DNA from: Giardia intestinalis
Lineage: Eukaryota
Length of the DNA: 64,000 nucleotides
Direction: 5' to 3' (one strand)
Assembly: GCA_000002435.2 (NCBI GenBank)
Contig: CM018793.1
Shown here: in pieces, positions 1 through 64,000 of the stretch
Layout: each line of letters begins with the position of its first letter
Position numbering within the stretch: position 1 is the stretch's first letter
Made by a program: the position numbers and the translations under genes
Notes under the pieces: generated by a model
Database searches by the model: none
Seen by the model: the letters and a program-made list of their open reading frames with translations, nothing else
Told to the model about the DNA's origin: nothing

Positions 1-2294
1 TTTGCGTTTACGGGGAAATCACTTAGGATCTTCTCTATTGTCAAAATAAAGTATTTTTCAAACAAGGCACAGGCCCAATTACACGCACGGTCTATAATGT
101 TGACACAATGGGGCAGCTTCATACAAATGGTTTGCAATTGGAGAAGACGAGCCTCTATTGTATCTTTATTTTTGAGAAGGTTATCGACGAATGGCTGAAG
201 CCCCTCAGTCTTCAATTTGGCAAAGTCTGCACAACCCTGCTCAAATACGCCCTTGAACTCTGAAGTGGCGTAAACTATGCAATGAACAATCGTATTGGGG
301 AAGTTATGGATAGTGCAGGCAGGATCATCGCTGGTCTCTGGATCCCGTTGGCTGCCATACGTCTCGGTCAGCCACGGGACTATCACTTGCATATTTGCCT
401 TTTGCCCTAGCGTTCCTGACTCCAGAAGAGCCGTGCGATAAAGGCAGCACCTTCCGTCAACGTACATCCTTGTCGGGACATTATCTAAGGCATTAACAAT
501 AACGGTCTTACTTAGCCAGAACTCACTATTCAAAACATCCTCTGTCTCCTCCCCGACCCTGAGACAGCGTGCATTGATGTTTAGCTCCGGGTTCATGAGC
601 TTCACATTGGCTGCCGCCACCTCTGCTTTCATTTTACCAATATCTTTCTCTCTGAACAGAAATTGGCGAGACAGATTAGAGTTTTCTATGTTATCTAGGT
701 CTGTAAGCTCAAGCAATGATTGTGTATCGGTTGCTGCGCCGATAAGTGCAAACTGCTTGAGAAGCTCGCATCCTAGTGCACCTGCCCCTATGACAAAAAG
801 TGATGCACGCGAAATTAAGTCCTGGAGCCGATTGCCAAAAAGCATGCGCTGGCCTTCATATCTATCTGCAGGTCGGAAAATGTCTTTAGATAAGTTAAAG
901 CCCCCGTTGAGAGGGTGAAATGGAGAGTCTTTGGGTGGAAGTGCTTCGAAGCACTCATAATAATAGAACTGGTGGATAGGAGTGTACTTACCAGAAACAC
1001 ACTTAAGCGCTTCCTGAGCACCCCAGCCACCCATGAAAGAAACAAGTGGGGAAATCTGCCCGTTATACGTCATTAAGAATGTCTCTAAGAGAGATCTGTT
1101 ATCATTATTTGTCAGGTGTGGAAGGCACATCTCCAGCAGAGACCGTGAACCCTTGTACTCGATACAGAAGGCAATTAACCCATCGAGATTGGTGCGGGCC
1201 AACTCGCTATTCCAGACGGTCTCTGGAGCAAGCAGAGCCGATGCAGAAGTGTGCCCCACAGAGGCTGCCTCTGTAATCACACTGTAAATGGAATGCAATA
1301 CATCTGAACGGCCAAGTTTTGAAAAGTCAACCATAAGGTCGCTATACTGTGGGGTTCTGGCTGCCTCTGAGTAGGGTAAAAAGGGCATATCAAGTGGTTC
1401 CTTAACTCGTTTCACGTATCCACCTCGCAAATGAAGGGCCTCAAAGCCTTTCTGCTTAAGCTCCGAAAGGAAAGAGCAGATTGCTGCGCCAATAGATGAA
1501 TTGCATGGGACCGCTTCAAAGCGAGAATGCCCTGTGATACTTATGGTCCATATCTGCTGATTAACAAGCTTCTCAAGACGCTCCATAGAAACAGTAGGTT
1601 GTTGAGCTCCGCTTCCATCAACTGCGACGAATTTCAAATCTCGAATCAGGACTGTATAACCATCTGATAAGTCGTGGATCTTCGACGTAGAAAAGAAAAA
1701 GCGCCAGTCACGCATGCCATTGTTACATACATGAGAAGAGGTCGCCTCAATGATGCAGCTGCTCAATGTGATATCCTCACAACGCTCGCCATCAATGTCT
1801 AGGATAGTGTGGCGGGCAAGGAAGTCACAAAATAGGCGGCCAGATAGGCCGTTGGTCGTGCACATGATATAAGGTATCCCCTCTGCGTGGCACACGTCCC
1901 CAACGTGTCCAAGCGGAAGATTTGGGAGACAGCAGGTTTGGATGACAACTTTGGAGGGCTGAATGAGCTCCTTGACGGACGAAAAGGACGGATTGTCAAC
2001 CACCTCAACCGTGCAGAGCGGGTTCAGCTGCTGGATGTGTGACGCTATTGTCTTGTCTCTTGGAGCGCCTGACTCGGCATCTTCAAGACGAAGGAATGGG
2101 CTTGAGGAAAGGTCACGGTATGATGTTGACGTAGGGTCAAAAATCCTAATAGCGGAAACCCCTGTCAACGCCAGGTTTTTGGCAATCTCCTGGGCAAGGC
2201 CGTCTGCACCAATAATCAAAAACTCAGCCTGCTGCATCCTGTGCAGAGCGTCAGAACCAAAGACATACTCCGTGCGAGAATAGTCTCGATTCAT
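1..2294 (-). CDS. UBA1: Ubiquitin-activating enzyme E1 (UBA1-like), 5' portion; gene continues beyond window start
   Basis: Minus-strand translation from ATG ~2294 reads continuously to position 1. It begins MNRDYSRTEYVFGSDALHRMQQAEFLIIGADGLAQEIAKNLALTGVSAIRIFDP (inactive first adenylation fold), then GLSGRLFCDFL, then the active ThiF fold RYEGQRMLFGNRLQDLISRASLFVIGAGALGCELLKQFALIGAA...DLDNIENSNLSRQFLFREKDIGKMKAEVAAA, and the catalytic Cys motif PACTIHNFPNTIVHCI. These are colinear with eukaryotic UBA1. It is absent from the ORF track because the ORF is not stop-terminated inside the window. Confidence 0.85.
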   Translation of the reverse strand, partial: MNRDYSRTEYVFGSDALHRMQQAEFLIIGADGLAQEIAKNLALTGVSAIRIFDPTSTSYRDLSSSPFLRLEDAESGAPRDKTIASHIQQLNPLCTVEVVDNPSFSSVKELIQPSKVVIQTCCLPNLPLGHVGDVCHAEGIPYIMCTTNGLSGRLFCDFLARHTILDIDGERCEDITLSSCIIEATSSHVCNNGMRDWRFFFSTSKIHDLSDGYTVLIRDLKFVAVDGSGAQQPTVSMERLEKLVNQQIWTISITGHSRFEAVPCNSSIGAAICSFLSELKQKGFEALHLRGGYVKRVKEPLDMPFLPYSEAARTPQYSDLMVDFSKLGRSDVLHSIYSVITEAASVGHTSASALLAPETVWNSELARTNLDGLIAFCIEYKGSRSLLEMCLPHLTNNDNRSLLETFLMTYNGQISPLVSFMGGWGAQEALKCVSGKYTPIHQFYYYECFEALPPKDSPFHPLNGGFNLSKDIFRPADRYEGQRMLFGNRLQDLISRASLFVIGAGALGCELLKQFALIGAATDTQSLLELTDLDNIENSNLSRQFLFREKDIGKMKAEVAAANVKLMNPELNINARCLRVGEETEDVLNSEFWLSKTVIVNALDNVPTRMYVDGRCCLYRTALLESGTLGQKANMQVIVPWLTETYGSQRDPETSDDPACTIHNFPNTIVHCIVYATSEFKGVFEQGCADFAKLKTEGLQPFVDNLLKNKDTIEARLLQLQTICMKLPHCVNIIDRACNWACALFEKYFILTIEKILSDFPVNA

Positions 2295-2532
2295 AATTTT
2301 TTAATCTACCATTTCAGATGACGTCTTCTACTGTCAGTACTGAAAAGGTCATCCTTATGGCGGTGCACAGGTAGCAGCAGGTCTGCCTCGTAGAGAGCTA
2401 AGTGGTTATTCTACATAGCAAGCATTCCTGACTTACGTACTCCTTCTAGCAAAGGCAGCTCTGATGACCTGGAGCTTACCAAGCAGTAAGATGAGTGGAG
2501 ACTTCGTAGCTGTAGTCACACATAATTTAAAA

Positions 2533-3900
2533 ATGAAGATCAGTTTGCACATTTATGACCTGTCGCAAGGGATTGCCAAGACCGTGAGCCCCATGCTGCT
2601 GGGGCAGACAATAGAAGCCGTTTATCACACTGGTGTCGTCGTGGCTGGAACGGAGTACTACTACGGTGCTGGTATCCAGTCTGAGCCAGCGGGGCAAACA
2701 CACTTCGGAGTGCCTCTTCAGCAGATGGAGATGGGCGAGACTACTAAGACACAGGACGAGATACGCGCCTTTTTGAACAGTGTCCAGTCCCGCTATACTG
2801 AGTCTGCTTACAATCTAATTGAACACAATTGTAACCATTTCAGCGATGAATTTCTGCAATTTCTCTGTGATAAGAAGGTTCCTGAGCACATCGTACATCA
2901 AGGTGCGGCGTTTTTGCAAACTCCTCTGGGACGTATGGTTGCCCCTATGCTCCAGAGCAGTGCCTTGGGCATCCCAGGTGCCTCTCTACCCAATCCTGGT
3001 TCTACCCGTATATCTCCAAGCCCTCCAACAAAAGCAGGCTCTATTACAATTGAGAAGCCCCTCTTTTTCGTCCCCAAAGAGTCCGATCTTGCAGCCTCTC
3101 AGGACTGCATTATCGCAAAATACGGAGAAAAGGGTCAGCTAAGTGAAGGATCTGCCTTTCAAGCAGAGTTTTCTCGGTTGACACGCGCAGTTCTTGATAA
3201 AGCTCCTTGTGATGTTTCTCTTGGAGTTGTGAAAAGTGTGTGTGATGAGCTTTCCCAGGAGCTGAATAGCTCCACCGCACAAGACGAGCGCTTCATAAGA
3301 GCAGCACTTGACTATCTCTCCTGCGTTTGCTTATCTTCTGACCAGTCATCTATAACAGATTCATGTGTGCCTTTGCACCTCTTGGAGCTCCAAGACACTC
3401 TTCCTGGCAGCGTCCTAGAGTCGCTGTACCGCTATATTCATAACTGGTTCGTCCAACTGAGAGGAATGCATGACTTCCGAAATAATGCTGATCGCTATCT
3501 GGACTTCTTCATCATTAAGCTCGTCAGGTCTTCAGATTCGATGCAGAGGCTTTATGGCTACAGACTGCTATACACGGTAAGCCGCATCTTTACGAAGAAA
3601 ATGGCCATTGATGCTCAAACGTCACTCTGCGAACTTTTGATAAATGCCATCTTAGATGCTACGGCAAAGGCCGCAGCAGAAGGGCCAGACCGCAAGCCTA
3701 ATGTTCAGATTGCTAACCTTGCGTCAGGCGCGCTAGGAAGGCTGGTGCTCACGGCAGATGATAAGGCCTCTCCAAATGGCTGGTACTCCACCGCCCAAAA
3801 GGCTCTCGCCAACGCGGGGCTTCTATCCCTGAGGGCCCCCTGCTGCACAGACCTCCACGAGTACTTGCACGCAGACGAAGGCGACGCAGACCTCTTCTAG
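2533..3900 (+). CDS. PPPDE/DeSI-type (DUF862) cysteine peptidase domain protein with ~300-aa C-terminal extension
   Basis: N-terminal domain KISLHIYDL...VYHTGVVVAGTEYYYG...YNLIEHNCNHFSDEF carries the His and Cys signature of PPPDE/DeSI deSUMOylating/deubiquitinating peptidases. Start chosen at the ATG preceded by the AT-rich initiator cataatttaaaaATG. In-frame ATGs also occur at 2464 and 2491. Confidence 0.6.
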   Translation: MKISLHIYDLSQGIAKTVSPMLLGQTIEAVYHTGVVVAGTEYYYGAGIQSEPAGQTHFGVPLQQMEMGETTKTQDEIRAFLNSVQSRYTESAYNLIEHNCNHFSDEFLQFLCDKKVPEHIVHQGAAFLQTPLGRMVAPMLQSSALGIPGASLPNPGSTRISPSPPTKAGSITIEKPLFFVPKESDLAASQDCIIAKYGEKGQLSEGSAFQAEFSRLTRAVLDKAPCDVSLGVVKSVCDELSQELNSSTAQDERFIRAALDYLSCVCLSSDQSSITDSCVPLHLLELQDTLPGSVLESLYRYIHNWFVQLRGMHDFRNNADRYLDFFIIKLVRSSDSMQRLYGYRLLYTVSRIFTKKMAIDAQTSLCELLINAILDATAKAAAEGPDRKPNVQIANLASGALGRLVLTADDKASPNGWYSTAQKALANAGLLSLRAPCCTDLHEYLHADEGDADLF

Positions 3901-3921
3901 TGTAAATGCAGTTCGAGGAAT

Positions 3922-3928
3922 GTTTACT
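3922..3928 (-). terminator. Putative polyadenylation signal (AGTAAAC on minus strand) for the ribosomal protein S15 gene
   Basis: gtttact (reverse complement AGTAAAC, the Giardia AGTRAAY consensus) lies ~12 nt downstream of the RPS15 stop codon at 3940. Confidence 0.45.
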
Positions 3929-3939
3929 GGTGGGCGGGA

Positions 3940-4377
3940 CTAACGCAGCGGGACAAACTTCGACGAACGCGTGGCACCGATACCAACCTTTCCGTGAGAG
4001 ACAATCTTGTAAGACATCGAGTACTCGCGAAGGGCGCGTCCAACCATGGGCGGCTTGATCTCAACCGGGATAAACTGGCGTCCATTGTAGACGGAGACGG
4101 TCATCCCAATCATCTCTGGGAAGATGATCATGTCGCGGAGATGAGTCCTGACGATCTTCGGTTTCTGGGAGGGCTGTGCGGCGCGGCGGAGGCGCAACTT
4201 GTTCACAAAACGAAGGTGCTTCATAGAGAGCCCGTGCTTCCCTATGCGCCTCCTGCATCGCGCGTTAAGCTTGGGCAGAATGTCCGTGATCTTCATGGTG
4301 GCGAGCTTCTCCACCTCGACCCCTCGAAAGTTCGGCTGCGCAAGGCCCCTGCGACGCGTCTTAACCTGGTCTGTCAT
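3940..4377 (-). CDS. RPS15: 40S ribosomal protein S15 (uS19)
   Basis: MTDQVKTRRRGLAQPNFRGVEVEKL...KIVRTHLRDMIIFPEMIGMTVSVYNGRQFIPVEIKPPMVGRALREYSMSYKIVSHGKVGIGATRSSKFVPLR is colinear with eukaryotic S15. The track ORF starts at an upstream TTG, and the true ATG lies 11 codons in. Confidence 0.9.
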   Translation of the reverse strand: MTDQVKTRRRGLAQPNFRGVEVEKLATMKITDILPKLNARCRRRIGKHGLSMKHLRFVNKLRLRRAAQPSQKPKIVRTHLRDMIIFPEMIGMTVSVYNGRQFIPVEIKPPMVGRALREYSMSYKIVSHGKVGIGATRSSKFVPLR

Positions 4378-4437
4378 CGAGCCCTCCAGAAAAGAGATAC
4401 AGGAATTCAAATTAAATTGCTTTATTGTATAGAGGCC

Positions 4438-5664
4438 TCAGAAACCAAGGTCGGCAAAGGCCTGTTCTACGTCCGGACAAGCCTCTTCCATGGCAGCAGC
4501 GCATACAGAGGTGTCATTCTGCGCCTGCAGCTCCGGGTAACAGTATCCTAGGTCATCGTGGGAAGTCTCTTCAACATACTGCTTGTAACCCCAATCAAAC
4601 GAGGCCAGCAGGCCTTGGTACAACTCGTAGGCAAGCTTTGTACGATCAGAAGCATCCCCATTAAAGGTCAAGCACCGTTGCCACAAGGATTTCGCGTGCT
4701 CAGCGAAGATGCCCCGTGTTCTATAGAAGAAACTTCGGCACTTGTCTATCATGATCTGTAGGTCGTTGTGTACTATGTTTGGCGCCCACTCTGTTGCCGG
4801 AGGGGGCTCCAGAAAGGGGAGAGCATATGCCTTGCCTGCCTCGACGACAACAGCATACAATGCAGCGCTGTTACACCGCTGGATCTCTTCGCGGGTGCTT
4901 ATGCTTTCTTCAATGGTCTGATAAACCTCTTGCGGGTCTTTCTTTATAAGCTCTACAACTTGCCGGAACGAAGTGACATTCTTTACTAGATCTTCTACAG
5001 AAACGTATCCCTTGCCTTTTAGTGCCTCGGGAAATGCGCTAGGAGCCACACCTATCCGCTTCAGAGTCAGTTCTCGCTGTCGCCGGAGGCGTTGCATAAC
5101 CTTAGTATAATCAATGTTTCTATAAAGAGGGCATTGCACGAAGATTGCTTGGTCATAATGCTTAACTCTACCGTACCAGATGGCTTCCGGCATCGTGATG
5201 TTCTTTGAGAAACCTTGTTTATAAAAGTACTCCAGAGCAGCGTTGTCTGCATAGGTAACAATGTCCGTGTACCCACGCTTCTTTATATTCTCCTTGAGGT
5301 AATTCATAATGCAGTGCCCGAGGCCGGAGTACTGCCGCGTGATCGAAACCGCACAGAAGGCTATTTCTGCGATGCGCACGTCTGGAAACGTCCTGTAGCA
5401 TATGGCAGCGACCAGTGGTGACGTGCCGGGGTCGTGGGGATACTGTAGAAGGCATGCCGTTTCGTGGCTAGTGTTGAAGACGAGTCTGGTTATGTAGTCC
5501 CGAGGCATACGCGGCAGAGCAGTGCAGAAGAGCTCCTTGGCCATGAGGAGGTGCAGGAGCAGCTTGGGGTCGTGCGGGTCTATCGTGGGGTCATAGAGGT
5601 TAAGGCTCACTACTTTAAAATACAAGTCCCTCCGCTTCTGTGGGGAGGAAGCACCGTCTGACAT
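4438..5664 (-). CDS. GCN5: GCN5-type histone acetyltransferase (KAT2 family) with degenerate C-terminal bromodomain-like region
   Basis: HAT core motifs AEIAFCAVSITRQYSGLGHCIMNYLKE...YADNAALEYFYKQGFSK...YGRVKHYDQAIFVQC. The C-terminal region ...ALYAVVVEAGKAYALPFLEPP...DLQIMIDKC... resembles a bromodomain. Confidence 0.8.
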   Translation of the reverse strand: MSDGASSPQKRRDLYFKVVSLNLYDPTIDPHDPKLLLHLLMAKELFCTALPRMPRDYITRLVFNTSHETACLLQYPHDPGTSPLVAAICYRTFPDVRIAEIAFCAVSITRQYSGLGHCIMNYLKENIKKRGYTDIVTYADNAALEYFYKQGFSKNITMPEAIWYGRVKHYDQAIFVQCPLYRNIDYTKVMQRLRRQRELTLKRIGVAPSAFPEALKGKGYVSVEDLVKNVTSFRQVVELIKKDPQEVYQTIEESISTREEIQRCNSAALYAVVVEAGKAYALPFLEPPPATEWAPNIVHNDLQIMIDKCRSFFYRTRGIFAEHAKSLWQRCLTFNGDASDRTKLAYELYQGLLASFDWGYKQYVEETSHDDLGYCYPELQAQNDTSVCAAAMEEACPDVEQAFADLGF

Positions 5665-5718
5665 GTTGTTTTTTGGTTAACTGGCAAAGGAGATCTGCAG
5701 GGCATATCTGGCCTTTAC

Positions 5719-6192
5719 TTAGATAGGGAAATACCTAACGCGCAACAGGGTAAGGCCTGCAGCGACTAAGGAAATAGCAATAAATACTGACATTCCCACT
5801 GGGATAGCTATGGCAATCTCCACCGACCCCGTCAGTTCAGCCAGCAGAAGAAGCAAGCCCAGGAAGAGCAAGATGCACACACCAAATTGGGGGAAGATTA
5901 TTCCTATCAAGGTAACAACCCACGGTCTACAATTGGGTATCCACTTCATTGGGCGTACTTTTCTGTACATGTGGATTAGGGTAACTGCGTCGGAGATAGT
6001 TCCTATTGCCATAACTCCTACTATTACGAACAAGCAGTATATGATCCCGTATCCAGAGAGTCCATGGTCAACGTTCTGCGATAGAACAATTGAGGTTACA
6101 CACAGAGTCACCAGTTCAAATAAACCCAAGTGCGTTGTCATTAGTTGCTTTTCGATCTTGTGAAGGCGTTGATAAATCCACTGTTCGTGCAT
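5719..6192 (-). CDS. Small multi-pass membrane protein (about 4 predicted TM helices), function unknown
   Basis: 157-aa ORF with an ATG start. Four long hydrophobic stretches (LGLFELVTLCVTSIVL, GIIYCLFVIVGVMAIGTI, WVVTLIGIIFPQFGVCILLFLGLLLLLA, IAIAIPVGMSVFIAISLVAAGLTLL). Compact spacing to both neighbours. Confidence 0.35.
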   Translation of the reverse strand: MHEQWIYQRLHKIEKQLMTTHLGLFELVTLCVTSIVLSQNVDHGLSGYGIIYCLFVIVGVMAIGTISDAVTLIHMYRKVRPMKWIPNCRPWVVTLIGIIFPQFGVCILLFLGLLLLLAELTGSVEIAIAIPVGMSVFIAISLVAAGLTLLRVRYFPI

Positions 6193-6239
6193 GGTTATCG
6201 TACAAATTTAAGAGCATATGTTTACAGTGATGTTAGCCT

Positions 6240-7316
6240 TTAGCCTTGCTCGACAAAGATCGTTTCGCGTTCTAGGATAGCAATATCGTTTTCTAAATCG
6301 GCAAGCCTTTGCTCCAGCCACATCTTCCTGTTCTGCTGCCCAAAGGTTTCCTGAACCACTTTGAGCTGCGTGGTATACTCTTCGTTCAGCAACTTCCAGT
6401 TCGCCTTGATGCCTGCTAAAAGCTGCTCCTTCTCGACTGGATCGAGCATATAAGCCATCTTTTGTACCCCGCCCTTGTACCTCTCCTCTATCTTTTGGAT
6501 TGTTTCCTGCTCTGCAGCAACCTGCTTCTTAATTTTAGCCAGGTACTTTGGCGTCTGACCATACCCTTCTTTCTCTGTCCAGTCCATGTCGGCTTTATCA
6601 GTTGGAGGGGGCACCATTACGGTTGCGTTAATAATATTGGCCCTTACGAAGTTCTTGTTGGACCGCAACCCAGTTATTGGTACTGATTGTCCATCTGGCG
6701 CTATCGCTCTTTCGTTCTTCGTGTACTTGTCATTCACCTTGGGCTCAAGTGGCCCCTCGCATGAGTCCATACATCCCCTTCTACCGCATGTATCCGGTCC
6801 CACGTCGCCAGCACTGCATGTGCCCCCCACCAAGCAGTGGCACGGAGAGTCTCCTGTACACTGACAAGCACCCCCGTTCTGACAATTGCAATTGCCTCCA
6901 CACTCACAGCTGTGGCCGTGAGCGTTTGCTGGGCTTGCATCGTTGGCCCCATCATTTATGTTGTCTATAGACGAAGTGGGGCCAGCTCCTATACGCCCAG
7001 CTTTATAGTAGTGTTGACGATAGACAGCGGGTTTGCGGGGAAGAGGGTCGTGCTCGTCGTAATCCCAACGCTTTGGTTGAGGAAGCGGAGGATTACCCGA
7101 TCCCTTTTTAAGCCAATTAGTATGGTCTGCTGGGTTAACCTTCGCAGGACCCAGGGTTTTATGCATATGCTTCGGGACTGTGCAGTATTCCTTTGGAAAT
7201 CCAGACTGATAGAGGCGTTTCTTAGGCATAGCCGCGCACGCATCAGCGGCTGAAGGCATGTACGCCTCTATTTCCAAGCGCTGGTCTGTGTTCGCTAGGT
7301 TATAGATGGACTCCAT
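6240..7316 (-). CDS. Enkurin-domain protein (flagellar/ciliary) with internal Cys/Gly-rich metallothionein-like segment
   Basis: The C-terminus ...TPKYLAKIKKQVAAEQETIQKIEERYKGGVQKMAYMLDPVEKEQLLAGIKANWKLLNEEYTTQLKVVQETFGQQNRKMWLEQRLADLENDIAILERETIFV matches the enkurin domain pattern. The start was moved from the track's 7481 to the in-frame ATG at 7316 (MESIYNL), which is preceded by caaaattcaaaaaATG. The longer ORF would overlap the divergent BolA gene. Confidence 0.55.
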   Translation of the reverse strand: MESIYNLANTDQRLEIEAYMPSAADACAAMPKKRLYQSGFPKEYCTVPKHMHKTLGPAKVNPADHTNWLKKGSGNPPLPQPKRWDYDEHDPLPRKPAVYRQHYYKAGRIGAGPTSSIDNINDGANDASPANAHGHSCECGGNCNCQNGGACQCTGDSPCHCLVGGTCSAGDVGPDTCGRRGCMDSCEGPLEPKVNDKYTKNERAIAPDGQSVPITGLRSNKNFVRANIINATVMVPPPTDKADMDWTEKEGYGQTPKYLAKIKKQVAAEQETIQKIEERYKGGVQKMAYMLDPVEKEQLLAGIKANWKLLNEEYTTQLKVVQETFGQQNRKMWLEQRLADLENDIAILERETIFVEQG

Positions 7317-7343
7317 TTTTTGAATTTTGAGGCGCGAAATAAA
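7317..7343. promoter_or_regulatory. About 27-bp AT-rich bidirectional initiator region between divergent enkurin-like and BolA genes
   Basis: The sequence ...ccattttttgaattttgaggcgcgaaataaaATG... has AT-rich tracts immediately 5' of both start codons, the typical Giardia promoter/initiator architecture. Confidence 0.5.
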
Positions 7344-7619
7344 ATGTCTCTGTCTGCTGTGGAGAAGCACAACACGACCCTTAGCACCATTCGGGAGCGT
7401 CTGAAAAACGTTTTTCCAGACGCCAAACTTATCAAAGTTATCGACAATACGCCCCCGCAAAGTGTTGGTAAGGGAGCTCATGTCACTTTACAGATCAGCT
7501 CTCCCGACTTCAAAGGCCTGACTCTTATTCGACGCCATAGACTGGTTAGTGCGGTAGTTGATGATCTCGTTGAGTCTAATAGAATTCATGCGATATCTTA
7601 CCTGCTTGAGGATAAATGA
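7344..7619 (+). CDS. BolA-like protein
   Basis: MSLSAVEKHNTTLSTIRERLKNVFPDAKLIKVIDNTPPQSVGKGAHVTLQISSPDFKGLTLIRRHRLVSAVVDDLVES has the BolA fold signature (helix-turn-helix, ...HxLxIxS..F.G...RH). 91 aa. Start is at the ATG following aaataaaATG. Confidence 0.75.
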   Translation: MSLSAVEKHNTTLSTIRERLKNVFPDAKLIKVIDNTPPQSVGKGAHVTLQISSPDFKGLTLIRRHRLVSAVVDDLVESNRIHAISYLLEDK

Positions 7620-7636
7620 CGGAAGCTACAATGCTT

Positions 7637-10177
7637 CTAAATGTAACCCTTGGTAACCACGCGATATTCGTCTAACCATTTAGAGGATGCCTTTGCTTTC
7701 TCAGCGTCTGTGGTTTGTCGAGCTTCCTTCACCATAGCAATCTCTGGCGTAAACCTTCTCCGTTGGCGACGATCTGTCTTGCTGACCGGCGGTGGCACAT
7801 CGGGAACCATCACAATGAAGCCCGAATCATCTGTGGGGACAATTATTTTCTGCCCCTTTTCATTGAAGTATTCCTCTCCTCTAAGGATCTTTTTCTTTGC
7901 GTCACGGGTTTCAGGAGCTCTTGGTGGCGCGGGACCATCGCTACTCGTTCTTAGTTCTGCGCGCCACAATTTTGCAACGAGATCAGGGAGAGGCTCTCTC
8001 CTTTCTAGATAGAATGCGTCATCATCTTGCACTATACGCCCGCAGCAGGACTTATTCGCACCAATCGCTGTTGATATCTGATTAATCACAATGCTTGAGG
8101 ACAGCGACTCCATGCTGCCTCCGGGCATCCCGGGTGTTATTCCGTATATCCCAGTGATCATGGTTGTGAACAGTTTGTAATCATTGATCTGAAATAACTC
8201 TAAGATCTTTCCACGGATGTAGCTTTCCTTTTGTCTCCGACTCGGACCGGGGTCGGCACCGCTGCCTCGGGTGCTCCTGGCGTCCGGCGTTTCGAGCGAC
8301 GTGAGCGGTACAAAGCCAGTCGATAGCCTACCATTGCTATATCCTATTGCGTTGACCGTACACGGACCATCTGTTCTGTTTTCAAAGACATCAGTGTACT
8401 CGTTAAATAAGTCCGACAACGCAGCAAGGAGCTCGTTCTTTCTGCTGACGCTATTGATGAGGAACCGCAATAGTGTGTTTGTAAATAGTTTCTTCTCTGC
8501 AAGCCAGTCGCTAGACCGTTTGTAGATACTTATTGCGCGGTTGACTTCCCTGGAGTCGGCATCGATTTGCTTGCGCTCTTCATAAATCTTTTGGATCGTG
8601 GAATTGCTGGTTGTAGGCCCGCCGTGGCTGTTTGTTTCCTCACTGGCTATCTTTGACTGAGTAACAAAAGCTGCCCGCCGAGCCTCCATAGCCTTTACCC
8701 GCAGGTCTGTGTGCCTCTTTTCTTGACGAAGGTAGTCACCAATCACGCGCAATCGAAGAACTTCGCTCAGAAGGGCAGACCGTGCCGGGTCCGGTAGGCA
8801 ATAGACAATGAAGTTTCCAAAGCCTGAGAATGCATCTATATCCACTGTATGAAGTAAGGTCTTTGGAGATTCAGCGTCCTTGGGCAGAGCACTACGAGTT
8901 GGTGAAGGTAACTGAGCGGGCTTTTGCTGGAGGCCCTGAGCCTGTAATTGCCCTAGAAGTGATTGCTGCTGAACGGTTAATTGACTCACTGTCTGCTTAA
9001 GAGTCACTAGGCTCTGTTCGAGGACATTGATCTCAGCGAGCAAACGAGACTGCTCCACCTTCAAATCGGCTATTCTACGCTCATACCCATCTTTATCAGA
9101 CATGAGGCTGTCGTACTTCTGTTTGGCCTGTCGCACTTCATCACCATACATGCTATCAAGTTTCTTCATCTGCCTATCGTGCGCTTCACGGAGCTCTGTC
9201 ACCTTGCGGTCAAACTCCTCTCTCAGTGTTTTATATTCTCTTTTGTACTCCTCATTTAGATCCTGTTTCATCTTCTTGATCCCTTCGCTGTGCTCTTCCC
9301 GAAGTTTTAGAATCTCCTTCGCATGTACTTCACAGAGATCAGTAATTGCGGCTCCATGGGCTTTAGACAGCTCGGCCATTTCTTGCGCATGCTGCTTAGA
9401 TAGCTCAATCATGTCTTTGGCTCCAAAAAGCTGCGATGGCAACTCATTTGCAGTCTCATTGACCGCACTGGGGGAGCTAGCCTCTTGCTTGGGGAGGGAG
9501 CCCATTTGTGCCATCAGAATGCCCTTAATAATATCGGGTTTGCTACCATCCGAATTGGGTATATCTTCTTGGACCGAGTCTCCTTGGACTGAGGGCGCAT
9601 CGCCGACTCTGCCGCTACTGTTGATGCCACTCAGTGGGCTTTGAAACTCTCTGTAGGTTGTTGGGATGATGGACTGATTTGCAGTACTGGGCATGCTACC
9701 CGGTTCCTGGTTGTCTAATGAGCCAGTAAGATTGATGACCGAAAGCTGGGGCAGGGATGATGGCCGCTCGACAGAATCTCTAGGTCCCTGTGAAGAGCCA
9801 GAATTTGAGGACCCGCTCGTAAGGAGCTTCTCTTCTGCAGACTCCTTAGGCAAAGTCATCTTGGTAAATGTTAGCACGTTCGTCTTCTTTGCCCTTCGTG
9901 CCTTCTCCTCCTCAAACTTCTTCTTGTAGAACTCGTCCATCGGATGATCCCAAGTAGGTTCCCGTTTATCCTTATGATAGTAGTAGATATCTCCGTCTGC
10001 TGTACTAGCAACACGCCAGTCTGGGGGCAAGGGCGCCTTCAGACCCTCGCGGGCAATGTATAGAAGATCGTTGTCATCGGGAAGAATAAAGCCAAGCGCT
10101 TGCGCATACTCCTGTATCTCTTCTTCAGTGGGCTCATAGTCATCTTCCGCAACTGGCTCCATGAGCTTGCTGGCCAT
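7637..10177 (-). CDS. CEP164-like protein: N-terminal WW domain plus long coiled-coil (basal-body distal appendage candidate)
   Basis: The N-terminus DYEPTEEEIQEYAQALGFILPDDNDLLYIAREGLKAPLPPDWRVASTADGDIYYYHKDKREPTWDHPMDEFYKKKFEEEKAR closely parallels the CEP164 N-terminal WW region. The central region is heptad-rich (LKVEQSRLLAEINVLEQSLVTLKQTVSQL...). Start moved to MASKL (10177), downstream of aattttaaatcgcgaATG. Confidence 0.6.
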   Translation of the reverse strand: MASKLMEPVAEDDYEPTEEEIQEYAQALGFILPDDNDLLYIAREGLKAPLPPDWRVASTADGDIYYYHKDKREPTWDHPMDEFYKKKFEEEKARRAKKTNVLTFTKMTLPKESAEEKLLTSGSSNSGSSQGPRDSVERPSSLPQLSVINLTGSLDNQEPGSMPSTANQSIIPTTYREFQSPLSGINSSGRVGDAPSVQGDSVQEDIPNSDGSKPDIIKGILMAQMGSLPKQEASSPSAVNETANELPSQLFGAKDMIELSKQHAQEMAELSKAHGAAITDLCEVHAKEILKLREEHSEGIKKMKQDLNEEYKREYKTLREEFDRKVTELREAHDRQMKKLDSMYGDEVRQAKQKYDSLMSDKDGYERRIADLKVEQSRLLAEINVLEQSLVTLKQTVSQLTVQQQSLLGQLQAQGLQQKPAQLPSPTRSALPKDAESPKTLLHTVDIDAFSGFGNFIVYCLPDPARSALLSEVLRLRVIGDYLRQEKRHTDLRVKAMEARRAAFVTQSKIASEETNSHGGPTTSNSTIQKIYEERKQIDADSREVNRAISIYKRSSDWLAEKKLFTNTLLRFLINSVSRKNELLAALSDLFNEYTDVFENRTDGPCTVNAIGYSNGRLSTGFVPLTSLETPDARSTRGSGADPGPSRRQKESYIRGKILELFQINDYKLFTTMITGIYGITPGMPGGSMESLSSSIVINQISTAIGANKSCCGRIVQDDDAFYLERREPLPDLVAKLWRAELRTSSDGPAPPRAPETRDAKKKILRGEEYFNEKGQKIIVPTDDSGFIVMVPDVPPPVSKTDRRQRRRFTPEIAMVKEARQTTDAEKAKASSKWLDEYRVVTKGYI

Positions 10178-10387
10178 TCGCGATTTAAAATTCCGGATTT
10201 TACAGAAAACGTGAGAGAACAAGTCAGGGTACACTAGTGAAGGATTCTGCAATTCTGCACAGGCCTGAAAGGTCTGCATGACTGTGGTTGTCTCAGAAGC
10301 CTTCTTTCCGGGTCAACATCCTGCCCCATCAAAAGAATAATTAATTGCACTTTTCAGGTCTTCAGGGTTGCGGGAAAAAAATATCGC

Positions 10388-10843
10388 ATGCTGATTTACA
10401 AGGACATAATAAACGGGGATGAGCTCCTTAGCGACGCAATCATCACCTCCACCGACGACCTCTTCTACGTCATTAAGGGGAAGATGATAGTTGCCGACGG
10501 CGATGAGGAGGACGAGGACGCAGAAAAGGTTGTCGACGTCGTCTTCCGCTACAATCTTGCGGAGGCAGAGTTTACAAAGAAGACTCTCATGAGCAATCTT
10601 AAGAAGTTTATGAAGGCCATGAGCAAGAACCTCAAGAAGACGAAATCTGAAGAAGAGGTCGCTGCCTGGCAAGAGAAGGTTAACGCCTGGGTTACGGGGC
10701 TCCTGGAGAAGTTCGACGACTATAGCTTCTATCTGGGAGCCTCCAACGATGTAGAATCGGGGATGGTTGTCTTCTGCAAGTGGGACGGCGCAGACCCGTA
10801 CTTCTACTACTGGAAGGACGCCCTCAAGTCCGAGAAGGTCTGA
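10388..10843 (+). CDS. TCTP: Translationally controlled tumour protein (TCTP/fortilin)
   Basis: MLIYKDIINGDELLSDA...IVADGDEEDEDAEKVVDVVFRYNLAEAEFTKKTLMSNLKKFMKAMSKNLKK...FDDYSFYLGASNDVESGMVVFCKWDGADPYFYYWKDALKSEKV has TCTP signatures throughout. Confidence 0.9.
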   Translation: MLIYKDIINGDELLSDAIITSTDDLFYVIKGKMIVADGDEEDEDAEKVVDVVFRYNLAEAEFTKKTLMSNLKKFMKAMSKNLKKTKSEEEVAAWQEKVNAWVTGLLEKFDDYSFYLGASNDVESGMVVFCKWDGADPYFYYWKDALKSEKV

Positions 10844-10892
10844 GCATCTGCGAGTAAACCGGCGCTGGCTGTTTCGCTTTTCTAAATTGTTA

Positions 10893-13097
10893 ATGTCCGC
10901 CATGCCAGATGTTGGTGCCGCTTCGGCTGCACAGGCTTCTGCCAGTGGGAGCCTCAGCGTCTCTATGTCGAGCAAAACGCTTAGTTCAAGCCAACAGCTC
11001 GTTCCACGAGTGCTTTCAGGGGAGTCAGGCCACTCAGATAGCTCTCAGGAGGAGCCAACCTCCGGGCCTCTTTCGCGTAAATCCATGGTTCGCTCACCCA
11101 GTACTCCTGGAAGACTGGGTACACCAACAAGCATCCGTAGAACAGCCAGCAGAAAGTCCAATCACAGAGTTCTACATTCCGCAAAGTCAGGAATTACTCA
11201 ATTCTTCAACGAATCAGAGAGTGCATTTACCACTGGTATTAGCTTTGACATCGCAGCCGTCAAGGGGACAGAGGCAGCAGACTTTCTAGACCCCTCTGTT
11301 GCAATACCTGAGCTGTATGGGATAGACGCCAACTATCTGCCCAAGATCATGAACAACGAGACCGCGCAGCTCACTTCCTATGCCTATGAAGACCACATGT
11401 CGGCAGAAATCATAGACGATGTCTGTGGAATACATCTCTACAAGCAGGCATGTTTTCAAAGAGACGTGCACCCGTCTGCGATAGTCATTGCAGCCATAAG
11501 GCGCAACCCAGTCCACGTTGACCTCACAAACATCTACCTAGGCCCGCTTGGCGCTCAATGCTTCGCTGCAGCAATACACGGTCAGCTTTCAAAGTCTATA
11601 GAAACACTGTCACTCAAGAACTGTAAGATAGGCCCGAGCGGGCTATGCTCTATCGTGCAGGGTCTCTTGAACCTTCCTGATGAGTGCATTATTGACATGC
11701 ATTATGTTCTTCCGGAAAACGAGGAAGCAGACCATCGCCACAGCTTGACCGTGCTTAACCTGGAGGGCAACGGGTTAGCCACTCCAGCCGAGCTATTGGC
11801 AGATGGAACTGGGCTGCCACCTCTAGTTACATCTGATCAGCTCGCTTATTCCAGTTCTGAATATAATAGGATAAAGGAGCTTCAGCGTAAGGAAGAGGGA
11901 CGTGGCCGCGAAAAGCTGGACCTGAGCGCGAAGGTTATGACAGAGCAAGAAAGAAAGGCCAAAGAAGCCGCTCTTCAAAAGGAAAAGAACGCAAAGAAGA
12001 ATGAAGTGATAGATCCGTATTTAGAGATGATTCGAGCCACTGCTCTTTACAACTTTGGATCTAGCGAGCCTAGACCCTTTGCTCCCCCCAAGAAACTTAC
12101 TGAAGAAGAGCTCAAGAAGATGAAGGCTGCTGGACGTGATGTGACAGAGGTTCCTCCAGACCCAACATTCCTCGACAAAGTTCAGTTTCATCGCAAGCTC
12201 TCCAGTCTGCATATTGTACCAGCCTCACAGCTGATCAACGTTATTAAGCACATGCTCAATGGGCTCAGTTTGCTGACTCATTTGGACTTGTCCTCCAATG
12301 AGTTAGACGATTCGTTCCTGCAAAGTGCTTCTAAATATCTATGCGCTCACGGTTCCTTGTCAGAACTTAACATTGCTAACAACCGCATCACAGCGAATGG
12401 GCTTCAAGCGCTCATTACAGAGTTACCCAATTCTATTAATCTGGAGAAGATTGACATGTCGCTCAATCAATTTGGTAGCATCGGAGCATGTGTTTTGGCA
12501 TATGGCCTTTGTAAGGTCATGGCGCGGACGTCCCTTCGTCTCAGTAGCCTATGCTTAAATTGCAACAAGATTGGCGATGAGGCTGGTGCGTTTGTCTTGG
12601 GCTGCTTCATGGGAGGCTGCGTTCTTCCAGAGATAACAAAGTATGGAACTGATGTTGCAAGGGATTTCATGGGAACCCTACCTGCCCCCATCTCCCCGAT
12701 ATGGAGGGCAGGACCCATCAAGCATGTCTCAGGAATAAGCTCTCTTGAGCTAGCAGATTGTGGGCTTGGTCTCTTCTCCTGCCTCCAGCTATGTAAGATT
12801 CTCACCTCTAGTAGTATTAGGATTAAGAGCCTGGACATATCTAAGAACAACCTAAATGATGGAATGGGCTTCTACTCTATTATTAAAGCGCTCACCCAGC
12901 GAAGGAAGTCGTGCCCTGGCGAGGACTGTCATATTGACAAATTTTCAATAAGCAATAAGGTGGTTCTGATGGACGAGGTGCGTAGATTTAGCGATGTTGA
13001 AAAGGAAGATGAGGTGGTTGAATTTAGTCAACTCGCCGAGGAAATTGCGTCAATGAATGGGGGCTACATAAAGGAGTTGACCATTTTGCCCTACTAA
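10893..13097 (+). CDS. Leucine-rich repeat (RNI-like) protein with N-terminal Ser-rich region
   Basis: The C-terminal half has ribonuclease-inhibitor-type LRRs (LDLSSNELDDSFLQSASKYLCAHGSLSELNIANNRITANGLQALITELPNSINLEKIDMSLNQFGSIGAC...LCLNCNKIGDEAGAFVLGC). The track ORF starts inside TCTP at 10767. The start was moved to MSAMPDV (10893), after ttctaaattgttaATG. Confidence 0.5.
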   Translation: MSAMPDVGAASAAQASASGSLSVSMSSKTLSSSQQLVPRVLSGESGHSDSSQEEPTSGPLSRKSMVRSPSTPGRLGTPTSIRRTASRKSNHRVLHSAKSGITQFFNESESAFTTGISFDIAAVKGTEAADFLDPSVAIPELYGIDANYLPKIMNNETAQLTSYAYEDHMSAEIIDDVCGIHLYKQACFQRDVHPSAIVIAAIRRNPVHVDLTNIYLGPLGAQCFAAAIHGQLSKSIETLSLKNCKIGPSGLCSIVQGLLNLPDECIIDMHYVLPENEEADHRHSLTVLNLEGNGLATPAELLADGTGLPPLVTSDQLAYSSSEYNRIKELQRKEEGRGREKLDLSAKVMTEQERKAKEAALQKEKNAKKNEVIDPYLEMIRATALYNFGSSEPRPFAPPKKLTEEELKKMKAAGRDVTEVPPDPTFLDKVQFHRKLSSLHIVPASQLINVIKHMLNGLSLLTHLDLSSNELDDSFLQSASKYLCAHGSLSELNIANNRITANGLQALITELPNSINLEKIDMSLNQFGSIGACVLAYGLCKVMARTSLRLSSLCLNCNKIGDEAGAFVLGCFMGGCVLPEITKYGTDVARDFMGTLPAPISPIWRAGPIKHVSGISSLELADCGLGLFSCLQLCKILTSSSIRIKSLDISKNNLNDGMGFYSIIKALTQRRKSCPGEDCHIDKFSISNKVVLMDEVRRFSDVEKEDEVVEFSQLAEEIASMNGGYIKELTILPY

Positions 13098-13159
13098 TAT
13101 CTCTGAAGTTGCCGCCTTGCTTTAATTATTTTAAAAAATGGCTCCCCAATTTAATTGCA

Positions 13160-16100
13160 ATGCCAGCCAGGCATTCTAAAGTAGGCAAGAACAGAAAGGA
13201 TGAGTACTATCGGCTGGCCAGGGAGGCTGGGTACCGTTCTCGTGCGGCATATAAATTGATTCAGCTCGATGCGCAGTACGGTTTTCTTAGTAGCACCAAG
13301 TGTCTTATCGATCTCTGTGCCGCCCCAGGCAGCTGGTCGCAGGTTGCTGCTATGAAGATGCCTGTTGGTAGCCTCATTGTCTCTGTTGATTTAGACCCCA
13401 TCAAGCCTATCAATGGTGTCGTTTCCTTCTGTTCTGACATTACAACCGCTGCATGCCGCAACGCACTAACTGAGAAACTGAAGGGGTGGGCTGTTGATAC
13501 TGTCATCCACGATGGAGCGCCGAACATGGGGACAGCATGGGGTGTTGACGCCTTCGGGCAGAATACACTTGTTCTTGCTGCTTGCAAGCTAGCAACAGAA
13601 TTTCTGCGCATGCACGGCACCTTCATCACCAAGATTTTTCGAAGTGCAGACCACGATGCCCTCCTGTATGTGTTGCGCCAGCTCTTTGAGAAAGTAGAGA
13701 TTACAAAGCCAAGGGCGTCCCGCGATAATTCTTCCGAATGCTTTGCTGTTTGCTTACGCTATAAAAATCCCAAGGAGATTGATGGACGCTTTTTTGACCC
13801 TAACCATGTCTTTAAAAATTACACCGGCATACAGCAGCAATCCGACAAGGAAAGCATGTACAATGCTGCCCTCCGCTCATCCAGCAAAACCAGTTCGTCT
13901 CTCAAGCAGTTGGCGGAGGACCTTAGCCACACCGCAAGGCACAGGACCGGCTACTCTGATGAGCGTGGGGGTGGCCTTTACATGCAGATACCTGTGTTGG
14001 ATTTCCTTATGCATCCGTCTCCAATAACGTTACTCGCTAAGTATTCCGTGATTTCCTTTGATAAGGATGTCAAGGGGAATCCAAAGTTTCAGCACCTCTA
14101 TGGAGACATTAAAAGGGGAGAACAAGTGAAGGACCCGAGCATTAAGTTTAACCACCGCGTGGTGGATACTTGGGATGAATATACGCGGCTGCAACACGAG
14201 GTTATGGCGCACGTGGCAACCACAGATGAAATCAAGTACTGCTGCCAAGACGTCCGGAATATGAATAATAAGGACTTTAGAAAACTTCTCAAGTGGCGTG
14301 AGAAGGTTATAGCTCACATTTGTGAGATAACCGTTCCTGTGGAAATCCCGAAGAGCGCCCCGACTCTTGAGCAGCTTGAGGCGCTTCCGGCATACTCTAG
14401 CGACGAGTTTCTCCAGTTGACACCTGAACAGCAAGCACACCTACAGGAGCAATACCTGCAGCGTGAGAAGCTGCGGAAAGAGCGTCGTGAACTGCAGCGA
14501 GCTGAGCGAAAGATGGCCAAAGATCAGGCACGACAGCTTAAAAGCAAGTCACAGGTAGATGACCTTGCAGAGACGGCTGATTCTGTAACTCTCAGAAAGC
14601 TCTTCACAATGGAAAAGTATCAGGTTGTCTGCAAGGCCCTCCGACTCTTTGATTCTCGCCTTCTTCTTTCGGCACTACAGTCTGTCAATTCAGAAGAAGC
14701 AAAGGCAGATCTTTTTCAGAATATCAGTGATGAGGAAAAGGAGGAGGCTCTTAAGCGTATGGAGCAGATTGCTAGGGGCGGAGAAGGAGAGTTCGACGAG
14801 GTTTCGCTAACTCTTCTGAGGCGTGCAGGTGCCATTCTGAAGAGAGGTGACGGCGAGGCGGAATTGATACCTGGGCTTGAAGAAGCGATTCAGCGTTCTG
14901 ATGCAACTAGTGTTCTCTCAGCTCTGCAGAAAAACCGTGATCTAAAGCTGAAAGAGGGACCAGGCTCTGATACAGAAACCAGTAGCGATGATTCGGATGA
15001 GGACCCAGAGGCCGCTCGGGAGAGGTACTTAGCGTATGTAGATAGTAATGCGGACTACTGGTATGATCAAATGCTCAAAAAAAGGGATGAGCTTGAACGA
15101 AGAATGCGTGAAAAGGAAGAAACATATCGTAAGGCGAAGGGAATCGTCCTCGATGAAGATATCAATGCGAAGAGGGTAGATGATGAGAACCTTGCAGGCA
15201 AATCCGAGTTAGCGGAGCGATGGTATTCTAATGAAGCCTTTTCAGAGCAGCCTGGTATCGATAGACTGCATAACATCAACGGACCCGAGGCACAGGATGC
15301 CGGTACTGCAGACGATGAGTACTGGAATAGCTTCCCGCTTCCTCGTGATTACCTGGACAAGACCGCAGCGCACAACAAGCGCATAAAAGAGATTGCAAAG
15401 CAGCAGAGGGAAGAGGCATACAGGCAGGCCAAGCTGGCCAAGCTCAGCAGAGAGGTAGACGCAGAAAACAGTGTGTTTCCTGGTCTCAAGCAGCAGATCC
15501 AACTACTCCCAGTTCACGAGGTAGAGGAGGGCCAGTCTCCGGACGAGCAGCTAACGTCAGGGAGCCAACAGAAGCCTGGTTCAAACAAGCATGTAGTAGG
15601 CATCAAGACAGAAGCGGCACGGTTAGGGTACTCAGCAGATCGTGTAACTATTACCAGTGGTGACGTAGGTGACACAGGAGACGTACATACCAGTGGGTCA
15701 GACACAGATCTCAGCGAGGAAACGTCGGACGACATGTTCGTAGGTGACAAAAAGGAAAAGGACACAGCTCTTCTCAAGGATCCACACAACCAGGCCCTGA
15801 AGCTTGCACTCGTGCAGAAGATGACGACCAAAAAGGGGAAGGAGGCGATTATACATTCCTCAATTAATCGCTTCTCTTTCTATCGTGATGAAGACCCGCG
15901 TACACTCCCCCGCTGGTTTGTCGATGATGAAGAGCGGAATTGCAAGCCAGAAGTGCCGCTCACTGCAGAAGAGATACAGCTTCAGAGAGCACGCGTTGAG
16001 GCTCTCAACGCCAGGCCAATCAAGAAAGTCCGGGAGGCCCTTGCTAGAAAGCGCATGCGGGCTTACTCGCGCCTGAAGCAATTGACCACCAAGGCGGACA

Positions 16101-16414
16101 CACTGGCTGCACGAACCGACATCAGCGAGCGAGAAAAGGTGACCATATTAGAAAAGGCTGCTGCAAAGATGCACAGGCGAGAATCTAAGACGAAGAAGCG
16201 TGTCATTTTAAGTAACCGCAACAAGGTTGGTGCGCTATCTAGCGCGGGCCGTCGCGACAAGCGGGGAGTTAAGCACATCGATCGGCGAATGAAGAAGGAT
16301 CTCCGAAAGGGCCACGCATTCGAGGGCGGAGTTGGCAAAAAAGCAATGAAGAAGCAGGGTCTCGTCAATGCAGCCTTAGGCAAATTTAAGGCGAAGCAGA
16401 AAAAGCGGCATTGA
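13160..16414 (+). CDS. SPB1: Spb1/FtsJ3-type pre-rRNA 2'-O-ribose methyltransferase
   Basis: MPARHSKVGKNRKDEYYRLAREAGYRSRAAYKLIQLDAQYGFLSSTKCLIDLCAAPGSWSQVAA...VDTVIHDGAPN...FITKIFRSAD is the FtsJ SAM-MTase domain. Acidic and basic low-complexity middle. C-terminal Spb1_C-like segment (SFYRDEDPRTLPRWFVDDEERN). The track start (TTG 13109) is replaced by the first ATG after aatttaattgcaATG. Confidence 0.85.
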   Translation: MPARHSKVGKNRKDEYYRLAREAGYRSRAAYKLIQLDAQYGFLSSTKCLIDLCAAPGSWSQVAAMKMPVGSLIVSVDLDPIKPINGVVSFCSDITTAACRNALTEKLKGWAVDTVIHDGAPNMGTAWGVDAFGQNTLVLAACKLATEFLRMHGTFITKIFRSADHDALLYVLRQLFEKVEITKPRASRDNSSECFAVCLRYKNPKEIDGRFFDPNHVFKNYTGIQQQSDKESMYNAALRSSSKTSSSLKQLAEDLSHTARHRTGYSDERGGGLYMQIPVLDFLMHPSPITLLAKYSVISFDKDVKGNPKFQHLYGDIKRGEQVKDPSIKFNHRVVDTWDEYTRLQHEVMAHVATTDEIKYCCQDVRNMNNKDFRKLLKWREKVIAHICEITVPVEIPKSAPTLEQLEALPAYSSDEFLQLTPEQQAHLQEQYLQREKLRKERRELQRAERKMAKDQARQLKSKSQVDDLAETADSVTLRKLFTMEKYQVVCKALRLFDSRLLLSALQSVNSEEAKADLFQNISDEEKEEALKRMEQIARGGEGEFDEVSLTLLRRAGAILKRGDGEAELIPGLEEAIQRSDATSVLSALQKNRDLKLKEGPGSDTETSSDDSDEDPEAARERYLAYVDSNADYWYDQMLKKRDELERRMREKEETYRKAKGIVLDEDINAKRVDDENLAGKSELAERWYSNEAFSEQPGIDRLHNINGPEAQDAGTADDEYWNSFPLPRDYLDKTAAHNKRIKEIAKQQREEAYRQAKLAKLSREVDAENSVFPGLKQQIQLLPVHEVEEGQSPDEQLTSGSQQKPGSNKHVVGIKTEAARLGYSADRVTITSGDVGDTGDVHTSGSDTDLSEETSDDMFVGDKKEKDTALLKDPHNQALKLALVQKMTTKKGKEAIIHSSINRFSFYRDEDPRTLPRWFVDDEERNCKPEVPLTAEEIQLQRARVEALNARPIKKVREALARKRMRAYSRLKQLTTKADTLAARTDISEREKVTILEKAAAKMHRRESKTKKRVILSNRNKVGALSSAGRRDKRGVKHIDRRMKKDLRKGHAFEGGVGKKAMKKQGLVNAALGKFKAKQKKRH

Positions 16415-16453
16415 TTGCTTGCAGAGTAAATCGTTCTGTAGCTGAAATAAAAA

Positions 16454-19400
16454 ATGCTCGGCTTTCAGCCGTCAGGTTGCTCCTTAGAAGACCAGCAAGT
16501 GTACGACAGGTGTAGTCAATATCTTTCTAAGCTGCTAGATTTCGGGACGGTCTTCACAACTCAGGAGTTTTCCGAGTTAGCTCTTTCAATAAGTAGGAGT
16601 GACTTGACGATCATTCTTTCAAAAGATTCACCCTTACTTGTGCATGCACTCAAGTACGTAAGGCTTGTATTAATGTACCACAAGATACACGTTAACATGA
16701 CGTTTTTGCTAGCCAGAATGCTTTCTCTAATCAGCTCTTTGAAAGGCACCCCAGAGCAATATGTGACTGCCCTAGATCTTACCATTGATAACCTGTATTT
16801 ACTGTTGGTGTCTTCCGAGTCGAGGGACCAACTTGTCAATTCACGCTCATTCATAGATCGCTGTGATGCCGCTACAACGGAGAATCCGTCGATCTTTGGT
16901 GTTACTGTCGATCCGTATCAGATAGTTTCGGATTTTGTAACGTTTATCAAAGAGACGGAGTACTTTACGAGCACATCTGTTAGAAACCTTGCTTTCAAAG
17001 CAGCTAACTTTTTGCTTTCCTACATTGTTGCCCCATACTTCGACCATGAAGCATCGGAGCGTGCCCGTGTAAAGGTGGGGTCATGCCGCTATGTGACCTC
17101 CCGGGCCCACGAAGCCGAAAATCACTTGTACTTAATGTCGTTTCTATTCACTGCTATGCAGGGTTCACGACTAGTCACCCACCTCGTTTACCAAATTCTG
17201 TCATATACCCCTGTTGTAGGTCTCTACAATGACGCGCTGCCACACCCATCTAGAGGGAGTTCATATGGCAAACTTGGGCTTTTGGGCCAAGAGTATCGTG
17301 CGCCAATGAATGGAGGGTCCTACACTGATAGCCACGTTGCTGGGTGTCCCATCCCACCTCGGGTGCCTACAATTCCAGCCCCCAGCAATCAAACCCAGCC
17401 AATCAGATCCTCGCAAGTATCCAGCACCGCTCCAGATGCACTCAAGCTTCCACAGTTCTATTTGCAGATGTCAAGCAGGTCTTCTAGAACGCACAATTGC
17501 ACGAGTGCACATATACCGCCTGTGACAGTTAAGAATCTAGTGTTTTATCCCTTTCTGTCTTGCTTTACAGAATGCTTTGTTTTTTGTAGTAGCTGCCAGA
17601 GCAGGCTTTTACCAACAGCCTACAAAGACAAGTCAGAGGCTAATGTTCAGGCATCTCGTGAACGAATATTCACATGCGACCGTTGCTACTCCAGCTCTCT
17701 TCTTGAACAGCTCTTTACAGGTCTCCTGAAAGCGCTGGAGCTCAATTCTTCCCGGGGTAAGGAAGTTATTAGCTACAATGACATTATAGCCCTTTTTGGG
17801 TACATCTTCGTCTGTCATCAAGCTCTCTTAACATACACGCGATCTAAGATGCTTCTGGGCACAAGTTGTCGCCAAATTCATCTTAACTTGCGCCACAAAC
17901 TTCTTCAAACCCGAAGGCTTGCCACCTCTCTTGATGAATCTTTCTCGATTGGGGGCTTTTATAAGTCTGAGGGTGCTGCCTATGCCAGAATCCACAAGCT
18001 TAAATCAGCCATTGAGAACGAATACACATCTGTTTCTGTTCCCTTGTCAACAGATTTTCCATTCCCTTCCCCGTTTTCTTTGTTGGCAAGCACAGAGTGT
18101 ACATGCAACAAGGCCCGGTCCCTCCAACCGCAGAAGATCATCATAAATAGCACCCAGGAGATGCTTATGGATGCTGGTCACCTTCTCCTCAAGAAGCCCA
18201 TTCTGTCTAATAACACTTTTTGCGCAAACCGGTTTGTTGCTGATGTACCAGTGTGGGAGCCTAATCCCCTCTGGTCTGAATGCGATCCTTTTGAACTGTC
18301 CCTCACTACCATTCTCCTTGGGCTCACCAAGGGAAAATTCCTACTGTACCTTATTCAGCATATGAATAGCTTTGTCTGTGAGCTTGAAAAAAAAGTTACA
18401 ATCCGTGACCTTCCCTGCCAGAAGGTCGAAACGCACTATGCGCGAACTATTTATCACTACTCGATGTTCTTAGGCTGTTTGCTAGATTTCTACTTTAGTT
18501 ATAACTTCTCAAAAGTTATCAACATGTTGATTTCTACGACTACCGCAGAAAGAACACCCACACCATCCAGTAATGAGCTCAGCGCGCATCACCAAATCAC
18601 CATCTCTAAAGAATGCATAGACTCCATTACTTCTACCCTCTCTGCAGCTCTTGAGATAGCGAAGGCATTGGAGAGGGACCTGTTCTGCTGTGAAGCAACA
18701 GAGGAGGTCTATTGTCCTGAACTGCAGGATGACTATTGGATCTTGGAGATAACAGCACCTGCTAGACTATACATTACAACCAGGATGCAGCCGGTGTGTG
18801 ACGGTGTTACTATCACAGATAACTATAAGGGTTTGCTGACTAAGCTAGTCACAAAGCATACTGATACTACCCTAGTTTCTTCAAGAAGCGTTCTCTGTGA
18901 CTTGTTGATAGAATCAGCCACGAAGATGTTCGCTACGTTGACGAAGAAAGCATTTCCAATTCTCTCCACCATCCAAGATGCTGCTGAGCTTGACTATATG
19001 ATTAACTCCCATTTGAATGCAGACCCTGGCTCACAGAATGGCACAGGTATGGGCGCAGCCTCAATGAACGAGTCCCTTAGTCACACGCTGATCACAGGCT
19101 CTGGGTTCAATGGTTTGATTAAGGCAGAGGTGGGCGAGCAGACTGTGTCTACGTCGCGGCTATTGGGGAGTGGTGCCATTGCCACACAATCTGGGTATAA
19201 CAATGTAGACTTTGACCAGCACTTATACCAAAAGATGCGCTATGACTACTCCAGGAGTTGGAAGGATATCGTTATGAGATTTCGCATGACCATGGTGCAA
19301 TGTATTTCGACCGGCCAGAGCTACAATCCTCCATCGAGTGCAGGGATAGATTGCAATATTCTAAAGAAGAGCATCATTGGACCCCCTGGTACACATCCCT

Positions 19401-22400
19401 TCATACGCAATAAGCCGTTGGGCCAGATGATGCCTATGATTCAAGCTTCTGCATTCAGAAATAGAATACTAAGCTTTTTCTCAACGGCGACAGACTCTGC
19501 GGTTCTCCACAAAACAATCGGTTTGCCATACGCCATACTGCCGCGGAAATTCGCGTCTCCAATTATGCGCCGCATACCTTATGAGCAACGACCGGAGAGG
19601 TTATATCTCCATTCGGCCCTCTCTACTTTATGTATATCCGCTACTAACTCTCTTCACACATTCTGTACTAGTGGAGCATCTCAGTTAAACCTGGACCCAT
19701 CCAAATTTGTGCACCCGTCGCTGTGGATGTATTACTCCATTCACTACATACAGGAAAGCAAGTACACACTGCGCTTCTTTGGAAGCAATTTATTTAAAAA
19801 CGAACCCTTTGATGTAGATCGCATCAGAGCGTCTGCAAGTCTCTTCAACGTGAAGCTCGCCTCAGAGTCCCGCCTATATTGGTCCTACATCTGTGATTTC
19901 CTATCATTGTCTATGGGTCCATCGTATAAGTGCCTGCTCCATCCCAGTGACTCGTCCTTTACTCGTATTAAACTGGAGAATGCGAAAGATAAGCGCCAGT
20001 CAGACCAAGCTAGCAAAAGCCATGAAGATACTGTTATTCTTGACTATATGCAGCACAACACGGAAATACCTTCCATCGCTACATCATCCTATCACGCTCA
20101 GTCTCTACATGTTGTAGAATCTGACACCCATAGCCTTGGTACATGTATGCACAATCAAGAGTCAGCAACCGCAATAGCACCAGCGATTCTCCAGCATAAC
20201 AGACTTCATATCGCAGCAGATGCCTCGTATGCCGATTGCTTCAACGTCTCAAAAGTTTCTGGAGTGATGGGAATGTTGAGTCCTTCGCAATCTTTCTATG
20301 AGCACCCAGCTCTCTCTCCCCATCGGTTCCTGACAGAGCTCGCTCTGTCTGGATCTGAAGCAGACCTTTTCAGTAGCGTCATCTCTGGCACTTCCGTTTC
20401 GTCCATTCAATGTTTTGAGCTGCTAGAAAGCTTTCTAATAACGCAAAACTTGGAACTATCCGAGCTTCTGCTTAAGTTTTCATTGATGCACAGTTTATAT
20501 GTACGTGAGCTCTTGCCTTCGGAGACTGTCCTCCTTGGTGAGGATTCATTTTCTGGTCTATCAAGTTATGTTCTGTTTCATGACTTCTACCTGGCCATGC
20601 ATGACATGATGCTGTATGCTGACAAACCAGTGGAACCCTTGCCGCAGACGCTAGAGCACACCCCATCCAAAAGCCAACGATCTCTGCTAAAAGTCAGGGA
20701 GTCTTCAACCTGTACCAATCGCGAATCCTGTGTCACTGCCGAGTTAACCGCAGAACTGGATATGGATCAGCCACAGGTGATACCTGGCTCTTCTACATCA
20801 ACTACCTCCGGTATCTTTCATCCAAACATATTTATGGATAAACCGACAAGCAACAAGCATGCGTGCCTTTATTATGAGCCGAAAGCTACGGAGCACCAGC
20901 AGTACATGATGTGCGGACTGGACACGCTTAACACGCCTCTCATCCCCGTCAGTGTGATTACCCAGATATTGGCCATCGCTGATTACGATGAAAACTATGG
21001 GATAGATGAAACAATGGATTCAGCTGGCTTCTGTCTGGGGCTTCACACGATAGATGTGCTTGCGCAAGCCCTCAATACTCGCCCGATCTTAGCTTACAAT
21101 ACAACACTTCTGCGCTTTATTGCCAGCATTTTGCGTACCTTGTCAGGATGCATTAATGCATTGAGCTTCCGTGATTATGCTGCCCAGCTGGTGTTTTGCA
21201 ACATTGTTTCCTTGCTGATTTCTCAATACGGCTTGACACACTTAGCAATTACTCTAGCAGAAGTTACATTGGGGGTATATAGCTCCATTTGCGACCAGCC
21301 CAGTAGTTTCTATAGGAAAATGCGTCTGGCGAGCAGCATTGACGCATACCTGAAAGAATTTGGACCAAGCCTGGGACACGCTGATGAGTACATACACTTT
21401 GTCGATCTGACACAAGGCAGAACAAGAATTCCGCTATTCTCGACTCTATTCGATGCAGACCCAACCCTGGTGGTGGAGGTATCCACTGGGAACGTTGTCG
21501 TCATCAACTTAGAGATAAAGTCGCTTCTACTCGTGCCATTTTCAGTATACATTACTGCAAAATGGTTTTATATGCAATTGCATGCAATAATCATCCGCTA
21601 TGCCAGGCTTTTGTTGAAGCTAGACCTGGCAGATCTAACGCGAGTTTGCGCTGCCGATAACTGTGACTATGGGCCCATGATAAGGTACATCTCTGATTAC
21701 TCTTCCATGATAACAACACTCAGCACATACCTCCGGGATGACCACCTCCAGCGTTTAGCGATAGACAACTGTGCTGATGATGCATCTGACCAAGAGGGTA
21801 GACAAGCAGCTCTTCTTCTAAATCCTCTTGCTATCATGCAACATAAGTACTTCCTTGCTGCGTTCAGGGACCCCCAGATGCAGCTCTATGTTCATGTGTC
21901 CATAGCTGTTCAAACCACAAACATCCGCCAGGTGGTCGCGTCCCGTCGTGAGGCGTTAAAGAACTTTCTGCTCAAGCACTTCTTCACCCGCCTAACAGTG
22001 CTCACAGAGCAGTACATACAATATGAAAAGAGCTTTCAGCTCAAGACAGCAACCACTAACTACCGCAATCCACTGCTTAAAAAATCCTCCATTTATACCC
22101 TTGCAACTGTGGGTATTGATCCTAAGCCTCTCCTGCACAAGGGACAACTGCAGGCTACCATTAGTAGCTATCAAGAGGCTTCTAAGCATCTTACACCTGA
22201 CGATAATGCTTACTTCGAGGAGCTTCGCCGCTCTATAGACAGCTCGTTTGCCACAGTGTTTGCCACTGATCACAGCGACGAAGGCTTTACGCTAACTTCT
22301 GCTCCTAAGCCCAAGCAGGACGCCTTAAAGGACGCCCCTAATCGCCTCTTTCCTTCCACCACTGCATCGGCAAATGAGCTTTCTCTGCCCCTTGTTGACT

Positions 22401-22552
22401 ATCTTATTATGCTCGATGGACTTCTCCTATCTATACACGCCACTGCTCCAGACATCAACATTGGCCACGAGCTTTTGGCCGACCTTTGTTTGGTTAGTGC
22501 GTCAGGGGCAGTTTCTCTGTGGACAAAGCATGAGCAAGAATGCACTCATTAA
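16454..22552 (+). CDS. Very large hypothetical protein (2032 aa), no recognisable domain
   Basis: Uninterrupted 6.1-kb ORF with an ATG start after gctgaaataaaaaATG. Its stop overlaps the convergent downstream gene. No motif recognisable by eye, so likely lineage-specific. Confidence 0.5.
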   Translation: MLGFQPSGCSLEDQQVYDRCSQYLSKLLDFGTVFTTQEFSELALSISRSDLTIILSKDSPLLVHALKYVRLVLMYHKIHVNMTFLLARMLSLISSLKGTPEQYVTALDLTIDNLYLLLVSSESRDQLVNSRSFIDRCDAATTENPSIFGVTVDPYQIVSDFVTFIKETEYFTSTSVRNLAFKAANFLLSYIVAPYFDHEASERARVKVGSCRYVTSRAHEAENHLYLMSFLFTAMQGSRLVTHLVYQILSYTPVVGLYNDALPHPSRGSSYGKLGLLGQEYRAPMNGGSYTDSHVAGCPIPPRVPTIPAPSNQTQPIRSSQVSSTAPDALKLPQFYLQMSSRSSRTHNCTSAHIPPVTVKNLVFYPFLSCFTECFVFCSSCQSRLLPTAYKDKSEANVQASRERIFTCDRCYSSSLLEQLFTGLLKALELNSSRGKEVISYNDIIALFGYIFVCHQALLTYTRSKMLLGTSCRQIHLNLRHKLLQTRRLATSLDESFSIGGFYKSEGAAYARIHKLKSAIENEYTSVSVPLSTDFPFPSPFSLLASTECTCNKARSLQPQKIIINSTQEMLMDAGHLLLKKPILSNNTFCANRFVADVPVWEPNPLWSECDPFELSLTTILLGLTKGKFLLYLIQHMNSFVCELEKKVTIRDLPCQKVETHYARTIYHYSMFLGCLLDFYFSYNFSKVINMLISTTTAERTPTPSSNELSAHHQITISKECIDSITSTLSAALEIAKALERDLFCCEATEEVYCPELQDDYWILEITAPARLYITTRMQPVCDGVTITDNYKGLLTKLVTKHTDTTLVSSRSVLCDLLIESATKMFATLTKKAFPILSTIQDAAELDYMINSHLNADPGSQNGTGMGAASMNESLSHTLITGSGFNGLIKAEVGEQTVSTSRLLGSGAIATQSGYNNVDFDQHLYQKMRYDYSRSWKDIVMRFRMTMVQCISTGQSYNPPSSAGIDCNILKKSIIGPPGTHPFIRNKPLGQMMPMIQASAFRNRILSFFSTATDSAVLHKTIGLPYAILPRKFASPIMRRIPYEQRPERLYLHSALSTLCISATNSLHTFCTSGASQLNLDPSKFVHPSLWMYYSIHYIQESKYTLRFFGSNLFKNEPFDVDRIRASASLFNVKLASESRLYWSYICDFLSLSMGPSYKCLLHPSDSSFTRIKLENAKDKRQSDQASKSHEDTVILDYMQHNTEIPSIATSSYHAQSLHVVESDTHSLGTCMHNQESATAIAPAILQHNRLHIAADASYADCFNVSKVSGVMGMLSPSQSFYEHPALSPHRFLTELALSGSEADLFSSVISGTSVSSIQCFELLESFLITQNLELSELLLKFSLMHSLYVRELLPSETVLLGEDSFSGLSSYVLFHDFYLAMHDMMLYADKPVEPLPQTLEHTPSKSQRSLLKVRESSTCTNRESCVTAELTAELDMDQPQVIPGSSTSTTSGIFHPNIFMDKPTSNKHACLYYEPKATEHQQYMMCGLDTLNTPLIPVSVITQILAIADYDENYGIDETMDSAGFCLGLHTIDVLAQALNTRPILAYNTTLLRFIASILRTLSGCINALSFRDYAAQLVFCNIVSLLISQYGLTHLAITLAEVTLGVYSSICDQPSSFYRKMRLASSIDAYLKEFGPSLGHADEYIHFVDLTQGRTRIPLFSTLFDADPTLVVEVSTGNVVVINLEIKSLLLVPFSVYITAKWFYMQLHAIIIRYARLLLKLDLADLTRVCAADNCDYGPMIRYISDYSSMITTLSTYLRDDHLQRLAIDNCADDASDQEGRQAALLLNPLAIMQHKYFLAAFRDPQMQLYVHVSIAVQTTNIRQVVASRREALKNFLLKHFFTRLTVLTEQYIQYEKSFQLKTATTNYRNPLLKKSSIYTLATVGIDPKPLLHKGQLQATISSYQEASKHLTPDDNAYFEELRRSIDSSFATVFATDHSDEGFTLTSAPKPKQDALKDAPNRLFPSTTASANELSLPLVDYLIMLDGLLLSIHATAPDINIGHELLADLCLVSASGAVSLWTKHEQECTH

Positions 22553-25500
22553 ATGGGCCCGCGCATACTTATAAGACGGTGCCTTCGGATCACCGCATAC
22601 CGCCATTCGTCAAAAACAGCGAGTAGTAATCTATTTTCATGCAATAAGTGCGCCTTTAGGACTTTGGAACTTAGAACTATGCTTCCAAGCAGCCCGGTTT
22701 CTAAAAGCTCCTTGTTTGTGTGAGATACAAGACACGACACTGGGATATCTGTTCTTGCACTACAGCCACAGAGAGCCTTATCTGCCCAACGCTCCAGCAG
22801 CCCTTTGTAAAAAGAATCTGCCTGCTTCTCTAGATAAATGGCCTCTCTGGATGCACGAAGGGACAGCTTCCATCGTCGCAGATAAAAAAACTTGATGTAC
22901 CTTATTCCTATTGTGTAGACATATGTATATATCCGAGACCTAACTGCCACATACTCCAGCGCCTTGCATGTCCTGGTCAAAAGACAGCGCTGATAAAATT
23001 GGTCCGCTCGCGCTGTGTCTCTAATGATCAGCATGTAGCTAGTTCTTAGTGAAGATAATCCCACTTGCTTTAACGTGTGCTCATATTTTTTATCCAATTT
23101 GGTTAGAAGGCATTGGTATTGGTGGAGCACAGTCAAGGTGGAGAACGCCCTCCGCATGAGAGACCGCCAGTATTGCTTATCTGATATATGGAGATATCTG
23201 ATTGATACTGATATAGCGCACATCGCTTGAAACGCCTGCCTTTGGAGCATGAAGCTATGGGAGCATCGTGACTTTGTTTGGATTCTCCACTGGTGAAACA
23301 CCTCAGTTACGATGGCGTTTGCAAACCGCGCCGTATACGCGTCCATTATCACCTTTAGGGTAGCCCCCAGATTAATGACTCTTCGATGCTGATACAAGCG
23401 TATATTCCACTGTCTAAAGGCAGCCTTCACCAGGCAGATTTGTCGCCTGTAGAATAAGAGACGGCTTTCCTGCTTCTGCCTAGTCTTTAACAGAAGTAAG
23501 TGCAGAACAAAGCGGGTTAGCTTTTGGGTGTGAAACGCATCTGCTTGCACAACCAGCTGCTGCAGCGCTAGGGCTCTTTGGTTACGTAGAGAGACCTCGT
23601 GCCAGTGGCGGATACAGATGCGGCAGATGTCATGCTGGTAGGTCCGTGAGGCACGATAGCTTTCCAGCTGAATCGTATGTCTATAACACGGAAGTGAAAT
23701 TTCCCACACTATCTTACGAAGCGCTCTGCGCTGTAGTGCCAGTCTGTGCATGGCCCAGAAGATCCGCCTGTATCTAAAGTTGCGCCTATTATTGATATGC
23801 TGTTCTAAGAACACGCTGCAACTATAAGCTAATTTAAAAGATTCAAATGCGCTTCTTTTAAGGTCAAGGGTCGATCGTGCTAGTATGCCAGCAGCCCGAG
23901 AGGTTAGCTCAGCATACCTTTTCGCCAGTGATGAGATGTGTCTCCAAGCAATGGAGACCAAAAGGTTGCGGTAGAATTGGTCGGATTGATTATCTTTAAA
24001 GGCACTCGCCTCTGCATATGCGTGACACAGATGGGCAAACGAAATCCTCAGGATAAGTCTTGTCCCTGCGACCAAGACACACTGCCGCTGTACGCTCAGG
24101 CCTAGTGATAAAATCTTGATTATGCGCGATTTCTCGACATAAGTGTAGTAGATGATCGCAAGATTATGTAAGGTGTGTAGGTAGAACACGTCCCGAAGCC
24201 TTGAGAACACCTTTTGAACAAGGATACTGTTATAATAGGTTGCTCCAAATGTTTCTAAAGCTGCCCTTGTATGTGCTGATTGTAGTACTTCACTGAGAGC
24301 GATGAAAGATGGCCTCGTTTCGTGAATACGCTTGGTGTCACTAGGGTTAAACACTATACAGGCCTTTCTGCGGATGCGGGACAGCTTAGATATTAGTCCT
24401 ATAACAATAGAGAGGTCCGTAAGGGACAAGACCGAACGGCTTTGCGGAGTCAACGGAGTTCCTACTGCTATGAATATGTTGTATAAATGAGTGAGATAGG
24501 GCTCGCTTGATCTGTATGTGATCGTTCTCGACGGCTCCTGCTGCAGGATAGAGGGAGAAGAAAAAATAGAAGGCTCTGGATAGCTTGTAGTAGAGGGCCC
24601 AATGGAGTCGTAGAGCAATCTCCGCAAAACCTTTTCTCTCTGGACAGCCACGCGCGTGTGTAAGGCACTAAGCCACTGATCCAGGCACCTTCTTTTAGTG
24701 AACATACTCAGCACGCCGGAGACAAGACTGTCTATCTGCATAAGACACCTCTTGTAACAGAGAAGCTTGTGCCACGTCAATAGAGTGCCTCTGAGGAGCA
24801 TGTAAGTATCATTGTCTAGAATCACTGCGCTTGATAAGCGTAACATGTTCTGTATGTAGATAACGCGAAGGTGAAAAGCCCTGAAAAAGAGCTGCTTATA
24901 GAGTCTAAGCATGTGCTGTTCAAGAGCATCTAGATTAGTACATGCAGAAGCGTGTCCTGAGCTATGACTGCTGAGTCCTTGGGTGGAATAGTTTGCAAGG
25001 TGTGTCATGGAATCCAGGATTTTGCTGTCAGCATGCCCGAGAAGCGCTGCCTCTCGTAATGCATCCTCCCGGCAGACGTGGATCATAGCCTGATCATTAT
25101 CATGAACTTCTTTGGCCGCACTAAAAGACTGCTGGGCCTCATAGACCCTATCCTTGAGTAGCGTTATAGCTGCAGAATCAACGGAGCGGAGCGTGACCAG
25201 ACAGCCCCTCAGTGCTTGGATTCGCAGTGCTCGCAGCTGTGGCCAATCCTCCTCCCAAAATCTGCAGAATTCCTGGGAAGAGAGCGGGGTTTTCCACATG
25301 GGTTGAAGCATCTTCTTGACAGGTGCATCTATGGTGACAGAAGACCCGTGCAAGACAGACGACCCCTGAGAAGGGATAGAGGCACACATATCCATACTGA
25401 CACAGAGACAATAGCGCCGAAACACAGACCCCCGGGGCACCAAGGAAAGAGGCTCTGTCGGGCCTTGTTGAGTAATCTGTGCCTTACGTTGTGGAGCTCG

Positions 25501-25602
25501 CTTTGGTGGTGAGCGCACAGCTAAGCCCCTGTCAGCCATTTCACTGCGTTGCAAACCCTGGGGATAGAGTCTGCTGAGGCTGTAGTGTTGGCAATTTACC
25601 AT
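22549..25602 (-). CDS. Hypothetical 1017-aa basic protein with numerous Sfi1-like / IQ-like W-containing repeats (possible centrin-binding cytoskeletal protein)
   Basis: ATG start after an AT-rich tract. It carries at least 12 motifs of the form hydrophobic-x2-W-basic on a basic helical background (AAFRQWNIRL, EVFHQWRIQT, KQYWRSLMRRAF, YLRRWKLSLR, VFDEWRYAVIRR, RRIFWAMHRLALQRRALRKIVWE, LDQWLSALHTR, LLTWHKLLCYKR). They recur at roughly 20-40 aa spacing, as in Sfi1 centrin-binding repeats. Confidence 0.45.
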   Translation of the reverse strand: MVNCQHYSLSRLYPQGLQRSEMADRGLAVRSPPKRAPQRKAQITQQGPTEPLSLVPRGSVFRRYCLCVSMDMCASIPSQGSSVLHGSSVTIDAPVKKMLQPMWKTPLSSQEFCRFWEEDWPQLRALRIQALRGCLVTLRSVDSAAITLLKDRVYEAQQSFSAAKEVHDNDQAMIHVCREDALREAALLGHADSKILDSMTHLANYSTQGLSSHSSGHASACTNLDALEQHMLRLYKQLFFRAFHLRVIYIQNMLRLSSAVILDNDTYMLLRGTLLTWHKLLCYKRCLMQIDSLVSGVLSMFTKRRCLDQWLSALHTRVAVQREKVLRRLLYDSIGPSTTSYPEPSIFSSPSILQQEPSRTITYRSSEPYLTHLYNIFIAVGTPLTPQSRSVLSLTDLSIVIGLISKLSRIRRKACIVFNPSDTKRIHETRPSFIALSEVLQSAHTRAALETFGATYYNSILVQKVFSRLRDVFYLHTLHNLAIIYYTYVEKSRIIKILSLGLSVQRQCVLVAGTRLILRISFAHLCHAYAEASAFKDNQSDQFYRNLLVSIAWRHISSLAKRYAELTSRAAGILARSTLDLKRSAFESFKLAYSCSVFLEQHINNRRNFRYRRIFWAMHRLALQRRALRKIVWEISLPCYRHTIQLESYRASRTYQHDICRICIRHWHEVSLRNQRALALQQLVVQADAFHTQKLTRFVLHLLLLKTRQKQESRLLFYRRQICLVKAAFRQWNIRLYQHRRVINLGATLKVIMDAYTARFANAIVTEVFHQWRIQTKSRCSHSFMLQRQAFQAMCAISVSIRYLHISDKQYWRSLMRRAFSTLTVLHQYQCLLTKLDKKYEHTLKQVGLSSLRTSYMLIIRDTARADQFYQRCLLTRTCKALEYVAVRSRIYTYVYTIGIRYIKFFYLRRWKLSLRASREAIYLEKQADSFYKGLLERWADKALCGCSARTDIPVSCLVSHTNKELLETGLLGSIVLSSKVLKAHLLHENRLLLAVFDEWRYAVIRRHRLISMRGPI

Positions 25603-25666
25603 AAATTGTCATTAGTAAAATAATATTTGCAATAAATGCCCAAGCGTGGATTTCTGTTTTTATTAA

Positions 25667-27508
25667 ATGTACCTGTTATATGAGGCCGCGTCTGGCTTAG
25701 CGATGTTCAAGGTTTTGGACGAAAGCAAGCTTAAGGCCGCCGACCTGGTCGGGGCAATGATGCGCACAAGTAGTGACGTCCAGAAAATAGTTTCCCTTGT
25801 CTCATTTTCAAAGTTTCCAAGCGTCGAGGGTGCGTTAGCCACACAAACCTCAACCTTTGAGAAGGATGTGAGCGAGGAGCTAAAAAAGTTTGTGGAGAAA
25901 CACTTTGTGAACACCGTAGCCAAGAAGGATGCGTCCGAAAAGCTCCTGGTCCAGGACCCTCACATGGTTACCGCCCTCAAGGATGTCTACGGGGTCCGTG
26001 CTGCATTTAATGACATAGTTGTTGAGCTGTCTAGGGGGATACGTACGCATCTGGCCTCCATTCTCCCTGATTTTGATCAAGAACACGACAGCTCAATGGC
26101 GATGGGGCTTGCACACTCCTTTTCTCGCTACCGCGTCAAGTTCAATGCTGACTCTATAGATATCATGCTTATTCAAGCCATTGCTTTAATTGACGACACT
26201 GAGAAGGATATCAACCAGTTTGCCATGCGACTTCGTGAGTGGATGGTTTGGCACTTCCCCGAGCTGATTACTATCGTACCAGATAATATAGACTATGCCA
26301 GGACTGTAGTCGTGCTCCGGGACAGGAGGCATCTCGAGGAGTCGCTCACAACGTCTGGCCGCGAAAAGTTCATAAAGGCCCTTAACAAAGCGTCTAAGGA
26401 TCAAGCTTATGCCATTATATCTGCTGCTAAGACATCTGTTGGCACGGATATTACTGACCAGGACTCCGACAGAGTTGTCCACCTGGCTGAGGAGCTTCTT
26501 TCTTTGGTCTCATACCGCGAGGAGTTGCATGAGTACATTGAGGCACGCATGCTTGCTGTTGCACCCAATTTCACCCGCATTGTCGGGTCCATCGTCGGCG
26601 TCCGTCTTCTGGCCAAAGCGGGAAGTTTGCTCAACCTTGCCAAGCTCCCCGCATCCACCTTGCAGATTCTTGGCTCAGAACGTGCACTTTTCCGTGCCAA
26701 GAAAATGCGATCCAAGCAGACGCCCAAATATGGGTTTATCTATCACGCTGCGCTTGTGGGAAAAGCATCTGCAACCAATCGAGGGAAGATGGCACGTGTC
26801 GTAGCAACAAACGCATCTCTTGCTGCTCGTGTGGACGCTCTCTCGGAGTCCTCTAACACCAGCTTTGCTAAAGGAAAGCTTGAGAAGATAAACGCGTCTC
26901 TGCGCTTCTATGAAGGGGACAAGCAAGCTCGCTCAAACAGAAAATCTATTGCTTCACAGAAGATGGAAGCATACAGGCGCGGAGTGGCAACAGGATATGA
27001 AGGGAAGGGGGACATGAAGCTTTCGAAGGAAACAGCCCCTGCTGCTGAGCCCAAAAAGACTCGAATGACGGAGGCGTTTGAGGAAGACACTGGGTTCACG
27101 CAGACCAAGGCCTCACAGGATAAGGGCTCAAGAAATAAGGAGAATGCACAAGAACGACAAGACGATGCTATGCCAGCGCCCTTAGAGCCTTTATCGAGTG
27201 CTGCGAAGAAAGACGAGCCCGTGGCACCAATTGAGGTGGATGCGGAAGACACCAATGACACCAAGGACGCTAAGGAGAAGCATAAGGAGAAGAGCAAGGA
27301 AAAGCACAGAGACAAGGACAAAGAAAAAGAAAAGCACAAGGAGAAGGAGAAGGATAAAGAGAAGCACAGGGACAAGGATAAGGATAAAGAAAGAGATAAG
27401 GAAAAACATAAAGACAAGGACAAGCACAGGGATAAAGACAGAGAAAAAGACAAGGAAAAGCATAAGAGCAAGGATGACGATAAGAAGAACAAGACGCACT
27501 CCAAGTAA
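25667..27508 (+). CDS. NOP58: Box C/D snoRNP protein Nop58 (Nop5/Nop56/Nop58 family) with KKD/E-rich C-terminal tail
   Basis: The N-terminus MYLLYEAASGLAMFKVLDESKL matches the NOP5 N-terminal domain. It is followed by the Nop domain (...GSERALFRAKKMRSKQTPKYGFIYHAALVGKAS...) and a charged KDKEKEKHKEKEKDKEKHRDKDK tail. Confidence 0.85.
   Translation: MYLLYEAASGLAMFKVLDESKLKAADLVGAMMRTSSDVQKIVSLVSFSKFPSVEGALATQTSTFEKDVSEELKKFVEKHFVNTVAKKDASEKLLVQDPHMVTALKDVYGVRAAFNDIVVELSRGIRTHLASILPDFDQEHDSSMAMGLAHSFSRYRVKFNADSIDIMLIQAIALIDDTEKDINQFAMRLREWMVWHFPELITIVPDNIDYARTVVVLRDRRHLEESLTTSGREKFIKALNKASKDQAYAIISAAKTSVGTDITDQDSDRVVHLAEELLSLVSYREELHEYIEARMLAVAPNFTRIVGSIVGVRLLAKAGSLLNLAKLPASTLQILGSERALFRAKKMRSKQTPKYGFIYHAALVGKASATNRGKMARVVATNASLAARVDALSESSNTSFAKGKLEKINASLRFYEGDKQARSNRKSIASQKMEAYRRGVATGYEGKGDMKLSKETAPAAEPKKTRMTEAFEEDTGFTQTKASQDKGSRNKENAQERQDDAMPAPLEPLSSAAKKDEPVAPIEVDAEDTNDTKDAKEKHKEKSKEKHRDKDKEKEKHKEKEKDKEKHRDKDKDKERDKEKHKDKDKHRDKDREKDKEKHKSKDDDKKNKTHSK
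27245..27500 (+). repeat. Imperfect tandem coding repeat (about 18-24 nt units; K-D/E-K-H dipeptide periodicity) forming the Nop58 lysine-rich tail
   Basis: The units aaggacaaagaaaaagaaaagcacaag / gagaaggagaaggataaagagaagcac / agggacaaggataaggataaagaa... repeat here. They generate spurious low-complexity ORFs on the opposite strand (26908..27504, 27191..27544). Confidence 0.7.
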
Positions 27509-27520
27509 ATAACTTAAAAA
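27504..27520 (+). promoter_or_regulatory. 12-bp intergenic spacer: Nop58 polyadenylation signal (AGTAAAT overlapping the TAA stop) immediately followed by the A-rich initiator of the Aurora kinase gene
   Basis: ccaAGTAAATaacttaaaaaATGccg: the AGTRAAY motif overlaps the Nop58 stop, and the next ATG (27521) follows after an A/T-only spacer. Confidence 0.45.
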
Positions 27521-28456
27521 ATGCCGCAGCACTTGGTACCCCACACAGGGACAGGAAAGCGCACTACAATAGAGGACTTTGAGATTGGACGCTTTCTTGG
27601 TCGTGGAAAGTATGGCTTGGTTTACCTAGCACGTGAACAGTCCTCCAAGTTGGTGGTTGCCCTTAAAGTGCTGTATAAATCCTACATCAAATCGGAGCGT
27701 GTTGAGGGCCAGGTGCGCAGGGAATTGGATATACATCTTAATGTGAGGCACATAAACATAATTCGCTTGTATACTTGGTTCCAGGACGAGACCCGAGTCT
27801 TTTTGGTCCTCGAAGTGGCTCCGTACGGCGAGCTTTACCAAAGGTTACAGCAGTTCGGGAAGTTTCCTCTACCCGTTGTAAGCAAGATTATTCGAGACGT
27901 GGCACAGGCGATACAGTATCTTCACAGAAAGAACATCTTCCATAGGGACCTTAAGGCAGAAAACATCTTGATTTGCAAGGGGAAAGAGACCAAAGAGCAC
28001 ACAGATGCGCACAATTCAGATGACTCCATTTCTGTGCATGAACACGAGCTAGTCCGAATGGCACACTACACATACAAGATTGCAGACTTTGGATGGTCCG
28101 TGCACCATCCAACCCACGGTGGCCGACGACGCACCCAGTGCGGAACTCTCGACTACCTTCCCCCGGAGGTCATGCTCGGACAATCTTATGATAAGGCTTG
28201 CGATATCTGGTCACTCGGAGCCCTGTGCTATGAGCTCATCTGTGGCACCGCGCCCTTCTACCACGACGAAATCAAGATCACACGACAAAATATAGCCAAC
28301 GTAGAGTATAGCTTTACTAAGGACTTCAGCCCAGCCAGCAAAGATTTCATCCAGCGGATGTTAATTAGAAGCCCAGAGGCCCGGATCTCCATAGAGGATA
28401 TCCTCCGGCATCCATTCCTGAGACAGACAGATCACAGGAGTAAGGTCCCCAAGTAG
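27521..28456 (+). CDS. AURK: Aurora-family Ser/Thr protein kinase
   Basis: GRGKYGLVYLAREQSSKLVVALKVL (Gly-loop/VAIK), HRDLKAENILI, KIADFGWSVH...RRRTQCGTLDYLPPEVM (activation loop typical of Aurora), WSLGALCYELICGTAPF. It contains an insert of about 29 aa between the catalytic loop and DFG. Confidence 0.85.
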   Translation: MPQHLVPHTGTGKRTTIEDFEIGRFLGRGKYGLVYLAREQSSKLVVALKVLYKSYIKSERVEGQVRRELDIHLNVRHINIIRLYTWFQDETRVFLVLEVAPYGELYQRLQQFGKFPLPVVSKIIRDVAQAIQYLHRKNIFHRDLKAENILICKGKETKEHTDAHNSDDSISVHEHELVRMAHYTYKIADFGWSVHHPTHGGRRRTQCGTLDYLPPEVMLGQSYDKACDIWSLGALCYELICGTAPFYHDEIKITRQNIANVEYSFTKDFSPASKDFIQRMLIRSPEARISIEDILRHPFLRQTDHRSKVPK

Positions 28457-28693
28457 TCATCCGTTGGTCACCTTTGCTGCCTCTTTCCTTCTCTCCATGG
28501 CCTGAACCAGCTCATCCCCGTCATAGAGTCCAAAGTACCCTGGACTAAACTCCACCACATGCTCATTGTTCATTCAGACACGCTGTGGCAGGCTCCGAGG
28601 GTCAACGGGTGGTCTTTCTGTCCTTTTTGTTAAAATTACAATTTATTGCATATGGCTTTAACAAGGTTTTTTTTGTTGTTGGTTGAGAATTTA

Positions 28694-29173
28694 ATGACCG
28701 GAACTAGCAACGTACAGCCATCAGATGTCCCGGGCCAGCAGCTAGATGTGGGTACGTTACCAAACGAGGCCCTAGAGGCCATCTACAAGCAGGTAGTAGT
28801 TGAGCTGGATACGTTGTCCAAGACGCTCCCACTCATCCAAGGAGCAATCAATGAGCGCATTGCCGCAATAGAGGCAATCAAAAAGTTTCAGAGCATCAAG
28901 CCGGATGACGAAGTCCTTGTACCCCTCACTCTTTCTTCCTATGTAAAGGGGAACGTCCCCGACACATCGAAGGTCATGGTCATCCTCGGGGGAGGATACA
29001 CGGCGGAGATGTCGGTACCAGATGCCATAGAGTTTGAGAATTCACGCCTCCAAACCAGGCGCGCAGAGCTTAGCAAGGTCAAGAATGCGATGGCAATTCA
29101 CAACCAGACAAGAGCGCAGATTGAGGACGAGGTAGAGAGGCGCAGGGTCTCATCAACTGCCCAGAAGCAGTAA
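28694..29173 (+). CDS. PFD5: Prefoldin subunit 5 (alpha-type prefoldin)
   Basis: ...LEAIYKQVVVELDTLSKTL...DEVLVPLTLSSYVKGNVPDTSKVMVILGGGYTAEMSVPDAIEFENSRLQTRRAELSKVKNAMAIHNQTRAQIEDEV parallels PFD5 (LLVPLTSSMYVPGKL...VLVDVGTGYYVEK...). Start moved from the track's TTG (28646) to MTGTSN, after gagaatttaATG. Confidence 0.6.
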   Translation: MTGTSNVQPSDVPGQQLDVGTLPNEALEAIYKQVVVELDTLSKTLPLIQGAINERIAAIEAIKKFQSIKPDDEVLVPLTLSSYVKGNVPDTSKVMVILGGGYTAEMSVPDAIEFENSRLQTRRAELSKVKNAMAIHNQTRAQIEDEVERRRVSSTAQKQ

Positions 29174-29210
29174 ATGGAAGCATGCTACTCTATACTTTTC
29201 AGTTGCGTGT

Positions 29211-31418
29211 TCATTCTGCCGGGCGCTGCTCTATGACTATTGTGGTCAGGAACTTCTCCACAGTGTAGTTATATACCCGATATCCTTTGGTCATGAGCTG
29301 AGACGATATAAACGGCATTTTCCCCTTGACAATCCGCCTGGCAACGGACCAATCCAGATTGACTTCGTAAACAAATTCAAAGGTCAGCACGGGATCTAAA
29401 CTGGAGAGGATATCATGAGGCTTTACGGGGTTCTGGGGCTGATATGTCGCTTGTGACACCGGTCTTGTCCAGGTGCTAGAAAATACACTCTGGTCATCAT
29501 CTGCATACGATTGAGATGGTTGGACTAACGGGGCTTCCTGTGCGGACGACTGAGATGATTGTATGGGTGGAAGCATGCTTGGAGGTAGTGATTCATTGAT
29601 AAAGGCCGTCTGTAGAGCCATTAGGCGCGATTTTTTCCACTGTTCATAATTCGCTTGTGCATTCGGCTCCTCATAGCTCTGCTGCCGTTTATCCTCATAC
29701 ATAGATTCATTGCTATTGTCTGTTGTTGGAGGAACAAGACTGTAGGGCATCGCCCCGCCTATGTTCATTGCCATTTGTGTCCACGGAGCGTGTCCTTCCC
29801 CTGCTGCATTTCTGCTGTGATCCACTGTGGCTCCATAAATGCTAATCCCAAGTGAGTCCTGGATACCGGGGTAAGCAGATGCAGATACAGAGGACCCGGG
29901 ACCTGGACGGGGCGCAGTCGAACCGGGCTCAGACGGTTGGATCTGATGTGTGCTCTGCAGCTCTGCAATCCTCGCTAAGAGAAAGGAGACGATGTCACCA
30001 ACAATGGATTTTTCCGATCGCAATACGCATGTGTTCTTTCCAAAAACGGGTGCGTCAACGGGGAAGGGCTTTATGAGAGACATCATGTTGAGACCCATTT
30101 TCACTATGATGGAGGTAGACATTCTGAGAAATGCAGATGGTATGTATGCATCCACCATTCCCCTGAGGCAGAGAATAACGTCCGTGTGATACCAGGCACC
30201 GTCAATCTTAGTCATCGACCACGTGTGCCGCCGGTTGGCAGATTTAGAAGGCAAAGAGATGACGTTGCTATTTCCCAGGGGTCCTGAGACAATTGCAGTT
30301 GCTTCCGTGTCTCTGCCGATCTGTGTTTGGGTGGATGGTTTGAGGACCTGGCTGGCAGACAAGTTGAGATCGGGCTCTGGCTTGATCTCCTCCACAATAG
30401 TTTCAAAATTCTTCTTAGTGCCCTTCTTAGTGGCAACAATCTTCCTGTTTATTATCTCACCGTCCTCAGCAGATACCGCTATCCCTGCAAACGACTCACC
30501 TGAGCCGTTCTCTCCCTTATTGGTCAGATGACCTGTATATCTATGGCCACCAAGACTGTCTGGACGATGGATGGAGCTCAAGGTCATGTTCATATTCGTC
30601 GACCCAGCAAGGATACCTTCACTGTGCTGCTTCTGCACTAGATCGAGTACCATGGCATCTTGCTCTCCGTATATGTGATCGTACTGATGTGTGACATCAT
30701 TCATAACGTTGAACTTGTCTGTTCCGTGGGTGCTGAAAACTGTTCGCGGAGATGCATCCTTCGGGTGGGCAGAAAAGATAGAAACATCGGCTGCTACATC
30801 TCTGACAGAGTAGTCACCGCGAACACATGTTGCCTGTATTCCGATCATGGAGCAAAGGAGCTGATACGCTTTGGCAAAACCTTCACATGAAGATCTGCGC
30901 CTGAGAAAGAACCCCTCGATAGTGAATTGAGACATATCCGTGTCAGAAAGCACCTCGTATCTTCCGTAGCTGAGCAGCCACTCTATAACGACCTGAATCT
31001 TGGCAAGGTCCGTTTCTGTGCGTCCGACCACTTCTTGAGAATGATAGTACGGCTTAAAGTAGAGGTCTATCGTTTCCATGATTTGCTGGGCCCTAGACCT
31101 AACTATCTCTGGGTTGAATGCTGCAAATGTTAGGGTGCACTTGCCTTGGTCTGTGGAAATAGACTCAACAAAGGTGTGGAAGATCTCTGGGTGATCCAGA
31201 AGTACTGCCTGGTTGACTCTGTTTGCAGACTTTCGGCTTCTAGCTGCAGCGTACATGAGACAATCCAAAGATGACGAATAGGATCTATAGCCGTCTAGTA
31301 TAAAGTCATAAAGTTCCTGCTCCTGTTGAGATAAAGTTCCGCGGTAGATACTGGGGGTAGCAATGTTGAAAGCTAGTGACTGATTCTCTTTTATAGCAGT
31401 TGAATTCCCGCAACCCAT
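29211..31418 (-). CDS. Transglutaminase-like (kyphoscoliosis-peptidase-type) cysteine protease superfamily protein with N-terminal myristoylation/palmitoylation motif
   Basis: It starts MGCGNST (Gly2 myristoylation consensus MGxxxS, Cys3). The transglutaminase-like core has a Cys-His-Asp arrangement: ...SCEGFAKAYQLLCSMIGIQATCVRGDY...RRHTWSMTKIDGAWYHTDV. The track ORF begins at an upstream GTG (31430), and the ATG lies 4 codons in, after gtgaaaaaacttATG. Confidence 0.6.
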   Translation of the reverse strand: MGCGNSTAIKENQSLAFNIATPSIYRGTLSQQEQELYDFILDGYRSYSSSLDCLMYAAARSRKSANRVNQAVLLDHPEIFHTFVESISTDQGKCTLTFAAFNPEIVRSRAQQIMETIDLYFKPYYHSQEVVGRTETDLAKIQVVIEWLLSYGRYEVLSDTDMSQFTIEGFFLRRRSSCEGFAKAYQLLCSMIGIQATCVRGDYSVRDVAADVSIFSAHPKDASPRTVFSTHGTDKFNVMNDVTHQYDHIYGEQDAMVLDLVQKQHSEGILAGSTNMNMTLSSIHRPDSLGGHRYTGHLTNKGENGSGESFAGIAVSAEDGEIINRKIVATKKGTKKNFETIVEEIKPEPDLNLSASQVLKPSTQTQIGRDTEATAIVSGPLGNSNVISLPSKSANRRHTWSMTKIDGAWYHTDVILCLRGMVDAYIPSAFLRMSTSIIVKMGLNMMSLIKPFPVDAPVFGKNTCVLRSEKSIVGDIVSFLLARIAELQSTHQIQPSEPGSTAPRPGPGSSVSASAYPGIQDSLGISIYGATVDHSRNAAGEGHAPWTQMAMNIGGAMPYSLVPPTTDNSNESMYEDKRQQSYEEPNAQANYEQWKKSRLMALQTAFINESLPPSMLPPIQSSQSSAQEAPLVQPSQSYADDDQSVFSSTWTRPVSQATYQPQNPVKPHDILSSLDPVLTFEFVYEVNLDWSVARRIVKGKMPFISSQLMTKGYRVYNYTVEKFLTTIVIEQRPAE

Positions 31419-31560
31419 AAGTTTTTTCACCTTTTGTCAGACACAGGCAGTCACGCCTTCCTTGAGATCCCGACTGTCGTACATATCTTTTCATGTACAC
31501 AAATGGAGTAGTAGTAAAGTTAGTCCATGGCGTTTTAAAGATAGTAAAGATAGAGTTCTT

Positions 31561-32832
31561 ATGCAGAAGGACCGGCTGCCCTCATTGGAGCTGTGCCCAG
31601 ATACCCTAGTGGCTGTGGCCAGGGAGCTGACTGAATTTTTAAGCAGTTATGCGTGCACCGGAGCTACTTCTAAATTCTCGACAGCTCTATCTAAGGAGCT
31701 AGAAACACTCATTCGGAAACACTGCCCAGTCTGCCAAGGAACATTAGCGATCGTTTGTGGAGACCACCAGTTGGGCGTGTACCCCAGAGATGAAGTCGTT
31801 GCGTTATTGTTTACACCACCTAATGACAGTGTCCACAGTCCCTTGACAGACGGTGGATTTGAAAATAGTACCCTTCATGACGCGCTACTAGATGCTAAAT
31901 ATACAATAATAGCATATACTACCACCAGCATCTCCTTGGTGACAACCTCAAATGATTTGACACTATTCTATTACGTTGCACTAGTTATAGATCCGGCAGT
32001 TCACTCTTTTTATGACCGGTCAATGAATGCCGCTCTTTCTAAACTGTATATGTCCTCACCCGATGCAATGGCTCTTTACCTTTTTCTATGGAAAATGGGG
32101 CTTCATTCGACAATGAGACAAAATGCTTCATCTTTATCTTCACATCATGGAGAACAACTTTCAAAAACAACTGGCTCAACGTTCGATTCGCTGCTCCTTC
32201 CGGAAGAGCTGCTCTACTTGCGATTGCACTTGCACCTTCTGATTTTCTATTTCATTACAGCTTACTCCAAGAAGCGACTACGCACAGTCATGCCCGACAG
32301 GAGCAAAGGTGCAAGCCTTTTGACTATGCTTATATCTCTTGCCGATCATATAGCAGATCTTCAGCGCGAAACCGCTGTCCGACCGTCCTGTATTGTTACT
32401 GATTGGTCTATTTGCTCACTAATTCAAGGGCCTACGGCCATTAAGCTTGGCGTGCCAGAGACTGGTAGTCTATACTTTGCCAGCTACGGACTCGCTGGGC
32501 TTTTGCCCTTCAACGATAAAGGCGGGCACTTTCTTGTTTTTCTCATGACAATGGACACAGCGATGCTTAAGCTCCTCTCTGTTATGAAGCTCGAGCTGCA
32601 ACCCGATAAGTACTATCTTTCCATATTGATTGGCAACTACCAACTCAGCTCTAAAACAGTTGGACCTGTTCCCTTCTCAAGTCAATCAACTCCCCTAGAT
32701 CTCAGCTTTCGTTTGATGATAGCTAGTAGTGAAACAAGTAGTGTCCCTAACAGTGTCCCTAGCAGTTTACACAGCACCCCTACCCAGAAGCGCACGCTTG
32801 ATACTACAGATACGCATACTCCTCTTCCTTAA
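31561..32832 (+). CDS. Hypothetical protein (423 aa)
   Basis: The track ORF starts with TTG at 31462. The first in-frame ATG (MQKDRLPSLEL) follows the AT-rich gatagtaaagatagagttcttATG. No recognisable domain. Its 3' end overlaps the convergent gene by about 29 nt. Confidence 0.4.
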   Translation: MQKDRLPSLELCPDTLVAVARELTEFLSSYACTGATSKFSTALSKELETLIRKHCPVCQGTLAIVCGDHQLGVYPRDEVVALLFTPPNDSVHSPLTDGGFENSTLHDALLDAKYTIIAYTTTSISLVTTSNDLTLFYYVALVIDPAVHSFYDRSMNAALSKLYMSSPDAMALYLFLWKMGLHSTMRQNASSLSSHHGEQLSKTTGSTFDSLLLPEELLYLRLHLHLLIFYFITAYSKKRLRTVMPDRSKGASLLTMLISLADHIADLQRETAVRPSCIVTDWSICSLIQGPTAIKLGVPETGSLYFASYGLAGLLPFNDKGGHFLVFLMTMDTAMLKLLSVMKLELQPDKYYLSILIGNYQLSSKTVGPVPFSSQSTPLDLSFRLMIASSETSSVPNSVPSSLHSTPTQKRTLDTTDTHTPLP

Positions 32833-34360
32833 ATTCCCACCTGTTCCCTTCAAGAGGCTTGGGCTGGTAGTCTGCGTGGTATGTACTCTCACCATCAAAC
32901 TTTGTGCCATCCCCAACCATAAAGTGCGTTTTTCTTAGGCCAGACCCATCCACAGGAGCACTTGCACAATTATTGAACGCAATGTATTTGGAATTGTACT
33001 CTGTACTACTGAGGAACCTGCCTCCCGCTGCCTCCCTCATTATGTGTGAGTCGCGCAACCCCATGTCTACAGCATCAGTCAGCTTTTGGCCAGCGTACGG
33101 CTTACTTTGAAGTAGCATGTCAGACGTGGTGGTTGTGGTTTGGAGTGGATTGATACCAGACAGCTCCGAAAGGTGTGATCTCCGTAGACGCTGCGCAGCA
33201 TCTGGATCTAGGGATGAACGCGCATCTATACTGGGTACCTTGTTATAGTTATCCATGAACTCTGATGCTCCAGCAAACTTTGCAGTTGTTGGGTTCAAAT
33301 TGATGAAGCCACTTTCCCGCTGTATGCGATTCTTCAGGTCTGATGGCTGATAGTGAGCATTATTCAATTCTTGAGGGTTGTAGGCGACATATTTTGCAGC
33401 AGTTTCAGACAGATTTTTGCCTTCAACTGTTGCAGGATTAAGTACATGCTTCTTTGTATCCTCAGACTCAGGCTTCAACAAACCCGAGGGGACGTGGCCA
33501 GGGTAATTAACGTAGTTTGCCTGGTGCTCAGTTTCCTTGGTCAGCATCTGGGCCTGCATGGGATATGGTAGGTGGGACCTCCGCAGCGCAGTCGGGTCCA
33601 TGTTATCCCACTTATCTCCGCGTACTCCTGCCGTCTGGCTCAGCATGTCTCTAGTTTCTGAAGAGCGAGGTCCACTGGGATCATATCCTTGATCGATGTG
33701 GCTCCTCCGCAGCGCCATATTCACCGGCTTAGCCGCAAGCTCGTCATAGTTTGAGCCAGTAAGATACGGTCTATACTCATCTTGCGTTTCAGAGAACTTC
33801 CCCTTGAATCCTTCGTTGGCTGTTGGAAAGTGGGACCTCTGGAGAGTTGCCGTATCCAGAAGCTGTCTGTTTGGGTCTATTGAGTGCCTGACAAAATCTG
33901 TCTGCTGGATCGACTGTCCTAATGGCACACCGGAGCTCCCAGGTGCGACCTCAAAGTGCGATCTCTGCAGGGCCATGCTTGCAGCAGGAAGGACCGCACC
34001 AGAACCTACTGGGTATGGCTTATAGTCGTGTGTGTAGACAGACTCACCTTCCGGGACATGGCCACCCTGGGTGAGATTTATGTTGTCTGGTTTATGGTGT
34101 AAACTCACGGCAGATTCCTGCACGTCAAACGGCCTCTCGATGAATTCTGCTTGGTGCTCAGATAAACCAAGATTTGAGGTGTGATCACCACTGATGCTAA
34201 AGTGAGATTTCCTAAGATTGGCGCTTGCTGCACCTGGATCAACAGAATTTCCCTGAACACTTCGTGGGACGTATTCATCGTGGTACTCCGAGTTGACTTT
34301 GTGGGGGTAGGATACCAACTTGATGTGCGACCGCTGAAGAAGATGAGTACGGCTTGTCAT
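32804..34360 (-). CDS. Repeat protein with about 9 tandem modules carrying L-[RQ]-[RKD]-[ST]-H-[FIL] and T/S-x-Y-x3-Y motifs (possible microtubule-associated/axonemal protein)
   Basis: The motifs LQRSHIKL, LRKSHFSI, LQRSHFEV, LQRSHFPT, LRRSHIDQ, LRRSHLPY, LRRSHLSE, LRDSHIMR and LRKTHFMV recur every 40-60 aa. Each is followed by Y-rich segments (SEYHDEYVP, SVYTHDYKPYP, TQDEYRPY, ANYVNYP, AKYVAYNP, STYHADYQPKP). Start set at the first in-frame ATG (MTSRTH...) after caaagaattttATG. The track's TTG start would abut OLA1. Confidence 0.5.
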   Translation of the reverse strand: MTSRTHLLQRSHIKLVSYPHKVNSEYHDEYVPRSVQGNSVDPGAASANLRKSHFSISGDHTSNLGLSEHQAEFIERPFDVQESAVSLHHKPDNINLTQGGHVPEGESVYTHDYKPYPVGSGAVLPAASMALQRSHFEVAPGSSGVPLGQSIQQTDFVRHSIDPNRQLLDTATLQRSHFPTANEGFKGKFSETQDEYRPYLTGSNYDELAAKPVNMALRRSHIDQGYDPSGPRSSETRDMLSQTAGVRGDKWDNMDPTALRRSHLPYPMQAQMLTKETEHQANYVNYPGHVPSGLLKPESEDTKKHVLNPATVEGKNLSETAAKYVAYNPQELNNAHYQPSDLKNRIQRESGFINLNPTTAKFAGASEFMDNYNKVPSIDARSSLDPDAAQRLRRSHLSELSGINPLQTTTTTSDMLLQSKPYAGQKLTDAVDMGLRDSHIMREAAGGRFLSSTEYNSKYIAFNNCASAPVDGSGLRKTHFMVGDGTKFDGESTYHADYQPKPLEGNRWEFKEEEYAYL

Positions 34361-34411
34361 AAAATTCTTTGCTTGGTGGGAGCTTAGGATCCAATTTTTT
34401 GAAACTGCCAA

Positions 34412-35632
34412 ATGCCACCCAAAGGGAAGAAGGAGGAGGACGACTCGAAGGTCATCGCCCTTTTGGGCCGCGCCAAGAACTCGCTTTCAATGGGCATTGT
34501 TGGGCTTCCAAATGTGGGAAAGTCTCTCACCTTCTCCACTCTGACAAAGGTCCAGGTACCCAGCGAAAACTATCCCTTCTGCACGATAGACCCCAACCAT
34601 GCGCGTGTTGCTGTACCCGACAAGCGCTTCGAGTGGCTCTGCGGACACTTTAAGCCGAAGTCTGAAGTTTCCACGTTCTTGGACATAACAGACATAGCAG
34701 GTCTTATTAAGGGCGCTTCAGAGGGCAATGGTCTTGGAAATGCGTTCCTATCACACATCAAGGCAGTAGATGGAATTTACCATGTCGTGCGTGTCTTCCC
34801 AGATGAAGATGTGAGCCACGTGGAAGGGGAGATTGACCCCACGCGTGACCTAGAAATCATAACCACCGAACTTACAGCAAAGGACCTTGAGTTTCTTGGA
34901 GCACGCATCACCGATAATGAGCGCAAGATCGAGCGGGGCCTGGATAAAAGTCTCAAGGATGTCCAACCAATATACCTAAAAATAGAGGGACTACTCAAGG
35001 AAAAGAAGGATCTCTTTGCCCAGAGCTGGTCGCCCCGTGAGGTGGAGATTCTCAACGAGCTGCAGTTGCTTAGTTGCAAGCCTGTGGTCTATCTTTTGAA
35101 CATGAGCGAGGCAGACTATAGTAAGAAGAAGAATAAGTTTCTTACCAAGATACAGGAATGGATAACGGCCAGAAACGAAAATGCGCATATAGTTCCATAT
35201 AGCGCCAAGCTAGAGGCGACGCTTTTGGAGCTAGGCTCTGCAGAGGCTAGAGACGCTTACCTCAGCGAGCTCCCCTCAAAGTACAAGCTCCCTGACGGTT
35301 CCGTTGTGGAGTCGGCTCTCGATAAGATCATCAAGACGGGATATAAGGCATTGAACCTCTGTCATTTCTTCACATGTGGTGCAGACGAAGTTAGATGCTG
35401 GACGGTCAGAAAATACACCAAGGCGCCGGATGCAGGTGCGGTCATTCACAGCGACTTCCGCGACTACTTTATATGTGCAGAGGTTTATACTTATAAGGAT
35501 CTCAAGAGGTTAGGGTCCGAAGCAGAGGTCAAGGCAGCCGGGAAGGTCCGCACCGAAGGGAAGAACTACGTTGTTGAAGATGGGGACATAATCTTCTTCA
35601 AGAACAACTCACGTGGCGGTAAAAAGAAATGA
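34412..35632 (+). CDS. OLA1: Obg-like ATPase 1 (OLA1/YchF family)
   Basis: MPPKGKKEEDDSKV...LSMGIVGLPNVGKSLTFSTLTK (P-loop), DIAGLIKGASEGNGLGNAFLSHI, a coiled-coil insert, and the C-terminal TGS domain (...HSDFRDYFICAEVYTYKDL...GKNYVVEDGDIIFFK). Confidence 0.9.
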   Translation: MPPKGKKEEDDSKVIALLGRAKNSLSMGIVGLPNVGKSLTFSTLTKVQVPSENYPFCTIDPNHARVAVPDKRFEWLCGHFKPKSEVSTFLDITDIAGLIKGASEGNGLGNAFLSHIKAVDGIYHVVRVFPDEDVSHVEGEIDPTRDLEIITTELTAKDLEFLGARITDNERKIERGLDKSLKDVQPIYLKIEGLLKEKKDLFAQSWSPREVEILNELQLLSCKPVVYLLNMSEADYSKKKNKFLTKIQEWITARNENAHIVPYSAKLEATLLELGSAEARDAYLSELPSKYKLPDGSVVESALDKIIKTGYKALNLCHFFTCGADEVRCWTVRKYTKAPDAGAVIHSDFRDYFICAEVYTYKDLKRLGSEAEVKAAGKVRTEGKNYVVEDGDIIFFKNNSRGGKKK

Positions 35633-35692
35633 GTTCCATAGATACCTCACAGGCCTGCCTATACAGATTGAATGGGTACTTATATGAGAGCT

Positions 35693-37381
35693 TCACTTCC
35701 TATAGAGGTTTATCATCTCGACTATCTCTGGTCGCGTCTCTGGTGGAATAGTAAACCCATTAAGGGATTCGTATTCGTAAGGAAGCAAGATGCGTACTGC
35801 CACTCGTTTGTTCTGGTAGATAGCGTAATGGAGTGCCGTGAGGTTGTGGTGATCTCTCATGTTGGCAAGATGTGGGGCTAGAACACCGATGTCATAGTAC
35901 CTACTGGCGTGGACAGCAGAGATAAGATCGGTGGAAAATACCTTCGCGTCTTCAGGCAGTGAGCCTTCTTTATTCACATCTACAGTGGTGTGCTGCTTAT
36001 CTTGTGTTGAAGTAGTGGGCTTGCTCACAGTGGAACCAGAGAGAGCCGGCCTAGGGCTACTACGACTGGGGCTGGGCCTGGATATGCGTGGCGCTAGCCG
36101 CCCGTGACGAAGCAGGATCTGCTGAAGAGAGTTTCGTGAAATTCCTTCTGAGTCCTCTAAAAGATCTATCAGCTCCATATTGTCGAAGAGCTTGGCATAA
36201 TCTATTGCACGCAGACCCCTATGGTCCACCAAGCCCGCTTCATAAGGAATGAGCGCCTTGCAGGCTTGATAAAGGTTCTGCTCTACGGCATAGATAAGGG
36301 CTGTTTTGCCCTGGAAATCTTGGTTGCTAGTCTCACACTTGATAAGTTCCTGAATAATAGGCTGGTTGTTTGATAGTACTGCATGCATTAGCGCCGTCCG
36401 ACCTACAACGTCCTTCAGACCAACCTCATACTTTAACAGCGTCTGGACGAGCTTTAAATTTCCCTTGTTCACGGCGAACATCAGGGCCGTCATTCCAGCA
36501 GGATCTTGGATCTTCGCCTCGTATTTCCTGAGTATTGCCGCAGCGGACTCATTGCCTATTTCTGCCGCGATCATGAGCGCAGTCTTCCCCTCCCTGTTCA
36601 CGTTTCTGCACAGGATAGAAGAATAGTCAAGCATCTTCTTATAGTTGAAGGTCATGACTGCCCTCATCAAGAGAGTGTTTCCGTTCTCATCTACTTTGGG
36701 ACCACCCTTTACAACATCTGGAGTCGTTGTGATCAGTATGGGAGAAGCGTGTTGGCGCCTTGAGTCATCCCGGTGTGTGAGTCCGTCAAGCACACCCATG
36801 AGGTACGTTATGCAAAAGGTTGGGCCGGCAGCTGTTTCGAGAGAAATTGCCTCGGCTATATCGCCCGCAGGCAGCTTATGACAGTGACGGATGGCGTCCT
36901 GCAGGAGCTCGTAGTCATTCAGCTCAATAGCAAACATTAATATCTTTCTAAACTCCCCATCCTTGCCCTGAGCCAGATCTTTGGATGGATCCATATGCTC
37001 AAAGCACATATGTGCAATGGTGTCCTGCTTGTACTTCAATGCCATAAGGAGTGGAGAAAGACCGGAAGAGGCCTCAACAGAGCCCTCATACGGAAGCAAG
37101 ACTCCTGCAGCATCAATCGAGGACGCGCGGATTGCGTACCCAAGAGCCGTGAACCCCTCAGAGCTGATTTCGCACGCTTCACTAACCAGTGCTTGGACAC
37201 ACGATGCGTGACCTGCATCCGCTGCATGCATCAGCGCAGTCATTCCTCGGGAGTCCACGGCTCGCCGCATGGTCGCTATATGCTGTTTTAGATAGGCGCA
37301 ATCTCCGCGCTGTGCAGCAGAAAACCAGCGGCCAAAGGATTCTTCTGCCGCTTTGCCCTCGTCCTGGTCCATCAGGCTCAT
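35693..37381 (-). CDS. Ankyrin-repeat protein (Giardia 'protein 21.1' type)
   Basis: Repeated GxTALMxAAxxGH modules (GMTALMHAADAGH, GKTALMIAAEIGN, GMTALMFAVNKGN, GRTALMHAVLSNN, GKTALIYAVEQN). ATG start after an A-rich tract. Confidence 0.8.
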   Translation of the reverse strand: MSLMDQDEGKAAEESFGRWFSAAQRGDCAYLKQHIATMRRAVDSRGMTALMHAADAGHASCVQALVSEACEISSEGFTALGYAIRASSIDAAGVLLPYEGSVEASSGLSPLLMALKYKQDTIAHMCFEHMDPSKDLAQGKDGEFRKILMFAIELNDYELLQDAIRHCHKLPAGDIAEAISLETAAGPTFCITYLMGVLDGLTHRDDSRRQHASPILITTTPDVVKGGPKVDENGNTLLMRAVMTFNYKKMLDYSSILCRNVNREGKTALMIAAEIGNESAAAILRKYEAKIQDPAGMTALMFAVNKGNLKLVQTLLKYEVGLKDVVGRTALMHAVLSNNQPIIQELIKCETSNQDFQGKTALIYAVEQNLYQACKALIPYEAGLVDHRGLRAIDYAKLFDNMELIDLLEDSEGISRNSLQQILLRHGRLAPRISRPSPSRSSPRPALSGSTVSKPTTSTQDKQHTTVDVNKEGSLPEDAKVFSTDLISAVHASRYYDIGVLAPHLANMRDHHNLTALHYAIYQNKRVAVRILLPYEYESLNGFTIPPETRPEIVEMINLYRK

Positions 37382-38343
37382 TTCCTCGTTTTTTGTGATG
37401 GCTTTGTGAGCCTATAGAGACCACAGTGTACACTGTTCAACGCTGTTAGCATGTGTGAGACCGTTTTTTGGTTCTTCGTCATTCGTCCCACTCACACCGT
37501 AACACGCGTCGGTACTTTATCCCATCAGGACCCCTCTGCCTCGTACAAGGCGCAGAACGTGTGTGTCGAAGGGGCCAGCTCGCACGTGCCGACAGAACGG
37601 AGGCCGCCTGCGCCGCTCTCCACGGGCATCCTGTGGAAGCGGCTTCTTTCGTGAGAATTCAGTGGACTGCGTTCTGCCGATGGCGCTTTCCACTAGTGTA
37701 GGGCTTGAAGTGCTCCCGCAACGTGCCTTCTTCAGGAGAAAGCGTAACAGGTGAAGAGCGACTGCACTCTCTGCACAGCAGTCCACTGAGCTTGGGCAGA
37801 CTACGTCCAAGGAGACCTGAAGGTCCTGCAATGGGCATAGCTGCAACTCATGGGAGAGCCCCCCGCTGTTCGTACAGACACTTTCTTCAACCATAGAAGA
37901 CTTACAGATGTAAGCACAAGGCATCTGAGATCATGGCTGCCACGAGGTCCAACGACAGCGGCAGATGAATTAGCACTGAGCACGAATCCTTGGTTACAGT
38001 CTCAGAGTAGTCCACATCACGTAGCCCATTTGGGTAGTCAAGCATGAGTGCTCACAGACAGAGCATAGCGCACTGCACTTTGCGGGTGAGATGAAAGCCC
38101 ACCAGTGTTCTACGCTGTTAATGGCTCTAGCCTAGTACTTCACAAGATCCCATCTAGCCGCAGCACGAAGGAGCAGAGGCCGGACATGGACGCATAACAC
38201 TGCATACAATTATATGCAACAGAAAGAATCAGCAAGTGCCAGAATTATATAGGAATACATGTATGGACATCAGTTGACTGAGCTGTAGATTACAGTGTGA
38301 ATTACAGGTGTTTTAGCCCTTTCTTCGGCAGGAAAAATAAAGG

Positions 38344-39867
38344 ATGGCATGCAACGAACGCGGAGGGTCGCGAGCAGGCAGTTCTAGTCAAGAGGATGCC
38401 TCTTCTGTACCTCACTCCACAAGGGATTCATTCTGGACGCCCCTTATGCGTGCTGCTGCGGAAGGAAATGCTGGGACCGTCCGGATGCTGCTTGAAGCGG
38501 AAGTCCGTACCGGCCGGCGCAATAGACAGGGGATGACGGCCCTCATGCACGCGGCCCAGCGGGGACACGTTGATCCTATTAGGCTGCTTTTTGAGAAGGA
38601 GGGTGGCATCAAAGACAAGAACGGTTGGACCGCGCTTATGCACGCAGCGTACAACAATCACCCTGAGGTGGTTGAAATTCTCGTCCCTCACGATCGTGGG
38701 GAGAAGGACAAGAACGGCCGCACTGCTCTGATGATGGCCGCAGAGAGGGGCCACACAGAGATCGCCTCCTTCTTGGCCCTACACGAGGGGGGCCTGGCCG
38801 ACAGCAGAGGCCGCACGGCCCTGATGATCGCCGCACAGAAGGGGAATCTTGAGATTGTCAGGGCCCTTGTCGAGCACGAGAGGGGCCTGAAGGATAACAA
38901 CGGCTGCACGGCTCTTTCCTGTGCAGCCCGAGCCGGCCACCGCGATGTCGCAATGCTCCTCATGGCACACGAGAAGGACTTTATGGAGTGGACGATGCTC
39001 ATGTGTGCCGCGGCCCTCGGAGACACGGACCTGGCATTCCGGCACCTCGATGAGAAGGGCCAGAGGGACAAGCGGGGCCAGACAGCCCTCATCATCGCCG
39101 CCCAGAATGGAAGGGACGAGGCTGTGGAGCTCCCAATAGGGTACGAGAGCGATGTATCAGGATGGACAGACCTTATCTACTCTGCATACCTCGGGGACAC
39201 GGATGAAGTCAAGGAAAACATTCACGAGAAGGGACGCACTGATATCATTGGGATGTCTGCTCTCATGTGGGCTGCACACCAGGGCCACAAGGAAGTAGTG
39301 GAGTTCCTCCTCGAGCACGAGAGGGGCCTGAAGGACAGAGCTGGGAAAACAGCCCTCATGCATGCTGTTTCTGCATTCAGTGATACTTTCGATGGACGAG
39401 CGGTTCCGACTGATGCGTCAATGGGTACCGGCCGCGGTAGTGTGGTTTCAGAGCGTTATGAGGATCGCCTACAGTGTATCGAGCTACTTGGGGAGCATGA
39501 AGCGCGTATGCGGGATAACAGTAGGAGGACAGCCCTTATGATAGCAGCGGAGTGTGGCCACGGGGGATACGTCAAGAAACTTCTAGATAAGGAGAGGGGC
39601 ATGAGTGATAGTAATGGATGGACTGCCCTCATGAGGGAAGCATCCAATGGCCACACAGAGATAGCAAGGCTCCTGGTGGAGAAGGAGGGGGGCATGAATA
39701 ATGGTAGTGGATGGACAGCACTCATGTTGGCAGCACGGAATGGCCACACAGAGGTGGCGAGGCTCCTACTAGAGAAGGAGAAGGACATGAAGAGTAAGTG
39801 GGGTAATACTGCCCTCAGTATAGTCAAGGGGTATAACCACCCCTCTATCATCTCTCTCCTCTCATAG
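38344..39867 (+). CDS. Ankyrin-repeat protein (protein 21.1 type)
   Basis: More than 12 tandem ankyrin modules (GMTALMHAAQRGH, GWTALMHAAYNNH, GRTALMMAAERGH, GRTALMIAAQKGN ...). ATG follows aggaaaaataaaggATG. Confidence 0.85.
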   Translation: MACNERGGSRAGSSSQEDASSVPHSTRDSFWTPLMRAAAEGNAGTVRMLLEAEVRTGRRNRQGMTALMHAAQRGHVDPIRLLFEKEGGIKDKNGWTALMHAAYNNHPEVVEILVPHDRGEKDKNGRTALMMAAERGHTEIASFLALHEGGLADSRGRTALMIAAQKGNLEIVRALVEHERGLKDNNGCTALSCAARAGHRDVAMLLMAHEKDFMEWTMLMCAAALGDTDLAFRHLDEKGQRDKRGQTALIIAAQNGRDEAVELPIGYESDVSGWTDLIYSAYLGDTDEVKENIHEKGRTDIIGMSALMWAAHQGHKEVVEFLLEHERGLKDRAGKTALMHAVSAFSDTFDGRAVPTDASMGTGRGSVVSERYEDRLQCIELLGEHEARMRDNSRRTALMIAAECGHGGYVKKLLDKERGMSDSNGWTALMREASNGHTEIARLLVEKEGGMNNGSGWTALMLAARNGHTEVARLLLEKEKDMKSKWGNTALSIVKGYNHPSIISLLS

Positions 39868-39874
39868 AGTAAAC
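39868..39874 (+). terminator. Polyadenylation signal AGTAAAC directly after the ankyrin gene stop codon
   Basis: tcaTAGAGTAAACagg: the AGTRAAY consensus immediately 3' of the stop. Confidence 0.5.
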
Positions 39875-41225
39875 AGGACCCCGCCCCGGCCTCGCGGCCC
39901 GACATCTTGTTTACTCTCTCCGTTTCACCGAGGTGGGGTTGCCATCTGCCACCTGAGCAATCCCCTCCATGCGAGCCACCGCCACTCTGGGTAGGCGGGT
40001 CCCTCTCGCCCTCGCACCAGCTGAGATCTAGAGTCCAGAGTCTAGAAACCAAAATCTGAGAATATGAGCTCAGATGTCAAGCGATTCCGGTGGGAGAAGA
40101 AGAAGAAACTTCACTCTATCCACTGGGAGTCTCTGTCGCTCTTCGCGGTGCCTTCCGAGGCTCTCCCATCTTCTGGCCTTTCGGGTCAGCTGTCGTCTGA
40201 TATCTAGTGAGCACCCGTTGTCTCGGGCTTTTCCGTCAGCCACAGCAGTCTGGCCTCAGAAGCAATTGACCCTGACCATGTACTCCAGAGTCGCCTTGGT
40301 GCTGGTACTCCATGATGAAGATCGCACGCCACGAACCTCAGGTGTCGATCCTTAGGTCCCTGAGGTGCTCCCTTGTCTTCTCGTGGAGGGTGCCGTCAGT
40401 CCCGAGTATGATCGGGAGGGTGCTCCCCGTATGCCTCTATCTTAGAGTGGTAGTACGAGCTCATGGATGCCGGCTGAACCACTCCTATGTCGACGGCCTG
40501 GCTGGTGTCTGGAAGGAAGAGGCCCGGCTCTGGTTCGCCTTGTCATGGTCAACCCATACCTTCTGCTCATGGACCACAGTGCACCTCTTCTTCGACACTG
40601 TGTGGTCATCCAACACGAGATCGCGTCGAGGCATCACTTTATGCAGTGTGTCTGGCTCAGTGACGATGTGGTCTGCGTCCATCCTCGCACAGCACACTTA
40701 GAGGTGATGCTTTGGTCTGTTGAGGCGTCGGTCCAGGGTCACATCTTTCCGAGGGGTATCATCTGCAGCATCAGGAGCGATCAGGATCGGTTCACCAAGG
40801 TTGTGTCGCTCTATGATGACATCTCATCTATATCAAGGATATGTGGCTGTTTGTGATGATGAACTCCAAAGCACCAGTATTCTTCAGTGTAACTAGATTC
40901 AATGTACTTCTCAAGACTTGAACCAGATATCCCAGCAAGAGCTTCTCCAACCTGCTTATCAAAGGATTCATAGTAGTCATGTGGTGAGTCCATGTCAATC
41001 AGCAGTGTGTAGTTAGTCACTGGACGATGATCTTAACCAGCGTGAGACCCGCCCAGTGCTGCAACGACTCACACGAGAGAATGTACCCAAACAGCAGCTA
41101 TCAAACTGACCTCAATGAAGTAGAGTAAATCTTCCTCTTCCGAATAACGCCTCCGTTAAAAAATGAAATGTAAGATGTGATGGCACAAATGATGGACATT
41201 AAATTGAAATACCTCCATAAAAATC

Positions 41226-41594
41226 ATGGACCCAAACTCCCTGGCAAGCTCCTTTGTGCAGCACTACTACTCCAACTTCTGCAACCAGGCGACACGTGCT
41301 AACGTCCTGTCGCTTTACAGCCCCACAGCGCAGATGATTTTCAACGGAACACATTGCCGGGGAATCGAGGCCATCCAGCAACAGCTCGAGCGCATGAGCT
41401 TCAAAACCGTCAATATTCCTAATCCTACTATTTCTGCGATGGATCTCGGGGGACGATACTTGGTGAAAGTGTCCGGCCTTTTGAGCATCGACGACTCCAA
41501 TCAGCCTATAGGCTTTGCCCACGTCTTTGTCCTGGGCTCCAACAACGGCTCATTCTATATAGAGGGCGAAATCTTTTCCTTCGCTATAAATTAA
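41226..41594 (+). CDS. NTF2: Nuclear transport factor 2 (NTF2)
   Basis: 122-aa protein MDPNSLASSFVQHYYSNFCNQATRANVLSLYSPTAQMIFNGTHCRGIEAIQQQLERMSFKTVNIPNPTISAMDLGGRYLVKVSGLLSIDDSNQPIGFAHVFVLGSNNGSFYIEGEIFSFAIN is colinear with NTF2. Confidence 0.85.
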   Translation: MDPNSLASSFVQHYYSNFCNQATRANVLSLYSPTAQMIFNGTHCRGIEAIQQQLERMSFKTVNIPNPTISAMDLGGRYLVKVSGLLSIDDSNQPIGFAHVFVLGSNNGSFYIEGEIFSFAIN

Positions 41595-41663
41595 TGATTG
41601 GTGTCGGCAAAAAGTAAGTAAAGAGCAAAACTAAATTTTGGGCTTTTCGGCGACGCCTACTCC

Positions 41664-44324
41664 ATGGCCTCTTTAAAGACCGTCCCCGAGCTGGCTGTCG
41701 CGACCGGCTTACCTCCTTCACTTGTCTTTAACTCCGTTGCGGGATACCAAACAGACCCTCTGATCAAGGATCACCTTGCAGACAAGTCGACTTTGTTGCA
41801 GACAGATGCATTTTGTAGTGTCATTTTGGCTGATAAGGCCCTCAAGATAGAGTACAAAGAGCTGAGAGCCAGCCACTTCGTGGGGGTGCCTCTCTCAGAC
41901 CTATTCACCATGGCTCTTAATCCTCACATACCCCAAGATAAGAGAACGGAGATGTCTCTGGTGCCCGGCATGCCATCATACGCTATCTTTAGTTCCATTG
42001 ACGGAAAGCGTCTCACTCATCGTGCCAATCAAAAGGATCTTCTACTTCGCCAGCCTGTCCCAAAGCTCGCTGTTCACTTTCATCCAAACACATATCTTCC
42101 GGTTTATCGAAAATCTGACCAAATGCATACATCCCATATCAATTTGAATTATCTTAACTTTCGGTCCGCACCCTTCAACGTCCTCCCCCTTTTTGATTTC
42201 CAGGCATTCGTGCATCCAATTCTTCTTTTTGCTGATCAATTCAACTACTATGTTGCCTTTAATGAAGACTTTGCGACCTACTACGACATGTGCGTACACC
42301 AGATTGACATCCCCTGTCTCACGGATCCCATCTGTGTTCCCGAGATGGACGACGATACGATAGTGATTGACTGTTCAAAGGTGGGACGGTTAATCAGCAG
42401 GCTTTATACCAAAGGGTTCTCCATTTACAAGGACTATAAATGGGAGCGTTTCTGTGACATTATTACAGTTTTTCACTACGTTAATGGGATCGTGGACGCT
42501 CTACCAGAATACTTTCCTGCACATACTACCCAGGTGGATCAAGAGACGGCTGCACGTATTCAGAATCTTGCTGCGTCGACCTCTCATATGGCTTTGATCA
42601 TTGAGGACGGAGAGGATCCCCTGGAGATGGTCTCTATTCTGCAAGAGGCGTTTGGTGCACAGCTTCGATTCAAACCGGACTTTTATCTCTCCGACTCTAT
42701 ACTCGGCTCGGAGGATCTTGTCAGCTTTCTGCTGCCCGATATGGTGTACAACCCGCTTACTAATGAATATCTTTATTTACCAGAATTAATTGGGTCAGAG
42801 GACGGAGTTGTACTGGAAGACAGCGCCCCTACCAACCTTATCTTATCCCAGATATCTAGGAACCCTGATTCGTGGCGGTCGAATAGTCTCGTCAACATAA
42901 CCCGGATATGTCCACTATTCCTTGCACATATAACTGGAATAAGTGAAGGTGCTACTCTAGGGCCAGCGGACACTGGTTCCGGTTCAATCCTGGATCGAAT
43001 ACGGCGCGATTGTACTGATAATAGCACACAACTGATGTCAGAGATAAGAGAGAAGTTATTTGGTTTTTCAGAGAGACGATGGAACGCTTTGAAGACTGAG
43101 GTGAAGCAAGCGTGGATGATGCCTAATAGATCCAGTGCCTTAGCGTCTCTAAACCTAAAAGCATTCTCCACAGCCGCTTCTGTTCTCACCAAGGATTATG
43201 TACGTGTTTTGAATTGGTGCCCAGGCTGTCATGCACAGGAGCTGATCCCATCTTTTCTTGCATCCCAAAAGAATGCGCGTTCGAGCTGGCTTGCACTTCG
43301 CACACGATCTTTTGCTAAGTACCTCCTAGAGGTATCACCAGATGTGGTTGCTTTCCAAAGGTCGGACTTCGCTGAGTTTCTTGACGCATATTTGTATGAA
43401 AATGAGGTATCCAAGTACGTCTTTATCCACACCAGAGTATGCCCCCAGTGGCCATTTGTTACACTGGACAAGTCATATGTGGCGACCTTTTTCTCTGCAG
43501 ACCTGGGGAAGTCCGTCAGAAACACCCAGAAGTGCCCATTCGATGGCCACTACACCACTGAAACCTCTACCATAGCATTTAACAGCGAAAAGTACGAACT
43601 TATTTCTTACGATAACATATACCTTAGCAACGTGCTTTCCATGTCCTGGTTGAACGAGGCTTCACCGGCCATATGGAAACGCTTTCTTTCGGAGAACACT
43701 GCCACTATTTGTTTGGTTAAGCACAAAAAGCTAGAAAGCACCTACCTTGTTGTTTTGAATGTCGCTTGCACTAGAGATTCAGACCCTGTCACCACCATCC
43801 AGGTTCTCTACTCAGAGTACTACTTTTACCGGTTTATTCAGAAGCAGGTTGCTGATGGACGAGTCAACTTGGCCCGAGATAGCGTTCTGTATGTCATGGC
43901 CGGACAAATCTGTGGAGGCGTCGAGGAGCCTTCATACCGCATGCTGACGGGAGGGAACAGATGGACATCAACCGGTAATGAATTGGTGTCATTGGAAGCT
44001 TCATATAACATGGTCAGGCAGGCTCTGAAGCGTTATGATGAGCAGCATCAGCAATCAGTAGAAGGAGCTGATATGCTCCCCACTGACAGAAGCTATGAGT
44101 CTCTGTTTGCAGCTATTGTCCACGAAAAAGACCTCTTGGATCTTATTTGTCGAAATAGCAATTTGGTACGTACCTGGATCCCCGTTTATTACGATGATGC
44201 GCAGACTAGCGCTGGACCAGAGGCTAGTGTAATGTGGGATAGCGAAAGCTACAACTTTTACCTTGCTGCTGCAGAGGAGGATCGAGTCGCGTCGGCCAAG
44301 CTAGCGGTCTTCGGAGTACTTTAA
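41664..44324 (+). CDS. Hypothetical protein (886 aa)
   Basis: Long ATG-initiated ORF with compact flanks. No motif recognisable by eye. Confidence 0.45.
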   Translation: MASLKTVPELAVATGLPPSLVFNSVAGYQTDPLIKDHLADKSTLLQTDAFCSVILADKALKIEYKELRASHFVGVPLSDLFTMALNPHIPQDKRTEMSLVPGMPSYAIFSSIDGKRLTHRANQKDLLLRQPVPKLAVHFHPNTYLPVYRKSDQMHTSHINLNYLNFRSAPFNVLPLFDFQAFVHPILLFADQFNYYVAFNEDFATYYDMCVHQIDIPCLTDPICVPEMDDDTIVIDCSKVGRLISRLYTKGFSIYKDYKWERFCDIITVFHYVNGIVDALPEYFPAHTTQVDQETAARIQNLAASTSHMALIIEDGEDPLEMVSILQEAFGAQLRFKPDFYLSDSILGSEDLVSFLLPDMVYNPLTNEYLYLPELIGSEDGVVLEDSAPTNLILSQISRNPDSWRSNSLVNITRICPLFLAHITGISEGATLGPADTGSGSILDRIRRDCTDNSTQLMSEIREKLFGFSERRWNALKTEVKQAWMMPNRSSALASLNLKAFSTAASVLTKDYVRVLNWCPGCHAQELIPSFLASQKNARSSWLALRTRSFAKYLLEVSPDVVAFQRSDFAEFLDAYLYENEVSKYVFIHTRVCPQWPFVTLDKSYVATFFSADLGKSVRNTQKCPFDGHYTTETSTIAFNSEKYELISYDNIYLSNVLSMSWLNEASPAIWKRFLSENTATICLVKHKKLESTYLVVLNVACTRDSDPVTTIQVLYSEYYFYRFIQKQVADGRVNLARDSVLYVMAGQICGGVEEPSYRMLTGGNRWTSTGNELVSLEASYNMVRQALKRYDEQHQQSVEGADMLPTDRSYESLFAAIVHEKDLLDLICRNSNLVRTWIPVYYDDAQTSAGPEASVMWDSESYNFYLAAAEEDRVASAKLAVFGVL

Positions 44325-44462
44325 AGACTCCGATAATACCTATTTAAAACTGCTTTATGAAACCCTACAGCAACCGTATGACGACCAATCTCTTGCAAAA
44401 AACCCTGTGCTTGAGTGTAAACATAGCTTTGATTTCAAGCCCTTCCTCAGTCAAGAAAATTA

Positions 44463-45785
44463 ATGATAATCATACCAGAAATAGATGGGACAGATCCTCG
44501 GATAATCGACATAATGAAAGGGCTGGCAGCACAGCTGGAGGATCTGTACACTTATAACGAATATACCTTCCTGTCTAACGCAGATCAAAAGCAAAAGCAG
44601 CTGGAAGAGAGAGTTTCAAGTTTAGTTGAGTCCACAAAGGAAAAGCTGAGCGAAAGTCAGCTTTCTCCTACCTACAGAGCATACTTCTGGCTTATCATTG
44701 GGATAGCATACAATGTCTACGACATTTATCACGATCAGGCCGCCACTTGCTTCCATACGTCCTTACGATTTGACCCCACCATCCCTGAGACATATCTGCA
44801 GCACGGCATAAGCAGCATCAAAGCAGGGGCATGGCGGAGATCTGAACTTATGTTGGCGAAAGCAAGGTCCATGCTTCCCGGAGACGAGAGACCGCTGGTG
44901 AACCTGTCCCTACTCTTTAGACTGCGTCCCCAAGACCTTTACCCAGACTCCTTAGCACGGGCTGTCATGATGGGGCGGAGCGCTGTACAGATTAACCCTA
45001 ACAGCTGTCAAGCCTGGTTTGCTCTGGGGATGTCCACGCTTCGTCTCGCAGCAGATAGTAATAGTTCTAATTTCAGCAGGGCGTCCTGTGCACTTAGACG
45101 TGCCATTCAGATAAGAGAAAGCCAGGACCTCCCTTTTCCAGATGCTCGGTTTAATCTGGCTATGTTAGCTCGATTAACCTTGGACCTACAGACCGCGTGG
45201 ACGCAGTTTCATACAGCTAGCATAGAAGACCCTGGCCTCAAGCAGGCGGTAGAGGGCTATACTGAGATAGAAGCCCTCCTTTCTAGCATTACTTTGCGGT
45301 TGGGTGAGAGTGCAGTATCATTCAAAGAACCTGGATTTAAGGCGTCCAAAGACGTTCTAGGACTTGACGAGCTGGCTGTCGGGACATCCGAAGGAACGTT
45401 ACAGGTGCGCATATGTTCACTTATTGGTCAGGGGATCCCACAATTCTATCTGATTGAAAACAGCTGTGATGCATGTGAAGCAGAAGGAGACGAGAGCAAA
45501 AATCAGGAGCTCGGGGGCAAATCGGCAGCACAGCAACCAAGATCCATCCTGGCCCTTCACCAGGTCTCATCGGAGCTGGCTGCAGGGGTGACCATCTGCA
45601 TAGCAAAGCCTACAGCTGCAAATCTAAAGGTCAAGACGACTAAGAACACATTTCAATTCCCCATAGTCACGTCTCAAGATGAGCTAGTGCGATGCATACA
45701 TATAGTGAAGGGAAGAGACCGCGTACCGGTGACAGAGAAGAATGTGTTCGGTCACAAGATAACATCACAGATAGGGGGACGGTAG
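44463..45785 (+). CDS. TPR-like repeat protein (possibly TTC5-like, with C-terminal beta-rich domain)
   Basis: Helical-hairpin repeats (AYFWLIIGIAYNVYDIYHDQAATCFHTSLRFDP..., AWFALGMSTLRLAADSN..., RFNLAMLARLTLDLQTA). Non-repeat C-terminal about 120 aa. ATG after caagaaaattaATG. Confidence 0.4.
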   Translation: MIIIPEIDGTDPRIIDIMKGLAAQLEDLYTYNEYTFLSNADQKQKQLEERVSSLVESTKEKLSESQLSPTYRAYFWLIIGIAYNVYDIYHDQAATCFHTSLRFDPTIPETYLQHGISSIKAGAWRRSELMLAKARSMLPGDERPLVNLSLLFRLRPQDLYPDSLARAVMMGRSAVQINPNSCQAWFALGMSTLRLAADSNSSNFSRASCALRRAIQIRESQDLPFPDARFNLAMLARLTLDLQTAWTQFHTASIEDPGLKQAVEGYTEIEALLSSITLRLGESAVSFKEPGFKASKDVLGLDELAVGTSEGTLQVRICSLIGQGIPQFYLIENSCDACEAEGDESKNQELGGKSAAQQPRSILALHQVSSELAAGVTICIAKPTAANLKVKTTKNTFQFPIVTSQDELVRCIHIVKGRDRVPVTEKNVFGHKITSQIGGR

Positions 45786-45788
45786 AGC

Positions 45789-46226
45789 TCACTTTGCGGC
45801 GGCCCCCTGAACAGTCACCATGATCTCCCTGTCTCCCCCAAAGTGTCTGTACTCCAGTAAATATACCCCCTGCCACGTTCCTAGAGCAAGGGTGCCACCA
45901 GAGATGGGGATAGTCAGGGAGCATCCGGCAAGGGTGGACAGGGCGTGGGCAGGCATGTCGTCGTCTCCTTCGTAGTTATGCCGATAGTTGGAGGAGTCAG
46001 GGACCAGGTTATGCATGATAGCATTCATGTCTTCTCGTACAGTTGGATCTGCGTTCTCATTTATCGACAGAGAGGCGCTGGTGTGCATTAGAAAAAGGAA
46101 GCATACTCCGGTGCGAACGCTTTGTATAAGATCTCGAGCCTGGGCCATGATCTCCGCCGTCACTAGGTACACCCCACGCTTGCGCCCCTTGAGGACGATC
46201 TTCTTCTGGTGGCACGCATATTGCAT
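45789..46226 (-). CDS. YjbQ/UPF0047 family protein (secondary thiamine-phosphate synthase-like)
   Basis: ...RGVYLVTAEIMAQARDLIQ...GVCFLFLMHTSASLSINENADPTVREDMNAIMHNLVPDSSNYRHNYEGDDDMPAHALSTLAGCSLTIPISGGTLALGTWQGVYLLEYRHFGGDREIMVTVQG aligns essentially residue-for-residue with bacterial YjbQ. The track start is GTG, and the ATG is at MQYACH, after caaaaccaaaaATG. Confidence 0.8.
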   Translation of the reverse strand: MQYACHQKKIVLKGRKRGVYLVTAEIMAQARDLIQSVRTGVCFLFLMHTSASLSINENADPTVREDMNAIMHNLVPDSSNYRHNYEGDDDMPAHALSTLAGCSLTIPISGGTLALGTWQGVYLLEYRHFGGDREIMVTVQGAAAK

Positions 46227-46256
46227 TTTTGGTTTTGCCACGCTTTATAGCTTACC

Positions 46257-46766
46257 TTAGAACTGCCTTTGCCGATCTAGGAGCAAACGTGTGGCCAGTT
46301 CCCTGATGAACGTATTGCGCTCCTGGATCAGTTGCTCTTTCCTGTCAAGGAGAACGGTAGAACTTTGGAGAGCATTAGATAGGACGCTAATATGCTCTCG
46401 TAGCTCCTCATTCTCAGCTGTCAAAGTAGCAATGGTTCTCTGGGTAACTGTGCGAAGATGCATTGAGTCGCCAGCATCAGGGCTATACTGTGAAGATTCT
46501 AACGAGGTGACAGGCATGACCTGACTCTGACGCAGGCGCAAACTTGAATCTGAGCTGGCGAATTGAGTCGTTCTGGATGGACTACACATGAAAGAGTCTA
46601 AGAGAGAGCTCCTTGTGAGCATACCGTAAAAGGTGCCTGGGGTGCCAGTTGGCGTATTGCTGCAGAGCTTACCCTCAGGACCGTTAGAAAGGCTAAAATC
46701 ACTTTTCGGCAGCTGGAAACCCTGCTCATCTCTTCCATTTACAAGCCTAGATGCGCCAGCGGACAT
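46257..46766 (-). CDS. Hypothetical protein with Ser/Thr-rich N-terminus and C-terminal coiled coil
   Basis: ATG start after gtgaataattatttATG. The C-terminus TIATLTAENEELREHISVLSNALQSSTVLLDRKEQLIQERNTFIRELATRLLLDRQ has heptad periodicity. It lies 6 bp downstream of the CNOT9-like gene stop. Confidence 0.4.
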   Translation of the reverse strand: MSAGASRLVNGRDEQGFQLPKSDFSLSNGPEGKLCSNTPTGTPGTFYGMLTRSSLLDSFMCSPSRTTQFASSDSSLRLRQSQVMPVTSLESSQYSPDAGDSMHLRTVTQRTIATLTAENEELREHISVLSNALQSSTVLLDRKEQLIQERNTFIRELATRLLLDRQRQF

Positions 46767-46772
46767 AAATAA

Positions 46773-47579
46773 TTATTCACTGGAAAGGATTATCTTGAGG
46801 GCATTAGAAATGTCCACATCCAGATCTCTAATTGATCCGGAGAGCCTCCTCAAGCGGTCAAGAACATCTGGGGAATGCCTCATTTTAGTAAGGCCCTTAA
46901 GAGCCGCAATGGTGAGCATAAGCGGACGAACGGAGCTGCGAGGAACCAGCCAATCTTTGCCGTCTTCGGATCGTATCCGTGTAGCAACCTCTATAAGTAA
47001 CTTTGTCAATGCAGTAAGCTTGTCGGGCGGCAGTATCTTTGAAAATTCAGAGGGATTATCGGCTACAGCTGAAACAAGAGAGTGAAGCAGCACACAGCAG
47101 CATTCATAAACCCCCTCAGAGCTTTTCCCAGCCAGCAACGGCAAGATGAGGGGCAAAATTTCTGCCTCAATAAGGTAGCTGGGGCCGCGCTCAAGTTGAG
47201 CAATATTGGCACAGATCAGCAGCACGGACCCCTGCACCGACAAAGGTGTGTGTGGAAGATGGAAGTACGGAAAAAGTGCAACAACGAGGCTGGAATCCAT
47301 GAAAGACTCTGCAACGGCCTTAGACGACGATAAGATAACTAGTAAATCCAAAAGAGATTGAAGCTGTGGAAGGCACTCTGCTGCATCGCCTACTCGCTCC
47401 ATGCTGCGATAGGATTGAGCAATCAAACCAATTATAATGAGCGACAGCCCCGGAACACGCCAAATATCCTCTGGAGTCATCCCTTCCTCCGGTGGGTCCT
47501 TGGATAGAGAAGAAAGAAGGTCCAGGATGGCGCTATCTCGCTTCTGCGGGTCAAATAGCCGTGCCATGAGGGCGTCCAT
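46773..47579 (-). CDS. CNOT9: CCR4-NOT complex subunit 9 (CAF40/Rcd1)-like armadillo protein
   Basis: Colinear similarity to Rcd1: AILDLLSSLSKDPP (ALLELSKKRE), IWRVPGLSLIIIGLIAQSY (LWHSFGTIAALLQEIV), LQSLLDLLVILSSSKAVAESFMDSSLVVALFPYFH ([33 protein letters not shown]), ILPLILPLLAGKSSEGVYECCCVLLHSLV. The track start is TTG (47612), so the start was placed at the first ATG (MDALMARLF). Confidence 0.6.
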   Translation of the reverse strand: MDALMARLFDPQKRDSAILDLLSSLSKDPPEEGMTPEDIWRVPGLSLIIIGLIAQSYRSMERVGDAAECLPQLQSLLDLLVILSSSKAVAESFMDSSLVVALFPYFHLPHTPLSVQGSVLLICANIAQLERGPSYLIEAEILPLILPLLAGKSSEGVYECCCVLLHSLVSAVADNPSEFSKILPPDKLTALTKLLIEVATRIRSEDGKDWLVPRSSVRPLMLTIAALKGLTKMRHSPDVLDRLRRLSGSIRDLDVDISNALKIILSSE

Positions 47580-47661
47580 CAGAGAATAAGCAGAGTTATC
47601 GACTGTTTTCAATTATTGCAGTTTTAATTCATAATCGCTTAGGTTTGTTTCTCGACACGCT

Positions 47662-57300: not shown

Positions 57301-57854
57301 TAATGCGTGCGGCACAGAACGGACACTTTAGGTGTGTCGAAATTTTGAAAGAGAGTTCTAAAGAGATCAAGCGGGTTGACAAGGACGGCCGGACAGCTCT
57401 GTGGAAGGCAGCTTCTGACGGTCACATTGAATGCACTGCTATGCTTGCTCCTTTGGAGTCAAAGATTGCCGCTAAAGATGGGACGACTGCTCTCATTATG
57501 GCTGCAGAACGCGGCCATACAATGTGCGCCCGTATCCTCACTGCTTGGGAGGCCAGACTCACAGACAAAACACATACGACTGCGTTGATGTATGCAGCAC
57601 GCGCTGGAAACATCGAGTGTGTGCGACTCCTTGCGCCCCTTGAGCAGCGTATGCGTCGTGTGGACGGAACAACAGCTCTAATCGTCTCCATCCGGGCCCG
57701 CAAGCCTGAGTGTACAAAGCTCCTCCTTGCAGAGGCAAATATGCGGAGTGGGGCAGGAGAGTCTGTGCTTGCCATTGCGAAACAGATGAACAGCATGGCA
57801 TGCCACCAGGTCATTCTTAGCGCAAAGCACAATCAACAGGAATTCACTTCATAG
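54318..57854 (+). CDS. Large ankyrin-repeat protein (protein 21.1 type) with central Ser/Thr-rich disordered region
   Basis: N-terminal (about 54400-55560) and C-terminal (about 56900-57800) blocks of GxTALMxAAxxGH ankyrin modules. They are separated by a low-complexity segment of about 400 aa (S/T/P-rich). Its stop overlaps the convergent G3PDH gene by about 11 nt. Confidence 0.8.
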   Translation: MKQKMHKVHSCPFAFVGEGTTNLMVAASHGNISELEKNLDQAGSYNARGQTALMLAAEHGNEEAIKTLVKVESTLADSSGRTALMYALDHDHSRCAKILIEKEAGRQDEDGETALMLAVKKNNYRLARLLARWEGGYQNTHGMTALMMAVQSNHLESTKLLLPLEMGCQDERGWTALMMAADAGNVMRVGLLARAEAGIVDNAKETALMKAARNGHNNCVRILAKREGRARNDKGFTALMIAASMGYSSCVKTLLFETGLRNTVKETALIISIKSRHDACVDILLPHEGEFPDSRGENALFWAIRNNDLTYIDKLIVHLKGRHSAQGKTALMLAVELHNIPAIQKLLPHEARLCDNKGRSALMYAAELGNAVLAALLVDHEAKILDVYGRTALMRAMKHGYIDCFHALLSHEVLVRSSKGLSVLDLCLKWALEGVSDFEDLDDEAFSTSTLDCDSTDSLPVSGPNLAYNEIATSKIKLMENDYISTSTPCLQLRMDNNVDESNPNMAPLMQNISFSSNLTPNSEVLSFTTDSSAGLDMQLGLTDLSFTSEQLPGSLHQSPGSLNAPSTTLTASEISNVDANVLLTPAQMHGPFCGANLLSRVTPSDLPDTTQSSLRYSRLPPLPSCVLTPGPAVQPVPQPKDPERQVADVSYESSHEAKTQKSSGKQSWFKHKVKSIGTKLSLLGRKEKQAEPVEKEPRPSAVIPVKKAVALRTPRHQKLGVYTSSDSESENDIGLGIIAVEPEDTVPSKSRSRPFSLRCATDRDATASGVICVSSMTNLSDSSSLARVSSSHAPVDAIDRGGVRFGEMNVPGSKPISRIYSLSRLSKATRDDIDEYRTQISSHLDKTDQRLVLTPRNPTVLSAERTMLMEYAIKGDITGVQRHLHELGAMCTTDGDSSGATALMLAVIEDNVNVIPYLLNELGIVNKKGYTALIYAAQDGLEETVPLLLLEAGMKSQTGRTALIQAAAFGQTPILPYLIPSEAGICTNKSQTALMRAAQNGHFRCVEILKESSKEIKRVDKDGRTALWKAASDGHIECTAMLAPLESKIAAKDGTTALIMAAERGHTMCARILTAWEARLTDKTHTTALMYAARAGNIECVRLLAPLEQRMRRVDGTTALIVSIRARKPECTKLLLAEANMRSGAGESVLAIAKQMNSMACHQVILSAKHNQQEFTS

Positions 57855-60800
57855 CCGGAATGTTCTCGCACGCAACAAAGTCCGTCTGGCCGGCGACATT
57901 GCGAAGGACTGTTTGTCCTGCTGAGACGGGTGCCTCTACTTGGATTGCGGGTGTTGCATTAAGCTCTTTCAGAACCGAACTCATGCGATCGACAGGGACG
58001 GGCGTCTTGTTCTTTACGATAACATGAGGCTTCGCTCCGTTCAGAACAGGAATTGCTGTGGAGAATACCCCTAGAAGACGATTATCAACTACCTTGACGG
58101 AAAACTCATGCGGATCGAACTCCAACTTCAGAGTAATGTTCACGCCCGGCACAAGGTCCTGAAAGGCTGAGTTGGAAACGACCATCCTCGTAACTACCGT
58201 TGGAGACACCTCCCTAAACTTCTCCGTTGCTAGCACTTTACCTGTGCTAGTTGTGGAGACCGTGACGCGGACATTTGCCATGGCTCGCGTCGTTTTAAAG
58301 TAAATGAAAGTCTCACCGCTCTTGTCTGTGGGGCGCTTTGAAAGGGTGATGCTTTGCGGCATGAAGTACTTAATGTCACTCCGGTTCGTCTCACTCAGTG
58401 TCAGGTTAACAGATGGAGGATTGTAGGAGCGTGCAGTATCGCCAACGTCTATCGCAGCATTAAACCCTGCCAGCTTTCCTTCTGCAAAGGAAGACTCGGC
58501 GGACGGATGGCAATGAAGGTTTCCGCCCGCAGCATATAGGAGCTTGTCGCTGGCAACAGCACAACGGTTGTCCACCAAAAGCCCACAATACTGAGAACTC
58601 ACGCCCTTACATCCCATCCCCTTGACAAGGGCCATCTGGGGCAGAGTACCAAGCGACGTCACGAGGCAATCACAAGCAACGGTCTCGGCCTCGTCTGCAG
58701 TCACCCCCTTTGTCAAGGGATTAACCGGGGCTATGCACACAGATTCTATTACGCCCTGTCCATTAATACGCGAAATGGATTTATTGTAGCTGATCGGAAT
58801 ATCAAACTCCTTTGTTAAAAGGTCCAAGTACTGAGAATTCCCTACAAGATGAGACTCTGGTTCATAGATACCGAGGACTTGTCCCCCTGAGATGGAGATC
58901 TGACGCGCTGCAAGCAGACCCGAATCTCCTGACCCAAAGATAACAACTCGCTTGCCTGGAAGAACATTGTCAAAGGCAATAGACCTCAGTGCAGCATCAG
59001 CGGTCATAACTCCATATGGGCGTGTTCCCGGGATAGCAGCATTAAAGCGGTGCTTTTCGCGGCTCCCCAGACAGAAAATAACAGCTTTGGCAGATATCTC
59101 AAGCTGTCCGACGTTTGCAGACATGCACTTCACAGTGAAAAGCTTACGAGATGTGTTGTAGCTACTGTCTAAAATAAACGTGTTCAAAATAGTTATAACG
59201 CCAGTCTTCATCAAATCTTCTCGAAGTTGCACTGCAAACTCAGGGCCTGTAAGCGCAGTTGAACCATCCCCGGCGTTGTGCGATCTATGAAGAGCATACA
59301 TCAAGGACCCTCCCACATAAGCGTCTTTAGTGATGACCAATATCCTAGCATCGGGATTCGTGTCATAGGCAGCCAGAGCCGCTCCCAGACCGGCAGGTCC
59401 GGTACCAAGAACGACGAGATCAAAGGCATGTATACACTGAACAAGCTTTGTGCTGAGCGAAAAGGCATTCAGCGCAGACTCCTTAGTGTGCTTGGGTCCG
59501 AAAAGAAGGTTGCTCACCAGGCTAGCACGGATGCCGACCTCGCTGCAGTCCAGAGGGCGATACAGCTTGACATCAACAGTACTCGATGGGTATGCCTTGT
59601 CCATCGGGGTGTTGTGGCTTATTCGACAAACCTGTTCATAGGACACGCCAAGCCTCGCTGCCAAAAGCTTTCTTAGCTTGCTTGAGCAAAAGCTCCCCTG
59701 ACAACGGCCAGCTGTTGCGCGGGTCCTTAGCTTTAGACCAGTAATGGACCTTGCGCCTTCGGTGATGGCGTTCTCGATGTCTGCCTCAGTAACGCACTCG
59801 CATCCGCAAACAATCTTTGAAAAGTTCAGATCCTTCTCAATAAGACCGTGGCGCTTATCCAACGCAGTGCGGCAGAGACGGCTAGTAATAGGGTACCAGA
59901 ACCATGCTTCGGGTGGCTTCACGATGCTGCTCATCCGATGGGAAGGATAGCGCAGCTTGACCAGCTCGATCAAATATGCACCTATGGCAGGACCAGCGGT
60001 AAGACCAGGGGACTGTATTCCCGCGCATTGGATGAACCCGTCTTCATCTCTGATTACAAAGTCATTGGAAGGAAGAACTGCCCGAGCGCTAGCGAAGCTA
60101 TACATGATCTCCTCTGGGACAATACGAGGACAGAGTGCATGAGCATGTGCGAAGATGGTAGAACGGCCATCCTCGGTCGTCTCGATGTCTGCCATATTAG
60201 ACCCAGTGCTTCCTAAGGGTTCAGCCGTAGGGCCTACCATAACCGTTCCATCAACTGTGGGTATGATCAGCATCCCCTTTGATGAAGCGTTATTTGGGAT
60301 AACAGAGAAGATAACTCTAGTGACAACGTCTTTCAGGTTTTTATCTAAAACATAGAGCTCGCCGCGACGCTTTGTGATGTTGATTGGGGTGGCGTTTTTC
60401 AGGAGCTCTGTAACAGATCCTGCATCAACACCGGTCGCATTAATAACAGTTTGCGCGTAGAGGTAAACAGGAGAAGAGCCCTGGCGAGAGATTCTCAGCT
60501 CAAAGATGACCTTTGGAGCAGACTCCACCAATGCGTCACCATCTTCTTCCGCTAGTCTATTAATTTTACGAATACCCGTAACCGTCGATCCACACGATAT
60601 CTCTACACCATTTGCCATCGCACAGTTTGCCATTGCGTTGCACAATTCAAACGGATTGACAACACTGGTCTCGGGTATTGAAAGAGCGCCTTCGATAGAA
60701 TCAATAGCTAAGTTAGGCTCTTCAAGCTTGACCCTTGCGGGTCCCCAGAGAGAGCACTCCAAGTCGAGCGCAGCACACGACTTTTGAAGTTCTTGCAAGG

Positions 60801-61179
60801 CGTTGAGTTCAGCCTCGTTTCTGGCAATTACCAGTTCTCCGCAGCGGCGCAATGATACGTTCAGGCTTTTGCAGAGATGCGCAAAGATTCTCCTCCCTTT
60901 TTGTTCCAACTGGGCTTTGAGAGTTCCCTGGGTCGTGTGCACTCCACAATGCACGATGCCACTATTTGCACGGGTTGTGGCAACGCTCGTCTCGAGACCC
61001 CTCTCTAGCAAAATTGACTTAAGAGTGGTGTGAGATGCTTCAAGGGCCGCGGAAACCCCGCTTATCCCACCCCCAATAATCGCAAGATCGTAAATGTCCG
61101 CCGATGCCAGCTTTGCAAACGGCTGAGGAGAGTCGAAGAATGTATGGCTCTGGATTGGTAAAGGGTGAGCGGTGGTCAT
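57844..61179 (-). CDS. G3PDH: FAD-dependent glycerol-3-phosphate dehydrogenase, large fusion form (GlpA-like FAD oxidase + BFD-type [2Fe-2S] motif + second FAD/NAD(P) pyridine-nucleotide-disulfide oxidoreductase-like half)
   Basis: N-terminus DLAIIGGGISGVSAALEAS (FAD GxGxxG)...GIVHCGVH (DAO/GlpA). BFD-like Cys cluster CGCECVTEADIENAI...ATAGRCQGSFC. Second Rossmann pair FDLVVLGTGPAGLGAALAAY and RVVIFGSGDSGLLAARQI. ATG start after an AT-rich tract. Confidence 0.8.
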   Translation of the reverse strand: MTTAHPLPIQSHTFFDSPQPFAKLASADIYDLAIIGGGISGVSAALEASHTTLKSILLERGLETSVATTRANSGIVHCGVHTTQGTLKAQLEQKGRRIFAHLCKSLNVSLRRCGELVIARNEAELNALQELQKSCAALDLECSLWGPARVKLEEPNLAIDSIEGALSIPETSVVNPFELCNAMANCAMANGVEISCGSTVTGIRKINRLAEEDGDALVESAPKVIFELRISRQGSSPVYLYAQTVINATGVDAGSVTELLKNATPINITKRRGELYVLDKNLKDVVTRVIFSVIPNNASSKGMLIIPTVDGTVMVGPTAEPLGSTGSNMADIETTEDGRSTIFAHAHALCPRIVPEEIMYSFASARAVLPSNDFVIRDEDGFIQCAGIQSPGLTAGPAIGAYLIELVKLRYPSHRMSSIVKPPEAWFWYPITSRLCRTALDKRHGLIEKDLNFSKIVCGCECVTEADIENAITEGARSITGLKLRTRATAGRCQGSFCSSKLRKLLAARLGVSYEQVCRISHNTPMDKAYPSSTVDVKLYRPLDCSEVGIRASLVSNLLFGPKHTKESALNAFSLSTKLVQCIHAFDLVVLGTGPAGLGAALAAYDTNPDARILVITKDAYVGGSLMYALHRSHNAGDGSTALTGPEFAVQLREDLMKTGVITILNTFILDSSYNTSRKLFTVKCMSANVGQLEISAKAVIFCLGSREKHRFNAAIPGTRPYGVMTADAALRSIAFDNVLPGKRVVIFGSGDSGLLAARQISISGGQVLGIYEPESHLVGNSQYLDLLTKEFDIPISYNKSISRINGQGVIESVCIAPVNPLTKGVTADEAETVACDCLVTSLGTLPQMALVKGMGCKGVSSQYCGLLVDNRCAVASDKLLYAAGGNLHCHPSAESSFAEGKLAGFNAAIDVGDTARSYNPPSVNLTLSETNRSDIKYFMPQSITLSKRPTDKSGETFIYFKTTRAMANVRVTVSTTSTGKVLATEKFREVSPTVVTRMVVSNSAFQDLVPGVNITLKLEFDPHEFSVKVVDNRLLGVFSTAIPVLNGAKPHVIVKNKTPVPVDRMSSVLKELNATPAIQVEAPVSAGQTVLRNVAGQTDFVACENIPAMK

Positions 61180-61370
61180 TTTAAAAACATCTTTAGCCTT
61201 TGAGTTTTAAAATTATTGACTAAACACATCACAGAACTGCGATGCGGTGAGGGACGACCAAACGCTAGATTGGACACAAGTGCCTTATTTACTTTGTTGT
61301 GAAAAACGTGACGAACATCAATCTGCATTCAACGATTGATGCCTATTAGTGTACCTTGGAGCTCTACCTG

Positions 61371-63830
61371 CTACTCGTTGTCCTCGTAACCCTGAGGACT
61401 ATGAGGCGGATTGTAGGTCTGGCACTCGTTGTAAATGTCGGCCATGTCCTGTCTGCGACTCTGCTCCTTATCAACCTTTCCTGTCCTGGTACGATGCTTC
61501 TTGCGTGCTTCACGCTCAGTGTTGTCCAGATCCCCACTGATACGACGGTACAAGAGAATATATGCCAACGGGGTGATAACTCTGACTTTTGGCACAGGGA
61601 TAACACGCTCATCATTGGCTTCCCACCACTCTCCGGTCTCTTTAGAAAGAATATAAGCAAAATAATGACCGTAGTTTGTGCTTCCATAATGACAAATGAC
61701 GGCTGTGAGCATGTACTTTTTCGGATCCGTGTCAGATTGATCTTCTATGTATGGACTGATGTCCAAGACATGAGGGTAACACACGTTATCCTCCTTCTTG
61801 ACGAGATAGAACCTCCCGCAATTATCAAAAACTTGATCGAAGCGCTTCAAATGGATGATAAGATAGGGAGGCGCCTTGTAGAGCGTGCTACTATTCTTTC
61901 CACTCGGGTTTTGATGGTTCTCTTTGCCGCACCTCCAGCCTTCAATAATGCTTGACTTCGCATACTCTTTAAAGCAATCATCTAAGGACCAAAACTGCTT
62001 CGTCTTATAAGTCTGTGTGTGGCATTTCTGCATGAAAAGGCCTATGGCTGGCTTAAATAGCTCTTGAAAACACACGGTATTGCTAGCTCCTTTGGTATCA
62101 TTTAATATGCTGTCTATAAGCTCTAGCTTACTACTCTTTAGAATGTATCTAATTGTGCTCTTCGCCAAAGGATCACTGGAGTTCTCAGGCTCGAGGTATG
62201 GATTGATGGTATAGCTTTCAGAAGAAAGTAAAGTGCTAAGCAAAGAACGTGGGAGGTCAGTGTATGTGTTTCTGAGGTATAGGTCGTACTGGAACAGCAG
62301 TAGTCTGAGCCCAACCTTGACTATGTCATTTATACCAGTCAGTGCAGGGCTCTTTGTTAACTGGGAATCATCACAGGGATTGAAGTAGGAGAACGCTAAG
62401 GTACTGGTGCAGAACTCTAAGGGCGTAGCAGTCTGTTGTGGATCGGGACAGCTACTACGGGATTGACAAGAACCAGAGTCACCAAGATTGACAGGGTCGA
62501 TGCATAGAGATATGGCCACCTTTAAAAGTTGGGGTGTAGGGCGTGATAATGATGAGATGTTAGTAAGGTACTTGTGCTGCTTGTGATTATCGTAGGAGCA
62601 GGGGGAGGCATGCAGCATTGTTATGATAATTAGATGATCTGCCCCCAACTCACCGGAAAACTCGGATACTCTCCTAGACACCTTCTCTATTTCCTCATTC
62701 CCAAATGTTATTGGTTCATAGGTTAAACTAGAGAGGTGCATGTCGTCCTTGGCAGTGGGATCAGCGGCATCAGTAACGCGGCCTACATTATCTTGTAAGC
62801 TGTTCTCCTCCTCCCCTGAGTCTGAGCAAAGAGAAAGCTCGACCTGAGAGTGCGCAGATCTAATGTACTCTTCATCGTTACGGTAGTGATAGCTTAAAAT
62901 TGTTCGGACAATAACATCTAGGTCAGTAAGATCGAACTCGTGGCTGTAGGCAGTTATAAGGAAATCATCGAAAAGGTTCTGCTTTCGAGAGAAAGAAATA
63001 AGACTGTTATAAATCATTTCGCGATATATGTCCTCCAATTCGCGGTGAATACAGTCAATGTGAAGACACTTAGTTGGGATGTAAAATCGGAATTCATGAA
63101 TGCTTTTACATTTATCCTGAACATAGACCACAATGTGTGTCAGTGAAGTGGAACTATCATATGCTATTTTGTTATCAGCGGAAGCTGGGGAAACTAGACC
63201 TGAGTCGGGAGCAGACGGCAGTGGTAGAGATAGTCCAATCCCGTGTTGAAATCCAATACTGGTGTATCCACAATGAGTGCACACAGTACGAGATATCTCT
63301 GTTGTTTCTATACACTGCTCGAACGGCGAATCAAGCCCAACAAGCTTCGCAGAGCGAGACTTTTCATACGCGTCTTTGAGATCCTCGTTGCCATCTGGGT
63401 CATAATAGTTGCACTTCTTATTGTGGTTCTTGTTTGTGCCCCTGATCACGGCATCCAGCACCAGGGTCAGAACCTCGTGGGCATCCCCCTGAATGCCGTG
63501 GCGAATACCATCATACTTAGTCTCCATAAGTGAAAAGAGACTCTGTGGGCTAATTCCCAAGCAAACCGACCGTTCTTTTCTCATACGACGCACAACGTCT
63601 TCAAACTGCGCAATTACCTGGTTATAAAAATACATGTCCTCGTCTGTCTCAGAATTTGGAGGAATGCTCTCCTGGAGGCAAATCGGATACGAAATCGGTC
63701 TAATGGCGTTAAGGAACTGAAGAGCAGAATTGAAAAAGCATGTGTTTCCCGTATTCACAAGGCCGGAAACAGGCTTCTTCTTAAGAGAGTTGCCAGACGA
63801 GGTCAGTCTGGAACCCCAACTGCCGTTCAT
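61371..63830 (-). CDS. Ubiquitin carboxyl-terminal hydrolase (USP/UBP family deubiquitinase)
   Basis: Cys box GLVNTGNTCFFNSALQFL near the N-terminus and His box YMLTAVICHYGSTNYGHYFAYI near the C-terminus. The track start is TTG (63833), and the ATG is the second codon. Confidence 0.85.
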   Translation of the reverse strand: MNGSWGSRLTSSGNSLKKKPVSGLVNTGNTCFFNSALQFLNAIRPISYPICLQESIPPNSETDEDMYFYNQVIAQFEDVVRRMRKERSVCLGISPQSLFSLMETKYDGIRHGIQGDAHEVLTLVLDAVIRGTNKNHNKKCNYYDPDGNEDLKDAYEKSRSAKLVGLDSPFEQCIETTEISRTVCTHCGYTSIGFQHGIGLSLPLPSAPDSGLVSPASADNKIAYDSSTSLTHIVVYVQDKCKSIHEFRFYIPTKCLHIDCIHRELEDIYREMIYNSLISFSRKQNLFDDFLITAYSHEFDLTDLDVIVRTILSYHYRNDEEYIRSAHSQVELSLCSDSGEEENSLQDNVGRVTDAADPTAKDDMHLSSLTYEPITFGNEEIEKVSRRVSEFSGELGADHLIIITMLHASPCSYDNHKQHKYLTNISSLSRPTPQLLKVAISLCIDPVNLGDSGSCQSRSSCPDPQQTATPLEFCTSTLAFSYFNPCDDSQLTKSPALTGINDIVKVGLRLLLFQYDLYLRNTYTDLPRSLLSTLLSSESYTINPYLEPENSSDPLAKSTIRYILKSSKLELIDSILNDTKGASNTVCFQELFKPAIGLFMQKCHTQTYKTKQFWSLDDCFKEYAKSSIIEGWRCGKENHQNPSGKNSSTLYKAPPYLIIHLKRFDQVFDNCGRFYLVKKEDNVCYPHVLDISPYIEDQSDTDPKKYMLTAVICHYGSTNYGHYFAYILSKETGEWWEANDERVIPVPKVRVITPLAYILLYRRISGDLDNTEREARKKHRTRTGKVDKEQSRRQDMADIYNECQTYNPPHSPQGYEDNE

Positions 63831-63870
63831 CAAAAACCCTAAATTTTATTTCAATTTACTTTCTTTCAAT

Positions 63871-64000
63871 CTACTTTCCACCGTGACCTTGGAACATTCT
63901 CATCCCCTGTCCGGCGATTGCTCCGCCCATGCCTGCATCAGCAAGTCGCTGCTTCATATCAGCTGTTTGGCCACGGCCGGCATTGACGTCTTGGACGCTG
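63871..64000 (-). CDS. 3' end of a gene running off the window; Met/Gly-rich C-terminus reminiscent of SRP54 M-domain tail (tentative)
   Basis: The minus-strand frame reads ...SVQDVNAGRGQTADMKQRLADAGMGGAIAGQGMRMFQGHGGK* with a stop at about 63871. This resembles the SRP54 C-terminus (MGGMAGLQSMMRQFQQG...). Confidence 0.3.
   Translation of the reverse strand, partial: SVQDVNAGRGQTADMKQRLADAGMGGAIAGQGMRMFQGHGGK

Follow-up and report, generated by a model that had tools for sequence, protein, structure and literature searches.

GL50803_16996 of the diplomonad Giardia intestinalis WB is, by homology, the Giardia orthologue of FAP106/ENKUR/CFAP106, and its conserved sequence is interrupted by an insertion with a Cys/Gly-rich core that is restricted to Giardia among the enkurins found. 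The pattern of substitutions indicates that the insert is translated and that purifying selection acts on its core, chiefly at the Cys and Gly positions. According to the preferred reading, whose chances we put at about even, the protein is a FAP106 orthologue with an insertion gained on the Giardia stem, the core of which would wrap a polynuclear metal-thiolate cluster near protofilaments A12/A13 of the doublet microtubule.

A genus-specific, selectively maintained Cys module would suggest that the parasite customises the doublet lumen through a core protein and not through an added one. If the core is metal-bound, metal-thiolate cluster chemistry would be extended to the microtubule lumen, and Giardia would possess a structural feature that has no counterpart in the host enkurin, with consequences for selective targeting and for the reading of future cryo-EM maps of the Giardia axoneme. 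If the core is only a structural knob, it would be a modest addition to the lineage-specific elaborations of microtubule inner proteins (MIPs).

The Giardia orthologue of a doublet inner-junction protein

The gene lies on the minus strand of the window, the 64,000-nucleotide stretch of G. intestinalis DNA that was analysed, and its product matches XP_001708024.2, annotated as 'Enkurin superfamily protein', at every residue. The start codon at 7316 matches the homologues P0001, P0003, and P0004, the same start is given by the re-annotation in PMC7000408, and an A-rich initiator is present immediately upstream of the ATG. The product is the 358-aa protein and not the 413-aa long ORF. The GL50803_16996 protein has been seen by proteomics (PMC5070761). 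The features of the locus are as follows.

6243..7316, minus strand: coding sequence of GL50803_16996, the Giardia enkurin/FAP106 homologue, 358 aa; stop codon at 6240..6242
7023..7316, minus strand: conserved N-terminal region, aa 1-98, with PLPRKPAV at its end; after removal of the insert it can be aligned with ENKUR/FAP106 N-terminal halves
6909..7022, minus strand: linker 1 of the insert, aa 99-136; of low complexity, with rapid evolution and varying length
6759..6908, minus strand: Cys/Gly-rich core, aa 137-186; CxCxGxCxCxxGGxCxC-x5-CxCxxGGxC-...-RGC-xDSC
6816..6908, minus strand: run of four CxC pairs and one further Cys, aa 137-167; all nine Cys invariant
6699..6758, minus strand: linker 2 of the insert, aa 187-206; kept within G. 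intestinalis, without conservation in G. muris
6243..6698, minus strand: conserved C-terminal region, aa 207-358; includes the helix 'VPITGLRSNKNF' and the motif 'MDWTEKEGY' as well as the Enkurin domain of Pfam
6264..6560, minus strand: Pfam Enkurin domain (PF13864), aa 253-351

A BolA-like gene is arranged head-to-head with the enkurin gene, 27 bp from its start codon, and this arrangement occurs only in the insert-bearing species.

The assignment of the protein to the enkurin family, proposed in the initial annotation, passes a profile search: the match to PF13864 reaches 67.7 bits where the cut-off is 23.6, at E=1.3e-18, and covers profile positions 1-91 of 92. Searching the PDB with the whole protein yields 12 sequence matches (E from 1.9e-19 to 5.8e-7), and the closest solved relatives are the FAP106, ENKUR, and CFAP106 chains from doublet-microtubule structures; the C-terminal part aligns with FAP106 residues 84-234. 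When the insert is deleted, the alignments to sea-urchin, mammalian, Chlamydomonas, and Tetrahymena chains become collinear with better E-values (2.2e-20), pairing query residues 48-246 with residues 43-252 of 8snb_2A and query residues 69-246 with FAP106 residues 61-234. Outside the insert, the Giardia protein is collinear over its full length with 6u42_5R, 8snb_2A, 7rro_h, and 8g2z_0V, and shares with these proteins the motifs 'TLGPAKV', 'PPLP', 'RKPxVP...PxxGL.SNKNF', and 'W..K..Y'. The difference is the insertion itself, which none of the other enkurins found carries. CFAP106B and 9e2g_2G of trypanosomatids likewise have extra length (370-374 aa), but it lies in the N-terminal part and not in an insertion of the Giardia type.

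To our knowledge, CFAP106/enkurin is among the few MIPs conserved in all motile cilia. The modern, structure-based view is that enkurin/FAP106 is an MIP of the doublet inner junction and not primarily an adaptor of TRP channels and calmodulin, so that the adaptor role assumed initially is outdated. CFAP106 is classed as a core MIP (PMC7617938), and in FAP106 the stretch P20-A148 has an ordered structure on protofilaments A12/A13 (PMC6994238). The density-signature motif by which FAP106 was identified, [FHY]xWxxKxx[FHY] (PMC6994238), is matched by the Giardia MDWTEKEGY at W, K, and Y, with M instead of F/H/Y at the first position. No canonical IQ motif was matched in the Giardia protein by the pattern [FILV]Qxxx[RK]Gxxx[RK] or a relaxed form; since the IQ motif is not conserved in Chlamydomonas FAP106 either (PMC6994238), it does not define the family. 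Literature searches on Giardia MIPs and cryo-ET found no structure of the Giardia doublet microtubule, the searchable literature contains no axonemal localisation of GL50803_16996, and searches by gene ID and by enkurin with Giardia returned no functional or structural work on the protein.

A conserved Cys/Gly module within the enkurin

The insert of ~108 aa (aa 99-206) splits the conserved motif 'RKPxV|P...PxxGL', and alignment of the insert-deleted protein sets the insertion point between 'RKPAV' and 'P....PxxGL'. The insert has three parts: it opens with a linker that evolves fast, continues into a Cys/Gly core of 50 aa, and closes with another, short linker. The core contains 12 Cys and 11 Gly per 50 aa, with the Cys arranged in four CxC pairs together with CxxxC, Cx4C, Cx5C, and Cx9C spacings; neither CxxC nor CC is present in the core of any lineage. 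Cys accounts for 22-24% of the 50-aa core in G. intestinalis (11-12 Cys) and 17% in G. muris. Nine Cys, all invariant, fall in a CxC run of 31 aa in G. intestinalis or 35 aa in G. muris, and the spacings of the run, 1,3,1,5,1,5(9),1,5, are kept from one species to the other. Aromatic residues (F/Y/W) are absent from the five G. intestinalis-type cores, whereas the G. muris types have one Y and one F, and aliphatic residues are few. The core is almost devoid of hydrophobic residues and so could not fold by itself.

The initial annotation had reported a Cys/Gly-rich stretch inside a minus-strand ORF with an enkurin domain, which is confirmed, and the peptide it quoted is exact. The interval 6756-6920 does encode the first 55 aa of that peptide, but the quoted string is 57 aa long and spans 6750..6920. 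Its count of 14 Cys is that of the whole protein, the segment containing 12, and of the CxC/CxxC arrangement it described only the four CxC pairs are present. Among the three His, conservation is limited to that of CHC and does not extend beyond G. intestinalis, and the 'HGH' is variable. The metallothionein-like composition is borne out in the Cys content, the four CxC pairs, the richness in Gly, and the lack of aromatics in G. intestinalis. So are the high local GC content (58.8% vs 48.9% for the window) and the several overlapping ORFs on the plus strand (92-138 aa), which are mechanical pseudo-ORFs.

The Cys density exceeds chance: when the 64-kb window was scanned in six frames, 11 or more Cys in 50 aa free of stops occurred at just one further place, which is antisense to a Nop56/58-like gene and opposite its Lys/Glu/Asp repeat. 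No DNA repeat beneath the four CxC units was detected by Tandem Repeats Finder.

The insert is present in seven distinct Giardia lineages, among them G. intestinalis assemblages A, B, and E, a further lineage, and G. muris, and its carriers come from independent assemblies that include the chromosome-level G. muris and WB genomes. Conservation in sister species, the point on which the initial proposal could have failed, therefore holds for G. muris and all G. intestinalis assemblages found. The insert is missing from the two closest non-Giardia relatives, P0005 and P0006/P0056. These proteins share 58-64% identity with Giardia on the shared columns, compared with 75% for the pair of G. intestinalis and G. 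muris, and branch outside that pair, the outgroup status of P0005 and P0006 being based on pairwise identities and on the topology of a neighbour-joining tree. P0006 is a positional orthologue, with a neighbouring gene at its locus in common with G. muris. The insert is also missing from ~20 other enkurins of 249-291 aa, in agreement with the initial view that enkurins normally lack such a module. The ~108-residue insertion would have arisen de novo in an ancestor shared by G. intestinalis and G. muris, a timing derived from protein distances alone.

Selection on the insert was assessed by comparing pN between regions in place of a dN/dS ratio, because synonymous sites are saturated (pS 0.7-0.9). 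Between assemblages, at a pS of 0.7-0.85, pN is 0.094-0.14 in the core and 0.31-0.36 in the adjacent linker 1, so that the core value is ~1/3 of that of the linker; for the conserved parts of the protein, pN between A and B is 0.046 (N-terminal) and 0.014 (C-terminal). Linker 1 is 17 residues shorter in G. muris, and in the comparison of A with G. muris its pN of 0.53 approaches its pS of 0.57. Linker 2 is 75-85% identical within G. intestinalis and 15% identical with G. muris. Most core substitutions are at the third codon position: the counts for the first, second, and third positions are 8, 2, and 24 between A and B and 10, 6, and 26 between A and the cluster-3 lineage, and TGT and TGC are swapped at conserved Cys positions. 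Across the seven lineages, 10 of 12 Cys are invariant, whereas of the 53 positions other than Cys only 9 are (p=2.5e-5 by Fisher's test); six Gly are also invariant, and invariance is enriched for Cys and Gly together (p=1.7e-6). Every lineage retains 11-12 Cys, with 11 in four of the seven.

Searches with the insert returned no relatives of the module. A Pfam scan of three insert sequences matched no family at E<=10, including the metallothionein, CXC, pre-SET, and zinc-finger families, and a PDB sequence search of the insert had no matches at E<=10. An exhaustive HMMER profile search of 1.84 billion proteins (representatives) recovered only the enkurin's own cluster, and the insert is therefore regarded as an orphan module. 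A word-indexed homology search yielded no candidates; it missed the insert's own family too and is hence a weaker negative than that from HMMER. AlphaFold2 predictions of the full-length protein, based on a 20-sequence alignment, give pLDDT of 33-51 across aa 98-208, with 34-39 in linker 1 and 80-93 in the C-terminal helices. For the insert alone, with a shallow alignment of seven sequences, the mean pLDDT is 44.5. The core is predicted as a weak hairpin only (pLDDT ~50), with no confident metal-free fold (pLDDT 33-53 over the two predictions), and the low confidence for the insert would be equally compatible with intrinsic disorder.

Candidate roles of the core

The Giardia FAP106 orthologue is expected to act as a 'tether loop' MIP, which at the inner junction connects the B-tubule with protofilaments A12/A13. 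The insertion falls within the extended N-terminal half, at a point equivalent to Chlamydomonas FAP106 residues ~86-88. Some ten residues further on is the small helix by which alpha-tubulin of protofilament A12 is bound. This luminal site near A12/A13 is inferred from sequence alignment and published text, not from coordinates. Most probably the core would wrap a polynuclear metal-thiolate cluster, with Zn3Cys9 or Zn4Cys11 as candidates and Cu(I) as the alternative, and thereby form a small rigid knob on flexible tethers that recurs at 16-nm intervals within the B-tubule lumen. Such a knob would bind to tubulin or to adjacent proteins of the inner junction and would elaborate the MIP network structurally in a lineage-specific way. 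Metal binding, its stoichiometry, and the structural role of the core are likewise inferred. A bolder version, which we consider improbable, is that the insert is the first metallothionein-type polynuclear cluster domain in a core MIP, with ~3-4 metal ions per 16 nm along the lumen of all Giardia doublets, as a metal or redox switch of inner-junction mechanics or as a significant intracellular Zn/Cu store attached to the cytoskeleton, in a parasite known to disturb the zinc status of its host.

The conserved Cys may instead form disulfides, either within a knottin- or granulin-like knot or as cross-links between copies or with other MIPs that stiffen the long cytoplasmic axonemes. The invariant Cys, conserved Gly-rich turns, and lack of a hydrophobic core agree with a disulfide-stabilised module, and flexible linkers of ~38 and ~20 residues could let the modules reach their partners. 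The microtubule organelles of Giardia are also described as hyperstable (10.1101/361105). The protein is nevertheless made and assembled in a reducing cytoplasm in which cysteine is the main thiol (PMC3916229), four of the seven lineages have an odd number of Cys (11), neighbouring CxC pairs typify bridging thiolates and not disulfide knots, and AlphaFold provides no confident disulfide-rich fold; overall, disulfides appear unlikely.

Metal binding or redox sensing by the insert is plausible, and the compositional evidence for a sensor is the same as that for the metal-thiolate cluster; the sequence does not distinguish sensing from pure structure. The specific proposal is that oxygen, nitric oxide, or metal stress makes the thiolate cluster release metal or become oxidised, with an effect on inner-junction mechanics and flagellar beating. 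As a microaerophile, Giardia meets fluctuating oxygen and nitric oxide (PMC3916229), and loss of ENKUR in mouse sperm alters the waveform and Ca2+ responsiveness, according to work quoted in PMC6994238. This regulatory proposal is doubtful and has a low probability in our assessment, given that no evidence ties MIPs to acute signalling, that the doublet lumen is poorly accessible, and that MIPs mostly have structural roles and are not needed for swimming (PMC7617938).

Dense Cys, together with the historical view of enkurin as a channel adaptor, might also point to a cysteine-string-like palmitoylation patch that anchors the protein to the flagellar membrane or a channel, or to a site for an Fe-S cluster. 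Cysteine strings normally contain CC runs, of which the insert has none, and Fe-S motifs such as CxxCxxC...CP are missing. All solved enkurin homologues are luminal MIPs. The adjoining BolA-like gene is Fe-S-related and accompanies the enkurin gene only where the insert is present, but in a compact genome gene adjacency is weak evidence, and both lipidation and an Fe-S cluster are very unlikely.

The least probable reading by our estimate, that the segment is a disordered expansion of low complexity and no function, or else an unspliced intron or an artefact of annotation or assembly, draws on the low AlphaFold confidence, the lack of homologues of the module, and the near-neutral linker 1, and is largely refuted for the core by the recurrence of the insert in independent assemblies of at least seven lineages, the kept reading frame with dominant third-position substitutions, the absence of Giardia intron signals, the reduced pN relative to the linker, and the invariance of ten Cys and six Gly despite saturated synonymous divergence.

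Comparison with known Cys-rich and luminal systems

Metallothioneins contain ~15-30% Cys in CxC, CxxC, or CC motifs with few or no aromatics. Their domains hold M3Cys9 (beta-type) and M4Cys11 (alpha-type) clusters, and the plant type-1 and fungal Cu-metallothioneins are rich in CxC. The Giardia core resembles them in its 22-29% Cys, its CxC pairs 3-5 residues apart in a Gly/Asn/Ser-rich context, the lack of aromatics in G. intestinalis, and its nine invariant Cys among 11-12 in total. It differs as a segment internal to a 358-aa, 40-kDa structural protein and not a small free polypeptide (<10 kDa), with no match to a metallothionein Pfam family or detectable homology.

A parallel in concept is provided by the Zn3Cys9 domains of larger proteins, such as the pre-SET domain of SUV39-type methyltransferases and the CXC domains of MSL2, EZH2, and Tesmin/TSO1. 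Like these domains, the Giardia core has nine invariant Cys that include CxC pairs in a short segment of a larger protein. CXC and pre-SET domains fold only around their trinuclear zinc-thiolate cluster and serve as rigid structural or docking elements, which is the behaviour proposed for the Giardia core. In contrast, the core has no profile match to them, its Cys spacing is different, and its putative location is the microtubule lumen, not chromatin. Zinc ribbons and zinc knuckles have paired CxxC (or CxxH) knuckles on beta-hairpins; the zinc-ribbon likeness suggested initially, along with a zinc knuckle, is rejected, as no CxxC knuckles occur in any lineage.

Within the same organism, the VSP and HCMP proteins share with the insert a high Cys content and Gly-Gly-x-Cys-like strings. 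CxxC motifs are the building units of VSP and HCMP, which are secreted or reside in membranes, whereas the enkurin insert is without CxxC. Derivation of the insert from VSP/HCMP is rejected, the exhaustive profile search having matched only the enkurin cluster.

Among luminal proteins, FAP106 acts as an assembly hub, and lineage-specific MIPs and FAP106-dependent 'MIP A12' densities have been described (PMC7617938, PMC10460401). Four trypanosomatid-specific MIPs have zinc sites (PMC7617938), although a polynuclear thiolate cluster in Giardia, if real, would be unlike these ordinary single zinc sites. The lineage-specific MIPs resemble the Giardia insert in that parasites add luminal structures around a conserved inner-junction core; in Giardia, however, the novelty is placed inside a core MIP as an insertion and not in a separate protein.

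Identity and gene model of the Giardia enkurin

The Giardia protein belongs to the enkurin/FAP106 family, as the initial annotation had proposed. Pfam PF13864 matches at aa 253-351, scoring 67.7 bits where the cut-off is 23.6, and the nearest solved proteins are the FAP106, ENKUR, and CFAP106 chains of doublet-microtubule cryo-EM structures from Chlamydomonas, Tetrahymena, sea urchin, mammals, and trypanosomatids. FAP106 is the inner-junction 'tether loop'; residues P20-A148, its N-terminal half, are positioned on protofilaments A12/A13, and helices H3/H4 are wedged between B9/B10 (PMC6994238). FAP106/CFAP106 is listed among the universal core microtubule inner proteins (MIPs) (PMC7617938), and in T. 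brucei FAP106 serves as the hub on which lineage-specific MIPs assemble (PMC10460401). The picture of a TRP-channel/calmodulin adaptor is an older view, and the canonical IQ motif is unmatched in the Giardia protein. One deposited chain, the Tetrahymena FAP106 orthologue (PDB 8g2z chain 0V), was deposited under the name 'DNA polymerase delta C4-type zinc-finger protein'; its aligned part shows no cysteine cluster, and the name is therefore probably an inherited mis-annotation.

The longest form of the open reading frame spans 6240..7481 on the minus strand (413 aa). The ATG at 7316 is almost certainly the real start, since homologues of other Giardia lineages begin there and an A-rich initiator, typical for Giardia genes, lies upstream. 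The resulting 358-aa protein (MESIYNL...) has the same sequence as XP_001708024.2, annotated 'Enkurin superfamily protein', from gene GL50803_16996 of G. intestinalis WB. Xu et al. 2020 explicitly shortened the gene so that a BolA-like gene transcribed divergently from it could be accommodated (PMC7000408). Older annotations and those of assemblage B (the latter P0002, P0038, P0039; 398-417 aa) carry the frame 40-59 residues further upstream into the BolA-like region. This over-long segment corresponds to window 7317..7481 (minus strand); the WB reference is corrected to 358 aa, and the assemblage B entries probably share the over-long start.

Genes flanking the enkurin gene in the window
~7344..7619, plus strand: BolA-like gene GL50803_0060288, head-to-head with the enkurin gene, start-to-start gap 27 bp
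5719..6192, minus strand: 157-aa multi-pass hydrophobic ORF, directly downstream of the enkurin gene

The head-to-head layout also occurs in G. muris (L003 3695-3982 / 4001), where synteny of the WW-domain gene, BolA, and enkurin is conserved, and in the cluster-3 lineage (L004). The position of the hydrophobic ORF is kept across G. intestinalis lineages (L004 5132-5605, L005 5247-5720), and another gene, of 260 aa, takes its place in G. muris.

Anatomy and composition of the insert

Alignment with relatives reveals a clean insertion of ~108 residues (aa 99-206). Deletion of the insert gives a collinear alignment and better scores against canonical enkurins, the best being sea-urchin 8snb_2A (E=2.2e-20). 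The junction splits an otherwise contiguous motif between R-K-P-x-V and P-x4-P-x-x-G-L, equivalent to FAP106 residues ~86-88, ~10 residues ahead of the 'GL(T/R)SNKNF' helix.

Parts of the insert
aa 99-136: linker 1, low-complexity, of variable length
aa 137-186: Cys/Gly-rich core, CxCxGxCxCxxGGxCxC-x5(9)-CxCxxGGxC...RGCxDSC
aa 187-206: linker 2, short, with conservation confined to G. intestinalis

In sequence, the core resembles a CxC(xx)GGx unit repeated four times; at the DNA level, no tandem repeat survives beneath these units. The peptide quoted in the initial annotation is found exactly in the window, but is 57 aa long (6750..6920), of which the annotated interval covers the first 55. 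Its Cys, Gly, and His counts are 12, 13, and 3; the 14 Cys once ascribed to it are the total for the whole protein. The cysteines form four CxC pairs with no CxxC or CC (spacings 1,3,1,5,1,5,1,5,9,4,3), so only the CxC half of the proposed CxC/CxxC arrangement stands. The segment is GC-rich as described (58.8% versus 48.9% window-wide), and the overlapping plus-strand pseudo-ORFs exist as mechanical by-products.

Distribution and selective constraint

Three G. intestinalis assemblages carry the insert, namely A (WB, DH), E (P15), and B (GS and others), as do a further G. intestinalis-like lineage, in two variants, and G. muris together with one sequence similar to it. The insert is thus conserved in sister species, contrary to the outcome that the initial annotation named as refuting it. 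It is absent from P0005 and P0006/P0056, by far the closest non-Giardia relatives, and from ~20 more enkurins of 249-291 aa, from choanoflagellates to fish. Over 224 shared columns, identity to Giardia is 62-64% for P0005 and 58% for P0006/P0056, compared with 75% between the two Giardia species and ~35% for all others, and both relatives branch outside the Giardia pair. P0006 is a positional orthologue, because it adjoins an orthologue of the gene flanking the G. muris enkurin (33% identity, E=1e-37). A single gain in the Giardia stem would be the simplest history.

Loci of the insert-less enkurins
L001, 6001-6750 (SRR31929897)
L002, 2772-3563 (SRR14944320; also a JGI metagenome, P0056)

These two lineages, with genomic GC of 56-59% and 62-64%, may be undescribed close relatives of Giardia; the head-to-head layout with a BolA-like gene is not seen at either locus.

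Because synonymous change between lineages has reached saturation (pS 0.5-0.9), non-synonymous divergence was compared region by region. Between assemblages A and B, pN is 0.046 in the N-terminal part, 0.307 in linker 1, 0.094 in the core, and 0.014 in the C-terminal part. When A is compared with G. muris, linker 1 behaves as effectively neutral sequence (pN 0.53, pS 0.57), unlike the core (pN 0.31, pS 0.79). Core substitutions are dominated by the third codon position (8/2/24 and 10/6/26), conserved cysteines shift between TGT and TGC with the residue retained, and Giardia intron signals are lacking. Across seven distinct lineages, 16 of the 19 invariant insert columns are Cys (10) or Gly (6), an enrichment significant for Cys (p=2.5e-5) and for Cys and Gly together (p=1.7e-6). 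In G. muris (L003 4001-5029) the 'RGC' cysteine is replaced by Phe and an extra cysteine lies ten residues past the 'DSC' cysteine, so that every lineage has 11-12 Cys in total; the extra residue may compensate for the loss and keep the ligand number fixed. The enkurin has been detected by proteomics at the whole-protein level (PMC5070761). The module is Giardia-specific, translated, and selectively maintained, with the constraint on Cys and Gly.

Proposed structure and comparison with known systems

AlphaFold2 predicts the enkurin-domain helices with pLDDT 80-93, aa 98-208 with only 33-51, and the insert alone with a mean of 44.5. Such values are expected of a segment that is nearly devoid of hydrophobic residues and needs a cofactor or disulfides to fold, and are equally compatible with disorder. 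The flanks appear to correspond to the FAP106 segment ordered on A12/A13, so the module should hang from the A-tubule wall, projecting at 16-nm intervals into the B-tubule lumen, with tethers ~38 and ~20 residues long. Most plausibly, the core would fold round a polynuclear metal-thiolate cluster in the reducing cytoplasm, a proposal based on a Cys content of 22-29%, the adjacency of the CxC pairs, Gly turns, and freedom from aromatic residues in G. intestinalis. Nine invariant cysteines would suit a Zn3Cys9 cluster like those in metallothionein beta-domains and in pre-SET/CXC domains, and the constant total of 11-12 an M4Cys11 alpha-type cluster. The resulting knob would be a structural docking element rather than a free metal buffer. 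A precedent comes from trypanosomatids, some of whose lineage-specific MIPs have zinc sites (PMC7617938).

We give this composite reading, of a luminal module with a putative metal-thiolate cluster acting as a structural docking knob, about an even chance. That a true metallothionein-type cluster within a core MIP serves as a switch or cytoskeletal metal store is improbable. A disulfide knot or cross-linker is similarly doubtful, and a redox or metal sensor somewhat more so. BolA proteins function in Fe-S and thiol metabolism; that a BolA-like gene adjoins the enkurin gene is probably due to chance in a genome so compact, and a lipidation or Fe-S site is very improbable. A functionless or artefactual segment is the least probable, as neutral expansion, artefact, and intron are effectively excluded for the core by pN, the codon-position pattern, and the invariant Cys and Gly.

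The insert is an orphan module. Three insert sequences matched zero Pfam families at E<=10, a PDB sequence search with the insert gave no match, a word-indexed search gave zero candidates, and an exhaustive search with a HMMER profile, over 1.84 billion representative proteins, matched solely the Giardia enkurin cluster representative. No publication describing the insert and no Giardia doublet structure were found in the literature. Comparable Cys density within the window occurs elsewhere only in a pseudo-ORF antisense to the Lys/Glu/Asp repeat of a Nop56/58-like gene, which was rejected.

The other Cys-dense stretch in the window
27273..27563, minus strand: pseudo-ORF with LSLSLC repeats and as many as 11 Cys in 50 aa
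25667..27508, plus strand: Nop56/58-like gene with Lys/Glu/Asp-rich repetitive tail, opposite the pseudo-ORF

Lineage-specific elaboration of the MIP network is already known, as is zinc binding by some such proteins. The VSP/HCMP surface proteins are built on CxxC, whereas the insert is without it; derivation from them or from any metallothionein family was rejected, the profile search having found only the insert's own cluster. The lack of CxxC also argues against the zinc-ribbon-like character first suggested, and the insert is not of that kind. The likeness to metallothioneins holds in composition, but not in family-profile membership or in being a small free protein: the insert putatively works like metallothionein and CXC/pre-SET domains and is a member of neither.

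What the first reader, a model, noticed from the sequence alone, without database searches (positions are those of the whole stretch)
22549..25602. 1017-aa basic protein built from Sfi1-like / IQ-like W repeats: candidate centrin-binding basal-body fibre protein
At least 12 occurrences of hydrophobic-x2-W-(R/K/H/Q/N) embedded in Arg-rich helical sequence recur every 20-40 aa (AAFRQWNIRL, EVFHQWRIQT, KQYWRSLMRRAF, YLRRWKLSLR, VFDEWRYAVIRR, LDQWLSALHTR, RRIFWAMHRLALQRRALRKIVWE, CIRHWHEVSL, LLTWHKLLCYKR). This resembles the Sfi1 repeat (A-x7-LL-x3-F/L-x2-W-K/R) that binds centrin in centrosomes, basal bodies and contractile fibres. Giardia has a centrin-rich basal-body/flagellar apparatus. No other domain is evident, so this would be a lineage-specific cytoskeletal scaffold.
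Basis: inference. Interest (0 to 1): 0.55.

Follow-up and report, generated by a model that had tools for sequence, protein, structure and literature searches.

The report
Giardia's divergent Sfi1-like centrin scaffold gene
This ORF is Giardia lamblia gene GL50803_16992, a real, conserved, very basic helical protein that is a highly diverged relative of Sfi1, the protein that binds many centrin molecules at centrosomes and basal bodies; one public database already names it that way, but nobody has tested it.

Summary
The ORF is real. It is 100% identical to G. lamblia WB GL50803_16992. It is 1017 aa from the first ATG and 996 aa from the start shared with other assemblages.

Only 6 sites fit hydrophobic-x2-W-[KRHQN], not 12 or more. 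However, 7 of 15 Trp sit in the full Sfi1 context, against 3 of 113 Trp in the window's 26 other long ORFs. A consensus-based score finds 15 sites, against 5.6 in shuffles.

Pooled over four lineages, the commonest residues around Trp reproduce the published Sfi1 consensus A-x7-LL-x3-F/L-x2-W-K/R.

Pfam's Sfi1 model does not hit the Giardia protein. It does hit a colinear distant homologue, P0024, above threshold, and shuffled controls are negative.

Residues 441-1017 are proline-poor, and AlphaFold predicts roughly 100-residue helices with no compact fold. No IQ, TPR/HAT or POC5 signal was found.

Conclusion: a divergent Sfi1-family member that probably binds centrin. UniProt already names this sequence "Sfi1 spindle body domain-containing protein", and a 2006 paper used a Giardia Sfi1. 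Centrin binding and localisation are untested. Novelty is low.

The parts
22549..25602 (-). Longest ORF (1017 aa plus stop), identical to GL50803_16992 as first annotated (XP_001708018.1).
   Evidence: 100% identity over 1016 aa.
22549..25539 (-). CDS from the conserved start Met22 (996 aa plus stop). This matches the current annotation XP_001708018.2 / KAE8305277.1 and the start of the orthologues in the other assemblages.
25228..25320 (-). Conserved N-terminal Trp box, VKKMLQPMWK..FCRFWEEDWPQLRA (residues 95-125). It is nearly invariant across Giardia lineages and recognisable in P0023 and P0025. It is not an Sfi1 repeat.
24598..25227 (-). Proline-free helical segment (residues 126-335) holding two Sfi1-type repeats 33 aa apart (W277, W310).
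24748..24822 (-). Repeat at W277, ILDNDTYMLLRGTLLTWHKLLCYKR (LL-x3-L-x2-W-H).
24649..24723 (-). Weaker repeat at W310, VSGVLSMFTKRRCLDQWLSALHTRV.
24283..24597 (-). Proline-rich linker (residues 336-440, 10 Pro). It interrupts the repeats and contains a conserved block, YLTHLYNIFIAVGTPLTPQSRSVLSLTDLSIVIGLISKLSRIRRK.
22567..24282 (-). Main basic helical repeat region (residues 441-1012). It has 3 Pro in about 577 aa and R+K 94 against D+E 35. It holds roughly 13-17 degenerate Sfi1-type sites at 28-40 aa spacing.
24172..24246 (-). Trp-less repeat anchored at L469 (LV-x3-F-x2-L-R). The anchor is Trp in P0025.
23812..23886 (-). Trp-less repeat anchored at F589 (LK-x3-F-x2-F-K). The anchor is Trp in P0023 and P0024.
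23683..23697 (-). SLPCY motif. Its Pro and Tyr are invariant in all eight family members. It is the only proline inside the central repeat region, so it is a candidate kink or hinge.
23578..23652 (-). Repeat at W667, ASRTYQHDICRICIRHWHEVSLRNQ (A-x7-IC-x3-I-x2-W-H). The Trp is invariant in all eight sequences.
23383..23457 (-). Repeat at W732, LFYRRQICLVKAAFRQWNIRLYQHR (LV-x3-F-x2-W-N).
23263..23337 (-). Repeat at W772, YTARFANAIVTEVFHQWRIQTKSRC (IV-x3-F-x2-W-R).
23023..23097 (-). Trp-less repeat anchored at L852 (LK-x3-L-x2-L-R). The anchor is Trp in P0023.
22846..22920 (-). Repeat at W911, VYTIGIRYIKFFYLRRWKLSLRASR.
22762..22836 (-). Repeat at W939, YLEKQADSFYKGLLERWADKALCGC. The L-x-R-W-A core is invariant in all eight sequences.
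22579..22653 (-). Repeat at W1000, AHLLHENRLLLAVFDEWRYAVIRRH. It is a perfect match to A-x7-LL-x3-F-x2-W-R, and its F and W are invariant in all eight sequences.
22552..22587 (-). Conserved C-terminal tail, RRHRLISMRGPI (RR..L.S.RGP). It lies at the extreme C-terminus in all family members.

Best explanation
**What it is.** GL50803_16992 encodes a strongly diverged, diplomonad-type member of the Sfi1 family.

**Domain layout**
- A proline-rich N-terminus with a conserved Trp box.
- A short helical segment with two Sfi1-type repeats (W277, W310).
- A proline-rich linker.
- A basic helical region of about 570 residues (441-1012), predicted as a few very long alpha-helices. It carries about 8 good and about 7 weaker Sfi1-type sites, L/I-[LVC]-x3-[FLI]-x2-[W/F/L]-[RKH], every 28-40 residues.
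- A conserved RR..L.S.RGP tail.

**How it probably works (inferred).** By analogy with yeast and human Sfi1, each site would present its hydrophobic triad (positions -7, -3 and 0) to the C-terminal lobe of one centrin. The candidates are Giardia centrin GL50803_6744 and caltractin GL50803_104685. The protein would then become a centrin-decorated filament at basal bodies and spindle poles. There it would act in duplication, cohesion or nuclear attachment of the basal-body tetrads.

**Shown here:** gene reality and conservation, motif enrichment and context, family membership by transitive homology, and helical, proline-poor architecture.

**Inferred only:** centrin binding, stoichiometry, localisation and cellular role.
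For: **Gene reality and conservation**
- 100% identity to GL50803_16992.
- Orthologues at 81, 69, 68 and 63% identity in other Giardia lineages.
- A syntenic orthologue, P0023, at E = 9e-73.
- 13 of 15 Trp are invariant, against 47% of all residues.

**Motif**
- 6 strict sites against 1.4 expected.
- 7 of 15 Trp in full context, against 3 of 113 Trp in the other ORFs.
- 15 consensus-score sites against 5.6 +/- 2.0 in shuffles, and 8 against 1.3 at the stricter threshold; site density is 7.5-fold and 20-fold that of the other ORFs.
- [FLW]xxW[KR] occurs 3 times here, against 3 times in 17,319 aa elsewhere in the window.
- Five reversed Sfi1-type triads and no forward XPC-type triads.
- Pooled W-centred columns reproduce A(-16), L(-8), L(-7), F/L(-3), R(+1). 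This is the consensus in PMC2173958 and PMC2063913.

**Homology chain**
- The Giardia profile hits P0024 at E = 2.8e-6 in 1.84e9 proteins.
- That match is colinear at 68-88 bits, with shuffles reaching at most 4 bits.
- P0024 hits Pfam Sfi1 at 25.1 bits against a gathering score of 22, with negative reversed and shuffled controls.

**Architecture**
- 3 Pro in 577 aa, and Pro/Gly-free runs of 107 and 101 aa.
- AlphaFold2 predicts helices of 104, 87 and 96 aa.

**Prior labels and context**
- The UniRef name for this sequence.
- A Giardia lamblia Sfi1 was used in Li et al. 2006.
- Giardia centrins localise to basal bodies.
Against: - Pfam PF08457 does not match the Giardia protein, its fragments, its orthologues, P0023 or P0025, even at E <= 10.
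- Profile searches of the PDB do not retrieve Sfi1 chains.
- Internal repeat similarity is marginal in leave-one-out HMM and hhalign tests.
- Only 3 strict minimal centrin-binding motifs are present, against about 20 in canonical Sfi1.
- The repeats are interrupted by a proline-rich linker of about 105 aa and are not uniformly 33 aa apart.
- The AlphaFold2 models are low confidence (pLDDT 35 and 55).
- I found no experimental data on this protein.
Confidence: 0.65

Rival explanations
1. A basic, long-helix scaffold whose Trp motifs resemble Sfi1 only by convergence or composition. It would bind something other than centrin, for example calmodulin or another EF-hand protein, microtubules or nucleic acid through its high positive charge.
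For: - There is no direct Pfam Sfi1 hit for any Giardia sequence.
- Only 3 strict [FLW]xxW[KR] motifs are present.
- Internal repeat similarity is weak.
- The pI is 10.1, with R+K 94 against D+E 35 in the repeat region.
- The link to Sfi1 rests on one intermediate sequence, at 25 bits.
Against: - The position-specific pattern around Trp matches the Sfi1 consensus at five separate positions.
- Shuffled and natural controls rule out composition as the cause.
- The Pfam-matching region of P0024 is the part that aligns to the Giardia repeats.
- UniProt's pipeline named this sequence as an Sfi1-domain protein.
Confidence: 0.22
2. A TPR/HAT-like alpha-solenoid, built from roughly 34-residue helix-turn-helix repeats with conserved aromatic residues, that acts as a globular protein-protein interaction module.
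For: The repeat period of about 28-40 aa, with conserved Trp and hydrophobic positions, is superficially like TPR or HAT repeats. The protein is all-helical.
Against: - No TPR, HAT or Sel1 Pfam hit even at E <= 10.
- Pro/Gly-free runs of over 100 aa, and predicted helices of 87-104 aa rather than pairs of 12-15 aa helices.
- pTM 0.26, so no compact fold.
- No structural match.
Confidence: 0.05
3. An IQ-motif protein that binds calmodulin or light chains.
For: It is a basic helical sequence with regularly spaced hydrophobic and basic residues. Kilmartin compared Sfi1 repeats to IQ arrays (PMC2173958).
Against: There is no match to [FILV]Qxxx[RK]Gxxx[RK] or to a relaxed version of it, and no Pfam IQ hit.
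Confidence: 0.03
4. A POC5-like centriolar protein, with a few Sfi1-type repeats plus the POC5 signature.
For: POC5 homologues with Sfi1-like repeats are reported in Giardia (PMC2700515).
Against: There is no Pfam POC5 hit. POC5 has a tandem of centrin-binding repeats and a conserved 21-aa box. This protein has a repeat region of about 570 aa and different conserved boxes.
Confidence: 0.02

Closest known systems
Sfi1 (S. cerevisiae Sfi1p, S. pombe Sfi1, human SFI1; Pfam PF08457; structures 2DOQ, 2GV5, 2K2I)
   Same: - The repeat motif has the same conserved positions, A-x7-LL-x3-F/L-x2-W-K/R.
- The hydrophobic triad is in the reversed, Sfi1-type orientation.
- The repeat region is proline-poor and long-helical.
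- Repeat spacing is variable, about 28-40 aa, as in fungi. Gaps are near-multiples of the repeat length, as first seen in yeast (PMC2063913).
- Non-repeat N- and C-terminal parts are not conserved outside the lineage.
   Different: - No direct Pfam hit.
- Only about 8 good and about 7 weak sites, against 20-24 continuous repeats.
- The repeats are split by a proline-rich linker of about 105 aa.
- Many anchor positions are L or F instead of Trp.
- There are lineage-specific conserved boxes: the N-terminal Trp box, SLPxY and the RR..L.S.RGP tail.
- Centrin binding is not shown.
PfSlp, the Plasmodium falciparum Sfi1-like protein (PF3D7_0710000; Wenz et al. 2023, PMC10180636)
   Same: A parasite protein assigned to the Sfi1 kind mainly because it accumulates [FLW]xxW[KR] motifs rather than through sequence homology. 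It is a precedent for very divergent Sfi1-like centrin partners in protists.
   Different: PfSlp is 407 kDa, was found by centrin co-immunoprecipitation, and has been localised and knocked down. The Giardia protein is 118 kDa, has few strict motifs and has no experimental data. On the other hand, it has a homology chain to Pfam Sfi1.
Sfi1-repeat centrin-binding proteins of ciliate contractile and basal-body systems (Paramecium, Tetrahymena). This comparison rests on general knowledge of the field; I did not read or test these here.
   Same: Long arrays of Sfi1-type repeats that scaffold centrin into fibres associated with basal bodies.
   Different: Those proteins are much larger and have many regular repeats. 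I made no sequence comparison here.
POC5
   Same: It contains Sfi1-type centrin-binding repeats and is reported as conserved in Giardia (PMC2700515).
   Different: POC5 has only a short tandem of repeats plus a 21-aa signature. No such signature or Pfam hit was found here.

Membership tests
Sfi1 (Pfam PF08457 / Sfi1-repeat proteins) | Significant match of the protein itself to the Pfam Sfi1 profile. | tested here: not met
   There was no hit at E <= 10 for the whole protein, seven fragments, the orthologues P0003 and P0005, or the homologues P0023 and P0025. UniRef nevertheless names this sequence 'Sfi1 spindle body domain-containing protein'; I presume this comes from an automatic domain match by another pipeline or model version, and I could not reproduce it here.
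Sfi1 (Pfam PF08457 / Sfi1-repeat proteins) | Homology to a sequence that passes the Pfam Sfi1 gathering score (transitive membership). | tested here: met
   P0024 matches Sfi1 at 25.1 bits against a gathering score of 22, E = 8.2e-6, residues 502-666. The reversed sequence and four shuffles gave no hit. P0024 is colinear with the Giardia family at 68-88 bits, with shuffles reaching at most 4 bits.
Sfi1 (Pfam PF08457 / Sfi1-repeat proteins) | Multiple repeats with the consensus A-x7-LL-x3-F/L-x2-W-K/R. | tested here: met
   One perfect copy (W1000). Seven of 15 Trp sit in the full hydrophobic and uncharged context, against 3 of 113 in controls. The score finds 15 sites against 5.6 in shuffles. 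Pooled columns give A, L, L, F/L and R at -16, -8, -7, -3 and +1. However, Kilmartin's stricter ScanProsite patterns give only 1 and 0 hits.
Sfi1 (Pfam PF08457 / Sfi1-repeat proteins) | 20-24 continuous repeats at a spacing of about 23-36 aa (33 aa outside fungi). | tested here: inconclusive
   Family-informed anchors give about 17 sites at 28-40 aa spacing. They are interrupted by a proline-rich linker of 105 aa, and several anchors are weak.
Sfi1 (Pfam PF08457 / Sfi1-repeat proteins) | A proline-poor repeat region that forms a long continuous alpha-helix. | tested here: met
   There are 3 Pro in residues 441-1017 and Pro/Gly-free runs of 107 and 101 aa. AlphaFold2 predicts helices of 104, 87 and 96 aa with pTM 0.26 (low confidence, pLDDT 55).
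Sfi1 (Pfam PF08457 / Sfi1-repeat proteins) | Direct binding of one centrin per repeat. | not testable with these tools
   This needs pull-down, ITC or co-crystallisation with GL50803_6744 or GL50803_104685.
Sfi1 (Pfam PF08457 / Sfi1-repeat proteins) | Localisation to the centrosome, spindle pole body, basal body or a centrin fibre. | not testable with these tools
   No localisation data were found. The gene is not in the basal-body protein table of McInally & Dawson 2016 and is not mentioned in the searchable literature.
IQ-motif calmodulin-binding proteins | The IQ consensus [FILV]Qxxx[RK]Gxxx[RK], or a Pfam IQ hit. | tested here: not met
   No strict or relaxed IQ motif and no Pfam IQ hit.
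TPR/HAT-type helical repeats | A profile match, and short paired helices with turns about every 17 aa. | tested here: not met
   No Pfam hit. The protein has long Pro/Gly-free runs and predicted helices of about 100 aa.
POC5 | The conserved 21-aa POC5 box plus a tandem of centrin-binding repeats. | tested here: not met
   No Pfam POC5 hit. The conserved boxes in the family alignment are different.

The most novel reading that the evidence does not exclude
The diplomonad proteins (Giardia lineages, P0023, P0024, P0025) may form a distinct, reduced Sfi1 sub-type. It would keep only a handful of competent centrin sites and would have gained lineage-specific modules: the N-terminal FCRFWEEDWP box, the invariant SLPxY kink and the RR..L.S.RGP tail. 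This sub-type could be the unidentified centrin-dependent connector between the basal-body tetrads and the two nuclei or spindle poles of the binucleate cell. If so, its depletion would uncouple basal-body and nuclear segregation.
Probability: 0.15. Interest if true: 0.5.

Novelty: already known. Interest (0 to 1): 0.25.

Why it matters
Giardia must duplicate and segregate eight basal bodies together with two nuclei. Centrin marks those structures, yet no centrin-binding partner has been studied in this organism.

This gene is the obvious candidate. NCBI calls it "hypothetical protein", and it is missing from the published table of known and candidate basal-body proteins.

What this analysis adds is modest:
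- quantitative support for the Sfi1 assignment;
- a map of the likely centrin sites for mutagenesis;
- the correct conserved start codon;
- three previously unnamed distant homologues;
- three lineage-specific conserved boxes.

It is not a new kind of system.

Tried and rejected
**Searches that found nothing useful**
- Pfam hmmscan of the whole protein and seven fragments at E <= 10 gave no Sfi1, IQ, TPR or POC5 hit.
- PDB sequence and profile searches with A1, A2 and P0024 gave nothing relevant.
- A profile of 42 W-centred windows (A3) was mis-gapped by MAFFT and gave only chance hits, so that test is uninformative.
- The word-indexed homologue search with the family alignment found only Giardia proteins.
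- I tried to fetch genuine SFI1 sequences with the human R17 peptide, after confirming it as 2K2I_B. The attempt failed, first because the query was too short and then because no candidates were found.

**Weak or circular tests**
- A seed HMM of 8 repeats recovered only its own members, which is circular.
- The leave-one-out version was significant for only about half the repeats.
- hhalign between segments of the family alignment gave probabilities of 1-18%.

**Structure**
- Full-length AlphaFold2 gave pLDDT 35 and was unusable for fold search.
- A Foldseek search of the 640-1017 model against the PDB found nothing.

**Other checks**
- No DNA-level tandem or direct repeats.
- The literature searches found no paper naming GL50803_16992.
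- The supplement of Li et al. 2006, which names their Giardia sequence, is not held. Lauwaet et al. 2011 is not held either.
- I suspected the EF-hand gene near P0025 might be a linked centrin. It is a penta-EF-hand protein like ALG-2.
Full report
**Identity of the locus**

The window is Giardia lamblia (intestinalis) WB. The ORF at 22549..25602 on the minus strand is 1017 aa. It is 100% identical to XP_001708018.1, GL50803_16992.

The current annotation (XP_001708018.2 / KAE8305277.1) is 996 aa and starts at Met22, window position 25539. The orthologues in assemblage E (P15, 81% identity), assemblage B (69%) and two further lineages from SRA assemblies (68% and 63%) start at the same place. 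The first ATG does follow an AT-rich stretch, so the true start in assemblage A is not settled.

The gene lies tail-to-tail with a 2032-aa gene. The two stop codons overlap in TTAA. It is divergent from a Nop56/58-type gene, which is followed by an Aurora-like kinase gene. No alternative ORF of at least 100 aa lies on the opposite strand of the gene.

**Checking the observation**

The protein is basic, with pI 10.1, 10.1% Arg and 13.4% Leu, and it has 15 Trp.

It is still enriched: 1.4 are expected from shuffles, P about 6e-4. Kilmartin's original ScanProsite patterns are barely met, with 1 and 0 hits.

The context of the Trp residues is nevertheless far from random:
- 7 of 15 Trp have hydrophobic residues at -3 and -8 and uncharged residues at -4 and +4. 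In the 26 other ORFs of at least 250 aa in the same window, 3 of 113 Trp do.
- The minimal centrin-binding motif used for Plasmodium PfSlp is [FLW]xxW[KR] (PMC10180636). It occurs 3 times here and 3 times in the other 17,319 aa.
- A simple score written from the published consensus allows F, L, Y, H or M at the Trp position. It finds 15 non-overlapping sites against 5.6 +/- 2.0 in 1000 shuffles (maximum 12). At a stricter threshold it finds 8 against 1.3.

Trp spacing is 33, 34, 40, 40 and 28, plus near-multiples of about 30-33 (63, 65, 99, 61). The same situation led Li et al. to find hidden repeats in yeast Sfi1p (PMC2063913).

The repeats resemble each other only at motif level. Leave-one-out HMMs are significant for about half of them. 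hhalign between segments gives probabilities of 1-18%. There is no repeat at the DNA level.

I therefore rate the observation as partly confirmed. The feature is real, but it has fewer clean copies than stated.

**Relatives**

A full HMMER search of 1.84 billion representative proteins with the Giardia alignment found only three more proteins. All three are unnamed and come from SRA assemblies.

| Protein | Length | E-value |
|---|---|---|
| P0023 | 956 aa | 9e-73 |
| P0024 | 802 aa | 2.8e-6 |
| P0025 | 1157 aa | 4e-5 |

P0023 is the positional orthologue. It shows the same 4-nt tail-to-tail overlap with an orthologue of the 2032-aa neighbour, which is 29% identical over 2019 aa.

P0024 scores 68-88 bits against a family HMM built without it. 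The match is colinear over three blocks, and shuffled or reversed copies reach at most 4 bits.

The eight-sequence alignment (A2) shows an invariant SLPxY motif, an invariant L-x-R-W-A repeat core at W939, and an invariant last repeat plus tail (F..W....RR..L.....P).

**Link to Sfi1**

Pfam's Sfi1 model (PF08457) does not hit any Giardia sequence, P0023 or P0025, even at E <= 10. It does hit P0024 at 25.1 bits, above the gathering score of 22 (E = 8.2e-6, residues 502-666). That stretch is the part that aligns to residues about 768-947 of this ORF. The reversed sequence and four shuffles of P0024 give no hit.

A second line of evidence is independent of Pfam. I pooled the 72 Trp-centred windows of four lineages. 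The commonest residues were:
- A at -16;
- L at -8 and at -7;
- L/F at -3 (44 of 72 hydrophobic, P < 1e-4);
- R at +1 (P = 1e-4).

That is the published consensus, A-x7-LL-x3-F/L-x2-W-K/R (PMC2173958, PMC2063913).

Mapping the Trp of the distant homologues onto the Giardia protein turns several Trp-less positions into repeat anchors: L469, L525, F589, L703 and L852. This gives a lattice of 28-40 aa from residue 469 to 1000.

All five clean hydrophobic triads are in the reversed, Sfi1-type orientation (phi-x3-phi-x2-W). None is in the forward, XPC-type orientation.

**Architecture**

| Residues | Character |
|---|---|
| 1-125 | Proline-rich (12 Pro), with a conserved Trp box |
| 126-335 | Proline-free and helical, with repeats at W277 and W310 exactly 33 aa apart |
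| 336-440 | Proline-rich linker (10 Pro) |
| 441-1017 | 3 Pro, R+K 94 against D+E 35, Pro/Gly-free runs of 107 and 101 aa |

AlphaFold2 on the full protein was unusable (pLDDT 35), though almost entirely helical. On residues 640-1017 it predicts helices of 104, 87, 96 and 34 residues with pTM 0.26, meaning no compact fold (pLDDT 55). Foldseek finds nothing. This fits an extended Sfi1-like helix rather than a TPR/HAT-type solenoid. No IQ motif is present.

**Prior knowledge**

UniRef100_A0A644F9J7, which is this exact protein, is already named "Sfi1 spindle body domain-containing protein". NCBI calls it hypothetical.

Li et al. 2006 included a Giardia lamblia Sfi1 in their logo of 454 repeats. 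The supplement that names the sequence is not held, so I cannot prove it is this gene.

I found no experimental work on it. [quoted passage not shown] Giardia's two centrins localise to basal bodies (PMC12307541, PMC4931700).

**Mechanism**

The mechanism is inferred, not shown. The protein would act as a centrin-binding filament. Each repeat would offer its -7/-3/0 hydrophobic triad to one centrin along a long basic helix. The conserved N-terminal box and C-terminal tail would serve anchoring or end-to-end association, by analogy with yeast Sfi1p.

I put the probability that the protein is a true Sfi1-family homologue at about 0.75. I put the whole statement, including centrin binding at basal bodies, at about 0.65.

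The main rival is a convergent basic helical scaffold with another partner (about 0.2). The TPR/HAT, IQ and POC5 readings were tested and not supported.

**Verdict**

There are fewer strict motifs than stated. The protein is not lineage-specific but a diverged member of a pan-eukaryotic family. The IQ alternative fails.

The assignment already exists in a public database, so novelty is low. The value lies in a testable map of candidate centrin sites for an unstudied Giardia gene.

Noticed in passing
window 22549-22552: GL50803_16992 (minus strand) and the convergent 2032-aa gene (16454..22552, plus strand) overlap by 4 nt, and their stop codons share TTAA. The same 4-nt tail-to-tail overlap with the orthologous neighbour occurs in the distant homologue locus L002 (4322-4325). 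The arrangement is therefore conserved, so each gene's 3' end signals presumably lie inside the other gene.
   Followed up: partly
window 16454-22552 (+): The 2032-aa ORF has no Pfam hit at E <= 1 but is conserved: it is 29% identical over 2019 aa to the 1873-aa neighbour in L002. It is a large protein of unknown function, syntenic with the Sfi1-like gene.
   Followed up: partly
window 25667-27508 (+) and 27521-28456 (+): A Nop56/58-type snoRNP gene (Pfam Nop and NOP5NT) with a long Lys/Asp/Glu-rich tail is followed, 12 nt after its stop, by an Aurora-like Ser/Thr kinase gene. Several ORFs of 100-200 aa that overlap the Lys-rich tail region (26908-27544, either strand, other frames) look like artefacts of the low-complexity sequence.
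   Followed up: no
window 25540-25602: The 21 extra N-terminal codons (MVNCQHYSLSRLYPQGLQRSE) are present in the A-type sequences of cluster P0001 (the WB and DHA2 records and the 98% identical P0001) and absent from the annotated proteins of the other lineages. The first ATG follows an AT-rich stretch (aatattattttactaatgacaattt), so either ATG could be used in assemblage A.
   Followed up: partly
L001 3446-3988 (-): A 180-aa EF-hand protein is encoded about 2 kb upstream of the Sfi1-like homologue P0025. Its best PDB matches are ALG-2/PDCD6 and calpain small subunits (E = 2e-10), not centrin. There is therefore no evidence of a linked centrin gene.
   Followed up: yes
protein residues 636-640 (window 23683-23697), 95-125 (25228-25320) and 1006-1017 (22552-22587): Three conserved boxes are not part of the Sfi1 repeat. 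The SLPxY motif and the C-terminal RR..L.S.RGP tail are kept in all eight family members; the N-terminal FCRFWEEDWP box is kept in the Giardia lineages and is recognisable in P0023 and P0025. Their function is unknown.
   Followed up: no
whole ORF (UniRef100_A0A644F9J7 versus the Pfam copy used here): UniProt names this sequence as an Sfi1-domain protein, yet PF08457.15 gives no hit here even at E <= 10. This is probably a difference in model version or pipeline. I could not resolve it.
   Followed up: partly

Follow-up and report, generated by a model that had tools for sequence, protein, structure and literature searches.

Microtubule proteins with repeated lattice-binding motifs

SAXO1/SAXO2, TbSAXO, SPM1 and FAP363 carry repeated Mn motifs with a conserved Thr/Ser and a conserved Tyr/Phe, with about 40 aa for every 8 nm, and the SAXO-type microtubule inner proteins (MIPs) are disordered filamentous molecules which bind along protofilaments and stabilise microtubules. 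Mn motifs in general bind the α/β-tubulin interface near K370 and have this same spacing, and SAXO1, which contains 12 of them, “could have a 96-nm periodicity”. The minimal Mn unit is [TS]-[TS]-x4-[YF], and a different element, the SNYG module [ST]-N-x-x-[ILVY]-G, is found in PIERCE1/2, FAP182, FAP85, CFAP144 and other proteins (Andersen et al. 2024, PMC10973386). MDM1/SAXO6 is likewise a disordered protein with Mn motifs and with cross-links to α-tubulin K370.

The closest described protein is Tetrahymena “Nebulin” (Q231B6, TTHERM_00433410), chain 6H of PDB entries 8G2Z, 8G3D and 8SF7 (Kubo et al. 2023, PMC10105768). It was modelled as a MIP, is cross-linked to α-tubulin K370 and is reduced in RIB72A/B knock-out cilia (PMC10105768 supplement); it was one of the less secure assignments in the map (findMySequence E = 4.5e-6) and was listed as Tetrahymena-specific (PMC10105768). 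The name “Nebulin” is the depositor's label only.

The gene and its repeat architecture

The window, a 64,000-nucleotide stretch of Giardia intestinalis DNA (contig CM018793.1), contains the following CDS, whose ATG is at 34360 and whose TAG is at 32806-32804 according to the ORF and its translation.

32804..34360, minus strand: CDS of GL50803_6709, a 12-unit bipartite-repeat protein, with TAG stop (ORF, translation, 100% match to XP_001708010.1)

The product has 518 aa and is 100% identical to GL50803_6709 (GL50803_006709) of G. intestinalis WB, which has been annotated so far as “hypothetical”.

The original prediction, made from the DNA letters and correct in its guess of a diplomonad, described nine copies of L[RQ][RKD][ST]H[FIL] spaced every 40–60 residues, each followed by a T/S-x-Y-x3-Y segment. 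The regular expression indeed matches nine times (aa 8, 49, 131, 173, 217, 259, 392, 435 and 475), with a mean chance expectation of 0.0008 matches and at least two matches in 0 of 20,000 composition-preserving shuffles of the protein. The spacing had been put too loosely, as the measured distances are 40–44 residues plus two wider gaps of 82 and 133, which are occupied by degenerate units, three in all (near aa 87, 302 and 342); this brings the array from nine to 12 units of about 42 aa each. Each unit is bipartite, with LRxSH[FIL] followed about 18 residues later by [ST]-E-x4-[YF]-x-x-P. The strict T/S-x-Y-x3-Y form is limited to four units, whereas in its general form, [ST]-[ETVI]-x4-[YFL], the second motif occurs in 12/12. 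As judged by motif pattern, this second half is the Mn motif with which MAP6/SAXO proteins are known to bind microtubules, with the second Ser/Thr of the minimal unit often replaced by Glu. The units are as follows, all on the minus strand.

34217..34339, minus strand: unit 1, aa 8-48, LQRSHI ... SEYHDEY-VP (regex and repeat alignment)
34103..34216, minus strand: unit 2, aa 49-86, LRKSHF ... SEHQAEF
33971..34102, minus strand: unit 3, aa 87-130, first motif degenerate (LHHKPDNI), Mn half intact (ESVYTHDYKPYP)
33845..33970, minus strand: unit 4, aa 131-172, LQRSHF ... SIQQTDF
33713..33844, minus strand: unit 5, aa 173-216, LQRSHF ... SETQDEYRPY
33587..33712, minus strand: unit 6, aa 217-258, LRRSHI ... 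SETRDML
33458..33586, minus strand: unit 7, aa 259-301, LRRSHL ... TEHQANYVNYP
33338..33457, minus strand: unit 8, aa 302-341, first motif degenerate (TKKHVLNP), Mn half SETAAKYVAY
33188..33337, minus strand: unit 9, aa 342-391, first motif degenerate (LKNRIQ.../GFINL), Mn half SEFMDNYNKVP
33059..33187, minus strand: unit 10, aa 392-434, LRRSHL ... TTTSDML
32939..33058, minus strand: unit 11, aa 435-474, LRDSHI ... TEYNSKY
32807..32938, minus strand: unit 12, aa 475-518, LRKTHFMVG ... FDGESTYHADYQPKPL, then an acidic tail ending in AYL

The degenerate form of unit 3, NLHxxxxNI, is kept in Spironucleus and Hexamita. The FDGESTYHADYQPKPL of unit 12 is a canonical SAXO-type Mn-like motif which matches the published SAXO “motif 2” of Dacheux as a regular expression, and the unit aligns weakly with Toxoplasma SPM1 repeats. 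The C-terminal AYL is invariant among Giardia lineages and is also seen in the distant fragment P0020.

Conservation and homologues

An alignment of five Giardia-lineage sequences, which share 43–88% identity with GL50803_6709, has 76% invariant positions within LRxSHF and 61% within SEx4Y, compared to 20% elsewhere (Fisher p = 3e-22), and shows both motifs to be under purifying selection. All the full-length homologues found, from Spironucleus, Hexamita and the sequences P0010, P0015, P0016 and P0072, possess 12 unit slots at lengths of 483–522 aa; the P-numbered homologues include several uncultured eukaryotes. A word-indexed homologue search with the 42-aa repeat alignment gave seven candidates and no matches, and the multi-taxon full-length alignment used as a query returned mainly the same Giardia sequences and two fragments.

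In the wider family the first motif takes the form LRxSHFxLG. Its Gly is mostly gone in Giardia, where [ST][HN]xx[hydrophobic]G fits just 1/9 units, so the first motif may work differently there. The Ser is replaced by A, H, N or T in many family members and the His-Phe is kept, so what is conserved is not phosphorylation. The family-wide pattern [ST]-[HN]-x-x-[hydrophobic]-G shares its length and end residues with the SNYG module, a resemblance at pattern level only: 34/66 family units fit this relaxed pattern (one unit in Giardia) and 2/66 the strict one, His mostly stands in place of Asn, and the preceding L-R-x is conserved in the GL50803_6709 family. Neither GFG nor PYG, two further repeat types of MIPs, fits GL50803_6709 on comparison with the literature.

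The bipartite 12-unit architecture is already present in a solved cryo-EM structure, that of Q231B6. GL50803_6709 and “Nebulin” are both 518 aa long and consist of 12 bipartite units with a period of about 42 aa, each unit comprising LRxSHFxLG and then a Mn-type S/T-x4-Y/F, and both are located on axonemal microtubules. They differ in that there is little identity outside the motifs and that the Giardia protein has mostly lost the first-motif Gly and contains the three degenerate units. Homologues in diplomonads and other eukaryotes contradict the listing of “Nebulin” as Tetrahymena-specific by Kubo et al., and the MIP instead belongs to a family common to ciliates, diplomonads and other eukaryotes. 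The suggestion of an undescribed repeat class holds in part: the Mn half is well known and the architecture exists in Q231B6, while what lacks a description is the LRxSHF(xLG) half together with the family itself, neither of which is covered by a Pfam model or was found discussed in the searchable literature. LRxSHFxLG can be flagged as a conserved putative tubulin-lattice motif.

Profile searches against Pfam and PDB

No Pfam family matches GL50803_6709 at E ≤ 10, including STOP (PF05217), Nebulin (PF00880) and the PPP1R32/SAXO4 model DUF4490 (PF14892), the last of which is carried by another Giardia gene, GL50803_4624 (PMC4931700). A Pfam scan of 10 homologues gave nothing relevant and no Nebulin (PF00880) match. 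The whole protein has no phmmer match in the PDB, and its full-length profile gave just an alignment to SPM1 that fell short of significance and a histone match due to chance there. The informative PDB searches were those with repeat-unit profiles.

When 177,635 PDB sequences were searched with the Giardia-only repeat profile, the matches below E = 0.1 were exclusively microtubule inner proteins, namely a Chlamydomonas FAP (8glv_zj, 3e-9), Tetrahymena “Nebulin” (8g2z_6H, 3e-8), aligned over both halves of the unit, and SAXO1 (3e-4), with CFAP107 and FAP363 at about 0.1. Weak α-tubulin matches to this profile at E of about 0.4–0.7 were taken as noise. The family-wide profile matches “Nebulin” at 6e-50 over 12 domains, SAXO1 at 2e-8, FAP363 at 6e-8, SPM1 at 6e-7 and trypanosome STOP/DMIP1 at 4e-5, summed scores which may be inflated with such short repeat profiles; the SAXO1 and SPM1 matches are confined to profile positions 10–30. 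At profile level these matches show GL50803_6709 to be related to solved MIPs. Together with the Mn second halves, the matches to SAXO1, FAP363, SPM1 and trypanosome STOP bear out the original suggestion of a microtubule-binding array of the SAXO/STOP-Mn/MDM1 kind. No direct similarity to MDM1/SAXO6 was detected; SAXO6 has just four widely spaced Mn motifs and lacks the LRxSHF element.

The protein had also been described as Gly/Pro/Ser-rich and disordered. It is not especially rich in Gly (6.8%) or Pro (6.6%), with Ser at 10%, yet disorder is indeed predicted, AlphaFold2 giving the protein alone a mean pLDDT of 42, a model value in line with those typical of the usual filamentous MIPs. It is acidic (pI 6.18) and has a single Cys in 518 aa and none at the N-terminus.

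Proposed arrangement on the microtubule lattice

GL50803_6709 is likely to be a filamentous, intrinsically disordered protein of the microtubule lattice, of the Mn-motif kind (MAP6/SAXO/SPM1/FAP363), and to belong to the same unnamed family as Tetrahymena “Nebulin” Q231B6. The chain would run lengthwise on one protofilament at its luminal face; this placement is probable in Giardia by analogy with a homologue whose identity beyond the motifs is about 20%, and the luminal position, K370 cross-links and RIB72 dependence are known for Tetrahymena only. Each unit would offer two short tubulin-contact motifs, the Mn motif and, about 4 nm off as a second contact, LRxSH[FIL]. By the correspondence taken from the literature, one unit would cover one 8-nm tubulin dimer, and the mean unit spacing of about 42 aa fits the ~40 aa of Mn arrays. 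With twelve units of two contacts each, one molecule would thus staple about 12 dimers (~96 nm) and the lattice would be stabilised. In Giardia the expected sites are the basal bodies and all eight axonemes and, going by the published GFP pattern, the microtubules of the median body as well. A “hypothetical protein” of Giardia known from flagella, basal bodies and median body would in this way acquire a mechanistic annotation, and with a microtubule-stabilising role, as analogy with SAXO-type MIPs suggests, GL50803_6709 would be a candidate behind the unusual stability of the Giardia microtubule arrays.

The count of twelve ~42-aa units, strictly conserved and equal to that of the Mn motifs in SAXO1, also suggests a way, open to testing, in which a register of 96 nm might be set in the lumen. 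A bolder extension is that the bipartite 12-unit proteins (GL50803_6709, Q231B6 and relatives) constitute an ancient eukaryote-wide luminal “ruler”, whose invariant twelve ~8-nm units would measure 96 nm, with LRxSHF and Mn elements alternating in each dimer at intra- and inter-dimer interfaces, and which would have been co-opted in Giardia to the median body and disc margin, adding to their hyperstability. We regard this extension as speculative and rather doubtful.

Localisation

The lateral crest of the ventral disc is not known as a microtubule structure. GFP-tagged GL50803_6709 labels every basal body and flagellum, along with the median body and this crest (PMC4931700). It had been proposed that a non-microtubular localisation would speak against a microtubule-binding array, and the published pattern favours such an array; because of the lateral crest it is nevertheless wider than expected for a pure MIP. 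The labelling of lateral crest and median body would suit a MAP of the outer microtubule surface or a scaffold for structures other than tubulin, such as the crest, with repeats binding the outside of the microtubule or another periodic filament, as would the acidic character of the protein and the reported ability of MAP6-type proteins to act at both faces of the lattice. The closest solved relatives (“Nebulin”, SAXO1, SPM1 and FAP363) are, however, all luminal, and the cross-links of “Nebulin” go to the luminal K370 of α-tubulin, so that we find an external or scaffolding position unlikely.

Comparison with canonical SAXO proteins

The protein might also be simply the Giardia orthologue of a canonical SAXO (SAXO1/2, TbSAXO, SPM1), given that its profile matches extend to SAXO1, SPM1 and FAP363 and that it has 12 Mn-type motifs, the same count as mouse Saxo1 and PfSAXO. 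The Cys-Pro directly after the last Mn motif in the non-diplomonad homologues P0010 and P0018 (PPCP), which recalls the SAXO MnL*, points in the same direction, but the Giardia C-terminus (...YQPKPLEGNRWEF...) has no CP, and the N-terminal Cys-rich motif 1 is absent as well. Compared to the basic, Pro-rich SAXO proteins (pI 8.3–9.1, Pro 11–20%), GL50803_6709 is acidic and contains 6.6% Pro, and the STOP model does not match it at E ≤ 10. Each of its inter-repeats holds an extra conserved LRxSHF, absent from SAXO1 and SPM1, and its period is 42 aa compared to 32 in SPM1. Moreover, Dacheux et al. (2012) took another Giardia protein as the SAXO representative. Canonical SAXO orthology is accordingly quite improbable in our judgement.

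A nebulin-like actin ruler or an array of PP1-docking (RVxF-like) or kinase (RRS) sites with no relation to tubulin, which the PDB name of the homologue, the superficial likeness of ~40-aa repeats to the 35-aa nebulin repeats and the basophilic look of R-R-S might suggest, is rejected as extremely improbable, as neither Nebulin (PF00880) nor PPP1R32/DUF4490 matches in Pfam, the “Nebulin” chain belongs to a doublet-microtubule model and is cross-linked to tubulin, S-H-F falls outside [RK]x(0,1)[VI]x[FW], and GFP marks microtubule organelles.

Flanking sequences

Two further features flank the coding region.

34361..34411, no strand assigned: divergent intergenic region of 51 bp between GL50803_6709 and the YchF/OLA1 GTPase gene (sequence)
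32765..32771, minus strand: TGTAAAC, possible polyadenylation signal, 33–39 nt past the GL50803_6709 stop, with 6/7 matches to AGTRAAY

The neighbouring YchF/OLA1 GTPase gene lies at 34412-35632 on the plus strand (Pfam on the neighbour), and A/T-rich stretches are located directly 5′ of both ATGs inside the 51-bp region. Giardia promoters are generally short, and by that general rule 34361..34411 may be considered a candidate promoter. The Giardia polyadenylation consensus is AGTRAAY, and TGTAAAC at 32765..32771 is possibly the polyadenylation signal of GL50803_6709.

Repeat organization of GL50803_6709

The gene under study is:
32804-34360, minus strand, GL50803_6709 CDS, with ATG at 34360 and TAG at 32806-32804, 518 aa

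All nine L[RQ][RKD][ST]H[FIL] motifs named in the original prediction were found in the protein, at aa 8, 49, 131, 173, 217, 259, 392, 435 and 475, with a chance expectation of 0.0008 per sequence according to shuffles of the protein. Successive motifs are 41, 82, 42, 44, 42, 133, 43 and 40 residues apart, the spacings of 82 and 133 corresponding to two and three periods, and the alignment of the segments between the motifs revealed degenerate units near aa 87, 302 and 342. Counting these three, GL50803_6709 consists of twelve ~42-aa units in an unbroken array. The unit HMM detected 12 domains in each of three Giardia-lineage sequences, namely those from which it was built.

Each unit is bipartite and consists of LRxSH[FIL] and, 16-24 residues further on, a second motif [ST]-[ETVI]-x4-[YFL], usually followed by x-x-P and present in 12 out of 12 units. 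Some ~18 aa separate the first motif from the second and ~24 aa the second from the first motif of the next unit. The T/S-x-Y-x3-Y pattern, originally believed to follow each first motif, is present in four units and is only a special case of this general second motif. Among five Giardia-lineage sequences, 76% of positions in the first motif and 61% in the second are invariant, with 20% in the rest of the protein (p = 3e-22), which marks the two motifs as the selected parts of the protein and the linkers as drifting. The protein alone is predicted to be disordered, AF2 giving a mean pLDDT of 42 with 0 residues above 70.

Similarity to microtubule inner proteins

The Pfam scan of the protein produced no matching model, and a phmmer search of PDB with the entire protein gave zero matches. 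A repeat-unit profile built from the Giardia-lineage units alone (A2) was searched against 177,635 distinct PDB sequences, and below E = 0.1 it matched only microtubule inner proteins (MIPs), including a Chlamydomonas flagellar-associated protein (8glv_zj, 3e-9), the Tetrahymena doublet-microtubule protein labeled “Nebulin” by its depositors (8g2z, 8g3d and 8sf7, chain 6H, 3e-8) and bovine SAXO1 (8ou0_D, 3e-4), with CFAP107 and FAP363 at E about 0.1. The alignments to “Nebulin” span both halves of the unit, e.g., LRKAHFDLG, LKKSHFKLG and LRAEHFKLGNDPQSYTSEAAAKF. Ranked after the MIPs were dozens of alpha-tubulin chains (E about 0.4-0.7), with profile positions 16-31 placed uniformly at tubulin residues ~250-266, which is curious for a tubulin-binding motif; being below significance, these matches were taken as chance.

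When the full-length Giardia alignment was used as a profile to search 1.84 billion representative proteins, 18 were retrieved, among them full-length orthologues from Spironucleus salmonicida and Hexamita inflata, each of these labeled “hypothetical”, and several uncultured-eukaryote proteins with very regular dLRxSHFxLG...S/T-x-Y-x3-Y-x-PKP repeats. One of the latter, P0015, is encoded on three compact metagenome contigs of eukaryotic origin, in which every gene was called as one uninterrupted ORF, and the surrounding genes include kinases and zinc-finger genes.

The family-wide repeat-unit profile (A3), in which no sequence is known to come from Tetrahymena, matched “Nebulin” at 6e-50 with 12 domains, whose first residues are aa 27, 72, 115, 157, 204, 241, 283, 324, 367, 409, 451 and 490. 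Its other matches, namely SAXO1 (2e-8), FAP363 (6e-8), Toxoplasma SPM1 (6e-7) and a trypanosome STOP-family protein (4e-5), are confined to profile positions 10-30, the half of the unit that carries the MAP6/SAXO-type Mn motif.

Both GL50803_6709 and “Nebulin” (Q231B6) carry 12 units in 518 aa, and the homologues P0015 (484 aa) and P0016 (491 aa) have 12 detected units each with a spacing of 36-44 aa. In the Spironucleus protein, Hexamita P0012, P0010 and P0072, 10-11 units were detected along with gaps of exactly two periods, so these proteins have 12 slots as well. The count is less clear for P0013 (496 aa), the other Hexamita paralogue, where only seven units were detected and the gaps are about three and four periods long. 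The positions of the degenerate units are identical in Giardia, Spironucleus and Hexamita. Twelve Mn-like motifs have also been counted in the literature for mouse Saxo1 and PfSAXO. The invariance of the twelve-unit count appears to be new, as does the recognition of LRxSHF(xLG), which has no database model, as a conserved motif additional to Mn.

Family assignment

The Mn motif is a short helix bounded by conserved Thr/Ser and Tyr/Phe, occurring in SAXO proteins once per about 40 aa, or 8 nm; in Tetrahymena STPG1A an 8-nm spacer is about 40 residues long. The motif occurs in filamentous MIPs, each following a single protofilament, in doublets, in the singlets of the sperm end piece and in the cortical microtubules of Toxoplasma. 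Taken broadly, the Mn-motif proteins include GL50803_6709, and the family to which it truly belongs is an unnamed one with Tetrahymena Q231B6 as its type. It does not qualify as a canonical SAXO, having neither the Cys-cluster N-terminus (there is one Cys in total) nor the CP motif, with a pI of 6.2, a Pro content of 6.6% and no match to Pfam STOP, and the Giardia representative of SAXO reported by Dacheux et al. has a different accession. Nebulin-repeat and DUF4490 proteins were both ruled out by the Pfam scan. DUF4490, the PPP1R32/SAXO4 domain, is found in another Giardia protein, GL50803_4624, which localizes to basal bodies, median body and axonemes (PMC4931700), so Giardia possesses several distinct SAXO-like proteins.

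In the distant homologues P0010 and P0018, PPCP directly follows the last Mn motif, as in the MnL* domain of SAXO, and a Cys-Pro motif is the mark of the last Mn-like domain in SAXO proteins. This likeness hints that the Q231B6-type family is sister to SAXO rather than convergent with it. The C-terminus of the homologue P0020 (...QYAYL) resembles that of GL50803_6709 (...EYAYL), and the PPCP and AYL endings are small C-terminal signatures common to very distant family members. The family-wide form of the first motif, [ST]-[HN]-x-x-hydrophobic-G, resembles SNYG, described by Andersen et al. as a divergent Mn unit at the same tubulin interface, although the corresponding Gly is mostly missing in Giardia; a relationship between the two may be regarded as a lead.

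“Nebulin” (TTHERM_00433410) was identified in the Tetrahymena map by findMySequence (E = 4.5e-6) and classed with the Tetrahymena-specific MIPs by Kubo et al. 2023; its residues 436 and 449 were cross-linked in situ to alpha-tubulin K370, and it is lowered in the proteomics table for RIB72A/B knock-out cilia (PMC10105768). It is not discussed in the main text of that paper or in other searchable literature. A 2024 study listed GL50803_6709 among proximity partners with basal-body/cytoskeleton localization. While the localization of the GL50803_6709 product is already published and the filamentous Mn-motif microtubule inner/lattice proteins as a kind are well known, the placement of GL50803_6709 and its diplomonad orthologues in that kind, and their connection with a MIP regarded until now as restricted to Tetrahymena, appear to be new. 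The assignment is useful and testable and should be of little surprise to cilia structural biologists.

By homology, we propose that GL50803_6709 would extend along a protofilament on its luminal side, with one 42-aa unit per tubulin dimer and the Mn helix of each unit at the alpha/beta interface. A further contact would come from the LRxSH[FIL] element, ~4 nm or roughly half a unit from the Mn helix. Twelve units would cover about 96 nm and would stabilize the lattice. The repeat anatomy, selection on the motifs, homology and localization are demonstrated, and the luminal position, the 8 nm per unit and the stabilizing role are inferred.

Gene boundaries and neighborhood

In Giardia intestinalis WB the protein has an exact counterpart, XP_001708010.1 (“hypothetical protein GL50803_006709”, 100% identity), and it shares 85-99% identity with relatives from other Giardia lineages, 55% with G. 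muris GMRT_12359 and 43% with an unnamed Giardia-like sequence. The gene neighbors, judged by Pfam and sequence, are not informative on function:
27521-28456, plus strand, protein kinase, 311 aa
29211-31430, minus strand, ORF of 739 aa with a transglutaminase-like core domain (E = 1e-6)
31462-32832, plus strand, 456-aa ORF (length from the ORF tool) lacking any Pfam match, convergent with GL50803_6709
34361-34411, 51-bp spacer between the ATG codons of GL50803_6709 and the GTPase gene
34412-35632, plus strand, YchF/OLA1-type GTPase gene (Pfam MMR_HSR1 plus YchF-GTPase_C), divergent from GL50803_6709
35693-37381, minus strand, ankyrin-repeat-only protein, 562 aa
38344-39867, plus strand, ankyrin-repeat-only protein, 507 aa

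A 535-aa ORF given by the bacterial-code ORF tool was rejected as the gene start, as it begins at TTG and not at the annotated start. The DHA2 orthologue is annotated as 535 aa (MAVSKNW...), which would extend over the entire 51-bp spacer and is probably an over-extension. A/T-rich stretches are located just 5′ of both ATGs flanking the spacer. At the other end, the ORF at 31462-32832 runs 29 nt into the 3′ end of GL50803_6709 (32804-32832) and, should it prove to be a genuine gene, the convergent pair would overlap at their stop-codon regions. The two ankyrin-repeat-only genes are located near one another, and the GC maximum of the window (0.555) is at 38-40 kb.

Follow-up and report, generated by a model that had tools for sequence, protein, structure and literature searches.

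A decayed, 5'-truncated non-LTR retrotransposon copy, probably of the GilD family, between an ankyrin gene and NTF2 in Giardia intestinalis

The interval 39868-41225 of the window (the whole stretch of DNA analysed, 64 kb) was identified, with a probability of about 0.9, as the tail end of an old LINE-like (non-LTR) retrotransposon, 5'-truncated, decayed and probably of the GilD family, and as genomic debris rather than a hidden gene. The bare statement that it is a dead 5'-truncated non-LTR retrotransposon relic, taken without a family name, is held more firmly still. The relic extends from 41023 to 39909 on the minus strand and occupies, with ~1.1 kb, nearly the whole interval.

The interval is the largest ORF-free gap within the window, and the median intergenic size in G. 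intestinalis is 81 bp (PMC7641422, Table 1). Its size and the highly significant retrotransposon homology of its fragments, described below, exceed what is expected by chance. As a sequence-only reading of the same DNA had stated, no intact ORF is present; the longest open frame, considering all frames, has at most 141 codons. The minus-strand pieces listed in that reading were found again (the 69-aa ORF at 40811-41020, '...LGEPILIAPDAADD...HHL*' at 40823->40701 and a further piece at 40485-40697), and the overlapping plus-strand ORFs exist as well, with lengths of 93-129 aa. The interval is bounded by an ankyrin ORF and by the NTF2 ORF (Table 1). The latter agrees in full with XP_001707998.1/ESU36186.1, an assemblage A sequence of Giardia intestinalis, which places the window in an assemblage A (WB-like) genome. 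No similarity of the interval to other parts of the 64-kb window was found.

Table 1. Coordinates of the relic, its recognisable parts and the flanking features in the window
Feature	Position	Strand	Basis and remarks
Ankyrin ORF	38344-39867, stop 39865-39867	+	507 aa, protein 21.1-type; Pfam Ank_2 4.6e-97
AGTAAAC	39868-39874	+	directly after the ankyrin stop; 3'-end signal of the ankyrin gene itself (sequence reading)
AGTAAAC (GTTTACT on +), polyadenylation-type signal at the relic 3' terminus	39909..39915	-	end of L006 homology
Relic 3' UTR, ~315 nt	39911..40225	-	blastn to L006
Retrotransposon ORF remnant, C-terminal ~300 codons (linker/'thumb', CCHC knuckle, restriction-like endonuclease)	40226..41023	-	phmmer, tblastn
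Nuclease core remnant EPGLFLPDTSQAVDIGVVQPASMSSYYHSKIEAYGE, best-preserved piece	40420..40542	-	78% amino acid identity to P0015 residues 364-404
Broken CCHC zinc-knuckle remnant, VCCARMDADHIVTE vs CVLCGAKMDTNHIVNC in P0016	40656..40697	-	protein alignment
69-codon ORF (GTG start; 60 from first ATG), fragment of the relic ORF	40811..41020	-	60% identity to P0015 residues 174-215
Host flank, NTF2 upstream region, outside the relic	41024..41225	+	neither RT proteins nor L006 match here
NTF2 ORF	41226-41594	+	Pfam NTF2 3.1e-17

For the protein search, the minus-strand pieces were joined in order and used as a query in phmmer. The best match was P0015, annotated as 'Reverse transcriptase [Giardia lamblia P15]' (475 aa, E 5.1e-49), followed by the metagenomic relative P0016 (494 aa, E 5.3e-40). 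Conversely, residues 174-472 of P0015 were placed by tblastn on 41023->40226 of the minus strand, in order but distributed over three frames, with E-values of 2e-28, 6e-16 and 7e-11 for the pieces; for P0015 and P0016, E-values in the interval were 1e-26 to 1e-30. The repaired translation of the relic shares 57% identity with P0015 and 54% with P0016. More distant full-length relatives from Giardia, Spironucleus and Hexamita are annotated as RT/endonucleases. A degenerating gene with frameshifts, one of the possibilities offered earlier for this pattern, was confirmed in that the fragments, spread over three frames, match successive parts of a single Giardia reverse transcriptase/endonuclease ORF, and it was the translated search for a more intact relative, also proposed there, which settled their identity. 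That the decaying gene is a transposable element and not a cellular gene, namely a 5'-truncated copy of a non-LTR retrotransposon, had been missed.

On the DNA level, the window from 40756 to 39911 was aligned by blastn to positions 6438-7333 of L006, which carries a P15 element, in a single alignment (76.9% over 901 nt, E=0). This alignment runs beyond the stop of the P15 ORF (L006 7008) into ~325 nt of 3' UTR. By part, identity to L006 is 87% in the ORF half and 77% in the UTR (L006 7009-7333). AGTRAAY is the polyadenylation signal of Giardia. A GTTTACT on the plus strand had been noticed before and taken to mark the end of a minus-strand transcript. The motif exists, though at 39909-39915 instead of 39903-39909. 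It is the 3'-end signal of the element itself: the DNA homology to the other copy ends exactly there. The counterpart in L006 reads AGTAACA. No A-run follows the minus-strand AGTAAAC, and a target-site duplication was not recognisable, albeit without a systematic search; at a divergence of ~25-30%, neither a poly(A) tail nor a target-site duplication is expected to be discernible.

The Pfam domain RVT_1 is present in P0015, P0016 and P0021, the last of which also contains C2H2 fingers. RVT_1 covers residues 8-149 of P0016 and ends by residue 121 in P0015, and the relic begins at residue 174 of P0015 (residue 193 of P0016), i.e., downstream of this domain. The RT domain and everything upstream of it are absent from the relic, so that it is the relic of an element and not an element, as expected for a 5'-truncated copy. 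A Pfam search with the single ORF fragments of both strands gave no match; no Pfam domain covers the part that is retained. The degenerate remnants align with CVLCGAKMDTNHIVNC, RHD and KPDIFLPD...DIGV of P0016, which indicates a CCHC knuckle followed by a PD...D-type nuclease region. We take the knuckle, RHD and KPD...D motifs to represent a REL-endonuclease, in the domain order of non-LTR elements with a restriction-like endonuclease. Relative to L006, deletions of 1-2 nt are found within and just after the knuckle stretch, and the nuclease core is reached only past a frame change at ~40529. An intron in a spliced gene was considered as well and rejected, as the sequence at ~40600 which nearly matches the 3' splice motif of Giardia falls inside the relic ORF.

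The 69-codon ORF has been deposited under the names DHA2_152067 and, in a 60 aa version, GL50803_27948, both hypothetical proteins (exact look-up). This 60/69-aa 'hypothetical protein' represents the first piece of the relic ORF to have survived, a by-product of decay and not a gene of its own. A literature search for GL50803_27948 found no paper.

Compared to L006, the ORF part of the relic contains ~29 indels, nearly all being small deletions on the side of the window, and 23 are not multiples of three; the stretch 40700-40900 aligns poorly, which makes its indel counts dependent on the alignment. In the half that aligns well (40697->40226), 13 of 15 indels break the frame. The best translated path through the relic requires at least four frame changes and passes 3-4 in-frame stops. 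Six assemblies from independent read sets (SRR3568099, SRR3602126, SRR3568104, SRR10662866, SRR10662862 and SRR3177738) were compared with the window. The parts of the interval which they cover are 100% identical to it without gaps, which excludes sequencing errors as the cause of the frameshifts; the lesions are real. The predominance of deletions in the decay of the relic is a pattern which has been reported for GilD (PMC2861651).

Ordered ORF fragments in several frames are also what a pseudogene of an ordinary cellular gene would leave behind if that gene were intact in other Giardia lineages, and longer ORFs of the relic's family do exist in assemblage E and on metagenomic Giardia contigs. 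However, those longer relatives carry RVT_1 and C2H2 fingers, every relative found belongs to the RT family, and the relatives are multi-copy and fragmentary, L006 being located beside a VSP gene at a locus different from the NTF2 region. In addition, the syntenic locus in P15 contains a more decayed copy and no intact gene. A cellular origin is accordingly regarded as scarcely credible.

This syntenic locus was found on contig L004 of P15 (assemblage E), in which YchF, a 559/562-aa ankyrin gene and a ~960 nt spacer align at 90.7% up to window position 38340; NTF2 and the genes to its right correspond as well. Between the P15 ankyrin gene and NTF2, a more reduced copy of the relic's element is present in the same orientation. 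It keeps RT residues 177-227 (L004 5683->5536) and the distal 3' UTR (L004 5542->5322, equal to window 40160->39910) and is devoid of ~700-800 nt of the ORF. The 5' boundary is common to both copies within ~3 codons (residue 174 vs 177) and abuts the same conserved flank. The relic pieces common to A and E are 70-72% identical, and the identity at 4-fold sites of neighbouring genes is 0.685 for NTF2 and 0.703 for an 886-aa neighbour. As the divergence of the relic between A and E equals the neutral level, the simplest reading is that the element inserted once, before A and E split, and has since decayed neutrally.

Alternatively, the A and E copies could be independent insertions of one family at a hotspot. 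The locus is rearranging, with ankyrin genes differing between A and E and a VSP gene in B, a further RT fragment is found in P15 at L004 5230-5320, and of the two P15 copies it is the non-syntenic L006 (77-87%), not the syntenic one (70-72%), that the WB copy resembles more. A higher identity to L006 is, however, expected if L006 stayed under selection for longer, and two separate events would hardly share the orientation, a 5' boundary within ~3 codons, the same conserved flank and a divergence at the neutral A-E level. We therefore consider independent insertions unlikely.

A single insertion could have proceeded as follows. LINE copies truncated at the 5' end usually arise by target-primed reverse transcription which stops early. 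Such an early stop would have produced a 5'-truncated copy between the protein 21.1-type ankyrin gene and NTF2 before A and E split, or the 5' part might have been lost soon after insertion. Since then, the relic would have decayed neutrally, and it would have no present function.

The region between the relic and NTF2 behaves differently. Positions 41039-41225 are 87% identical to L004 5813-6000 of P15, and 41159-41211 are 80% identical to assemblage B. The sub-block 41039-41158 is absent from B, and its A and E versions are 90% identical, against a neutral ~70%; yet of the 44 differences that separate the window from two A2-like assemblies, 10-11 fall within it. Two candidate features of the flank were rejected. 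A compensatory stem of 41060-41065 with 41097-41102, checked by eye, forms only in the A2-like sequence and not in A1 or E. A conserved small ORF is contradicted by P15, which has a stop or a frameshift in every frame open in WB.

A non-coding or antisense transcription unit had been suggested as the other explanation of the interval. Such a unit might supply small RNAs or control NTF2 or the ankyrin gene, with its 3' end at AGTAAAC. The retention of this motif at 39909-39915 and the 90% identity of the flank 41039-41158 against a neutral ~70% would agree with such a unit, and telomeric retrotransposons of Giardia are reported to yield small RNAs (PMC10999387). Against a function, the relic pieces common to A and E have diverged as fast as neutral sites, and ~700 nt of the element are gone from P15. 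Rfam, searched over the interval and flank with permissive E-values, returned noise only (e.g., GlsR5 with 14.5 bits vs a gathering score of 100), and RNA folding of 41024-41160, the only sub-block folded, was no better than that of shuffled sequences on either strand (z +0.1 and +1.4). A functional transcription unit is thus judged improbable. A weaker variant, in which the relic together with the constrained flank 41039-41158 would form a functional antisense or small-RNA unit, is likewise given a low probability. We retain the neutrally decaying retrotransposon copy as the preferred reading of the relic.

Concerning the family, the relic was compared with the intact elements of WB. Two reports describe three retrotransposon families in this strain, two of which, GilM and GilT, are telomeric and possibly still active (PMC3091692, PMC10999387). 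Four proteins, P0223, P0039, P0212 and P0220, were taken by inference as GilM/GilT-type, being intact, multi-copy and encoded on contigs of ~5.4-5.9 kb. P0223 is an intact WB RT/endonuclease ORF of 1109 aa with 13 member sequences, which is also found on a 4.02-Mb contig, and it shares 28% identity with P0016. A tblastn search of P0223 against the interval gave no significant match (best E 0.6), and with all four proteins nothing significant was found (best E 0.6 to 1.7e-4, the latter over 25 residues).

In its ORF architecture, namely RT followed by a CCHC knuckle and an endonuclease, the relic's family agrees with GilM and GilT, the telomeric and still intact families, from which a decayed copy might also derive. 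Protein identity of the repaired relic translation to the GilM/GilT-type ORFs is, however, just 18-19%, vs 54-57% to P0015 and P0016, and at the DNA level the sole match to L016, a 5.9-kb element of that type, comprises 40 nt at 80% (E 4.5e-5) and was judged spurious. Neither telomere repeats nor a tandem array are present in the window; a second RT-like sequence was not found in the 64 kb either, and telomerase-template 8-mers are absent from the two ORF-free regions. Descent from GilM or GilT is highly improbable on these grounds.

Since the relic is not of GilM/GilT type and three families only are reported for WB, GilD is left by elimination. The assignment to GilD is considered probable; it is based on this elimination and on described properties. 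GilD was described in 2001 as the 'dead' family (Arkhipova & Morrison, PNAS 98:14497, cited through PMC2861651, PMC3091692 and PMC10999387). It reportedly consists of dead copies only. The relic is internal and non-telomeric and contains small deletions, frameshifts and stops, is located in a rearranging region with VSP and 21.1 genes, and its ORF is of the RT/endonuclease type, distinct from those of the intact families; in all this it resembles GilD. According to a further report, GilD copies are disrupted by deletions and adjoin VSP genes (PMC2861651). Here a difference exists, as the immediate neighbours of the relic in WB are the ankyrin and NTF2 genes of a gene-dense region and not VSPs; VSP genes are adjacent at the assemblage B site and at the P15 paralogue L006. 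A second difference is that longer ORFs of the relic's family (415-657 aa) occur in P15 and on metagenomic Giardia contigs. The family is maybe less dead outside WB, and it may have stayed alive for longer outside assemblage A.

The same class of element is represented by GilM and GilT, with the order C2H2 fingers, RT, CCHC knuckle, restriction-like endonuclease and 3' UTR, but protein identity to the relic's family is 18-28% and there is no meaningful DNA similarity. GilM/GilT elements are intact and multi-copy, have 3' regions of ~2.5 kb and would be expected in telomere-adjacent head-to-tail arrays of intact ~5.5-6-kb units, whereas the relic is a single, internal, dead 1.1-kb fragment with a UTR of ~315 nt. 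Features named psi-RT, i.e., reverse transcriptase remnants, are annotated in the 2020 WB reference (PMC7000408). Like the relic, these are short RT-derived remnants in non-syntenic places rich in VSP and 21.1 genes; at the locus of the relic, in contrast, older annotations call the 60-aa hypothetical protein GL50803_27948. In other eukaryotes, 5'-truncated copies of LINE and R2-type elements likewise keep the 3' end and the 3'-terminal signal, have lost the 5' part and decay neutrally. The relic differs from them in having no recognisable poly(A) tail or target-site duplication and no site specificity comparable to the rDNA target of R2.

Synteny is broken at the locus. In assemblage B, NTF2 is preceded, at a distance of 290 nt, by the end of a VSP C-terminus (…FICRGKA*), and many B assemblies are interrupted at this point. 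Two assemblies, L008 and L012, diverge from the window immediately after the AGTAAAC of the relic, where they switch to another locus, and are otherwise 100% identical over 4.1 kb. This locus switch, the replacement of the ankyrin gene between A and E and the VSP gene in B are pointers towards a rearrangement junction. That the 3' end of the relic is an active junction of this kind is nevertheless given a low probability. If it were true, GilD-type relics would serve as preferred breakpoints or recombination substrates which shuffle 21.1 and VSP genes and would be part of the machinery diversifying these variable families.

Objects such as the relic are already known, and the genome has been studied well; the relic is ordinary and opens no new question. 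Its main value is a correction of the annotation: a dead retrotransposon accounts for an 'intergenic' stretch which is unusually long for so compact a genome, and GL50803_27948/DHA2_152067 is a fragment of this relic and not a gene. The orthologous pair of relics in A and E also provides a small internal check on neutral divergence between the assemblages, which amounts to ~30%, as at 4-fold sites. Finally, RT remnants have been linked to synteny breaks in Giardia (PMC3091692), and the locus illustrates this reported association.

Two assemblies, of SRR10662866 (L008) and SRR10662862 (L012), match the window with 100% identity for up to 4.1 kb and switch to unrelated DNA directly after the AGTAAAC at the 3' end of the retrotransposon relic (window position 39909). 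The unrelated DNA contains an ORF of 238 aa and the first part of a product whose listed length is 7838 aa. The junction reflects either a structural variant located where the relic ends or a repeat through which the assembly was joined.

Coordinates of features at the relic locus and in related assemblies
Feature	Location	Remark
Unrelated DNA past the junction	L008 4113-6210; L012 1696-3793	
Spacer between two divergent ankyrin genes	window 37382-38343	962 nt
342-aa P15 gene	L004 3944-4972	same position as window 38344-39867
Extra RT fragment (residues ~225-255)	P15 L004 5230-5320	just past the 3' end of the syntenic relic
3' UTR end, duplicated in inverted orientation	P15 L006 5215-5377	upstream of the ORF of the non-syntenic copy, beside a VSP gene
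Block adjoining the relic 5' end	window 41035-41120	86 nt

Taken together, the extra RT fragment at the syntenic P15 locus (assemblage E) and the inverted 3' UTR duplicate at the non-syntenic P15 copy suggest that relics occur in tandem or head-to-head arrangements. The ORF of the latter copy (P0015, 475 aa) is partly frame-shifted with respect to its metagenomic relative P0016 across the CCHC/RHD region (L006 6510-6600) and starts within the RT domain; it is probably also a decaying copy rather than an active element.

Two A2-like assemblies (L007 and L015), whose overall identity to the window is 98.7%, differ from it at 44 places, and 10-11 of these differences fall within the block beside the relic 5' end. 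Assemblages A and E share 87-90% identity in this region, which exceeds the neutral level, and the region is missing from assemblage B. The block contains no conserved ORF, and neither an RNA family nor an RNA structure was detectable in it. Elsewhere in the window, a 376-codon ORF (49916-51046, plus strand) and a 271-codon ORF (50021-50836, minus strand) overlap almost completely on opposite strands.

The relic is absent upstream of NTF2 in assemblage B, where 290 nt separate NTF2 from the end of a VSP C-terminus (…GLVGFLCWWFICRGKA*) lying upstream of it (L001 1-442). All three of the B-type contigs examined break off 300-440 nt before NTF2 on its upstream side, pointing to a repeat at this place; the arrangement of contig L002 was by itself seen in 10 samples.

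On the other side of the relic, nucleotide homology between assemblages A and E (90.7%) ends where the 507-aa ankyrin gene (38344-39867) begins, at its ATG, and resumes only within the relic. Since the P15 gene at this position retains only ankyrin-repeat-level similarity to it, the 21.1-type gene has either been replaced or has diverged past recognition between A and E.

The adjacent spacer is 90.7% identical to its assemblage E counterpart (P15 L004 2968-3943), whereas identity at silent sites of genes nearby is only ~70%. The spacer contains no ORF of more than 137 codons, its A-E mismatches show no codon periodicity, and three 1-nt indels separate the two assemblages. An Rfam search at E ≤ 1 gave no match, and telomere-template 8-mers were absent; RNA folding z-scores were no stronger than -0.8 and -1.3. 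The spacer is about 1 kb of conserved non-coding DNA, and it is possibly of greater interest than the relic itself.
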